DNA of 34,215 nucleotides from an uncultured archaeon (GTDB lineage: Archaea; Aenigmatarchaeota; Aenigmatarchaeia; CG10238-14; SCSR01), in contig CAZERL010000002.1 of assembly GCA_964514495.1 (NCBI GenBank), positions 1-34,215 of the forward strand, read 5' to 3'. The position numbers and the translations under genes are program-made. The notes under the pieces were generated by a model. The model searched no databases. It was not told the DNA's origin and saw nothing but the letters and a program-made list of their open reading frames with translations. Positions 1-34,215 of this stretch are shown here, one piece after another; positions within the stretch are counted from its first letter, which is position 1; each line of letters opens with the position of its first letter.

Positions 1-48
1 CCACCAACCTCCCACATTCAAAAACACCCAACAAAACCGGGTTAACGG

Positions 49-55
49 TTTATAC
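49..55 (+). promoter_or_regulatory. TATA-like box upstream of the DP1-like gene
   Basis: TTTATAC lies about 25 nt upstream of the ATG at 77. A similar TATA-to-ATG spacing recurs before several genes here, consistent with archaeal leaderless or short-leader transcripts. Confidence 0.35.
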
Positions 56-76
56 TTTGAAGAAATAATACTGCAT

Positions 77-1255
77 ATGAATTTTATAGATAAAAAACAA
101 ATCCTAACCTCATTTCTCGCAGAAGGCTACCAGCTAGACGAGTCGGCACTGGACTTTTTAACCTCCCACACAGATCAGATTGTGGATGTCTTAGAAGGCC
201 TACAAAAACTACTTAAGAAACCAGCCATTTTAACCGATAAACATATTAAAACACTTCTAAACCCCCAAACCCCGATAACACTAAAAACACCCCAGCACGT
301 CTCAAAACCCCTCACACCAAACACAATACTCAGTCTCCTAAGCAACCGCTATAATTTTTTGAAAAGCGTCCTGCAGAACAGACTTGAATTAACAAACCTG
401 ACATCAATAAATAAAATAGGCGGCTCTAAACAATTCTCATTGATAGCGCTACTCCGGGAGGTTGATTATGTTGATAAAAACATAATCGCAGAAGACAAGA
501 CCGGTTCCATAAAACTATTTTTCGATGACCAAAGCACAGCACAACATCTTGTCTCAGAAGAAACGGTCGGACTCTTATGTATGCAGGAAGAGGGCCGAAT
601 TAAAATACAGAGAGTCGTCCACCCAGACATTCCCATTAAGAGGGAGATAATACGATCAAAAACAAAGACAACGTGTGTATTCTTTCCCGCACAAACTTTA
701 AACGAATTGAGAACCCACCCAAAGCATTATGCAAAATATGAAATGTGGTGTAAAGACAACAATTCCGACAATACGGTTGTTTTTGTCTTGGGAGGTATAC
801 CAAATCCCGACGTTTTAGGCACACTACCGAAACAAAGTACAAAGATAGTGCTTGTTAATGAAACGCCCCAAGGAAGCGATGATGATTCTGAACTGATAAT
901 TATGGTAGAGCCGGCATTGGTGAAAATCGGCGGTGTGACACTATTTTTATCAACAGGCGATTTTCTCAAAGATTATATAACTGCCATGAAAACAAACGCA
1001 GAAGAGGCACTGGTCAATTTACTTAAGAAACGGCACTTGAACCCAACATTTAATATACAGCAACCAATCTATTCAAACGACCCCTATCTGCTGGATATCA
1101 TACCGGATGTGATTGTTGTCGGTTCATCAGGAACACCGCAAGCCATAAACTACAAAGGGGTAACTATAGTTACAACCGGCAGCCCCGCCTCACAACCCAT
1201 AGTTTGGAGTACCGACCTCCAGACACGAGAAACTATTAAAATTGACTTTACATAA
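77..1255 (+). CDS. DNA polymerase B-subunit / PolD small subunit (DP1)-like protein with degenerate phosphoesterase motifs
   Basis: 392-aa ORF with an N-terminal helical segment, a Pro/Thr-rich linker and an OB-fold-like block (SLIALLREVDYVDKNIIAEDKTGSIKLFFDD...RIKIQRVVHPDIP) that resembles the DP1 OB domain ending in PDxP. C-terminal LLKKRHLNPTF and PDVIVVGSSG resemble DP1 LLxxRHLAP and PDxxxxGHxH, but the His ligands are replaced. The expected DxH, GDxxDG and GNHD positions read VFFPAQT, LGGIPNP and VNETP. The stop codon is 6 nt before the polB start. Confidence 0.65.
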   Translation: MNFIDKKQILTSFLAEGYQLDESALDFLTSHTDQIVDVLEGLQKLLKKPAILTDKHIKTLLNPQTPITLKTPQHVSKPLTPNTILSLLSNRYNFLKSVLQNRLELTNLTSINKIGGSKQFSLIALLREVDYVDKNIIAEDKTGSIKLFFDDQSTAQHLVSEETVGLLCMQEEGRIKIQRVVHPDIPIKREIIRSKTKTTCVFFPAQTLNELRTHPKHYAKYEMWCKDNNSDNTVVFVLGGIPNPDVLGTLPKQSTKIVLVNETPQGSDDDSELIIMVEPALVKIGGVTLFLSTGDFLKDYITAMKTNAEEALVNLLKKRHLNPTFNIQQPIYSNDPYLLDIIPDVIVVGSSGTPQAINYKGVTIVTTGSPASQPIVWSTDLQTRETIKIDFT

Positions 1256-1261
1256 GGTAAT

Positions 1262-3949
1262 GTGATGAAGGCAAACTTCCAGTTGATTGATTGTGATTAT
1301 GTTGTAGTGGACAACACACCGATAGTTAGGGTTTTCGGTAAAACCGAAGCGGGCAAAAGCATATGCACCTTCTATGAGGGCTACAACCCATATTTCTATA
1401 TTGTTCCAAAAGACAAAGACAGCATAACAAAACATTTGAATAAAGAATTCAAGCAGCTGGTCACTGACATTGCCGAAACAGAACGACTTCTCCCAATAGG
1501 ATTTACAACAAATAAAACCAAACTACTAAAGATTACAGCAACCGACCCGTCCCAAGTGCCTTTGATTAGAGACAGTTTGCTAACCCACGGGCTAGTTAAC
1601 AATGTATACGAAGCCGACATACTTTTCAAAAACAGATTCATGGCGGATATGGGATTAAACGGTATGGACTGGTATGAGGTCACAGGAGATAGCATTGGCA
1701 CGAACACCGTAAAAACAGAAGTTTTAATCAAGGCCAAAGAATTTAAAAAAATCCACGCGAAAAAGAACATGGAATTTCAATATATGTGCATTGACATCGA
1801 GATAGGTATGGCAGTTGAAGGCATACCAAACGCAACAAAAGACCCCATATCAATGATAAGCTTGTCATTTTATCCAGAGTTCCGCGATAAAAAATCACTC
1901 GTGCTTGTATCAAAGCATGTAGAAAAAACTGGTGACGTCCTGTCATTCAAGGACGAAAAAAACATGCTAGAAGGATTCCTCAAAGTTTTGGATTCTTTCG
2001 ACCCGGATTTCATAACAGGGTATAACATAAACGGGTTTGACATGCCGTATATCCTAACTAGACTGAGCGAAAATAAATTACCAAGAGCTTTGGGCAGAGA
2101 TAAAAATAAACAGAGCATATCAAGAAAATTCGGAATAAAATCTCGGACATCCGTGGTTGGCAGGGTTGTGGTAGATGTATACGAGCTTGTTAAGGAGTCA
2201 ATAGGCAAAGGCATTCTACGATTAAAGCGATATGGTTTAGGCGATGTATCTAGAGAGCTACTTGGTATGGATAAGGTTGACATTTCTCACGGTGAAATTT
2301 CCAAACACTGGAATGGTACAAAGGAACAACTGGAAAAACTGATTAATTATGCGCGTGTCGATTCGGTTCTAGCACTAAAATTGTTGCTGGATAAAAACAT
2401 GGTTGACAAATTCATAGAATTATCCAAAGTATCGGGACTATTGCTTCAGGATGCACTGGATGGGGGAGAGGGCACTCGGGTGGAAAACATTTTGTTGCGT
2501 GAATTTAACAGGGAAGGATATGTCCTTCCAACCAAACCATCTACAAGCGAGATACTTAAACGCCGGCTGCAAAAAGAATCCAAGGGGCTCAAAGGAGCGT
2601 TGGTGCTAGACCCCAAAATAGGTCTCCAGACCAACTGTGTGGTATATCTAGATTTCAAAAGCATGTACCCCTCAATTTTCATCAGCTATAACATATGCCC
2701 GACAACATTGTGCATAGCAGATGTGGATGCTGAGACTGTAGAAACGCCGGATCACACGAAATTCGTTTCGACTAATGTAAGGGCGGGAATCATCCCCAGA
2801 ATAGTTAGGAAACTTATACAGGAAAGGGATGTTGTCAGGAGCCAAATGAAAGCCGAAAGCAACATAGCAATAAAAAGGATTTTAGATGCGAAGCAGCTAG
2901 CATTAAAATATGTAACAAACTCATTCTATGGCTATACTGGTTATGTCCTAGCCCGAGTTTACCTGCTGGAAATTGCGAATGCTATCACAAGTTGCGGTAG
3001 GTATCTGATACAAGTGACTAAAAACACGGCGGAAATGGGCAACGAGTATACTGTAATTTACGGCGATACAGATTCTATCATGGTTGATACAAAAGTTTCT
3101 GATACAGATAAGGCAATGGAAATCGGTAAAAAAATCGAGATTGAAATAAACAACAGACTGAAAGGTATTGTTGAAGTAAAGATTGAAAATATTTTCAAGT
3201 CTCTACTGATCCTCGCAAAGAAAAGGTACGCCGGTATATCAATCGAGCAGAGTAATGGAGAAGTCAAAGAATCAATTGTCATGAAAGGTATTGAAACTGT
3301 TAGGAGGGATTGGTGCGATCTTACCAGTGAAACTTTGTTCAGTGCTTTGGAAATAATCTTGAAAGAACAAAGCCCTAAGAAAGCTGTGGAGTATGTCAAA
3401 GGAATTTTGAGCAAGCTTGAAAGAAACGAGATTCCTATAGAAAAATTGGTTATAACCAAAAGCATTTCAAAGCCGCTCAGGGATTACAAAGGAGTGCAAC
3501 CTCATATCGAAGTTGTAAAAAAAATTAGAAAAAGGAACCCAACAGAAGCACCCGGCATAGGAGATAGAGTTGGGTTCGTGATAATACATGGGCCGCAGTT
3601 AATGTCCGAAAGGGCAGAAGATCCTAATTATGTGGAGCAACATGGGTTAAAGATAGATTCCAAATACTACATAGAAAGCCAAATCCTACCTCCACTCGAA
3701 CGAGTTTTTGATGCTATAGGCATCACTAAAAGTGAAGTTATCGGCATAGGAAAACAACTCATGCTATTTGACGCCTTTAAAAATAAAAACCCCAAACCAG
3801 TATCGGCTACACTACCATCTGCAGAAGGTTTTATTTGCAAAGACTGCAACCAAAGCTACAGGCGCATACCACTTATAGGAAAATGCGATTCATGTAACGG
3901 GGAAATACTATTTTACTATGCGGGTCAGAAGGGGACTTCTTTAGGATAA
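1262..3949 (+). CDS. polB: Family-B DNA polymerase (archaeal PolB) with C-terminal Cys4 extension
   Basis: Exo I FQYMCIDIE, Exo II YNINGFDMPY and Exo III YARVDSVLA are present. So are motif A LDFKSMYPSI, motif B KYVTNSFYGYTGY and motif C VIYGDTDS. All are contiguous, so there is no intein. The start is GTG 1262 or ATG 1265. There is a PIP-like QLMLFDAF at aa 832-839, then about 56 more residues including CKDC-x12-CDSC. Confidence 0.95.
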   Translation: MMKANFQLIDCDYVVVDNTPIVRVFGKTEAGKSICTFYEGYNPYFYIVPKDKDSITKHLNKEFKQLVTDIAETERLLPIGFTTNKTKLLKITATDPSQVPLIRDSLLTHGLVNNVYEADILFKNRFMADMGLNGMDWYEVTGDSIGTNTVKTEVLIKAKEFKKIHAKKNMEFQYMCIDIEIGMAVEGIPNATKDPISMISLSFYPEFRDKKSLVLVSKHVEKTGDVLSFKDEKNMLEGFLKVLDSFDPDFITGYNINGFDMPYILTRLSENKLPRALGRDKNKQSISRKFGIKSRTSVVGRVVVDVYELVKESIGKGILRLKRYGLGDVSRELLGMDKVDISHGEISKHWNGTKEQLEKLINYARVDSVLALKLLLDKNMVDKFIELSKVSGLLLQDALDGGEGTRVENILLREFNREGYVLPTKPSTSEILKRRLQKESKGLKGALVLDPKIGLQTNCVVYLDFKSMYPSIFISYNICPTTLCIADVDAETVETPDHTKFVSTNVRAGIIPRIVRKLIQERDVVRSQMKAESNIAIKRILDAKQLALKYVTNSFYGYTGYVLARVYLLEIANAITSCGRYLIQVTKNTAEMGNEYTVIYGDTDSIMVDTKVSDTDKAMEIGKKIEIEINNRLKGIVEVKIENIFKSLLILAKKRYAGISIEQSNGEVKESIVMKGIETVRRDWCDLTSETLFSALEIILKEQSPKKAVEYVKGILSKLERNEIPIEKLVITKSISKPLRDYKGVQPHIEVVKKIRKRNPTEAPGIGDRVGFVIIHGPQLMSERAEDPNYVEQHGLKIDSKYYIESQILPPLERVFDAIGITKSEVIGIGKQLMLFDAFKNKNPKPVSATLPSAEGFICKDCNQSYRRIPLIGKCDSCNGEILFYYAGQKGTSLG

Positions 3950-5605
3950 TTGTTTGACTTTTTCTAAAATCGAAGTATAAGCAGGCCTAGTTATTGAAAT
4001 TGCTATCAAAACCCCGATTATCGTAGTTATAGCGAAACCCTTTAGTGCGCCAACACCGGCAATCACCAGAGGTAGCATTGCAGCTATGACTATGGAAGCC
4101 GAGTTAAAAATAATCGCCATCGCCGCCTTATGACGCTGTCTGACAGTGGTTTCCTTTTCCTGCAACATTTGATCTGTTATGATAATCAATTGGTTAACAC
4201 CAGTCCCTATGATTGCAATTAACCCAGCTATTGCAGGCACATCCAATACCCATCCAGCGCCTTTAGTTGCTGACTGAGTAAAGGCGGCAAACCCCAGAAT
4301 TAATAAAATTTCGCTAAAGCTGATTATCAGCATCGGCACAACAATTTTAAAGTCACGGTACCTGAACAAAATCACAATGCTTACTATAATCGCCGCAGCT
4401 ATAACAACATATATTGTAGAACTTAACAAAGCCCTTCCAGCGGTTTGCGTCACTACGTCAGTCTTGATAATTTCCAATTCTACTGGCAGACTTCCTGATT
4501 TCAGGACAGACTGCAACTGCAGGCGCTCATTCAGAGCAGCCTCACGTGTTTCTCTGAATCCCTGAAGTGTAGGTTTTGTTAAAGATTGCCCAGCCAAACT
4601 GGCCACGATGTTAAGTGATGTCACCTGATCCTCATCCAAAAATAAAACAAGCACGGGGTCCAAGTACCTTTCACTCCCACCAAGTCTTATCGGCTGATTC
4701 CTAGTTAACTTTGCAAATCTCTCAGCACTTTCTTGGCTTGTTTGTATAGCAAAAGAGAACTCATACCCATTTCCCACAGGCGCAAGATAGCTATTTTGCG
4801 GATCGGTAAAAACAGCCACGATGTCTTTCCCAGTGAAAACAGTACTCAAGATTCCAATCGTTTCATTCGTCACGTTTTTTATCTCTACAGTTATACCATC
4901 CTTAGTAAAGAGTTCCCCGAACTTATGTTGCTCGTTATCGAAAATTACTCCATCTTTAGATAATCCAATAGAGATTGATTTGCCTGCGAACGTTAAACTT
5001 CCCACAGCGTCTTTTAATTTAACAGTCTGTTCCAATTTACCTTCAAATTTACCTTGACGCGATAAGAAATTGACTATTTCTTCACTTGTCGCTCCCCCCA
5101 TCTCAATTTGAATTAGATTCTCGCCTATGGTGTATATTCTCAAGTCACGTAAGCCGTACAAGTTTATTCTGGTAGTTAGTACAGAAATCGTATCGTCTAT
5201 CAGACTTTTCGTAATAGTTCTTTTCGGTTTTAACAGTACTCTGGAACCCCCCTGTATGTCTATACCAAACACTAAATTCTCTTTTTTAACACCAGCTACT
5301 GTAAATCCTATGTTTCCGTCTTCCAATGCTACGCAATTAGCTGGCAATCCATCAGCTATTAAAGAAACAAATTCATCCCCCTTTATGTTAAGTACAGACT
5401 TATGGAAGTCGTCTAAATTTTTGATTTGTGTTGCCGACACCTGCGTGATTGCAAAATCTAATCTTATATTGTTGCATTTTGCGTTGCTAGCTATTTTAGC
5501 GACAACTACACCAACCCTGCCGGATAGCAACGGCGATATGATAAAATATAATGAAACCCCAAGCAATACCGCTAGAACCAATAAACGAACATCCTTTAAT
5601 ATCAT
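3941..5605 (-). CDS. secD: Protein-export membrane protein SecD
   Basis: 554 aa with an N-terminal TM helix, a large extracytoplasmic domain and a C-terminal multi-TM block containing GLIAIIGTGVNQLIIITDQ (SecD/F-type motif). The start overlaps the secF stop by 4 nt. The 3' end overlaps the polB 3' end by 9 nt. Confidence 0.8.
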   Translation of the reverse strand: MILKDVRLLVLAVLLGVSLYFIISPLLSGRVGVVVAKIASNAKCNNIRLDFAITQVSATQIKNLDDFHKSVLNIKGDEFVSLIADGLPANCVALEDGNIGFTVAGVKKENLVFGIDIQGGSRVLLKPKRTITKSLIDDTISVLTTRINLYGLRDLRIYTIGENLIQIEMGGATSEEIVNFLSRQGKFEGKLEQTVKLKDAVGSLTFAGKSISIGLSKDGVIFDNEQHKFGELFTKDGITVEIKNVTNETIGILSTVFTGKDIVAVFTDPQNSYLAPVGNGYEFSFAIQTSQESAERFAKLTRNQPIRLGGSERYLDPVLVLFLDEDQVTSLNIVASLAGQSLTKPTLQGFRETREAALNERLQLQSVLKSGSLPVELEIIKTDVVTQTAGRALLSSTIYVVIAAAIIVSIVILFRYRDFKIVVPMLIISFSEILLILGFAAFTQSATKGAGWVLDVPAIAGLIAIIGTGVNQLIIITDQMLQEKETTVRQRHKAAMAIIFNSASIVIAAMLPLVIAGVGALKGFAITTIIGVLIAISITRPAYTSILEKVKQLS

Positions 5606-6447
5606 GTGTGGTGCCTTCTTCTAACCCACCATTCCAATAAAGAAGAATTTAGGATCCAAGTATACGGTAAATCAAAAATAAAACCTATGACAAGTATCTG
5701 CGACACATTAACCAGCAATTTAGACGGCGATAATAATAGAACAATTAACATCGTCAATGTTATGGTCGATATCAATGTCAATCCGGTTGATAAAGCTCTT
5801 CTGTATTGTTTTCTGAAATTTTCCGGAGTCGTCTTCAAAACTTGGTTCGTCAAAACGATATTTGTGTCTACAGTGTATGCAATCAGCATTAGCAAGGCAG
5901 CAAATCCCGCAAAACTTATTTTAATCCCCAATAGACTGGTTATCGCTAAAGCGGTCAAGATATTTGCCAAGCTCGCAAAAACAATACCAAAACTAGTTAT
6001 CAGGTTTCTATAGATTATAAAAATTACAATGCTCATAAGGACAAATCCAATAGAAAGAATGGATACAACTTGTTCGAAAAATAAATTTCCTAGAAATGAA
6101 CCAATGCTTTCGGACGAAAACGAATTTACAGCAACGCCTAGGTTCTTCAGGTCGCTTATCACGCCATTTACACCAACATCCTTATCAACCTGTATTTCAA
6201 TTCCATACCCTCTGATACTTTGCACGTTTGATACAAACGCCGAACCATATTTTGCAGCCAGCGCTTGTTCTATTTTAGAAGTATCAAAGGGTGCTGGTGT
6301 CGCGATGTTGATTAATGTCCCCCCTTTCAGGTCGATATCACGTAAGATGAAATCGCCGGTTCTGATAAAATTCGATAACAAAATCGCTAACGATAGTAGG
6401 AAGATCAATATAGGTAACAAAACCAACTTTGGAAAGCGCCCAGACAT
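5602..6447 (-). CDS. secF: Protein-export membrane protein SecF
   Basis: 281 aa with an N-terminal TM, a small extracytoplasmic domain and a multi-TM C-terminus containing LLMLIAYTVDTNIVLTNQV (SecF-type motif). It is translationally coupled to secD. Confidence 0.8.
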   Translation of the reverse strand: MSGRFPKLVLLPILIFLLSLAILLSNFIRTGDFILRDIDLKGGTLINIATPAPFDTSKIEQALAAKYGSAFVSNVQSIRGYGIEIQVDKDVGVNGVISDLKNLGVAVNSFSSESIGSFLGNLFFEQVVSILSIGFVLMSIVIFIIYRNLITSFGIVFASLANILTALAITSLLGIKISFAGFAALLMLIAYTVDTNIVLTNQVLKTTPENFRKQYRRALSTGLTLISTITLTMLIVLLLSPSKLLVNVSQILVIGFIFDLPYTWILNSSLLEWWVRRRHHT

Positions 6448-6463
6448 AAGAACTTTCTATAAT

Positions 6464-6853
6464 CTAGATTTTTAATACTATAAAATAAGCGCCTGCCACA
6501 ATCAGCAATATACCCATCATTTTTACCAGTGTCAAACTTTCGTTGAAAAATATCTTAGCCAATATTGCTGTAAAAACATAACCTAGTGAAATCAATGGAT
6601 ATGCGAAACTTAACTCCTCTCTTGACAACACCACCAACCAAAGTCCAGAAGCTATGAAATATAGCATAAGCCCAAAAATTACAAATTTTTCTGTTATAAC
6701 CGAAAATATCCGAGAAGTTAATAAATCATTTACGCTTAGCGTTCCGATATTTGTCATCCCGCGTTTCAGGGAGAGCTGGGCAAATACTGCTAGTACAACA
6801 CTAGCTAAAATCAACACTAGTACAGACATTTTACCAATCCTTAGGTTAGCCAT
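6464..6853 (-). CDS. Small 4-TM EamA/SMR-like membrane protein, candidate lipid-linked-sugar flippase subunit (ArnE/ArnF-like)
   Basis: 129 aa with four hydrophobic helices. Size and topology resemble single-EamA-domain ArnE/ArnF-type proteins. It sits between the RHH-nucleotidyltransferase gene and secF on the same strand. Confidence 0.5.
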   Translation of the reverse strand: MANLRIGKMSVLVLILASVVLAVFAQLSLKRGMTNIGTLSVNDLLTSRIFSVITEKFVIFGLMLYFIASGLWLVVLSREELSFAYPLISLGYVFTAILAKIFFNESLTLVKMMGILLIVAGAYFIVLKI

Positions 6854-6877
6854 AGATAGTTATTTACTAACCTCAAT

Positions 6878-7708
6878 TTATAACTTTAAAATATCGTTAA
6901 TCCTTTTAATATCGTTTGCGGTATGTACATTAACCCACTTGCCAGCTATAGGGTAACCAACTAATTTACCATCTCTTGCCAATTTCGGGAATATATGTTC
7001 CTGCAGACTCCAATACACTTCGCCTGGAGGAATATAATTTAGAATCTCACCGCTCATGAATCCTATAAATACTGAAATCAAATGTGTTTTAGGCTTTTTC
7101 GGGAATTCATCATACTCAATTACTTTGTAACCCTTTAGAACTACGACGCTTGTATTCCATTCGAAACTTGTTCTTGCGTGAATTCCAAGTGTTGCAATAC
7201 CTCCATTCATCTGATGGAAATCATATAATTCCTTTATATCAAAATCGAACCAGTGATCACATGGAAGGAAAAGAAAATCTCCCTTCAAATATTGTCTCGC
7301 CAACTCCAATGTCTTTGCGGTTCCTAATTCTTTCGTTTCTTGTATGTAATTAATTGAGACGCCAAGTTTCTCGCCATTACCAATGACTTCGTAAAGTTTT
7401 GCAATCAAAGACGGGAATCCAACAATAATAATATTTGTAAAACCAACCTCCCGCGCCTTCGAAATAATATCTTCAATTAAAGTTTTTTTGCCGATGGAAA
7501 CTAAAGGTCTATAGGTTCCAAGTTCCTTAACATAAAGCTTTGAAGGATCACCACCAGCAAGAATCACGGCAGTCCTTTTCTCAACGAGTTGTTGTGACAA
7601 TAGTTTTTCTATCGCATCGGTCCTTGACCTGATTTTAATGCCATCAACTAACGAATCCACCTTTCGTAATATTTTTTCATCCAAGCTTAGCGATACACGT
7701 TTTTTCAT
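6878..7708 (-). CDS. Ribbon-helix-helix (CopG-like) domain fused to a sugar-phosphate nucleotidyltransferase-like domain
   Basis: The N-terminus KKRVSLSLDEKILRKVDSLVDGIKIRSRTDAIEKLL fits an RHH beta-strand plus two helices. The rest matches the NTP_transferase fold (AVILAGG..., ELGTAKTLELA, FLFLPCDH, GKWVNVHTANDI). The G-loop reads GGDPSKL instead of the canonical GGxGTRL. Confidence 0.6.
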   Translation of the reverse strand: MKKRVSLSLDEKILRKVDSLVDGIKIRSRTDAIEKLLSQQLVEKRTAVILAGGDPSKLYVKELGTYRPLVSIGKKTLIEDIISKAREVGFTNIIIVGFPSLIAKLYEVIGNGEKLGVSINYIQETKELGTAKTLELARQYLKGDFLFLPCDHWFDFDIKELYDFHQMNGGIATLGIHARTSFEWNTSVVVLKGYKVIEYDEFPKKPKTHLISVFIGFMSGEILNYIPPGEVYWSLQEHIFPKLARDGKLVGYPIAGKWVNVHTANDIKRINDILKL

Positions 7709-7713
7709 AACTG

Positions 7714-7742
7714 TAATACTTGAGTATTAAATATTAATACTT
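7714..7742. promoter_or_regulatory. Palindrome plus direct repeat in a divergent promoter region (candidate operator)
   Basis: TAATACT-TG-AGTATTA is a perfect 7-2-7 inverted repeat at 7714-7729. The half-site TAATACTT recurs at 7735-7742, 21 nt after its first copy. It lies 6 nt upstream of the RHH-fusion start codon and about 50 nt upstream of ugd. Confidence 0.35.
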
Positions 7743-7790
7743 TAGTTATTCTTTTAAACATAGAATTTTTATTATATTCAAGGTAATTCC

Positions 7791-9095
7791 ATGAAGATAG
7801 GAGTCATAGGCGTAGGATATGTTGGCCTCACTTTAGCTTGCCTCGCGGAGTTCGGGAATAATGTATTGTTTGTAGGTCGTTCTGCTGATAAGATAAATAA
7901 TCTGAAGAAAGGCATTTTGCCTGTTTATGAAAAAGGTTTGAGTGAAATTGTAAAAAGAAACCTAGAAGCTCAGAGAATCGATGCCACAACAGATTACGAA
8001 AAGATGAAAGAAACTGAAATAATTTTCATTTGTGTAGGTACCCCTTCGGCCGAAGGTGGGGCTATAGATATTTCCCAAATAAAAACTGTCTCGGAAAGGC
8101 TAGGTATATTGCTGAAGAATACGGGCGAGCATAAGACTATAGTTGTAAAAAGTACTGTGGTACCAGGAACTACTAAAGACGTTGTAATTCCTATTTTGGA
8201 AAAGTATTCTGGAAAGAAGGCCGGAGGCGATTTTAGTGTATGTATGAATCCAGAATTCTTAAGAGAGGGTGACGGAGTATACGATTTTTTACATCCTGAT
8301 AAGGTTGTTATTGGCGGGTATGATGAAAAATCAAGTTACAAGGTGATAAAATTGTACAGTTTCTATGATAGCAAAATTCCTAGGATAGTAACTAATCTGA
8401 ATACTGCTGAAATGGTAAAATATGCTCAAAATGCGGCATTGGCAACCCGCATATCATTTATCAATGAAATAGCAAACATCTGTGAGAAATTCGAGGTGGA
8501 TGCATATGAAGTTTCTCACGCAATAGGCTTGGATTCTAGAATCGGACCTAAATTTTTGAACGCAGGCCCCGGTTTTGGTGGAAGCTGCTTCCCAAAAGAT
8601 GTCAAAGCTCTGGTATCCATAGCAAAAACATTTGATGTAAACTCGATTTTATTGGACGCTGTTTTAACTGTAAATAAAACTCAACCGCATAGGATGGTTG
8701 GTATCGCTAAAAGTACTTTAGGGAGTCTTAATGGCAAAAAAATTGCAGTCCTTGGCCTGGCATTTAAAGCAGATACAGATGATATACGAGAAGCCAGTTC
8801 AATTCCCATAATAAATTCGCTTTTAAAGGAAAATGCTATAATTAAGGTTTACGACCCACAAGCCATGGAAAATTCCAAGAAAATCTTCGGCAAGTCTGTC
8901 GGATACTGTACTTCAAAAGAAGATTGTATCAAGGATGCAGATTTATGTATGATCATTACAGAATGGGATGAATTTAGAAAATTAGATTTGTCTGCAATAA
9001 AGTGCCCTATAATTGATGGAAGGAGAGTCTTAGATCCAATTAAAGCAGAACAATATGGTCTAGTTTACAAAGGGATAGGGTGGAAAAATAATTAA
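7791..9095 (+). CDS. ugd: UDP-glucose 6-dehydrogenase
   Basis: 434 aa with an N-terminal Rossmann MKIGVIGVGYVG, the catalytic-Cys motif GFGGSCFPKD and a C-terminal UDP-binding domain (LGLAFKADTDDIREA). Confidence 0.9.
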   Translation: MKIGVIGVGYVGLTLACLAEFGNNVLFVGRSADKINNLKKGILPVYEKGLSEIVKRNLEAQRIDATTDYEKMKETEIIFICVGTPSAEGGAIDISQIKTVSERLGILLKNTGEHKTIVVKSTVVPGTTKDVVIPILEKYSGKKAGGDFSVCMNPEFLREGDGVYDFLHPDKVVIGGYDEKSSYKVIKLYSFYDSKIPRIVTNLNTAEMVKYAQNAALATRISFINEIANICEKFEVDAYEVSHAIGLDSRIGPKFLNAGPGFGGSCFPKDVKALVSIAKTFDVNSILLDAVLTVNKTQPHRMVGIAKSTLGSLNGKKIAVLGLAFKADTDDIREASSIPIINSLLKENAIIKVYDPQAMENSKKIFGKSVGYCTSKEDCIKDADLCMIITEWDEFRKLDLSAIKCPIIDGRRVLDPIKAEQYGLVYKGIGWKNN

Positions 9096-10025
9096 GTGGT
9101 TATTATGGTTAACATAGCGGTAATTGCGGCTGCAGGTAAAGGGACCAGATTAATTCCAGCAACAAAAGAACAGCCAAAGGAGATGCTACCTATAATATCT
9201 CAAGGTTTGATAAAACCTGTTTTGCATCTTATAGTAGAGCAACTATATGCATCCGGCATAAGTAAACTGTTCGTTATTACTGGGAGAGATAAGCGAGCGG
9301 TTGTAGACCACTTTACCCAAAATTATGAATTGATGGATGGACTATCAAATAAGTCAGATATAAAAATTATGTTGCAAGAGTTCTATGACATTCTAAACAA
9401 AATCAATATATCATACATAAACCAACCAAGGCCAGAAGGATTTGGAGCTGCAGTCCAACTCGCAGAAAATTATATCAGCAGTTCCGACAGTTTCCTTTTA
9501 ACGTCAGGAGACTCTATTGTCTTTTCTTTGAAAGACGGCCATTCAACAGATTTCATTAAAAGACTAACCGAAACTCATAAGAAGCATGATGCAGATGCTA
9601 CTCTCGCATTTTTCAAAACCAAAGATGTTTCAAAATATGGTGTTATCGTTGGAGAAGAAAGCGATGAGATCATTAACGTGAGCAAAGTAGTCGAAAAACC
9701 AAAAGAACCAATATCCAATTTGGCTATAGTTGGAAAGTATGTATTCAAACCTGTTATATTCCACGCGCTTAAAAAAATTGGTTTTGGTGTTGGGCAAGAA
9801 AAACAATTGACTGATGCAATCCAATGGCTTGTGGAAAAAGGCTTCAAAGTTGTTGCCATCCCTTTGAAGGAAGACGAGGTGTATTTGGATATAGGCAATC
9901 CACAAACTTACATAGAAGCATTGATAACAACTGCACTATTCGATCCTTCACTGAACCCTATAACAGTCCAGAAATTTAATGAGTTGGCCACTTTTTATAA
10001 AAAATCTGGTGGAAATAGTGATTGA
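9096..10025 (+). CDS. galU: UTP--glucose-1-phosphate uridylyltransferase
   Basis: AVIAAAGKGTRLIPATKEQPKEMLPI matches the GalU-type signature (AGxGTRxLPATKxxPKEMLP). The start is GTG 9096 directly after the ugd stop, or ATG 9105. Confidence 0.85.
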   Translation: MVIMVNIAVIAAAGKGTRLIPATKEQPKEMLPIISQGLIKPVLHLIVEQLYASGISKLFVITGRDKRAVVDHFTQNYELMDGLSNKSDIKIMLQEFYDILNKINISYINQPRPEGFGAAVQLAENYISSSDSFLLTSGDSIVFSLKDGHSTDFIKRLTETHKKHDADATLAFFKTKDVSKYGVIVGEESDEIINVSKVVEKPKEPISNLAIVGKYVFKPVIFHALKKIGFGVGQEKQLTDAIQWLVEKGFKVVAIPLKEDEVYLDIGNPQTYIEALITTALFDPSLNPITVQKFNELATFYKKSGGNSD

Positions 10026-11049
10026 AAAGATAATTTCAGAAGATATACAAAAAGTCCAAAGTAATGCAAAGGAATTAAAAGAAGTAGTTGATGGTAAAAC
10101 TGTTTTGGTTACAGGTGGGGCTGGGTTTATAGGATCTTGGGTATGTGATGTGTTTGTTGGATTCAACGCCAATGTAATTTGTGTTGATAATTTGAGTTCA
10201 GGTATTACCACTAATATGGATCATTTGCTGAAACACAAGAATTTTAAATTCATAAATGAAGATGTTTGCAAATTCGACACAGATGATAAACTGGACTACA
10301 TTGTACATATGGCAAGCGTAGCATCACCTTTATCATATCTATCGCTCCCTATCGAAACATTAGACGCTAATGTAATTGGCACAAAGAGGATGCTGGAATT
10401 GGCCAAGAGAAATAATGTTAAAAGTTTTCTATTTACCGGAACCAGCGAAACGTATGGGAATCCCGATGACACAAATTTACCAACACCAGAAACGTACTAC
10501 GGTTATGTAAATTCATTTGGTCCGCGAGCTGTTTATGATGAAGGTAAAAGATGCGCAGAAGCATACTGCTATGCTTATTTAAATAAATTTAATTTGCCCA
10601 TAAGGATTGCACGTATTTTCAATACATATGGCCCACGCCTAGATATAAAATCTAAAACACAATACGGAAGAGTAATTGTGAAATTCGTTTTGCAAGCACT
10701 TGCAAATCAACCTTTGACTGTATACGGAGACGGAACACAAACAAGAAGCTTCTGTTATATTACAGACCAATTGGAAGGGTTGCTGAAACTCCTATTGCTA
10801 CCAAATCTGAAGGGAGAAGTAATCAATATCGGGAATACAAACGAGATAACAATACTTGAACTCGCTAATAAAATTGCGAAACTCACCAACACAAACTCCG
10901 GGATAGAATTCCAGCCATTGCCAAAAGACGATCCGAGAAGAAGGAACCCAGATATATCTAAAGCTAAAATGTTATTGGGGTTTTATCCAAAAATCGGTTT
11001 GAATGAAGGTCTTATGAGAACAATAGAGTGGTTTAAGTTCACAAAGTGA
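9979..11049 (+). CDS. uxs: UDP-glucuronate decarboxylase (UDP-xylose synthase)
   Basis: VLVTGGAGFIGS, TSETYGNP, FGPRAVYDEGKRCAE, RIARIFNTYGPR, YGRVIVKF and YGDGTQTRSFCYITD closely match UXS family blocks. The true start may be the in-frame GTG at 10018, which overlaps the upstream stop, rather than ATG 9979. Confidence 0.85.
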   Translation: MSWPLFIKNLVEIVIEKIISEDIQKVQSNAKELKEVVDGKTVLVTGGAGFIGSWVCDVFVGFNANVICVDNLSSGITTNMDHLLKHKNFKFINEDVCKFDTDDKLDYIVHMASVASPLSYLSLPIETLDANVIGTKRMLELAKRNNVKSFLFTGTSETYGNPDDTNLPTPETYYGYVNSFGPRAVYDEGKRCAEAYCYAYLNKFNLPIRIARIFNTYGPRLDIKSKTQYGRVIVKFVLQALANQPLTVYGDGTQTRSFCYITDQLEGLLKLLLLPNLKGEVINIGNTNEITILELANKIAKLTNTNSGIEFQPLPKDDPRRRNPDISKAKMLLGFYPKIGLNEGLMRTIEWFKFTK

Positions 11050-11053
11050 TGAT

Positions 11054-12169
11054 ATGGAAATTCTTGTTACCGGCGGCGCAGGTTTCATCGGTAGTCATAC
11101 CATAGATTTGCTGGTAGAGAAAGGTTATGATATAACAGTTTTGGATAACCTTGAGCCACAGGTGCACCAAAATAAGAAGCCCGAATATTTGAATGGTTCC
11201 GTAAAATTCGTCTTTGGTGATATTACAAACAAGGACGTGTGGAAAAAGGTTTTGTCTAATGCAGATGCCGTAATACATTTGGCTTCCATGGTAGGTGTAG
11301 GGCAGAGTATGTACCAGCCAGTAAAGTACCTTACAGCTAACACAATCGGCACAGCGAACATGTTCGAAATATTACTCGAAGACAAGGAAATCAGGAAAAA
11401 AGTTCAGAAGATAATCGTTGCAAGTTCAAAAAGTATTTACGGTGAAGGTTCTTACCAGTGTAATGGTCACGGAAATGTGAATCCTAATCCTAGAACAACG
11501 GAACAATTGATGGAGAAGGATTGGGAAATACATTGTCTGTTTTGTGGCGAGTATGCCAAGTCCATTGCAATAACAGAAGAAAAACCCGTACAAAATCTTT
11601 CTATTTATGCTCTATCCAAATATGATACAGAAAGAATTGCTATAGATTTCGGCAATGCACTCGATATACCGGTTACAGCTTTCCGATACTTTAATATTTA
11701 TGGGCCTAGGCAAAGCTTGAGTAATCCTTATACGGGTGTCGCGGCCATTTTCCTCAGCAGAATAAAGAACAATAATTCACCAGTAATTTTTGAGGATGGT
11801 AACCAAACTAGAGATTTCATTTACATAGATGATATATCTAATATTAACTGCGAAGCCTTAGAAAAATTCGATGGGATAGACGTTTTTAACATTGGATCAG
11901 GCGAGCCTACTAGTATCCTAGAAATAGCCAAATTGTTGATTGAACTTACAAATTCTGGTATTGAACCATCAGTAACTCAAAAATTTAGGCCCGGAGATAA
12001 CAGGCATGATTTCTCAGATATAAGCAAAGCTAAAAAGAAATTAGGCTTTAAACCCAGATGGAAGATAAGGGATGGATTTAAAAAATTAGTTGAATGGTCA
12101 TATACACAAGAAGCAATAGATAAATTCAAAGAAGCTGAAGATGAGCTCGGCAAGTATTTCGGCGTTTAG
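11054..12169 (+). CDS. Extended-SDR NAD-dependent sugar epimerase/dehydratase with a Cys/His-containing insertion
   Basis: It has VTGGAGFIGSH, a YALSK (YxxxK) catalytic motif and FNIYGPRQ. An insertion of about 35 aa between the SSKSIYGEG strand and the substrate loop carries C136-x2-H139 ... H160-C161-x2-C164. Confidence 0.8.
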   Translation: MEILVTGGAGFIGSHTIDLLVEKGYDITVLDNLEPQVHQNKKPEYLNGSVKFVFGDITNKDVWKKVLSNADAVIHLASMVGVGQSMYQPVKYLTANTIGTANMFEILLEDKEIRKKVQKIIVASSKSIYGEGSYQCNGHGNVNPNPRTTEQLMEKDWEIHCLFCGEYAKSIAITEEKPVQNLSIYALSKYDTERIAIDFGNALDIPVTAFRYFNIYGPRQSLSNPYTGVAAIFLSRIKNNNSPVIFEDGNQTRDFIYIDDISNINCEALEKFDGIDVFNIGSGEPTSILEIAKLLIELTNSGIEPSVTQKFRPGDNRHDFSDISKAKKKLGFKPRWKIRDGFKKLVEWSYTQEAIDKFKEAEDELGKYFGV

Positions 12170-12205
12170 ATGATAACCCTTATAATTGGTGGCAGCGGTT
12201 TATAA
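12170..12205 (+). pseudogene. Vestigial 5' end of an SDR/Rossmann gene (MITLIIGGSGL-stop)
   Basis: An ATG immediately follows the upstream TAG (TAGATG junction). It encodes MITLIIGGSGL, then TAA. This is a beta-strand plus the start of a GxxGxxG motif, like the N-termini of the six intact SDR genes in the window. Confidence 0.35.
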
Positions 12206-12289
12206 AATTCTAAATTAGATAGAACAACACCCATATTTTCAAATAATCATGAAACTTAAAATAAGTTTAGTTAGATATGTGTTATTGAT

Positions 12290-14512
12290 ATGCGAGAATT
12301 ACCATATTTGATAATAGCAATTTTATGCCTGACGTTTTTTAGTCCGGTGATTTTATCTACGAATTCCTTAATTCATTCAAACGCTAGCGATATAGTTAGC
12401 CAATACTACCCGTATCTTATTTTGCTTAAAAATTCCATTACCGTAGGAACATTGCCTTTATGGAACCCGTTGCTAATGGGTGGTTTTCCTTGGTTTGGAA
12501 ACCCAGATTCTAACCTCTTTTACTTGCCTACGCTAGCTTTTACAACAGTATTCACACCACATCTTGCTATAAACTATTTGATAATCTTCCATGTATTCTT
12601 TGCAGGAATTTTTATGTTGCTTTACCTTCAAGAAATTGAAATACCTAGTCAAGTATCTATCTTCGGTGCCATTTCCTTTATGTTTTCGGGTTTTATTGTC
12701 ACACGAATATACGCAGGTCACTTTAGTATAATCAATACCCTAGCTTGGATACCTTTAATATTCTTTCTTATAGAAAAAAGTGTAAAATCACACCTTACTA
12801 TATTTCCGATGTTACTTGGCATAGTTTTAGGAATGCAGTTTCTTGGTTCGCAACCACAGATATTTATTTACACTTTGATAGCTGCGTCAGGCTATTACAT
12901 TTTTAGACATATGTACCAAACAAGTATGGTAGAAATAATAAAAAAAGCAATAATTACTTTTGTATTCCTTTTTGGTATATCAGCAATACAACTTCTACCC
13001 TCCTACGAGTTCTTTAAGCATTCTGTAAGAAGTGATGGACTATCATATGACCAAATAACCAGTTCATCCCTTCCGCCTCCTCAACTAATTTCACTTATTC
13101 TTCCAGAATTTTTCGGTACAGCGTTAGATTTTACTACATGGGGAGCCTCTAACTTTTGGGAACTAACTGGATATGTTGGTATACTACCTATAATTTTTTC
13201 ACTACTTGCATTTATTACAAAACGCGATAAATTAACAATCTTTTTTACAAGCTTAACGATATTTTCTATTTTGTACTCATTTGGTAAATTCAATCCGCTT
13301 TTTAAAGTAGTAGAATTTATACCTATTTTAAATTCATTTAGAATCCCAGCCAGATTTCTATTGTTTTTCGTTTTCTCCATTTCAGTTCTAGCATCAATAG
13401 GTCTAAATAGGTTTTTGGCTGCACCTCATAGTGCGAAAAGCCTAATTAAAATAATCTTTATCGGTTCAATATTTATCGTTGGTATACTGATCTTGTCTAT
13501 AATATTTAAAGAAAACATATTGGCATTTGCTGAAGCATTAGCTAAAAACCGATTAACAGAAACAGCGCTAATTGATCCTATATCCCCAACTATAAAATCT
13601 CTACTAGAAAAGGATGGGATAAAATATTTTACAACTCGAATCTACAGCCATATTTTGGGTAACTTAATGGTTTTAACTATTTCGTTAATTAGTATAGTTT
13701 TCGTATACCACCTTTTATCAAAAAATATTATTAAAAAAAATCCAGCAGTAGTATTCATAATAATGATTTTAGTGTTGGATTTGTTTTCATTCGGACTTAA
13801 GTATATATCCACAAAACAAATTTCTTTAGAAGTAACATTAGGTTTGCCAGAAGATACAGCGTCATATAGAATTTTATCTTTACCAGAAATCTACCTAATA
13901 GATCAGGCAGAACTGACTAAAAGTGGAATACAAAGATTCGATGGATATTACGTTGCAAAATTATCTTATTACAATGAATTCTTCGAAATTGCTAAAGAAA
14001 GATCTACTCTATTGCAGATAGGCAATGTTAAATACATTTACGCAAATAATGGCACATCAAAATATCAAGACTCTTTACCCCGAGCTTTTTTTGTATATGG
14101 CGGTAAAGTTACCACTAACGGAAATCACTTTGAAATTATGAAACAGCCAGATTTTGATCCGACAAAAATCTTACTAATTGGTGACAGTGTGGTAGAGATA
14201 AAGAAAATCGACCCGTTAAAAATAACCGATTATGGGCCAAATTCTCTAGAAATAGAAGTGAATAATACTGATAAAGGTGTCTTAGTACTTTTAGACACTT
14301 GGTATCCAGGCTGGAAAGCTTATACAGGAAGTAAAGAAATTCCTATAAAAAGAGCATATTATATCATGCGTGGCGTTGAGATAACAAATAGTATAGGCAA
14401 TATTCGATTCAACTTTGAACCTGGCTTACTGCCACTCGGTACTATTATAACAACAATCGCAATTCTGGCATCTATAATCATAGCGTATAGGCATATAACT
14501 AAAATAAATTAA
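12290..14512 (+). CDS. YfhO-like GT-C-type polytopic membrane glycosyltransferase
   Basis: 740 aa with many TM helices. The first loop SDIVSQYYPY...GTLPLWNPLLMGGFPWFGNPDSNLFYLP and the C-terminal DTWYPGWKAY...IPIKRAYYIMRGVEI both resemble YfhO-family signatures. Confidence 0.6.
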   Translation: MRELPYLIIAILCLTFFSPVILSTNSLIHSNASDIVSQYYPYLILLKNSITVGTLPLWNPLLMGGFPWFGNPDSNLFYLPTLAFTTVFTPHLAINYLIIFHVFFAGIFMLLYLQEIEIPSQVSIFGAISFMFSGFIVTRIYAGHFSIINTLAWIPLIFFLIEKSVKSHLTIFPMLLGIVLGMQFLGSQPQIFIYTLIAASGYYIFRHMYQTSMVEIIKKAIITFVFLFGISAIQLLPSYEFFKHSVRSDGLSYDQITSSSLPPPQLISLILPEFFGTALDFTTWGASNFWELTGYVGILPIIFSLLAFITKRDKLTIFFTSLTIFSILYSFGKFNPLFKVVEFIPILNSFRIPARFLLFFVFSISVLASIGLNRFLAAPHSAKSLIKIIFIGSIFIVGILILSIIFKENILAFAEALAKNRLTETALIDPISPTIKSLLEKDGIKYFTTRIYSHILGNLMVLTISLISIVFVYHLLSKNIIKKNPAVVFIIMILVLDLFSFGLKYISTKQISLEVTLGLPEDTASYRILSLPEIYLIDQAELTKSGIQRFDGYYVAKLSYYNEFFEIAKERSTLLQIGNVKYIYANNGTSKYQDSLPRAFFVYGGKVTTNGNHFEIMKQPDFDPTKILLIGDSVVEIKKIDPLKITDYGPNSLEIEVNNTDKGVLVLLDTWYPGWKAYTGSKEIPIKRAYYIMRGVEITNSIGNIRFNFEPGLLPLGTIITTIAILASIIIAYRHITKIN

Positions 14513-14567
14513 TTTAACATAATTTTCGTGTTTATAGGGAAAAGCAAGTATAAGTCGGTTATACAGC

Positions 14568-15278
14568 ATGAAAAATAAAATGGGCAGCAAAATATCAATA
14601 ATTATACCAACTTTTAATGAAGAGAAGTATATAGGCTTAATTTTAAATCATATAAGAAATTTCTTTAAAGGTCCAAATTACGAAATAATAGTTTCTGCTG
14701 ATGGTTGTACTGACAATACACCATATATTATAAATAAACTTTCAAAGGTCGACAGAAGAATTAAAATAGTCAACACACGCAAAAGGTTAGGAAAAGGTGG
14801 CGGCCTTAAGAAAGGATTTTATACAAGTAGTGGTAAGATTATAGTCTTTGCAGACGCCGATATGTCTTGCTCAGCTAGTGAAATATCAAAACTTATCGAA
14901 CTTATAAAAAATGCAGATATAGTCATTGCATCAAGAGCAATCAAAGGAGCTAACGTTGTAAAACGACAATCATTTATTAGAGAGCACATGGGTAAAACTT
15001 TCAATCTATTAGTAAGACTAATACTTGGTATTAACCTAAAGGATACCCAGTGCGGTTATAAGGTATTTAAACGGCATGTGTTAGAAAAATTGTTGCCCAA
15101 TGTCAAATCTAATGGTTGGGAATTTGACGCTGAGCTACTATTTAGAGCCACAAAAGGAAATTACAAAATTCATGAAGTTGGAGTTAAGTGGAAAAATAGA
15201 AAAGAATCTAAACTCTCTATATTCCCAGATTCATTGAGAATGCTATTAGGTTTGATTAAAATCCGATTGAGCGATTAA
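14568..15278 (+). CDS. GT2 polyprenyl-phosphate hexose synthase (ALG5 / Dol-P-Glc synthase-like)
   Basis: Motifs seen are ISIIIPTFNEEKYI, IIVSADGCTDNT, the DxD-type FADADMS, DTQCGYKVFKR and WEFDAELLF, which are typical of ALG5/CsbB-type enzymes. Confidence 0.75.
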   Translation: MKNKMGSKISIIIPTFNEEKYIGLILNHIRNFFKGPNYEIIVSADGCTDNTPYIINKLSKVDRRIKIVNTRKRLGKGGGLKKGFYTSSGKIIVFADADMSCSASEISKLIELIKNADIVIASRAIKGANVVKRQSFIREHMGKTFNLLVRLILGINLKDTQCGYKVFKRHVLEKLLPNVKSNGWEFDAELLFRATKGNYKIHEVGVKWKNRKESKLSIFPDSLRMLLGLIKIRLSD

Positions 15279-16762
15279 TTTTCAATTTTCACAACGCGTA
15301 TAGAGTCCAAATCTACGAGATCATTAAATATCTTGTGTTTATCCATTTTTATTTTGTAATCTGCATAGATGTTATCTACCAAATCATTTAACCATCCTAC
15401 AACAGTAGGATGACCTTGTATATCATTAGGTGCTACACCTGAAATCAACAATTTGTTTACTTCAGCCCAAATTGTCTCATAGGTTTGAATATCGTTTATT
15501 GTTACCAATAAGCCAAATCCGCCTAAAATAACAATAGTTAATATATAAGGCACTACACTCTTTACTTTAGAGACCAAAAACATCAGCACGAAAGGTAAAA
15601 ATACAATGTAATATTTCATCAAAAAGATGTTGATTTTAAAAATAGTGAAAAGTGTACAACCAACTAATGCAATAAAGCTGAAATTCATGACAGCAGAGCT
15701 TCGCCTGTTCTGTATTATATGGGATGCTAAGTTAAGCCCACTATAAGCAAAGATGGCTGCTGCAAAGAATATCAGAAGCTGGTTTGAGTGAAATACGAAG
15801 GACTTCCCAGATAATACTGCCAAAAATGCAATTCCAACTGATATAAGAGAAATGAATTTTTGATTTGTGCCAGTTTTGATGGATAGTCCGAATGGTAGAA
15901 ACATGAAACCAAGGAAAATGATATCTTGTATTATTCTGAATGCATTATGTGAGGGTTTTATGCCGAATTGTGGTGCATATGGCGCATCTGGACTGACCGT
16001 ACTTGATATTGTGGTTGGGGACAAGATATGACCTGTTGTCAAAAAATTGTATGAGAAAAATCCAATAGTGAATGCTACAGATATGCCGGCTAATATAAGA
16101 TTTCTACTAAGATTCTTTATAACTAATTTCTTTCTAACACCAATGCTATTCAAGAAGAATTTTTCTAAAGGTTTTAGCGGCAAATTTCTGGTTCCATGCA
16201 GGAGTAAAAACAAAAATGCGGCAAGTGCAGGGATTGCATCTATTTGCTTGTTTAGGAACCCAAGTATAGATACCACGCTAGCTGTAATGAAAAACTTGCC
16301 TTCTCCTGTTTTGATACCCTTTACCAGTAACAGAATTGCAAGCACATGCAGGGGAAGTGATATAGGCTCTGTAATGAACTGCCTCAAATAAAGAGCAATG
16401 GACGGATTTGTTATTAATACAAAAGACGCTAAAGCTGCTATAGTTTTGTTTGCGTTGAGTTCTCGTAGGATTAGGTACATTAATGGAGCGGATATGGCAG
16501 CGATTAGCATCATGATCAGTCTTAAGTTAATGACAGAGGATTGGTTCTGTATGAATGGCATCCCGACTAACATTGTCAGGTAGGATGTTGATTGGAGCCA
16601 ATTAGGCTGGGTCTTGCCTTCAGATAAAAGCTTCGTTTGCTTTACATATGCAAACTCATCCCCAACAGGATATTCTATTAGATAGGGAGTCGATACAAGA
16701 AACGCAAACGATACTAGATAAATGATAATAAAATTTTTCGCATCAGATAAACCTTTTGCCAT
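15275..16762 (-). CDS. GT-C-like (ArnT/PMT_2-like) polytopic membrane protein, paralogue A
   Basis: 495 aa with about 12 hydrophobic helices. The first loop YPVGDEFAYVKQTKLLSEGK resembles the ArnT/PMT DE-x-x-Y motif. It is collinear with, and roughly half identical to, the adjacent 484-aa ORF. Confidence 0.55.
   Translation of the reverse strand: MAKGLSDAKNFIIIYLVSFAFLVSTPYLIEYPVGDEFAYVKQTKLLSEGKTQPNWLQSTSYLTMLVGMPFIQNQSSVINLRLIMMLIAAISAPLMYLILRELNANKTIAALASFVLITNPSIALYLRQFITEPISLPLHVLAILLLVKGIKTGEGKFFITASVVSILGFLNKQIDAIPALAAFLFLLLHGTRNLPLKPLEKFFLNSIGVRKKLVIKNLSRNLILAGISVAFTIGFFSYNFLTTGHILSPTTISSTVSPDAPYAPQFGIKPSHNAFRIIQDIIFLGFMFLPFGLSIKTGTNQKFISLISVGIAFLAVLSGKSFVFHSNQLLIFFAAAIFAYSGLNLASHIIQNRRSSAVMNFSFIALVGCTLFTIFKINIFLMKYYIVFLPFVLMFLVSKVKSVVPYILTIVILGGFGLLVTINDIQTYETIWAEVNKLLISGVAPNDIQGHPTVVGWLNDLVDNIYADYKIKMDKHKIFNDLVDLDSIRVVKIEN
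16571..16621 (-). repeat. Near-identical 51-nt tract shared with 18030-18080
   Basis: By hand alignment, 48 of 51 nt are identical to the paralogous position. The tract encodes part of EGKTQPNWLQSTSYLTMLVGMP, and flanking codons are much more diverged. Confidence 0.8.
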
Positions 16763-16763
16763 A

Positions 16764-18218
16764 TCATCTCACAACTTTTACTGAATCTATGTTAACAAGC
16801 TCACTGAATAGTCCATCTGCCTCCCACACAATTTTATATTCTGCATTCGGATTATCTACACTTTTGCTCAACCAATTATCCACAGTGTACTGCCCTTGTA
16901 TGTCAGTAGGCTCTACACCCTGTTCAAGAAGCGCATTAACATCGTTCCAAATGTTGTCGTAGAATTGAATAGTGTTGTAAGTAAGCACGACACCAAAACC
17001 TCCAATCAATGCTATAGTAAGTAGATAAGGAGTTAATTCCTTTATCCTCGTGGAAAGGAAAATCAAAATAAAAGGCAAAAATATCAGATAATATTTGAGT
17101 ATGAATACACCTATTTTGAAGAATGTAAAGGTTATGCATCCAAGAATAGCAAAAAAAGCGTAATTCAGGATTTTTGATTTTAACCTTTCTTGTAAAATTA
17201 GCGTACCAATACTCAACCCAGAATAAGAAAATATTAATGTTGCAACGAATACTACTATACTGTTTCCATGTACTATGAAATTCTTACCAGATAATGTTGC
17301 AAGAGCAGCAAATATGAAAGAAGTTATGATAATAAAAATTTGCGATGGCACACGAAATTTTCCAATTGCAATCTCGGCATTTAGATACTTTCTAACATAG
17401 AGGCCAAACGGCAGGAACATGAAACCAAGAAAAATAGCATCTTGAAGCAATCTATATGGACTTTGCAAGCCTATGCCAAATTGCGGAGAAAGTAGTGCGT
17501 GTTTGTTTGTAGTAGGTACAGTAATAGGATTTGTAATACTACCAGTAGTTAAGTAGAAATATCCAAAGAATGCTATCAAGAACAACAAAACTGGCATTCC
17601 AGTAAGTAGTTTATTAAATGGTTTTGATATCAAATAGCTTTTACCTCCGCCAAGGTTCATAAGTAAAAACAGAAAAGTTGCTAATGAAGGTATGATATCA
17701 GTCTGCCTGTTTAAGAATCCAACAATTCCAAATCCAAAACCAAGGTTCAATAACATGTTGCTGTCAGCTTTTAGACCCTTGACTATCAACAAGGTAGACA
17801 TTATGTAAAGTGGTATGGAAATAGGTTCTGTCATGAATTGCCTTGTATAGGTTGCAACAAATGGATTAGTAAGTAAAATGAATGAGCTCAATATTGCTAT
17901 ATTAGATTTTACGCCAAACTCCTTTAGCAACAGGTACATTAATGGTGTTAATGTAGCAGCAAAAAGCATCATTATAAATCTCAAGAGGACTAACGGTAGG
18001 TTAGACTGTATAATCGGCATTCCAACCAGCATTGTCAGGTAGGATGTTGATTGTAGCCAGTTAGGTTGGGTCTTGCCTTCCAGCAAAAGTTCGGTTTGGG
18101 CTATGTAGCTTGCCTCGTCATCCACAGGATATTCAATTGTATAAGCCAGTGAAAGCAGAAATGCAAGCGACAAAAAATACAGAAGGACGGCATTTTTGTA
18201 AAGATTGGCTGATGTCAT
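16764..18218 (-). CDS. GT-C-like (ArnT/PMT_2-like) polytopic membrane protein, paralogue B
   Basis: 484 aa with the first loop YPVDDEASYIAQTELLLEGK. It is a tandem duplicate of the upstream-coordinate gene, with only 1 nt between the two ORFs. Confidence 0.55.
   Translation of the reverse strand: MTSANLYKNAVLLYFLSLAFLLSLAYTIEYPVDDEASYIAQTELLLEGKTQPNWLQSTSYLTMLVGMPIIQSNLPLVLLRFIMMLFAATLTPLMYLLLKEFGVKSNIAILSSFILLTNPFVATYTRQFMTEPISIPLYIMSTLLIVKGLKADSNMLLNLGFGFGIVGFLNRQTDIIPSLATFLFLLMNLGGGKSYLISKPFNKLLTGMPVLLFLIAFFGYFYLTTGSITNPITVPTTNKHALLSPQFGIGLQSPYRLLQDAIFLGFMFLPFGLYVRKYLNAEIAIGKFRVPSQIFIIITSFIFAALATLSGKNFIVHGNSIVVFVATLIFSYSGLSIGTLILQERLKSKILNYAFFAILGCITFTFFKIGVFILKYYLIFLPFILIFLSTRIKELTPYLLTIALIGGFGVVLTYNTIQFYDNIWNDVNALLEQGVEPTDIQGQYTVDNWLSKSVDNPNAEYKIVWEADGLFSELVNIDSVKVVR
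18030..18080 (-). repeat. Near-identical 51-nt tract shared with 16571-16621
   Basis: See the partner repeat. The three mismatches are at 18054, 18060 and 18066. Confidence 0.8.
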
Positions 18219-18332
18219 AATACCAGTTGCCGATGATAATGCAGCATATAAAGTTAATAAAGCGATACTTATTAAATTAAATAAACTTTAAGATAGGTTT
18301 CAAATGATATCATCGATTTAGAGGGAAGCCAT

Positions 18333-19376
18333 ATGAAAGTCTTAGTCACAGGGGGTTCAGGTCTAGTTGGGTCATACTGTTGCCAGCACTATGCAAGCCA
18401 AGGGCATCAGGTTATCGCTGTAGACAATTTCATGCGCGGCAAGCTCTTCGGGAAAATGGGCGACACAAAATCGAATGTGGACATATTGTCCGAGAAATTC
18501 AAAAATAAAATAGAATTCCACAATCTGGACATTCGTGACGAAGAGAAGATGAAAAAATTGGTCTCTGAAGCTGGTTTGATTGTGCATACGGCTGCACAAC
18601 CGTCACACCCGAAATCCATTGAAATTCCACTTGAAGATTTCTCCATCAACGCATGGGGCACTTTGATTCTTCTTGAGCTGACAAGAAAGTTTAATGACGA
18701 TGCCGTTTTTGTTAACTGTTCGACGAATAAGGTCTATGGTGAAAACCCGAATACTATACCTGAAATCATTGAAAAACAGACACGCTACGATTATGCCGAC
18801 AGAGACGGTATTGATGAAAGCTTACCGTTAGACAACACAATCCATACTCCATTTGGCGTTAGCAAACTTGCGGCCGACTTGTACGGCCAGGAATACGGTA
18901 AATTATATGGTTTGAAGGTTGGAACTTTCAGGATGGGCTGTATAACTGGGCCAATGGCAAAGGCTGTTGAACTGCACAACTGGGAGCCGTATTTCATATG
19001 GATGAACATGCAAGGCAAGACACTGAATATTTTTGGTTTCAAAGGGAAGCAGGTCAGGGATGTCATTGATGCAAGAGATTTGGTGAGGGCATTCAGCATG
19101 TTTGCAGAAAAGCCGAGGCCTGGGGAGGCTTACAACATGGGGGGAGGGAGGAAAAATTCAATATCACTGCTGGAGTCGTTCAAGCTGATAGAAGACATCA
19201 CAGGCAAGCCTATGAAATGGGTATTGAAGCTTAAGAGAGAAGGAGACCATCAGGTTTACATAAGCGACCTAAACAAGTTCAAATCACATTACCCGAAATG
19301 GGATATACAGATAGATTTGGAAACAATTTTTTCAGACATCTATAATTGGCTGTTAAAGTATCCTCCAACCGCCTAA
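18333..19376 (+). CDS. CDP-paratose 2-epimerase-like extended SDR
   Basis: Motifs seen are VTGGSGLVGS, CSTNKVYGENP, TRYDYADRDGIDESLPLD, TPFGVSKLAADLY, GKQVRDVIDARDL and NMGGGRKNSISLLESFKLIED. These parallel remembered tyvelose-epimerase blocks (SSTNKVYGD, GYDEST, SPYGCSKGAADQY, GKQVRDVLH, NIGGxxxNSLSLLELF). Confidence 0.7.
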   Translation: MKVLVTGGSGLVGSYCCQHYASQGHQVIAVDNFMRGKLFGKMGDTKSNVDILSEKFKNKIEFHNLDIRDEEKMKKLVSEAGLIVHTAAQPSHPKSIEIPLEDFSINAWGTLILLELTRKFNDDAVFVNCSTNKVYGENPNTIPEIIEKQTRYDYADRDGIDESLPLDNTIHTPFGVSKLAADLYGQEYGKLYGLKVGTFRMGCITGPMAKAVELHNWEPYFIWMNMQGKTLNIFGFKGKQVRDVIDARDLVRAFSMFAEKPRPGEAYNMGGGRKNSISLLESFKLIEDITGKPMKWVLKLKREGDHQVYISDLNKFKSHYPKWDIQIDLETIFSDIYNWLLKYPPTA

Positions 19377-19383
19377 GGCTCAG

Positions 19384-20073
19384 GTGTATATATTGCAAAA
19401 TGACCTAACAGTTATTCTGCCTATTTACAATGAGGAGAAGGCCCTGGAAAATATTATCGAGCTGGTGAATTCTCATGTCGACTGCACTATTTTGGCTGTG
19501 AACGATGCGAGCACTGACAACTCGATGGAAATTCTTAGGAGTCTTGAGAAAAAATATAAAAACCTTAAGGTTATTTCTCGGGAAAAAAATGGGGGTCATG
19601 GGGCGGCGCTTAAGACAGGATTTGCCAATGTAAAGACCAAATTTCTCGCATTTCTTGATGCCGATATGACATATCACCCAAAATACATAAAACAATTGTT
19701 CCAAGTTGTCAAGAAAGAGAATCTTGACTGCGCATGGTGCAACAGATTTGGTGGGAAATCCAATCGGATGCCGCTGATAAGAGTTGTGGGCAACCAAATT
19801 GTGAATCTTTTGTTGTTTCTTATGACCGGCCAATACATTGGAGATGCCACATCTGGACAAAGACTTTTTAGGACGTCGTCGTTAAGAAAACTCAATCCTG
19901 AAACTTTGCCAGACAAGCTGGACATGGTGTCGGCTTTATCCAAGAGAACTTTGTCGCGAAGATTGAAGTTCAAGATTATTCCATGCGATTATGCAGAGCG
20001 GGAAGGCAGATCTAAGCTGAACCTGGTAATTGATTTCCTAAAAATGCTGAAAGACGTGATATTCGAGAAATAA
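19384..20073 (+). CDS. GT2 glycosyltransferase, polyprenyl-phosphate sugar synthase-like
   Basis: Motifs seen are LTVILPIYNEEKAL, ILAVNDASTDNS, FLDADMTYHP and ATSGQRLFR. It uses a GTG start and is 229 aa without an obvious TM helix. Confidence 0.7.
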   Translation: MYILQNDLTVILPIYNEEKALENIIELVNSHVDCTILAVNDASTDNSMEILRSLEKKYKNLKVISREKNGGHGAALKTGFANVKTKFLAFLDADMTYHPKYIKQLFQVVKKENLDCAWCNRFGGKSNRMPLIRVVGNQIVNLLLFLMTGQYIGDATSGQRLFRTSSLRKLNPETLPDKLDMVSALSKRTLSRRLKFKIIPCDYAEREGRSKLNLVIDFLKMLKDVIFEK

Positions 20074-20075
20074 TT

Positions 20076-21248
20076 TTAAAATGACACAGATGAATTTTGG
20101 GTTTCCTTGTTATTGAAGTGTCTGTCCACCTCCTCGGCAAGCTTTTCAGATGCAGGTATTGCCGCAGTAACCTTTCCTGAGAACACAGACCAAAATCCGT
20201 CCCCATTGTATACGATTTCAGTCGGCCTGGCGTCGTCATTGTCCCTGTTGGGCAGTACCATGCGGGTTTCATATGCCGAATAAAGATATTTACAGTTTTT
20301 CATCTCAAGCATGTATTCTTTCGCCTTTTCCATGTATGTTTTGAATCTCAACTTCCTATTCGCGTCGTTGTCATAATAGCTGATGTTATGCTCGAACTCA
20401 GGTATTTTGCCAAAACTTCTTTCTAGGACAGACAACTCGACATCATATAGCATATAGTCTTCAGAAAACCCGAAGGGGAGGATGCCAAAAAATGGACCGT
20501 CCATAATTGCACAGCCTGTCTTGTTGACCCAAGGCACTTTGGCGATTACAACCTCGCAAAGCTCGTATTGATAATTTTTTGTCTCGAAGCCAGCCATGTC
20601 AGCCAAGACATTTATATTACCATAAGTGGCGTTAATTACAGCATCATATTTTTTCACCCGTGGCTTTTCCATAACATTGTAGTGGATCTCGAATCCATTT
20701 CCCAGATTCACGATACTCTCAACATTTGTTCCTAACAGCAATGTTATCGTATCATATTTAATTAGCATCGTCCTCAACGACTTTCGAAGCAGATTCGCAT
20801 CGTACACTTTTTCCGGGACTTTTATGCACAGTTCTATCTTGTCCGATAATGTGATTGCCTTAGGGAATTCTTTTGAATAGGGGAGACCGAGCTTGTCACA
20901 AAAATTCAGGTATTCTTCGCCGCTGAGTAGGCTTCCTGATTTGGCAACGCAGTAAAAGTGGTCGAAATTGCCAACCACGGTTTCGCTGAACATACTTCTG
21001 TAGGCCTTTTGAAAAATAAGTGAGGATTTTGCTGTTTCATAGCTCCTTGGATAATGGTAGCCCATGTGAAGCCTGTTTTGGTTTATGTATGATGCCCCAA
21101 GTACAATGTCACTCTTTCTCTCAAAGATTGTGACGTGGAACCCCTTTTCAGCCAATTTCAATGCCACCATTGCACCAAAAATACCCCCGCCTATTACTGC
21201 TATATGCTTGGTGTCAACAGCGTGCACAGGCAGTTTCTTAAAAGCCAT
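20076..21248 (-). CDS. FAD-dependent oxidoreductase (DAO/GR2-type Rossmann)
   Basis: HIAVIGGGIFGAMVALKLAEKGFHVTIFER is a classic dinucleotide-binding beta-alpha-beta motif with a terminal acidic residue. I prefer the ATG at 21248 (MAFKK...) over the TTG-initiated ORF-track start at 21302. Confidence 0.7.
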   Translation of the reverse strand: MAFKKLPVHAVDTKHIAVIGGGIFGAMVALKLAEKGFHVTIFERKSDIVLGASYINQNRLHMGYHYPRSYETAKSSLIFQKAYRSMFSETVVGNFDHFYCVAKSGSLLSGEEYLNFCDKLGLPYSKEFPKAITLSDKIELCIKVPEKVYDANLLRKSLRTMLIKYDTITLLLGTNVESIVNLGNGFEIHYNVMEKPRVKKYDAVINATYGNINVLADMAGFETKNYQYELCEVVIAKVPWVNKTGCAIMDGPFFGILPFGFSEDYMLYDVELSVLERSFGKIPEFEHNISYYDNDANRKLRFKTYMEKAKEYMLEMKNCKYLYSAYETRMVLPNRDNDDARPTEIVYNGDGFWSVFSGKVTAAIPASEKLAEEVDRHFNNKETQNSSVSF

Positions 21249-21304
21249 ATTAACAAAATATAGAATGACAAAATACTTAATAACCTTTTGAAATCCAAGC
21301 AATC

Positions 21305-23272
21305 TTATCCGCTGTAAATCAATTCAAGCATGATGTCACCGTTCTCGTCCGATGCAAGCTCTATCATCCCAAAGTCATTCCTGCCGGTTTCAACTTTTCT
21401 TCCATTTAAATATGCTTTCCAATATGGATGGTAGGTTATCTTAACAGTAATGAGCGAGTTTTTATCTGTAATATGGAACGAAAATTTCTTGTGTTCTATC
21501 TCAGTCTTGATTACCTTGGAATTTGCATCTTGTCCATTGATTCTGATCCAGGTTGGTGAGTAGTTTTCTAATGAAAATATAGAGAAGCTACCATATGTTA
21601 CGTTTTTCCTAAAAGATTCCGAACTGGCCAATTTGTCGTCTAGGTGCTTTTCTGAAGTTACAAAATACATCGCGTTATATGTTTTAAGTGCTTCAACGAT
21701 TTCTGAGGTTTCGATATTTTGGACAGTGGATTCAAGAAGCTGGCCGCCCCCGGAATATATTTTTTTAGATATTGTAGGGAAGCCACCTTGCCAAGTGCCC
21801 ACAGATTCTATTTTGGTGTTATGGGTCGACAATGCAAACATATGAGAGTTCCGCAGATTTACATCCTCAGAATTGCCATATGTATTTTGGTAGAATACTC
21901 TGGTCTCATCGGGGGATACGTTTTCCTTCAGCCATAACCAGATTTTGTTCAAATTCTCCAATTCTTCGACATCTTTGGAAGTTTTGGTGCTTAGCAATTC
22001 TTGGATCTGCGTAAACGACAGCAGAAGGATTACATATACAATCAGATAGAAAAACGGAAAGTTGCCTTTACGAGTCTTTCTATCAAAATTTGACAAAATC
22101 GAGTTATTGGCTAGCATTGAAAGCCCATGCGCTGCAAAAAACACCATGATTATCCGCGCATAAACAAAATATCTTGGGAATTGGAACAAGCCGCTCACAA
22201 GTGGCAAATAATTTTCTAATAAAGGCTTCAAGATGCCGCTCGCAATAACTACAGTCAGAACCAAAGCGGCAAGATATACAGTCAGCTCAAAATTTCTCCC
22301 ACTGCTTTTCAGGTAAGCTACCAGACCTGCGATTGCAAGTATGCTGAAGATGAGTTCTGCAATATTTAGAATGCTGAGGGTTGCTAAATTGCCCATGTTA
22401 GCGATTACATTTTCGAATCTGATTTCTCCTTTTTCCCAGCCGACTTTAGTCTTTATACTCTCGGCACGCAAATGGGGCAAGAACAAATAACCCATGCTTT
22501 TGAATGTTAATGTAGATAACCTTTCTGATTCTACAGATTTGTAGGTCTGCAGCAAGCTACCCGAGTCAAGTAAGAGTTTCCATGGCATGAGCATAAAGCC
22601 TATCAACCAACTAATTAATAGAAGCAACAATAACTTCCTGATTTTACCTTTAAACATTATTTTCTTGATGAACAGAAAAATTAGAGTAAAGTACGCAAGA
22701 AATATTATTGTGAATGGATGTGAAAGGAAAGATAGGGAAATTAAAATACCAAGCAATATGTATTGAACTAATTCCAACTTTAGCCCCTGTTTTGTTATCA
22801 GATAAATATAAATCAAGCCAAAGACTAAGCCGAGATATTGACCCCACAAGCCATTTAGGATAAAAGACAGGAAATCGAACTGGAAAAGGATCAAGACTGA
22901 TATAATTAAAGCAACACTTCTGCCAAAGGTATTTTTTAGAATTAGGTAAACCAAGACTATTGGAATCAAGTAAGAAAAATAGACCAACAACTTATAGGAT
23001 GTTGCGACATCTGACCCTAAAATGTAATGGATAAATGACACTATCCAATACCCCAATGGATAATTGTAAGCAAATATAGGAAATCCAGCAGATTCTATAT
23101 TTGACCAACCGAATAATTTCCCTTTCGGTGTCAGTTCTTCAATCAAGTAATAAGATTCGGCCAAATGCGGCGGATTATCTTGCGCAATCAGATAACCATC
23201 TTTAAAAATAGGACTTATTAGCAACAAACTTGTGATTACTATTACCGCAATACTTGCAATGTCTTTTTTCAT
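21305..23272 (-). CDS. YfhO-like / GT-C-type polytopic membrane protein
   Basis: 655 aa with many TM helices in the N-terminal roughly 420 aa. The first loop is AQDNPPHLAESYY. A soluble C-terminal domain ends in KITYHPYWKAYLNGRKVE, echoing the C-terminus of the 740-aa protein. Confidence 0.5.
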   Translation of the reverse strand: MKKDIASIAVIVITSLLLISPIFKDGYLIAQDNPPHLAESYYLIEELTPKGKLFGWSNIESAGFPIFAYNYPLGYWIVSFIHYILGSDVATSYKLLVYFSYLIPIVLVYLILKNTFGRSVALIISVLILFQFDFLSFILNGLWGQYLGLVFGLIYIYLITKQGLKLELVQYILLGILISLSFLSHPFTIIFLAYFTLIFLFIKKIMFKGKIRKLLLLLLISWLIGFMLMPWKLLLDSGSLLQTYKSVESERLSTLTFKSMGYLFLPHLRAESIKTKVGWEKGEIRFENVIANMGNLATLSILNIAELIFSILAIAGLVAYLKSSGRNFELTVYLAALVLTVVIASGILKPLLENYLPLVSGLFQFPRYFVYARIIMVFFAAHGLSMLANNSILSNFDRKTRKGNFPFFYLIVYVILLLSFTQIQELLSTKTSKDVEELENLNKIWLWLKENVSPDETRVFYQNTYGNSEDVNLRNSHMFALSTHNTKIESVGTWQGGFPTISKKIYSGGGQLLESTVQNIETSEIVEALKTYNAMYFVTSEKHLDDKLASSESFRKNVTYGSFSIFSLENYSPTWIRINGQDANSKVIKTEIEHKKFSFHITDKNSLITVKITYHPYWKAYLNGRKVETGRNDFGMIELASDENGDIMLELIYSG

Positions 23273-23294
23273 TCAATCACTTCAAGGTTGTTAA

Positions 23295-23305
23295 TTTATA
23301 TATTT
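23295..23305 (+). promoter_or_regulatory. TATA-like box for the RmlD-like gene
   Basis: TTTATATATTT is centred about 26 nt upstream of the ATG at 23326. This supports 23326 rather than 23308 as the start codon. Confidence 0.4.
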
Positions 23306-23325
23306 AATTGCAAATCATCACCATT

Positions 23326-24177
23326 ATGAAAATACTGATAACTGGTGTGAGCGGTCAATTGGGCGGTGAGCTTTATAAGATTTCTGAATATGAGAACTAT
23401 GGAACTTACTTGTCTAATTTGCCTAAGAATATTGGCAAAAACATGAATAAAGTAGATATTGCAAAATTTGACGATATATTTAATTTTATAAAAAGAATAA
23501 AACCAGACTGGGTTATTCACTGTACTGCTTTGAGGAATGTAGACCTGTGCGAAGAAAACAAGGAACTGGCATGGAAATCCAATGTCATTGGAACTGAAAA
23601 CATAGTTGGCGCATGCAAGAAATTTGGCGTGAAGATGGTTTATGTCTCTACGGATTATGTTTTCGATGGCAATAATGGGGCTTACAAAGAAGAGGATATA
23701 CCAAATCCAGTAAATTTTTACGGGAAAACCAAAATTATAGGCGAATGGTTAGTACGAAATGTTGAATATTTCCTTATAGTCAGGCCAAGCATGATCATCA
23801 GCAACACACCAGGAAATTATGTAGATTTTACAATTAACGGCTTAAAGAACGGTGGTATTAGTGGTGCAACAGACATCAAAAGTTCTCCTACTTTGGTTTC
23901 GGAGTTGGCTGAAGCAGTGATTACTGCAATAGAAAAAGATTTGTCTGGAATTTATCATATGGCTGGCGATGAAATGGTATCTAGATATGATTTCATGAGA
24001 ATGGTTGCAAAGAATTTTGGTTATGACAGTGATTTGGTTAAACCAACAACTAGTGTAGAATTGAAGTTCAAAGCAAAAAGACCCAAAGACACATCTCTAG
24101 ACATTACAAAGTCTAAGAAAATGAAAATAAAATTTTCGGCGTTGAATGAATCGCTCAAAGAAATAAAATTTAATTAG
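23326..24177 (+). CDS. dTDP-4-dehydrorhamnose reductase (RmlD)-like NDP-4-keto-sugar reductase
   Basis: MKILITGVSGQLG, the RmlD hallmark STDYVFDG and NFYGKTKIIGE (YxxxK) are present. It is about 283 aa from ATG 23326. Confidence 0.75.
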   Translation: MKILITGVSGQLGGELYKISEYENYGTYLSNLPKNIGKNMNKVDIAKFDDIFNFIKRIKPDWVIHCTALRNVDLCEENKELAWKSNVIGTENIVGACKKFGVKMVYVSTDYVFDGNNGAYKEEDIPNPVNFYGKTKIIGEWLVRNVEYFLIVRPSMIISNTPGNYVDFTINGLKNGGISGATDIKSSPTLVSELAEAVITAIEKDLSGIYHMAGDEMVSRYDFMRMVAKNFGYDSDLVKPTTSVELKFKAKRPKDTSLDITKSKKMKIKFSALNESLKEIKFN

Positions 24178-24188
24178 AAGTTTAGCTG

Positions 24189-24710
24189 TTACTTTACTAG
24201 CTTAATCACAAAGTCCATGAAATCCCTAACATGAGGGTGCAAACTTTTCCTGAATTCGTGAGTATAATTTTTCGGCAAAATTATTGTGGGATTCCTGTGA
24301 TACTTATCCAACTTTAATTTTCCCTTCCCCCTTCCAAAGAACATGAAAATAATGTTGTCAGTTCCATTCCCATGATTAAACGGCTCTGTCTTGAAAAACA
24401 CCCTGACATGGCCCAATTCTTTTATGTCTTCCAGCTCAAGATTGCATTCTTCATTGACTTTCTCTCTTAGGGAATCTTCGATTCTCATCCCCCGCTTTAT
24501 CCTACCACCTATGGGCCAGAGGATGTCCTTAGGCGTGTAGACATTCCTTCTTATCAGCAAAGCGCCGCCATTGTACTGGATAATTATATCGTGGCATGGT
24601 ATTACTAACCCTTTGTGTGCGGTAATGTATTCCTGCAAGGGCATAAGCGGAGCCTGCAGCAGGCTGATGCCGTCAGTTTTCTTGAAATCCACTTTGTATT
24701 CTTTCACCAA
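24189..24710 (-). CDS. Nudix-fold-like protein with a degenerate Nudix box (GDP-mannose mannosyl hydrolase-like?)
   Basis: In this 173-aa protein, WPIGGRIKRGMRIEDSLREKVNEECNLEL resembles GGx5Ex7REUxEExGU, but it has a one-residue insertion and substitutions. Confidence 0.4.
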   Translation of the reverse strand: MVKEYKVDFKKTDGISLLQAPLMPLQEYITAHKGLVIPCHDIIIQYNGGALLIRRNVYTPKDILWPIGGRIKRGMRIEDSLREKVNEECNLELEDIKELGHVRVFFKTEPFNHGNGTDNIIFMFFGRGKGKLKLDKYHRNPTIILPKNYTHEFRKSLHPHVRDFMDFVIKLVK

Positions 24711-24752
24711 TTAAACCTCTTACCTGCTTTTATTTTAATGGAAAAGGCTTTC

Positions 24753-24764
24753 ATATATTTAAAT
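24753..24764 (+). promoter_or_regulatory. TATA-like box for the C-methyltransferase gene
   Basis: ATATATTTAAAT is centred about 29 nt upstream of the ATG at 24787. It lies in a 76-nt divergent intergenic region. Confidence 0.3.
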
Positions 24765-24786
24765 CATTATCTGGCATACTGATAGT

Positions 24787-26043
24787 ATGCAATTCGACGC
24801 ACGTGAAAATATGGTAGGCCCGGTAACTGGATGCCAGATTTGCCACAGCAAAGATCTGGAACCTATTCTTTCATTGGGGCATCAGCCGGTAGTCCAGCAG
24901 CATCTGACGCCTGAAAAGTTGCGGGAGCCAGAGATGGTATTTCCATTGAACTGGTGCAGATGCCCATCCTGCGGCTTGGTGCAAATAGATTACATCATAG
25001 ACCCGAAAGTGGTTTTCCATTCCGAATACCCATACCAGACAGGCATGACAAAAATGTTGATAGACAACTTTCGTGAACTGACATTCTTGATTGCTGCCAG
25101 ATACAAGTTGACTGAGAAGGATTTGGCTGTAGATATAGGCTCCAATGACGGGACTCTTCTTCAAGGCTTTAAGGCTAAAGGTATTCGCGTGCTGGGGGTT
25201 GAACCGACCAAGATTGCTTTCATTGCAGAGAGAAATGGGGTACCGACAGTGAATGACTTCTTCAGCGAGAAGGTGGCAGAAGAGATTGTTGAGAAGCATG
25301 GAAAGGCTAAGGCCATAACTGCCACAAATGTTTTTGCGCATGTCAATAACTTGACGTCTTTTCTCCGAGGGATCCATAAACTTCTTTCTGATGATGGCGT
25401 GTTTGTCACCGAATCACAATATCTGATGGACATAATGCAAAAATTGGAGTTTGATACGATATACCACGAGCATCTGCGCTTTTACTCGGTTAAGGCGCTT
25501 GTTGAATTGCATAGGAGGCACGGTTTCACAGTTGTTGATGCGGAAAGGATATCGTCATCCGGCGGTTCGATAAGGGTTTTTGCGATGAAAGGAGAAAGGG
25601 ATTCTAGTTCTAGGGTGCAGTTGTTAATCAGCGAAGAAGAGAAGGCAGGACTGTACAGCAGGGAAGTATATGAAGAGTTTAAAAATCGGCTGTTCGATGT
25701 GAAGCGCAAGATATTGCATTTGCTTATTGGTCTAAAACAAGAAGGGAACAGGATTGTAGGCATAGGTGCGCCTGCAAGGGCAAGCACTATCCTAGGATTT
25801 TTCAATCTTGATGGAAGCTTGCTGGATTACATATGCGAGCGCAAGGGCTCGCTTAAGATAGGCTTGTACACACCAGGAACCCATGTGCCTATTGTCGATG
25901 AGGAAAGGCTGTTCAATGACCAGCCGGAATATGCGATGCTGCTTTCTTGGCATATCGGCGACGATTTGGTGAAAAAGATGAAAGAAAATGGGTTCAAAGG
26001 AAAGTTCATAGTTCCACTCCCAGAACCAAAAATAATTGACTGA
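24787..26043 (+). CDS. NDP-hexose C-methyltransferase (TylCIII-like; zinc-binding N-domain, class I SAM MTase, C-methyltransferase C-domain)
   Basis: CQICHSKDLEPILSLGHQP...CRCPSCGLVQ is a 4-Cys zinc motif. VDIGSNDGTLL is SAM motif I. NVFAHVNN, FDTIYHEHLRFYS and SSGGSIRVFA are characteristic blocks of this family. Confidence 0.85.
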   Translation: MQFDARENMVGPVTGCQICHSKDLEPILSLGHQPVVQQHLTPEKLREPEMVFPLNWCRCPSCGLVQIDYIIDPKVVFHSEYPYQTGMTKMLIDNFRELTFLIAARYKLTEKDLAVDIGSNDGTLLQGFKAKGIRVLGVEPTKIAFIAERNGVPTVNDFFSEKVAEEIVEKHGKAKAITATNVFAHVNNLTSFLRGIHKLLSDDGVFVTESQYLMDIMQKLEFDTIYHEHLRFYSVKALVELHRRHGFTVVDAERISSSGGSIRVFAMKGERDSSSRVQLLISEEEKAGLYSREVYEEFKNRLFDVKRKILHLLIGLKQEGNRIVGIGAPARASTILGFFNLDGSLLDYICERKGSLKIGLYTPGTHVPIVDEERLFNDQPEYAMLLSWHIGDDLVKKMKENGFKGKFIVPLPEPKIID

Positions 26044-26092
26044 TTGTTCGCTACCATTATTCTTTATGTTTCGTCTATTCTACCAGTTCAAG

Positions 26093-26106
26093 TATTTAAA
26101 ATAAAG
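26093..26106 (+). promoter_or_regulatory. TATA-like box for the 26123 SDR gene
   Basis: TATTTAAAATAAAG is centred about 24 nt upstream of the ATG at 26123. This supports 26123 over the TTG at 26108. Confidence 0.35.
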
Positions 26107-26122
26107 TTTGGAGTTTATTGAT

Positions 26123-27121
26123 ATGCCTGAGAGAATACTTGTAACTGGAGGAGCTGGATTCGTTGGCAGTCATTTAATTGAAAAATTGGTTGAAAAACGA
26201 AAAGAAGTAGTAGCCTTTGATAATTCTTGGAGGGGGAGTCAAAAGAACTTGAATAATGTAAAGGATAAAATAGAGTTCATCGAAGGCGATATAAGAGACT
26301 ACACTTCAATTAAAAACGCAATGAAAGATTCAGATGTTGTGTTTCATTTGGCATCTTTACAAGGCACAAGGTTTTTTTACGAGTATCCTGATCTTGGTTT
26401 AGAAGTCGGGCTTATTGGAAATCTGAATGTCGCAAAGGCAATGAAAGAAAATAATGCGAAACGAGTTCTTTTCACCTCCAGCTCAGAGGTGTATTCCCAA
26501 CCAAACACATTTCCTACTCAAGAAAACCATCCTTTGATAATACCAGACCCAAAAAATCCAAGGTGGTCCTATTCCGCTACTAAAATTTCCGGAGAAGTCA
26601 TTTTCTTCAGTTATGGGAGAAAATACGGTTTTGATACGAGTGTTGTGAGAATACATAACGCGTATGGTCCACGAATGGGGTGGCAGCATGTAATTCCAGA
26701 ATTTATTAAAAGACTTGTCCTTGATGAAGAATTTACTGTTCAAGGGAACGGAAGTGAGAGCAGAAGCTTTTGTTACATTGATGATATTGTAGACGGAATA
26801 ATAAGTGCAGCATTTAAGGATGCAGGAGCGAATGAGGTTTTCAACTTGGGAAATGATAGAGAGGAGTACAAAATTATTGATTTGATAAAAATGCTAAGCC
26901 AGATTTCTGGTAAGAAAATTAAGCCTGCATTTTCTGGGGTTAGGCCTGAAGGTAGTGCCACTAGGAGATTGCCAGACATATCGAAAGCAAGAAAACTATT
27001 GGGTTATGATTCAAAAATTAGTCTGAGAGACGGGTTGAAATTAACTTACAATTGGTATAAAGAAGAAATAGAATCAATTTTAAAAAATACAGATGCAAAA
27101 GAATATCCATGGTTAAAATAA
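26123..27121 (+). CDS. Extended-SDR NAD-dependent nucleotide-sugar epimerase/dehydratase
   Basis: ILVTGGAGFVGSH, SSSEVYS, the YxxxK motif YSATK and HNAYGPRM are present. The substrate cannot be assigned by eye. Confidence 0.8.
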   Translation: MPERILVTGGAGFVGSHLIEKLVEKRKEVVAFDNSWRGSQKNLNNVKDKIEFIEGDIRDYTSIKNAMKDSDVVFHLASLQGTRFFYEYPDLGLEVGLIGNLNVAKAMKENNAKRVLFTSSSEVYSQPNTFPTQENHPLIIPDPKNPRWSYSATKISGEVIFFSYGRKYGFDTSVVRIHNAYGPRMGWQHVIPEFIKRLVLDEEFTVQGNGSESRSFCYIDDIVDGIISAAFKDAGANEVFNLGNDREEYKIIDLIKMLSQISGKKIKPAFSGVRPEGSATRRLPDISKARKLLGYDSKISLRDGLKLTYNWYKEEIESILKNTDAKEYPWLK

Positions 27122-27123
27122 GT

Positions 27124-28419
27124 CTACCAGACTCTACCAAAGCCTATGTATTTTACTTTTTTGAACTTACTCGAGTCTAGCATCCCCCAGCAATCTACCA
27201 GAAGTTTGCAATCGGATTTCTCTATTTTATCCTCTAATCCTTGAAATTCCGGATGGTTCATAGCCAAAATAACTGCATCAGAAGTATTGATAGTTTCTTC
27301 CAACCCATTTGTACCTTGAACATAGGGATCATGTACTTTTACTTGGTCGTTGAATGCGCCGATTATATCAACAATTTTTTTCGAAGGCGAATGTGTCATA
27401 TTATCACTACCAGATTTGAAAGTCAAACCAAGAACACCGATTTTAGATTTGTTTGCATCCAAATTCAGATTTGTCATCTCCTTTTTCATTTGGTTAACAA
27501 TGTGGTATGGCAAGTATTCGTTTACTTTCCACGCCATTAAAATGAAATCAGAGTGAGTCATTCCATGTGACATATAGTAACCGTCTTTGGTTAAACAAGG
27601 ACCACCGACTAGGCCAGGCTTTGGTATAGGACCTCTTTTGTACTTGAAATTGGCCGTATCTATTACCTTATGAGCATCCAGCCCATATTCGTGAGCGATC
27701 ATAGCAAATTCATTTGCTAGGGCAAAATTCACATACCTATAAACGTTTGTAAATAATTTTGCCAATTCCGCTTCTTTAGGTTTGACATGGATGACCTCTT
27801 TATTGTCGTCTAATTTTTTGAAAAGGGCCTCTACAATTTTACCAGCGCCCTCTTGTATGCAGCCTACCATTTCAGGTATTTCGTACAATTCTACAGTAGC
27901 CTTACCCTCTACGATCCTTTCTGGGCATGCGGCCAATAAAAAATGTTCGCCTTCAACAAACTTTGTTTTCTTTTCAAGCGTACTTTTTACCAATCCTTCT
28001 AATGTGCCTGGGGATGATGTAGACCTCATTATTATGAGTTTATTTCTTATGTCATGTTTCGCAATTTCATCTAAGGCTGAGGTTAGTTGTAAGTAATCGG
28101 GCTGTAACATGTTGTTGACTGGAGTTCCAACTGTTATTACAAGTATATCCGAATTTTTTATTACCATTGAAGTGTCTGTAGTTGGTATAAAATTTTTGTT
28201 TGAAACCGTTTCTTTAAGAAAATCTTCTAAGTGCACATCCTTGAATGGAGCTTTTCCAGAAAGAAGCCCCCCCACGTAATTCTTTTTAATATCAGTGCCA
28301 AGAACTTTTATACCATGATGGGCAAAAGTAACTGCGAAAGGTAGGCCAACCCTGCCCAATCCCAAAACACCCAACATAAATTTGTTGTTCTCAACTTTTG
28401 CTAAAAGTTCTTCTATCAT
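27124..28419 (-). CDS. Nucleotide-sugar dehydrogenase (UDP-ManNAc/UDP-GlcNAc dehydrogenase WecC-like)
   Basis: 431 aa with the Rossmann LGVLGLGRVGLP, the catalytic-Cys motif GLVGGPCLTKD and a C-terminal LGLTFKSGSDNMTHSP. It is a second member of the Ugd family, distinct from 7791-9095. Confidence 0.75.
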   Translation of the reverse strand: MIEELLAKVENNKFMLGVLGLGRVGLPFAVTFAHHGIKVLGTDIKKNYVGGLLSGKAPFKDVHLEDFLKETVSNKNFIPTTDTSMVIKNSDILVITVGTPVNNMLQPDYLQLTSALDEIAKHDIRNKLIIMRSTSSPGTLEGLVKSTLEKKTKFVEGEHFLLAACPERIVEGKATVELYEIPEMVGCIQEGAGKIVEALFKKLDDNKEVIHVKPKEAELAKLFTNVYRYVNFALANEFAMIAHEYGLDAHKVIDTANFKYKRGPIPKPGLVGGPCLTKDGYYMSHGMTHSDFILMAWKVNEYLPYHIVNQMKKEMTNLNLDANKSKIGVLGLTFKSGSDNMTHSPSKKIVDIIGAFNDQVKVHDPYVQGTNGLEETINTSDAVILAMNHPEFQGLEDKIEKSDCKLLVDCWGMLDSSKFKKVKYIGFGRVW

Positions 28420-28495
28420 ACGTTAATAATGTTAAATCAAAAACTTTAAATATCAAATCAAAATCTAAAAATTAGTTTCACAAGGTTTATATAAA

Positions 28496-29350
28496 CTATC
28501 TTATGAGAGGCGACCCCAATCTCCGTCTTCTCCTCTCAATCAGTATATTATCTATATCCTTGAACGGCGCGATATAGGACTTTAGAATGATGTTTGTAGT
28601 TCCCTCCTGGAAACTTTTCAGCAATGTCATTAATAATCCAGGCACCCTTTTCCAAAAAGTAATTGGAGAATCGTTGTACAGAATTGCCTTCATCCTTCCG
28701 TAGTTCAAAAGAAATGGTCTATTTGGATTTCTTGGAGCCGAATCAGCACCTCCTATATGCCCTATCATGCTTCTTCTGGTCTCTATAATACTGTAACCAG
28801 CGTTTCTTATCCTGTACTGCCAGTCCACCTCCTCCCCGCCAATCGGGTTGAAGTTCTTTTCGTCATAATACCCGACCTTATCCAACATTTCCCTCCTGAA
28901 AACCATCCCCTGGCTGCATACAGAATCCCTGTATCTGAATTTATCCTCTGGTGTGATTTTACTCACCAAGTTTGGTTCGCACAAAGTCATTCCCACACAA
29001 GCCACATCACCATCTGACTCTAGATGGTCTATGCACGGCTCCAGCCAATTTTCGGTAACAACAGTATCATTTCCAAGTGTGACTATGTAACGACCTCCAG
29101 CAATCCTGAAACCCTTGTTTGTAGAAGCAGGAACAGCCAAATTGGTCTCATTTTGTATCAATTTAACCCATTTGAATTCCTTTTTAAGCATCCCCACACT
29201 GCCGTCTTTACTTACATTGTCAACTACAATAACTTCGTAAAGTGGTTTTGTGTATTTTTTTATTGATTCCAAACAATTTTTCAAATGGGGTTTCCCGTCC
29301 CAATTCAACACTACTATCGAAACTTCCGGCTTCATTGGTTCAACTACCAT
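28496..29350 (-). CDS. GT2 family glycosyltransferase (soluble, rhamnosyl/galactosyl-transferase-like)
   Basis: VSIVVLNWDGKPHLKNCLESI, EVIVVDNVSKDGS and a GNDTVV (DxD-equivalent) region are present. It is 284 aa. Confidence 0.75.
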   Translation of the reverse strand: MVVEPMKPEVSIVVLNWDGKPHLKNCLESIKKYTKPLYEVIVVDNVSKDGSVGMLKKEFKWVKLIQNETNLAVPASTNKGFRIAGGRYIVTLGNDTVVTENWLEPCIDHLESDGDVACVGMTLCEPNLVSKITPEDKFRYRDSVCSQGMVFRREMLDKVGYYDEKNFNPIGGEEVDWQYRIRNAGYSIIETRRSMIGHIGGADSAPRNPNRPFLLNYGRMKAILYNDSPITFWKRVPGLLMTLLKSFQEGTTNIILKSYIAPFKDIDNILIERRRRRLGSPLIR

Positions 29351-29393
29351 TTAATCGTCCTATTATCTATTTTATGTAATCTTTAAAACTATT

Positions 29394-29410
29394 ACTAATG
29401 AAACATTAGT
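29394..29410. promoter_or_regulatory. 7-3-7 palindrome between divergent GT2 genes
   Basis: ACTAATG-AAA-CATTAGT ends 10 nt upstream of the ATG at 29420. It is downstream of an A/T-rich CTTTAAAACT element. Confidence 0.25.
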
Positions 29411-29419
29411 TCATTTCAG

Positions 29420-30205
29420 ATGATGGGTTTTATGACACTATCCATTGTAATACCATTCCATAACGAAGAAAAGAATGTGGGGTCTACCATTAAAAAACTT
29501 TATAGTCTCTTCAAGTCTCACAAACTTAAAGGCGAGATAATAGCTGTTGACGATAGGAGCGCAGATAGCACAGGCAGGATTCTAGATTCTCTTTCAAAGA
29601 AGTATGGGATATTAAAAGTATTGCACAGGAAAGGAGATCCACACGATGTGGAAGTTGGTTATGCGATTCGAGATGGGATAAATGCCGCCAAATATGACAT
29701 AGTGACGATAATGATGGGCGATCTTTCGGATAACCCTAACGACATTTTGAAGATGATAAAAAAAATTAATGAAGGCTACGACATAGTGTGCGGATCCAGG
29801 TTTATAAAAGGATCTAGACTTGTAGATTACCCGTTGATGAAATATCTGATGGTAAGAATTTATAATTTTATATTCCCAGTGATATTCGGGCTGAAAGTAA
29901 AAGATTTTTCCAACGCGTTCAAATCTTACAGGCGGGATGTCTTCAAAAAGGTTAAGTTGGAGTCTAAGGAATTCGAAATTACGGCAGAAATGCTGCTCAA
30001 GGCGCACATATACGGCTACAAAATATCAGAAGTGCCAGTTATTTGGGTCAACAGGAAAAGCGGCGAGTCTAAGTTGGGAACTTTCAATTTATCATTTCAG
30101 TTTTTATTTCTAAAACTTCCAAGAATAGGCTTTAGGTACGGGATGGTTGCACTGAAACTCTATTTCATTTACTTAATAAGTCGACTAGCCCAAATTGTCG
30201 GTTGA
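29420..30205 (+). CDS. GT2 polyprenyl-phosphate sugar synthase (DPM1/ArnC/GtrB-like) with a C-terminal TM anchor
   Basis: LSIVIPFHNEEKNV, IIAVDDRSADST, MMGDLSDNP, GSRFIKGSR and EVPVIWVNRKSGESKL are present. The C-terminal hydrophobic GMVALKLYFIYLISRLAQIV is a likely anchor. Alternative starts are 29423 and 29432. Confidence 0.8.
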   Translation: MMGFMTLSIVIPFHNEEKNVGSTIKKLYSLFKSHKLKGEIIAVDDRSADSTGRILDSLSKKYGILKVLHRKGDPHDVEVGYAIRDGINAAKYDIVTIMMGDLSDNPNDILKMIKKINEGYDIVCGSRFIKGSRLVDYPLMKYLMVRIYNFIFPVIFGLKVKDFSNAFKSYRRDVFKKVKLESKEFEITAEMLLKAHIYGYKISEVPVIWVNRKSGESKLGTFNLSFQFLFLKLPRIGFRYGMVALKLYFIYLISRLAQIVG

Positions 30206-30213
30206 CGAACATC

Positions 30214-31371
30214 ATGAAATCTGTATTGATTTTAGCAACGCAGTATAAGCCTAACATAGGTGGCATACAGACATACTTAGATGATTTTACTAAATTTCTA
30301 GTTGATAACGACTATCATGTCAAGGTTGTAACTTTTAAGCCAAAATATATCAGCAGACTTTTCAAAACTAAGGTTGCAACTTATAGATGTCATGATAATC
30401 CAAGAGTGGATATAACCAGAATTGATTATTTAGACTTCGGCGTAACTTCTTTATTGCCTGTAAGAACTGTTATAGAATTTTTCTTGATAGTCAATCTACT
30501 GCTATACACACTTTGGTTCATGTTATTCAATAGTAAAAAGTTTCAAATTATCCATACAAATGATTATGTAACTGCTGCAGTTGCCTTGATTTTATGCAAG
30601 TTGTTCAAAAAGAAGTGGGCAACATCCCATCACAGCATCTTCCCCTATTTTAGGAAAAGTTTAAGGCGCATAATAGGTGAAACGATTTTGAAACAAGCCG
30701 ACATTATATTCGCAAATTCAAATACCGTAAAGAGGCAGTTGGAGTTAGGATTAGGAAAGAACAGACCATCAATTCATGTAGCCCATTACTGGGTTGATTT
30801 CAATTTTTTCAGGCCAAAAGACAAGCAAATTGCTAGAAAAAGACTAGGTCTTCCTGATGGTGTCTACATAGTGATGTTTCTTGGAAGGCTTGAGGTAGCG
30901 AAAGGAGTAGAAGAGTTCATCAAAGCGTCTAAAATGGCGGATGAGAAAACCTATTTTGTTATTACTGGTTCTGGTGAAGCCTATGATTTAGTTAAGAAAA
31001 ATGTTGGTGGGAGATTGGTTTACCTCGGAGCTAAAGAAGGTGAGGATTTGGTAGATTGTTATAATGCAGCAGATGTATGCTGTTTTCCCACAGTGGCAAT
31101 AGAAGCATTCGGTAGAGTGACCATTGAGGCTTTAGCATGCGGAACCCCTGTCATAGTTTCAACCACAGCAACAAAAGAATTGATAAATAATTCAGTCGGC
31201 ATTAGAACACAACCGAAAGCAGAGCACATCTACAACTCTGTTGAAACTAGCAGAATTAAATTCCATAAGCCTGCTATAAGGAAAAAATGCAGAGAGTTTG
31301 CTATGAAGAACTATAACGATGATAATGCTCAGGTCATCATCAGAGAATATCAAAAACTTCTTAGAAGGTGA
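30214..31371 (+). CDS. GT4 (GT-B fold) glycosyltransferase
   Basis: LGRLEVAKGVEEFI and the E-x7-E motif FPTVAIEAFGRVTIEALACGTPVIVS are present. I prefer ATG 30214 to the TTG at 30202. Confidence 0.85.
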   Translation: MKSVLILATQYKPNIGGIQTYLDDFTKFLVDNDYHVKVVTFKPKYISRLFKTKVATYRCHDNPRVDITRIDYLDFGVTSLLPVRTVIEFFLIVNLLLYTLWFMLFNSKKFQIIHTNDYVTAAVALILCKLFKKKWATSHHSIFPYFRKSLRRIIGETILKQADIIFANSNTVKRQLELGLGKNRPSIHVAHYWVDFNFFRPKDKQIARKRLGLPDGVYIVMFLGRLEVAKGVEEFIKASKMADEKTYFVITGSGEAYDLVKKNVGGRLVYLGAKEGEDLVDCYNAADVCCFPTVAIEAFGRVTIEALACGTPVIVSTTATKELINNSVGIRTQPKAEHIYNSVETSRIKFHKPAIRKKCREFAMKNYNDDNAQVIIREYQKLLRR

Positions 31372-31375
31372 GTGG

Positions 31376-31385
31376 GTTTATATCC
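31376..31385 (+). promoter_or_regulatory. TATA-like box for the PIG-L gene
   Basis: GTTTATATCC is centred about 27 nt upstream of the ATG at 31408, just after the GT4 stop codon. Confidence 0.35.
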
Positions 31386-31407
31386 TTAACCTACTAAGGA
31401 AAATCAT

Positions 31408-32103
31408 ATGAATTTCAAGGACAAAAAATTGCTGATCATAGCGCCTCATCCAGACGACGAGATACTGGGCTGCGGAGGATTAATCGGCAGGGTTAAGAAA
31501 GACGGAGGTAAATTATACATTCTTATTGCAACTGCCGGTAACACAAGACTTTATGGCGCAAACAGTGATTTGGATACAAGGATAAAGGAAACCGACGAAG
31601 TTATGAAATTCATCAAAGCTGATGATTACGAAATTTGTTTTGCAGATGATGAACACCATTTGAAGCTCGACATGGTTCCCCAAAAAGATTTGATAGACTT
31701 GATAGAGAACGGAAGTAAGGTTTCTTTGAACAAAATAAAACCAGACATAGTGGCATTACCATTTTTCGGTTCCTCAAATCAGGATCACAGATCCATTGCC
31801 CAAGCCGCGTTGACTGCATGTAGACCAAGGCCGCACGATCTAAAACCATTTCAAAGCTTAGCGCTTACTTACGAAGACCCGCTGCAGAATCATTTGCTAG
31901 AGCACTTCAGACCCAATTTTTATGTCGACATTAAAGATACTTTGGATTTCAAATGCGAGGCATTAAGTTTATACAAATCCCAAATACGAGGAGCTTTACA
32001 TCAATGCAGTCCTGAGACGATAAAAATAAAAGCGAACTTTAGAGGCAGGGAAGTTGCAATAGAGGCTGCAGAAGCTTTCATGCTGTACAGATTTTTAATA
32101 TGA
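31408..32103 (+). CDS. PIG-L / LmbE family N-acetylglucosaminyl deacetylase
   Basis: LLIIAPHPDDEILGCGG is the family zinc-binding signature (AHPDDE). A downstream NQDHRS-type His motif is also present. It is 231 aa. Confidence 0.85.
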   Translation: MNFKDKKLLIIAPHPDDEILGCGGLIGRVKKDGGKLYILIATAGNTRLYGANSDLDTRIKETDEVMKFIKADDYEICFADDEHHLKLDMVPQKDLIDLIENGSKVSLNKIKPDIVALPFFGSSNQDHRSIAQAALTACRPRPHDLKPFQSLALTYEDPLQNHLLEHFRPNFYVDIKDTLDFKCEALSLYKSQIRGALHQCSPETIKIKANFRGREVAIEAAEAFMLYRFLI

Positions 32104-32122
32104 ATTGTTGTTTGGTGTTTAA

Positions 32123-33061
32123 ATGAAAATTTTCGTAACGGGTGGCGGGGGATTTATAGGCAGTAATTTCATCTCATCACTGCAAGATGAGCATGAGATA
32201 ATATGTTTTGGTCACAGCACTTACTATCATGAGATACAGAAATTTTTCAGCAAAAATGTCAGACTTGTAGTTGGGGATATTATTGATAAGAAATTAGTCG
32301 GTAGTGAGATGAAGGATGCAGATGTTGTCGTACATTTTGCTGGTCCAGCTGGTAACAATGTTTGCATGAAAGACCCTGCAAGAGCAACGTTATCGCATGC
32401 CGTAGGCACGCATGTTGCCCTGCGAGAAGCAATTAAAAATGGAGTTGGAAAGTTCCTTTTTGCATCTACACAATCAGTTTATACAACCTATGAAAAAAGG
32501 ACAATACCATTCACCGAAGATATGACGTTGGAACCAGACGATCTATATGGCGCTCTGAAGTCTATGGCTGAATATGAGATAAGAGATTCCGGAATTGACT
32601 ACACTATTTTAAGATTTGCAAATGTATACGGTTATGGCAATGGTTTATTTTTGGCAAAAATGGGAGGTGCTATAGGCAATTTTATCAAAGCTGCAATTTC
32701 TGGTTCTGAAATTACAATATACGGCACAGGCGAACAAGGCATAGATTATCTTCATATAACCGATGTCTGCAATGCAATAAAAACTGTGATAATAAAACCG
32801 ATGAAGAATGGAATTTTCAATGTTGGAAGCGGCAAATTGATAACTATAGAACAGTTAGCTAAAGAAATATCTGCCTTCTCAAAAGAGAAATTTGGTAGCG
32901 ATGTGAAAATTAAACAATTGCCTGCCCCAGAAGGAAGCATTTGGCCTGACAGATTAATGTCGATTAAAAAAATAAATGAAGAAGTTGGATGGGAACCAAG
33001 AATATCTATAAATGATGGCATTTCCGAAATCCTTGAAAAATCATCGGGGGTGACCAGATGA
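32123..33061 (+). CDS. Extended-SDR NAD-dependent epimerase/dehydratase
   Basis: IFVTGGGGFIGSN, ASTQSVY, the YxxxK motif YGALK and FANVYG are present. Its stop overlaps the downstream start by 4 nt. Confidence 0.8.
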   Translation: MKIFVTGGGGFIGSNFISSLQDEHEIICFGHSTYYHEIQKFFSKNVRLVVGDIIDKKLVGSEMKDADVVVHFAGPAGNNVCMKDPARATLSHAVGTHVALREAIKNGVGKFLFASTQSVYTTYEKRTIPFTEDMTLEPDDLYGALKSMAEYEIRDSGIDYTILRFANVYGYGNGLFLAKMGGAIGNFIKAAISGSEITIYGTGEQGIDYLHITDVCNAIKTVIIKPMKNGIFNVGSGKLITIEQLAKEISAFSKEKFGSDVKIKQLPAPEGSIWPDRLMSIKKINEEVGWEPRISINDGISEILEKSSGVTR

Positions 33062-34167
33062 AAGTACCAGCAGCTAAGCCATTCTTTTCAGATGGAGATA
33101 TTAAGAAAATTCTTTCAGATGTGGAGTTCAGTCTGAGAAACGGCACCCTAACATTAGGCCCTAGTGTAAAGAAATTCGAAGAACTTTTTGCCGAATATAC
33201 TGGCGTAAAGCATGCCATAGCAGTCAATTCTGGTACCGCAGCGCTTGAAATAGCACTCAGATATTTTGATATTGGGAACAAGGAAGTTATAGTTCCTACC
33301 AACAGTTTTGTAGCATCTGCCAACACAGTTTATTTTGCAGGTGGAAAGCCAGTACTCGCAGATATAATGGAAGACACTTTGTGCTTGGATCCAGACAGTT
33401 TGATGGAGAAAATAACCGATAAGACAAAAGGAGTTATGGTAGTTCATCTAGCAGGACTAATACCTCCACAGATGAAGGAAATTATGAAAATATGCGAAGA
33501 CAATGGTTTTTTCCTGATAGAGGATGCAGCTCAGGCCCACGGCGCCTCTACAGATAATAAAAAAGCAGGAAGTCTTGCCGATGGTGGCTGCTTTTCGTTC
33601 TTCCCGACAAAACCAATGACAACTGGGGAGGGCGGGATGATAACTACTGATGACGGCGAATTGGATAAATTTGCTAGAAGCTTGAGGCACCATGGAATAG
33701 AAGGCAGGGATAACTACCCGAGAATTGGGTACAATTGGAGAATGAGCGACATCAATGCAATAATAGGCATACATCAACTCGCACGATTGGACTCTTTTAT
33801 AAAAGAACGAAATTCAGTTGCTAAAAAATATCAGGAAAAATTATCCAAGATGAAAAATGTTACTACATTCGAAGTGCCCCCAAACATAGTTCACAGTTAT
33901 TACAAGTTTCCTGTAATTCTGCCTTTTGAGACAGCCGAACTTCAAAAAACTTTGAAGGAAAAATACGAAATAGAAACAAGCTTTTTATATTACCCGCCTA
34001 TCCATCTGCAACCGCTATACCAAAACCAATTTGGCTATAAATCAGGAATGCTGCCTGTGGCTGAGGATGTCTTGAAGCGGATGATATGCCTCCCTATGTT
34101 TGTAGGTATCACTGATGAGCAAATTAATTATGTAGCGGAATCTCTAGCTAAGGAAATGCCGGTGTAG
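33058..34167 (+). CDS. DegT/DnrJ/EryC1/StrS-family PLP-dependent sugar aminotransferase
   Basis: AVNSGTAALEIAL, LIEDAAQAHGA and SFFPTKPMTTGEGGMITT (PLP-lysine block) are present. It is 369 aa. Confidence 0.9.
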   Translation: MKVPAAKPFFSDGDIKKILSDVEFSLRNGTLTLGPSVKKFEELFAEYTGVKHAIAVNSGTAALEIALRYFDIGNKEVIVPTNSFVASANTVYFAGGKPVLADIMEDTLCLDPDSLMEKITDKTKGVMVVHLAGLIPPQMKEIMKICEDNGFFLIEDAAQAHGASTDNKKAGSLADGGCFSFFPTKPMTTGEGGMITTDDGELDKFARSLRHHGIEGRDNYPRIGYNWRMSDINAIIGIHQLARLDSFIKERNSVAKKYQEKLSKMKNVTTFEVPPNIVHSYYKFPVILPFETAELQKTLKEKYEIETSFLYYPPIHLQPLYQNQFGYKSGMLPVAEDVLKRMICLPMFVGITDEQINYVAESLAKEMPV

Positions 34168-34215
34168 CTCAATTGGCAGAGCACTTGCCTTGTACGCAAG
34201 CGGTTGCTTGTTCAA
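34158..34215 (+). tRNA. tRNA-Thr (anticodon UGU), truncated by the window edge
   Basis: It folds by hand as follows. The acceptor is GCCGGTG, followed by TA. The D-arm is GCTC-AATTGGCA-GAGC. The anticodon stem CTTGC/GCAAG carries the loop CT-TGT-AC. The variable region is CGGTT and the T-stem GCTTG is followed by TTCAA. The first 10 nt overlap the end of the aminotransferase ORF. Confidence 0.85.

Follow-up and report, generated by a model that had tools for sequence, protein, structure and literature searches.

The window analysed here, the whole 34,215-nucleotide stretch of DNA, very probably comes from an Aenigmatarchaeota-type (DPANN) archaeon and carries its replicative polymerase locus, in which a dead, miniaturised DP1 and a family-B DNA polymerase (PolB) with a DP2 zinc finger would form a eukaryote-like heterodimer. 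How well described such an arrangement is had been left open in the preliminary description of this DNA. It is already known: Kazlauskas et al. defined the B6-aenigma1 PolB and inactive Aenigma DP1 groups in 2020 (PMC7544198), the contact between the subunits was reported in 2025 (PMC12680538, Nat Ecol Evol), and the evolutionary significance has been recognised in the literature. What the window contributes is one more member, clean and complete and seen in its chromosomal setting, along with synteny that speaks for an in-place swap of DP2 for PolB, and a family-wide view of graded active-site decay together with a candidate partner, the winged-helix gene WH85.

Organization of the locus

The features of the locus are as follows.

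3..68, + strand: 3' end of WH85, comprising the last 21 codons and the stop (66-68); the start lies outside the window
49..55, + strand: TATA-like TTTATAC, made by codons V-Y-T of WH85
77..1255, + strand: DP1-like/B-subunit-like mini-DP1, 392 aa, from the ORF listing, profile searches and an AF2 model
1019..1171, + strand: best-conserved stretch within the dead phosphoesterase domain (LLKKRHLNPTF ... PDVIVVG ... NYKGVTIV)
1265..3949, + strand: PolB, 894 aa, with an alternative GTG start at 1262
3755..3778, + strand: PIP-box-like QLMLFDAF, PolB residues 831-838, followed by a linker and then the zinc finger
3836..3895, + strand: single C4 zinc finger of PolB, C858-x2-C861-x12-C874-x2-C877, a DP2 Zn-III homologue

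The 392-residue ORF was recovered with the coordinates given in the preliminary description, together with every sequence landmark quoted there. The 6-nt gap reported between its stop codon and PolB exists solely with the GTG at 1262, from which the ORF was listed (1262..3949, +). The ATG at 1265 is the more likely start, in agreement with the gene calls at L041 and L042 and with an alignment of relatives, and with it the gap is 9 nt. Upstream, the WH85 stop lies 8 nt 5' of the DP1-like ATG.

Conservation and origin of the gene pair

The pairing is conserved, as a survey of relatives confirmed: the DP1-like and PolB genes were adjacent in 29 of 29 related loci, all from Aenigmatarchaeota-type MAGs, and the distance from the DP1-like stop to the PolB start, measured at 24 loci, was 1-42 nt (median 9 nt). 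Relatives carry the label Candidatus Aenigmatarchaeota, apart from the two closest, which are labelled just 'uncultured archaeon'. The window member was 99% identical to a JGI metagenome protein and 85% identical to an NCBI MAG protein. Its PolB shared 44-95% identity with counterparts of like architecture in named Aenigmatarchaeota MAGs; together with the PDB matches given below, this points indirectly to a possible placement in the B6/Delta-like clade.

A DP1-DP2 operon may have been the ancestor of the locus, with PolB replacing the DP2 catalytic core in place and the DP2 zinc finger being retained. In canonical DPANN loci the order is Orc1/Cdc6-DP1-DP2, and the DP2 gene there encodes the homologous zinc finger at its 3' end; set beside the WH85-DP1-PolB order of the window, this fits such an in-place swap of the DP2 core. 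Alternatively, a mobile element or virus could have brought in PolB and dead DP1 as a whole module, without assembly in a resident DP1-DP2 operon. Kazlauskas et al. prefer a mobile-element source for B6 PolB to a purely in-place event (PMC7544198), and transposon-type genes (OrfB_IS605 and Cas12f1-like TnpB) flank one of the loci. We nevertheless regard import as rather unlikely: canonical DPANN PolD operons show the same order, DP1 followed by a catalytic subunit with the homologous zinc finger at the 3' end; the pair sits in chromosomal surroundings that are maintained throughout the phylum, where Hjc, metallophosphoesterase and WH genes precede it and SecDF or PAP2 follows; and no GC anomaly was seen at the DP1-like/PolB locus.

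The polymerase and its DP2-type zinc finger

PolB matched Pfam PF00136 (E=4.9e-114) and PF03104 (E=2.6e-37). Its Exo I-III and Pol A/B/C motifs were intact (IDIE at residue 176, NINGFDMPY at 254, YARVD at 362, DFKSMYPS at 463, KYVTNSFYG at 548 and YGDTDS at 599), in keeping with the active family-B polymerase postulated earlier, and with these motifs PolB would supply both the polymerase and the 3'-5' exonuclease activities. The best PDB matches were Thermococcales PolB and human Pol delta, which tied at about E=2e-102 each. Alignments with Thermococcales PolB ended at query residue 824, with about 20 target residues remaining; QLMLFDAF sits where canonical archaeal PolBs end, and a GKQxxLxxxx motif was conserved around this site in the alignment of relatives. 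In view of the C-termini of archaeal PolBs, we take QLMLFDAF to be a putative PIP box.

The C-terminus of PolB aligned with nine DP2 C-termini, with one CxxC-x12-CxxC motif at residues 858-877, but lacked the helices that follow DP2 Zn-III in that alignment. Four of the 12 Cys residues of PolB lie in this single finger, and 17 residues extend beyond it. The finger was about 50-60% identical to DP2 Zn-III. The C-terminus matched NCBIfam DP2 models (E=2.5e-5 and 3.4e-5), and phmmer matched the finger to Zn-III of the T. kodakarensis and P. abyssi DP2 structures in the PDB (6knb_B residues 1127-1156, E=4.5e-4; also 6hms_B 1119-1148). Judged from these alignments, the PolB zinc finger is derived from DP2 Zn-III. 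The Aenigmatarchaeota PolB C-terminal domain has been called 'degenerate' (PMC12680538), and since it also lacks the post-finger helices, the interface between the DP1-like protein and PolB may differ from that of PolD.

The DP1-like protein might instead partner elsewhere, either with a DP2 encoded at another site or with GINS/CMG alone, and its adjacency to PolB would then reflect co-regulation only. The 34-kb window is just part of the genome, and the retained DP1 N-terminal domain could work independently. Such a partnership is very unlikely, however, on several lines of evidence. When the window was searched with a Pacearchaeota DP2 using tblastn, the sole match in 34 kb was 3818-3913 (53% identity), so that the 32-residue PolB zinc finger is its only DP2-like segment. 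On every contig that extends to the end of PolB, this finger accompanies the DP1-like gene: a C-terminal-domain match was obtained in 23 of 29 loci, and the PolB match of the remaining six breaks off short of the C-terminus. It was also reported that Aenigmatarchaeota are without DP2 yet keep DP1, and that this DP1 binds PolB-DP2CTD and not other PolBs (PMC12680538); absence of DP2 in most Aenigmarchaeota had been noted previously, along with a DP2-ZfIII-like C-terminal domain in B6-aenigma1 PolB (PMC7544198).

The DP1-like protein

Profile and structure searches bore out the homology to DP1 and B-subunits that had been proposed for the 392-residue protein. It matched Pfam PF04042 (DNA_pol_E_B) with E=2.3e-7 and 30.9 bits, the gathering score being 29.1. 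NCBIfam DP1 models gave E-values down to 3.4e-28, yet far under the equivalog cut-offs, and P. abyssi DP1 in the PDB was matched by phmmer with E=1e-11. When an AF2 model (pLDDT 86, pTM 0.81) was searched with Foldseek, the best match was 6t8h_A (P. abyssi DP1; E=6.7e-23, TM 0.66), followed by human Pol delta p50 (6tny_B; E=4.7e-20). POLE2 and POLA2 also matched, and every one of the best 50 matches was DP1 or a eukaryotic B-subunit. The protein is a miniaturised DP1/B-subunit homologue, about 130-230 aa shorter than canonical DP1, with three domains: N-terminal helices, three in number, at about residues 4-43, an OB fold at about 81-186, and at about 196-392 a phosphoesterase fold that is degenerate.

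The DP1-type landmarks HPDIP (182-186), LLKKRHLNPTF (315-325), PDVIVVG (343-349) and YKGVTIV (359-365) are retained, and invariant or near-invariant columns of the family include K318, R319, H320, L321, N322, P323, D340, P343, D344, Y359, K360 and G361. [quoted passage not shown]

One could ask whether this gene is a functionless, decaying DP1 relic kept just by its position beside polB. All catalytic residues are gone, the protein is shortened, and divergence is high (24-45% identity across most loci, compared with 44-69% for PolB). Such a relic is nonetheless highly improbable. The ORF is intact in each locus with enough sequence, 44 columns are invariant across the family, the structure is confidently modelled, and a yeast two-hybrid interaction has been reported for the clade (PMC12680538). 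With L001 as the comparison, dN/dS was 0.24 for the DP1-like gene, 0.21-0.27 for its three domains and 0.09 for PolB; the DP1-like gene is under purifying selection in all three domains.

Loss of the phosphoesterase active site

In P. abyssi DP1, used as the reference, the metal ligands are D363, H365, D407, N453, H500, H563 and H565, while the His of motif III serves as proton donor. Alignment with canonical DP1s placed A, T, G, E, T, S and G at the seven ligand columns of the 392-residue protein (0/7 kept) and T at the proton-donor column; for motifs IV and V, phmmer gave a direct alignment to P. abyssi DP1 as well. The substituted motifs read VFFPAQT (201-207), LGGIPNP (238-244), VNETP (260-264) and GSSG (349-352). 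A search for ligands at shifted positions found none, with zero of the eight His residues at motif positions. The complete loss of metal ligands described earlier therefore stands, and on sequence grounds it argues, with the missing proton-donor His, that the protein is not an active DP1 and would be unable to act as the proofreading nuclease.

Decay of the site is graded across the family. In one clade (L004, L005, L007, L009-L011; P0010-P0013) six of the seven ligand columns retain their residues (D, H, D, H, H and H), and Pfam Metallophos models are still matched. In the alignment the motif-III His, essential in DP1 and Mre11, is absent from every member of the family, and a 19-residue deletion removes the second half of motif II in all of them. 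The six-ligand clade suggests that the metal site may have been lost stepwise and repeatedly, after PolB took over proofreading. That the DP1-like protein is a nuclease or phosphoesterase working through non-canonical residues, giving the enzyme two proofreaders, draws on this same clade but is scarcely credible, given the 0/7 ligands of the window protein and the motif-II and motif-III losses throughout the family.

Comparison with known polymerases

Judged by its sequence features, the window pair is very probably a further member of the known B6-aenigma1/inactive Aenigma DP1 system, from which it differs in nothing essential. Both have a PolB with one C-terminal C4 motif most like DP2 Zn-III, a DP1 homologue with an inactivated phosphoesterase site, relatives among Aenigmatarchaeota MAGs, and a proposed PolB and B-subunit complex replacing PolD. 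Term searches of the texts of PMC7544198 and PMC12680538 returned no mention of the tight operon, the upstream WH85 or graded ligand retention.

With PolD (DP1-DP2) the pair shares the domain order of the small subunit (N-terminal helical, OB fold, phosphoesterase fold), the upstream position of its gene and the zinc finger with which the catalytic subunit ends. The catalytic core, however, is a double-psi beta-barrel DP2 in PolD and a family-B polymerase here, and the small subunit is shorter and predicted to be exonuclease-dead; the helices after Zn-III are specific to PolD in this comparison. Baldrarchaeia are the other archaeal lineage reported to be without DP2 while keeping DP1, with DP1 binding a PolB that has a DP2-derived C-terminal domain (PMC12680538). 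The Baldrarchaeia PolB3 carries a full-length DP2 C-terminal domain (formerly 'B6-aenigma2', with two motifs), whereas the Aenigmatarchaeota version is degenerate.

Like eukaryotic Pol delta, alpha, epsilon and zeta, the pair combines a family-B subunit with a Cys-rich C-terminus and an inactivated DP1-fold B-subunit (p50/POLD2, POLA2, POLE2 in eukaryotes), although sequence identity to the eukaryotic B-subunits is just 10-15%. The C-terminus binds the B-subunit in eukaryotes, and binding is predicted here. Eukaryotic PolBs have CysA and CysB on a helical bundle, whereas the window PolB has one CysB-like motif, derived from DP2 ZfIII, and its C-terminus is without CysA and the three-helix bundle; unlike the eukaryotic holoenzymes, the window pair has no further known subunits. 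It would thus appear to work like the eukaryotic design without the eukaryotic C-terminal-domain architecture. The two-subunit, eukaryote-like reading advanced in the preliminary description is supported by the profile and structure matches, the lack of shifted ligands, the synteny and the DP2-type docking zinc finger.

By homology, and based on AlphaFold3 and yeast two-hybrid results on other Aenigmatarchaeota proteins (PMC12680538), the DP1-like protein would receive the PolB zinc finger on its dead phosphoesterase domain, and the resulting heterodimer would share the design of eukaryotic Pol delta, alpha and epsilon. The B-subunit may then serve as a scaffold between the polymerase and the other replisome components, probably through the retained DP1 N-terminal domain; in Thermococcus this domain binds Gins51C (PMC9023282). 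The arrangement would represent a living archaeal example of a step by which eukaryotic replicative polymerases have been proposed to originate, in which a family-B subunit takes over DP1 and the DP2 docking zinc finger, and DP1 loses its nuclease to become a scaffold.

The upstream winged-helix gene

Positions 3-68 of the window translate as TNLPHSKTPNKTGLTVYTLKK*, the same as the C-terminus of P0022, and positions 360-440 of L041, where the full gene is visible, are identical to window positions 1-80. These residues belong to WH85, a conserved 85-aa winged-helix gene that runs past the left edge of the window, so the unit is a three-gene array, WH85-DP1-PolB. In the encoded protein, the N-terminal MKRGRP and a helix reading SWNTxQKY are invariant, and the wing reads LPHSK...GLTVYxLKK. 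The gene was found upstream of the DP1-like gene in 25 of 29 loci, with 0-39 nt between them in most, and reverse look-ups from WH85 led to adjoining DP1-like and PolB genes in three of three cases. The three-gene unit is not universal, as a minus-strand gene lies between WH85 and the DP1-like gene in L043, and L012-L014 and L029 have no WH85 directly upstream. Conceivably, the Aenigmatarchaeota PolB/B-subunit replicase has a third component that has gone unrecognised, namely WH85, acting as a DNA- or B-subunit-binding accessory rather than an ordinary transcription factor, but we consider this doubtful; in such a role it would be loosely analogous to the N-terminal winged helix of Pol32/p66 on p50.

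The single TATA-like box previously assigned to the region upstream of the pair was the only part of the preliminary description left unsupported. TTTATAC falls inside the coding 3' end of WH85 and is therefore poor evidence for a promoter of the DP1-like/PolB pair; DNA conservation at 49..55 is explained by conservation of the encoded peptide, GLTVY(T/I)LK(K/R)*. An internal promoter may exist there. WH85, the DP1-like gene and PolB are probably co-transcribed from a promoter 5' of WH85, outside the window, and a BRE/TATA-like GAAA..TT(T/C)ATAAA element is present 25-45 nt 5' of WH85 in most loci.

Identity and fold of the DP1-like protein

The DP1-like gene and the gene for a family-B DNA polymerase (PolB) directly 3' of it were located as follows; the term mini-DP1 is used for the 392-aa product of the former together with its homologues of about 390 aa.

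77..1255, + strand: mini-DP1 ORF, 392 aa
1262/1265..3949, + strand: PolB ORF, 895/894 aa

The peptide landmarks from which the preliminary description had recognized a DP1 homologue were all found in the 392-aa protein at the places assigned to them, and its membership among the DP1 and B-subunit families was borne out by significant profile matches. The Pfam match to PF04042 (DNA_pol_E_B) was marginally above threshold (30.9 bits, gathering score 29.1, E=2.3e-7), and five NCBIfam models of the DNA polymerase II small subunit were also matched (best E=3.4e-28). All five NCBIfam scores fell far under the equivalog cut-offs, so the protein is a diverged relative rather than an orthodox DP1. Its PDB matches were the DP1 chains of P. 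abyssi and T. kodakarensis (E=1e-11). The AlphaFold2 model, for which 18 sequences served as input, was confident (pLDDT 86, pTM 0.81), and its top 50 Foldseek matches were all DP1 or eukaryotic B-subunits. The DP1 chain 6t8h_A ranked first (E=6.7e-23), ahead of human Pol delta p50 (6tny_B; E=4.7e-20) and, further down, POLE2 and POLA2. Measured against an 85%-identical relative (locus L001), mini-DP1 had a dN/dS of 0.24, with the three domains alike; the value for PolB, for comparison, was 0.09. The gene is not a pseudogene, and the reading of mini-DP1 as a functionless relic is less likely than a role in a heterodimer with PolB.

Loss of the active site

The Fe/Zn ligands of P. abyssi DP1 are D363, H365, D407, N453, H500, H563 and H565, and its proton donor is a conserved His, the counterpart of Mre11 H85 (PMC4996933). 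The earlier claim that every ligand is substituted was correct: when the 392-aa protein is aligned with canonical DP1s of DPANN archaea, its seven ligand columns read A, T, G, E, T, S, G, and its proton-donor column reads T. Motifs IV and V were aligned by phmmer straight to P. abyssi DP1 (H -> T and GHVH -> GSSG), and the second half of motif II is gone through a 19-residue deletion. Ligands at shifted positions were rejected, as none of the eight His residues (31, 56, 74, 157, 182, 214, 217 and 320) occupies a motif position and all eight lie off the ends of the motif I-V strands in the AlphaFold2 model.

Across the mini-DP1 family, active-site decay is, as judged from the aligned sequences, graded. 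One clade (loci L004, L005, L007 and L009-L011, with DP1-like genes at about 6001-7180, and proteins P0010-P0013) has D, H, D, H, H, H at six of the seven ligand columns and still matches Pfam Metallophos, with the motif-III Asn and His missing. Residual nuclease activity is nevertheless a less likely role for mini-DP1 than partnership with PolB; only DxH is left in some members, the majority, including the protein in the window, have no ligand left, and the motif-III His is absent from every family member in these alignments. A rough neighbour-joining tree suggests several independent ligand losses, and the decay looks stepwise and repeated.

A DP2-type zinc finger on PolB

PolB contains the domains PF00136 (E=4.9e-114) and PF03104 (E=2.6e-37), and retains Exo I-III (Exo I being IDIE at residues 176-179) and Pol A/B/C motifs in intact form; with these exonuclease motifs it supplies its own proofreading. 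Within its last 40 residues there is one CxxC-x12-CxxC finger, which matched the C-terminal positions of NCBIfam models of DP2, the PolD large subunit (E about 3e-5), and, in the PDB, Zn-III of the T. kodakarensis and P. abyssi DP2 chains (E=4.5e-4). Identity to Zn-III, judged by eye, is roughly 50-60% across 30 aligned residues, and the finger also aligns with nine DP2 C-termini from DPANN and other archaea. In DP2, helices follow Zn-III, whereas no such helices are encoded 3' of the finger in the window. The linker to the finger is preceded by a short motif:

3755-3778, + strand: QLMLFDAF in PolB

We take QLMLFDAF to be a putative PIP-box-like motif. It is conserved among PolB relatives as GKQxxLxxxx and falls at the point at which canonical archaeal PolBs end, a position that would be consistent with a complete PolB fused to the finger. 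In two relatives, L026 (7171-10404) and L027 (2699-6616), the PolB match was broken by about 1.1-1.3 kb near motif C, between query residues ~600-620 and ~557-597; the interruption is probably an intein.

Conservation of the gene pair

Apart from distant canonical DP1s, a search of 5.8 billion proteins returned only about 14 clusters of the mini-DP1 family. When GTDB genomes were scanned, 29 mini-DP1 loci were recovered, many labelled Candidatus Aenigmatarchaeota, one 'uncultured bacterium' (presumably mis-binned) and the remainder 'uncultured archaeon'. The same scan yielded 11 loci with a canonical DP1, which belong to Pace-, Woese-, Nano- and Undinarchaeota and Thermococci. The pairing proposed for the window held throughout its relatives: PolB lies 3' of mini-DP1 on the same strand in 29/29 loci (median gap 9 nt). 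Every contig that extends far enough also encodes the C-terminal zinc-finger domain. No second, canonical DP1 or DP2 was found within the window, and a mini-DP1 that works with a different partner is less likely than one that works with PolB. Two distinct DP1-like-PolB pairs occur in the MAG JZ-1_201709_bins_39 (L012, JAWBTN010000023; L021, JAWBTN010000025), reflecting a genuine duplication or else a bin of mixed origin.

Canonical DPANN PolD loci carry Orc1/Cdc6, DP1 and DP2 on a single strand:

L030:805-7661
L031:4418-10612
L032:2292-8549

In the canonical loci DP1 is preceded by Orc1/Cdc6 and followed by a DP2 of 1150-1335 aa, the 3' end of which is matched by the finger from the window; the order of small subunit, then Zn-III-ended catalytic subunit, is thus common to both kinds of locus. 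This shared gene order fits a scenario in which PolB took the place of the DP2 core inside a resident operon, and import of the PolB/mini-DP1 module on a mobile element is the less likely origin.

The winged-helix gene upstream

The slot before DP1, held by Orc1/Cdc6 in canonical DPANN PolD loci, is held in Aenigmatarchaeota loci by WH85, an 85-aa winged-helix gene.

3-68, + strand: 3' end of WH85, stop 8 nt before the DP1-like start
L041:170-427 and L001:183-440: full WH85 gene

Positions 3-68 translate to TNLPHSKTPNKTGLTVYTLKK and a stop, identical to the C-terminus of the WH85 protein P0022, and the whole gene is displayed in L041, which overlaps the window. A conserved 22-nt element 5' of the DP1-like gene, GTTTATAYWTTRAARARATAAT, has a single copy in the window (0.04 expected) and one in each of 11 loci. 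Its reading as an operon-specific promoter or operator was rejected, the element being the end of the WH85 coding sequence together with its stop codon. The promoter remark in the preliminary description is wrong in detail, its 'TATA box' (TTTATAC) being V-Y-T codons of WH85; a BRE/TATA-like GAAA..TT(T/C)ATAAA was found upstream of WH85.

WH85 lies 5' of mini-DP1 in 25 of the 29 loci (gaps 0-39 nt, median 8), and reverse look-up from its homologues recovered WH85, the DP1-like gene and PolB, in that order, in 3/3 long contigs, the array being split by a minus-strand gene in one of them (L043). It is present 5' of one pair in JZ-1_201709_bins_39 and missing from the other. Members of the family, which fall into at least 110 clusters, are uniformly about 85 aa long and share 46-100% identity with the query, and MKRGRP, SWNTxQKY and a wing LPHSK...GLTVYxLKK are invariant; the only informative source names are hypothetical proteins of Aenigm(at)archaeota. 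The AlphaFold2 model is a generic wHTH, and its top Foldseek matches were generic PadR/Fur/Hop2-type wHTH domains (best E=4.3e-4), with no Pol32/p66 N-terminal, Rpa2 or Cdc6 WH among the top 50. The Rpa2 WH partner is DP2, through an Accessory-1 domain that the locus in the window lacks. Descent from the Orc1/Cdc6 C-terminal winged helix was unsupported (hhalign probability 0.1%; no match to Pfam Cdc6_C). WH85 may regulate the operon or serve the polymerase as an accessory factor or subunit. Operon and gene-neighbourhood terms led to no description of the genes adjoining this polymerase locus in the texts of PMC7544198 and PMC12680538.

Proposed mechanism and relation to published work

The best-supported reading is that PolB and mini-DP1 very probably form a heterodimeric replicase. 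PolB polymerizes and proofreads, as its motifs show; its DP2-derived finger would dock on the dead phosphoesterase domain of mini-DP1, as homology and published yeast two-hybrid data on Aenigmatarchaeota proteins (PMC12680538) suggest; and mini-DP1 may act as an adaptor, plausibly via the retained DP1 N-terminal domain. In Thermococcus that domain binds Gins51 (PMC9023282). The two-subunit arrangement of PolB with a dead DP1 had been rightly anticipated, its observation being confirmed and its interpretation supported.

The system is already published, and the window holds a further member of it. Kazlauskas et al. 2020 (PMC7544198) defined PolB group B6 and the inactive DP1 group 'Aenigma_GB_GCA_002789635-like', reported that the majority of Aenigmarchaeota are without DP2, and proposed that DP1 inactivation was afforded by a proofreading PolB. 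The locus is of value mainly as a clean example, for the synteny argument and for the WH85 lead.

Wider neighbourhood

The neighbourhood 5' of WH85, DP1 and PolB is conserved:

L010:4343-5496
L043:289-5792
L044:2196-3697
L045:974-5927

Toward WH85 the order is Toprim protein, CBS and Hjc, then a metallophosphoesterase, a ~127-aa protein and sometimes a TrmB-like protein; the Hjc resolvase (minus), CBS and Toprim-domain genes are on the opposite strand. The ~225-aa metallophosphoesterase has intact DxH/GD/GN/H/HxH-type motifs and is 50-89% identical between loci. The ~127-aa protein, for which no family was found, looks like another wHTH.

The remainder of the window contains:

3941-6447, - strand: SecD and SecF genes, converging on polB
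6878-34167: large cell-surface glycosylation cluster, filling the rest of the window
21305-23272, - strand: 655-aa ORF inside this cluster

At its 3' end the SecD ORF runs 9 nt into polB (3941-3949), across the polB stop. No tRNAs were found in the window, and the 655-aa ORF had no Pfam match at E<=0.01. The cluster encodes sugar nucleotidyltransferases, UDP-glucose dehydrogenases, epimerases/dehydratases, RmlD, GT2 and GT4 glycosyltransferases, PMT_2 and YfhO-like membrane proteins, a C-methyltransferase and a DegT aminotransferase. GC falls to about 0.31-0.34 at 12-18 kb of the window.

Follow-up and report, generated by a model that had tools for sequence, protein, structure and literature searches.

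Does the cysteine-rich tail of an archaeal family-B DNA polymerase (PolB) bind the DP1-like protein encoded just upstream of it? The initial annotation of the window, as we call the whole stretch of 34,215 nucleotides analysed here, raised this question by proposing the tail as a candidate docking module for that protein. Our analysis indicates that the tail very probably does dock the adjacent DP1-like protein, which would give a two-subunit polymerase in which the Zn-III ribbon of DP2 has been added to PolB. A eukaryote-like docking of PolB and DP1 was already proposed by Kazlauskas et al. 2020 (PMC7544198) for the group 'B6-aenigma1'. In its features the PolB of the window matches this group and appears to be one more member of it, with nothing essential different; the arrangement itself was already known. 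The published exemplar of the group (OIN85950) did not occur in the ten clusters that were looked up. Among the close homologues that bear a name, most are titled Candidatus Aenigmatarchaeota or Aenigmarchaeota, as are 58 genomic loci related to this one, and by this kinship the host would belong to Aenigmatarchaeota.

The polB locus and the C-terminus of its product

The features of the locus are collected in Table 1. Translation of the forward strand gives an unbroken frame for polB, with no stop before 3947 and the stop codon at 3947-3949. Either GTG 1262 or ATG 1265 may be the start, and the database copy of the protein (P0003) begins at the ATG and has 894 aa. The DP1-like gene and polB share a frame across a gap of 6-9 nt, and the junctions are as tight, or overlapping, in most related loci. 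The exonuclease and polymerase motifs are intact in the translated sequence (DIE, NINGFD, YARVD, DFKSMYPS and YGDTDS). PolB contains 12 cysteines, of which four lie within the last 37 residues and the remaining eight are dispersed over the polymerase body, so that there is a single cluster.

Table 1. Coordinates of features at the DP1-like/polB locus of the window
Feature	Position	Strand	Basis
DP1-like (B-subunit-like) gene, 392 aa, OB fold and degenerate phosphoesterase domain	77..1255	+	NCBIfam, Pfam and PDB matches
DP1-like/polB junction	1253..1267	+	TAA stop of DP1-like gene, purine-rich AAGGT, then GTG (1262) and ATG (1265)
Family-B DNA polymerase (PolB), 895 aa	1262..3949	+	Pfam DNA_pol_B E 4.9e-114; DNA_pol_B_exo1 E 2.6e-37
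PIP-like box QLMLFDAF, aa 832-839	3755..3778	+	Family consensus QxxLx[DE]A[IFL]
Variable, probably flexible linker, aa 840-855 (16 aa)	3779..3826	+	Poor conservation, variable length; pLDDT ~50 in both models
C-terminal Cys4 ribbon, aa 856-895 (40 aa), DP2 Zn-III-derived	3827..3946	+	NCBIfam DP2 models, PDB DP2 profile match
Cys pairs of ribbon	3836-3847 and 3884-3895	+	
YRRIP loop of ribbon	3857-3871	+	

The PIP-like box was correctly placed by the initial annotation, which described the protein as continuing beyond the usual PIP-box end. Untailed PolBs of the sister family f12 terminate exactly at the box position, in QxxLxxF (QKSLEGF, QTNLGSF and similar), and the box of the window occupies the position homologous to this terminal motif; the description of an extension is thus literally correct. 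Among 121 homologous PolBs, Q832 is kept in 113 and position 835 is L or I in all. Q832 and L835 agree with the canonical Qxx[LIM]xx[FY][FY]. At positions 7-8, where the canonical motif has an aromatic pair, the PolB of the window has A-F and the family A-[IFL]. AlphaFold2 (AF2) modelled the box as a short helix inside the low-confidence linker. This internal box would presumably bind PCNA.

Relationship of the tail to DP2 Zn-III

The four cysteines reported for the tail were confirmed by translation, the motif CKDC-x12-CDSC spanning aa 859-878 (nt 3836-3895). In the alignment, C859, C862, C875, C878 and F884 are invariant in 121 of 121 homologous PolBs. Each of R868, P870, G873 and G880 is conserved in at least 115 of them (R868 in 115, P870 in 119), and R867 is kept in 102. 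The loop is basic, with R867, R868 and K874 conserved. Over the last 75 residues the homologues are 40-64% identical to the tail, which ends 17 aa past its last cysteine. Modelled by AF2 without DP1, the ribbon is four-stranded with a pLDDT of ~86, and the metal that it holds is presumably zinc.

NCBIfam DP2 models matched PolB aa 857-883, at the Zn-III position of the models (E 2.5e-5 and 3.4e-5). The matches cover only positions ~1041-1069 of 1125, and the rest of the protein is PolB. When a profile built from 60 tails was searched against the PDB, it matched residues 1127-1159 of the Thermococcus kodakarensis DP2 (6knb_B, E 5e-10) and the Pyrococcus abyssi DP2 (6hms_B, E 2.9e-8); this search found no strong match to anything but DP2 Zn-III. 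The tail is 56-63% identical to DP2 of other archaea across 32 aa, and the RRxP loop by which DP2 docks DP1 is retained in it as YRRIP. Judged by these sequence comparisons, the tail is specifically homologous to DP2 Zn-III, beyond being merely zinc-ribbon-like. A scan of viral contigs found no tailed PolB, and a mobile-element source thus has no support here.

Genome content and linkage to the DP1-like gene

The window's own genome, which is ~95% complete, holds one PolB, one DP1-like gene (P0002), one PCNA, on contig 56 of the assembly, and no DP2; the only match of the DP2 model in it is the PolB tail. Among 301 genomes of the phylum, full DP2 is limited to family f12. This family is a natural control, since it combines DP2 with a canonical (active-type) DP1 and an untailed PolB. 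DP2 matches in two close genomes (G091 and G169) are fragments on 2-3 kb contigs. They most resemble DP2 from other archaeal phyla (~50% identity), with lower identity (37-43%) to the DP2 family of the phylum itself, and we read them as binning contamination. Two further candidates for tailed PolBs (L060 and L069) were rejected; their matches extend upstream of the ribbon and they are ordinary DP2 genes of 1110-1150 aa.

We found a DP1-like gene within 2.5 kb of the tailed PolB in all 54 informative Aenigmatarchaeota loci. In 53 of these it lies directly upstream with the same orientation, and at the remaining locus it is no more than 1.6 kb away. The co-occurrence of tail and neighbour on which the docking idea depends was therefore borne out, and the opposite pattern, tails common in PolBs with no DP1-like neighbour, did not appear.

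The 392-aa upstream protein had been called DP1-like, and profile searches agreed (NCBIfam PolD small subunit, E 3.4e-28; Pfam DNA_pol_E_B, E 2.3e-7). Its match to the PDB DP1 6hms_A (E 1e-11) shows other residues in place of the His ligands. A motif table showed that all ten metal-ligand positions are substituted, and the phosphoesterase GNH motif is absent from 55 of 55 DP1-like copies. The OB motif EDxTG is retained (D140 and G143 in 55 of 55), as are the KR, PD and NYK motifs, despite the loss of catalytic ligands. Sister lineages retain a partial DxH/GD/H/GHxH ligand set. The decay is graded and stepwise, it is complete in the genus of the window, and the window's protein is more degenerate than most relatives. 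From its sequence, the DP1-like protein is catalytically dead.

Probable docking of the ribbon on the DP1-like protein

In PolD, the KxRRxP loop of Zn-III occupies the OB/phosphoesterase (PDE) groove of DP1 (Raia et al. 2019, PMC6355029), and a 20-aa Zn-III peptide binds DP1 with nanomolar affinity (cited in Raia et al. 2019). For related proteins, Feng et al. 2025 (PMC12680538) reported that DP1 binds the CTD-bearing PolB of Aenigmatarchaeota in yeast two-hybrid (Y2H) assays, with support from AlphaFold3; they regard the tail as a degenerate DP2 CTD whose predicted structure differs. The Zn-III homology with its YRRIP loop, the absence of DP2, the linkage in 54 of 54 loci, the decay of the DP1 active site and the f12 control, together with these two reports on the group (PMC7544198 and PMC12680538), support the docking proposal of the initial annotation. 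For the window's own pair, physical contact is what we infer from these observations and from the literature on related proteins. Because the two genes share a frame, a read-through fusion could be modelled, using an alignment (A5) of 22 naturally paired read-through rows and 52 PolB-only rows. The ribbon had a pLDDT of 58-75 in this fused model, compared with ~86 without DP1, and the model came without coordinates, PAE or interface read-out. Points that weigh against docking are the absence from the tail of the helical bundle, the different structure predicted by Feng et al., and the strong decay of the window's DP1-like protein relative to most of its relatives.

These data suggest the following scheme. 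The host would have lost DP2, the catalytic subunit of PolD, and has PolB as its only replicative polymerase. A DP2 Zn-III zinc ribbon would have been added after the usual C-terminal PCNA-binding box of PolB, on a flexible linker of ~16 residues, and it bears the Arg-Arg-x-Pro loop. In PolD the equivalent loop enters an acidic DP1 groove that is bounded by the OB and phosphoesterase domains; in the PolB of the window, the ribbon most likely has the DP1-like protein, co-transcribed and catalytically dead, as its docking partner. The outcome would be a two-subunit enzyme of PolB, Cys-rich C-terminal module and inactive B-subunit, like eukaryotic Pol alpha, delta and epsilon, with proofreading supplied by the intact exonuclease of PolB itself.

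It is improbable that the ribbon is chiefly a DNA-binding or processivity element and that the DP1-like protein acts independently of it. This reading draws on PolD, where Zn-III also touches the DNA minor groove and contacts the nascent duplex (Raia et al. 2019, PMC6355029) and where Zn-III Cys substitutions impair activity (cited there), and the conserved basic residues of the loop fit it too. However, Zn-III of PolD is held on DNA by the clamp-1 helices, which are absent from the PolB tail, and the PolB ribbon is modelled as hanging from the low-confidence linker beyond the thumb. A role confined to DNA would also leave the strict DP1-like co-occurrence, the loss of DP2 and the published Y2H result unexplained. 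The contact of Zn-III with DNA in PolD does mean that docking need not be the sole role of the ribbon, and the two roles are not mutually exclusive.

Recruitment of some other replisome partner, such as the primase large subunit, GINS or RPA, appears a little less probable again. The eukaryotic Pol alpha CTD binds primase in addition, which counts in its favour. Feng et al. 2025 (PMC12680538) report a Y2H interaction between a DP2 CTD and a Heimdallarchaeial PriL, but in their work the canonical archaeal primase showed no interaction with a PolB3 CTD. Moreover, the conserved residues of the tail are those of the DP1-docking loop, and the constant neighbour is the DP1-like gene. We give almost no weight to the idea of a generic zinc ribbon that is functionally neutral, of a Cys pattern that arose by chance, or of an annotation artefact. 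Pfam has no model for the tail, and a search returned just weak matches to unrelated zinc fingers (ADK_lid and zf-AN1), as that idea would have it; the invariant cysteines and the identity among the 121 homologues, the specific and significant DP2 Zn-III match and the continuous frame contradict it. Docking on the DP1-like protein thus remains the reading that we prefer.

A more specific proposal is put forward tentatively, and we are inclined to doubt it somewhat more than to believe it. The tail lacks the helical bundle, which in DP2 and the eukaryotic CTDs contributes to the surface facing DP1, and the 40-aa Zn-III ribbon alone may be all that is needed to dock a B-subunit, as a minimal but complete module. 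Its partner in the genus of the window may stand at the fully ligand-free end state, as in eukaryotic B-subunits, and the ribbon and the internal PIP-like box may form a two-part tether to B-subunit and PCNA. If true, this would be the simplest natural model for the origin of the eukaryotic PolB/B-subunit architecture.

Comparison with known systems

The arrangement is an archaeal parallel to the eukaryotic replicative polymerases and bears on the origin of those enzymes, a significance that earlier work (2020 and 2025) has noted and in part tested. To this the window contributes a well-resolved example and counts taken across the phylum: linkage in an operon at 53 of 54 informative loci, the invariance of four cysteines and the conserved RRxP loop, a family that serves as a natural control by having DP2, active-type DP1 and untailed PolB, and a DP1 active site that decays in steps. 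The near-universal DP1-like/polB operon, the conserved internal PIP-like box and the graded DP1 ligand decay were not found in the main text of PMC7544198. As in B6-aenigma1 (Kazlauskas et al. 2020; Feng et al. 2025), an active PolB carries at its C-terminus one Cys4 motif that resembles DP2 Zn-III most closely, the genome has an inactivated DP1 and no DP2, and the host phylum is the same.

With DP2 Zn-III (P. abyssi 6hms/6t8h, T. kodakarensis 6knb) the tail shares CxxC-x12-CxxC, the RRxP loop, then a G-K-C motif and a beta hairpin. Unlike in DP2, the ribbon is joined to a family-B rather than a two-barrel polymerase, and its DP1 partner appears catalytically dead. DP2 also has helices flanking Zn-III, a ~55-aa helical C-terminus and a terminal PIP box of the KQxGLxxW/F type, which the PolB tail lacks.

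Baldrarchaeia PolB3 with a full DP2 CTD (formerly 'B6-aenigma2') is likewise a PolB-DP2-CTD chimera in a lineage without DP2 that has kept DP1, and its CTD interacts with DP1 in Y2H (Feng et al. 2025, PMC12680538). Its CTD exceeds the present tail in length and contains a helical bundle as well as two metal-binding motifs, which brings it nearer the eukaryotic form, whereas the tail of the window has a single motif and no bundle. The CTDs of eukaryotic Pol alpha, delta, epsilon and zeta similarly join PolB to a Cys-rich C-terminal module, in which CysB corresponds to Zn-III, and to an inactive DP1-derived B-subunit. They differ in having a helical bundle and a second metal site, CysA, beside CysB, and the CysB of Pol delta and zeta carries an Fe-S cluster, whereas the PolB of the window has no equivalent of CysA.

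Results

The initial annotation had placed a PIP-like box and a cysteine cluster near the C-terminus of the family-B DNA polymerase (PolB), and translation of the ORF returned both at exactly those positions. The body of the protein is that of a family-B polymerase (Pfam DNA_pol_B, E 4.9e-114; exo1, E 2.6e-37), with the exonuclease motifs DIE, NINGFD and YARVD and the polymerase motifs DFKSMYPS and YGDTDS. At its 3′ end polB shares 9 nt (3941-3949) with the 3′ end of a convergent 554-aa ORF (3941-5605, minus strand), and there is therefore no space for an intergenic terminator.

Features of the DP1-like/polB locus in the window
Feature	Position	Strand	Evidence
DP1-like ORF, 392 aa	77-1255	+	NCBIfam PolD small subunit, E 3.4e-28; Pfam DNA_pol_E_B, E 2.3e-7; PDB DP1 6hms_A, E 1e-11
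PolB ORF, 895 aa	1262-3949	+	Translation
PIP-like box QLMLFDAF, aa 832-839	3755-3778	+	Sequence
CKDC-x12-CDSC, aa 859-878	3836-3895	+	Sequence; 17 residues from last Cys to stop

Pfam holds no model for the tail. NCBIfam models of DP2, the large subunit of PolD, match PolB aa 857-883 at model positions 1267-1293 of 1350 and 1041-1068 of 1125 (E 2.5e-5 and 3.4e-5). Searching the database with aa 800-895 alone recovered 132 PolBs of ~900 aa with the same tail, the named ones mostly from Candidatus Aenigmarchaeota or Aenigmatarchaeota. Alignment of 121 tails showed no variation at the four Cys or at F884; R868, P870, G873 and G880 are each retained in at least 115 and Q832 in 113, and L835 is L or I in all. 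When a profile built from 60 tails was searched against all PDB sequences, it picked out 6knb_B, which is T. kodakarensis DP2 (residues 1127-1159, E 5e-10), and 6hms_B, which is P. abyssi DP2 (residues 1119-1151, E 2.9e-8), with no comparable match besides DP2. The matched stretch is Zn-III, the zinc module with which DP2 docks on the small subunit, DP1. Over 32 aa, the tail has 56-63% identity to the DP2 proteins of Woesearchaeota, Micrarchaeota, Altiarchaeota and Methanosarcinales, which share with it F-x-C-x-x-C-N-x-x-Y/F-R-R-x-P-L-x-G-K-C-x-x-C-G-G-x-I-L-F. After the ribbon, DP2 runs on through ~55 aa of helices to a terminal PIP box; the tail has neither.

Some tailed PolBs (P0059, 1251 aa; P0079, 1332 aa; P0072) exceed the usual length by 350-500 aa and contain Pfam intein and LAGLIDADG domains (PF14890, PF14528), so inteins occur within this PolB family too; ORFs of 1300-1400 aa were also among the DP2-model matches in the phylum genome scan. 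A few tailed PolBs (P0020, MCM8786112.1; L035; L049) come from entries filed under Candidatus Omnitrophica bacterium, uncultured bacterium or Candidatus Bathyarchaeota. These are likely mis-binned Aenigmatarchaeota DNA, because all lie on short contigs (4-8 kb).

The DP1-like gene lies directly upstream of polB and in the same frame, its TAA stop 6 nt from a GTG and 9 nt from an ATG start of polB, and a purine-rich AAGGT overlaps that stop. From this layout the two genes look like a coupled operon. Within the DP1-like proteins, comparison with five canonical DP1s from one Aenigmatarchaeota family, f12, which carry the motifs DxH, GDxxD, GNHD, H and GHxH, revealed extensive loss. The His of GNH is kept in none of 55 Aenigmatarchaeota proteins, most of which lack the whole motif, and the loop following GD is usually deleted; DxH, the first Asp of GD, the motif IV His and GHxH are retained in ~11-19 of the 55. 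In the window's protein and in L002, its nearest relative, none of the ten ligand positions survives. The phosphoesterase site decays in a graded fashion across loci L002-L059 and the window. The OB-fold EDxTG persists (D140 and G143 each in 55/55), as do PDxP at the domain junction and the KR, PD and NYK motifs. This pattern of catalytic loss with kept landmarks fits retention for a structural role.

We then examined linkage. A scan of species-representative genomes gave 58 loci with tailed PolBs, the majority titled Aenigmatarchaeota; four whose short contigs do not cover the sequence upstream were left out. The co-occurrence proposed as a check in the initial annotation was borne out: the tail is found in mostly Aenigmatarchaeota PolBs, and an HMM of the DP1-like protein found a copy at all 54 remaining loci. 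The gene lies upstream on the same strand in 53, usually with stop and start abutting or overlapping. The one exception, from a divergent lineage (L048; PolB 5679-8276, plus), has it on the minus strand, ~1.5 kb downstream of polB (9802-10743). Two loci (L032 and L058) depart from the tight junction, with a gap of ~650-700 nt rich in stop codons.

The window's genome (1.04 Mb, 95% complete) has one PCNA, one PolB and one DP1-like gene, the latter two both at this locus, and no DP2 beyond the PolB tail, the sole match of the DP2 model. In the 301 phylum genomes sampled, full DP2 is limited to f12 (12/12 genomes). Outside f12 the model matches only positions ~1041-1070, within PolB-sized ORFs (~900 aa), two fragments aside (L097, G091:C64:8-1867; L098, G169:C78:2-721). 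Both come from genomes of the window's own family, G091 being of its genus too. They sit on 2-3 kb contigs, and their identity is ~50% to Methanosarcinales, Nanoarchaeota or Micrarchaeota DP2, compared with 37-43% to f12 DP2; with their closest DP2s in other phyla, they are probably binning contamination.

In five f12 genomes, DP1 is canonical (reaching the NCBIfam cut-off in four), and PolB (772-783 aa, only 32% identical to that of the window) ends exactly at QKSLEGF, QTNLGSF or QKNLGDFR. Where DP2 is present, DP1 is of the active type and PolB is untailed, ending in its PIP box; where DP2 is absent, PolB is tailed and adjacent to a degenerate DP1. The phylum therefore provides its own control. 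In several f12 genomes (G005:C12:30102-34889, G139:C34:3-4400, also G016 and G208), DP2 matches the model in two pieces, with the break at model position ~875; those of G005 and G139 are ~1.4 kb apart within one open frame of ~1500-1600 aa, which suggests an intein inserted in DP2.

AlphaFold2 on PolB aa 700-895 (118 homologues in the alignment) gave a confident thumb (pLDDT ~90), a low-confidence linker at aa 820-849 (50-64) with the PIP-like box as a short helix, and a four-stranded ribbon at aa 850-895 (~86). Because the two genes share a frame, read-through translation (TAA as Gly; 347-3946, 1200 aa) gives a natural fusion, which we modelled with 21 equally read-through loci as naturally paired rows and 52 PolB-only rows. 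As read from pLDDT only, the DP1-like part reached ~80-88 and PolB ~90. The ribbon scored 58-75, compared with ~86 when folded without the DP1-like part; as pLDDT is no interface read-out, these values weigh neither for nor against docking.

Discussion

The initial annotation had proposed the tail as the docking module for the upstream DP1-like protein, and our results support this. In PolD, the groove between the OB and phosphoesterase domains of DP1 holds a Zn-III loop with a KxRRxP motif (R1131 and R1132), and nanomolar DP1 binding by a 20-aa Zn-III peptide has been cited (Raia et al. 2019, PMC6355029). The RRxP loop is kept in the PolB tail as YRRIP. Given also the homology to Zn-III, the constantly linked DP1-like gene and published two-hybrid data for Aenigmatarchaeota, the best reading is that the ribbon would dock the DP1-like protein onto PolB through a flexible tether that also carries a putative PCNA-binding box. 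In such a complex PolB would proofread with its own exonuclease.

This docking idea is a rediscovery of a known kind: supported here, and already described in 2020 and assayed in 2025. In the B6-aenigma1 PolBs of Aenigmarchaeota, Kazlauskas et al. 2020 (PMC7544198) described a single C-terminal metal-binding motif that most resembles Zn-III of DP2. They reported DP2 to be missing from most Aenigmarchaeota genomes and these PolBs to be accompanied by a clade of inactivated DP1, and proposed PolB as the replacement for DP2. Feng et al. 2025 (PMC12680538) regarded the tail in Aenigmatarchaeota as a degenerate DP2 CTD; in their AlphaFold3 models and yeast two-hybrid assays, DP1 is reported to bind CTD-bearing PolB in both Aenigmatarchaeota and Baldrarchaeia but not CTD-less PolBs. 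The main text of the 2020 paper makes no mention of operon, gene adjacency or PCNA, and relative to it the counts of gene linkage, the PIP-like box at an internal position and the stepwise loss of DP1 ligands add a little. The arrangement in the window is exactly that described for B6-aenigma1, of which the window's PolB is probably one more member.
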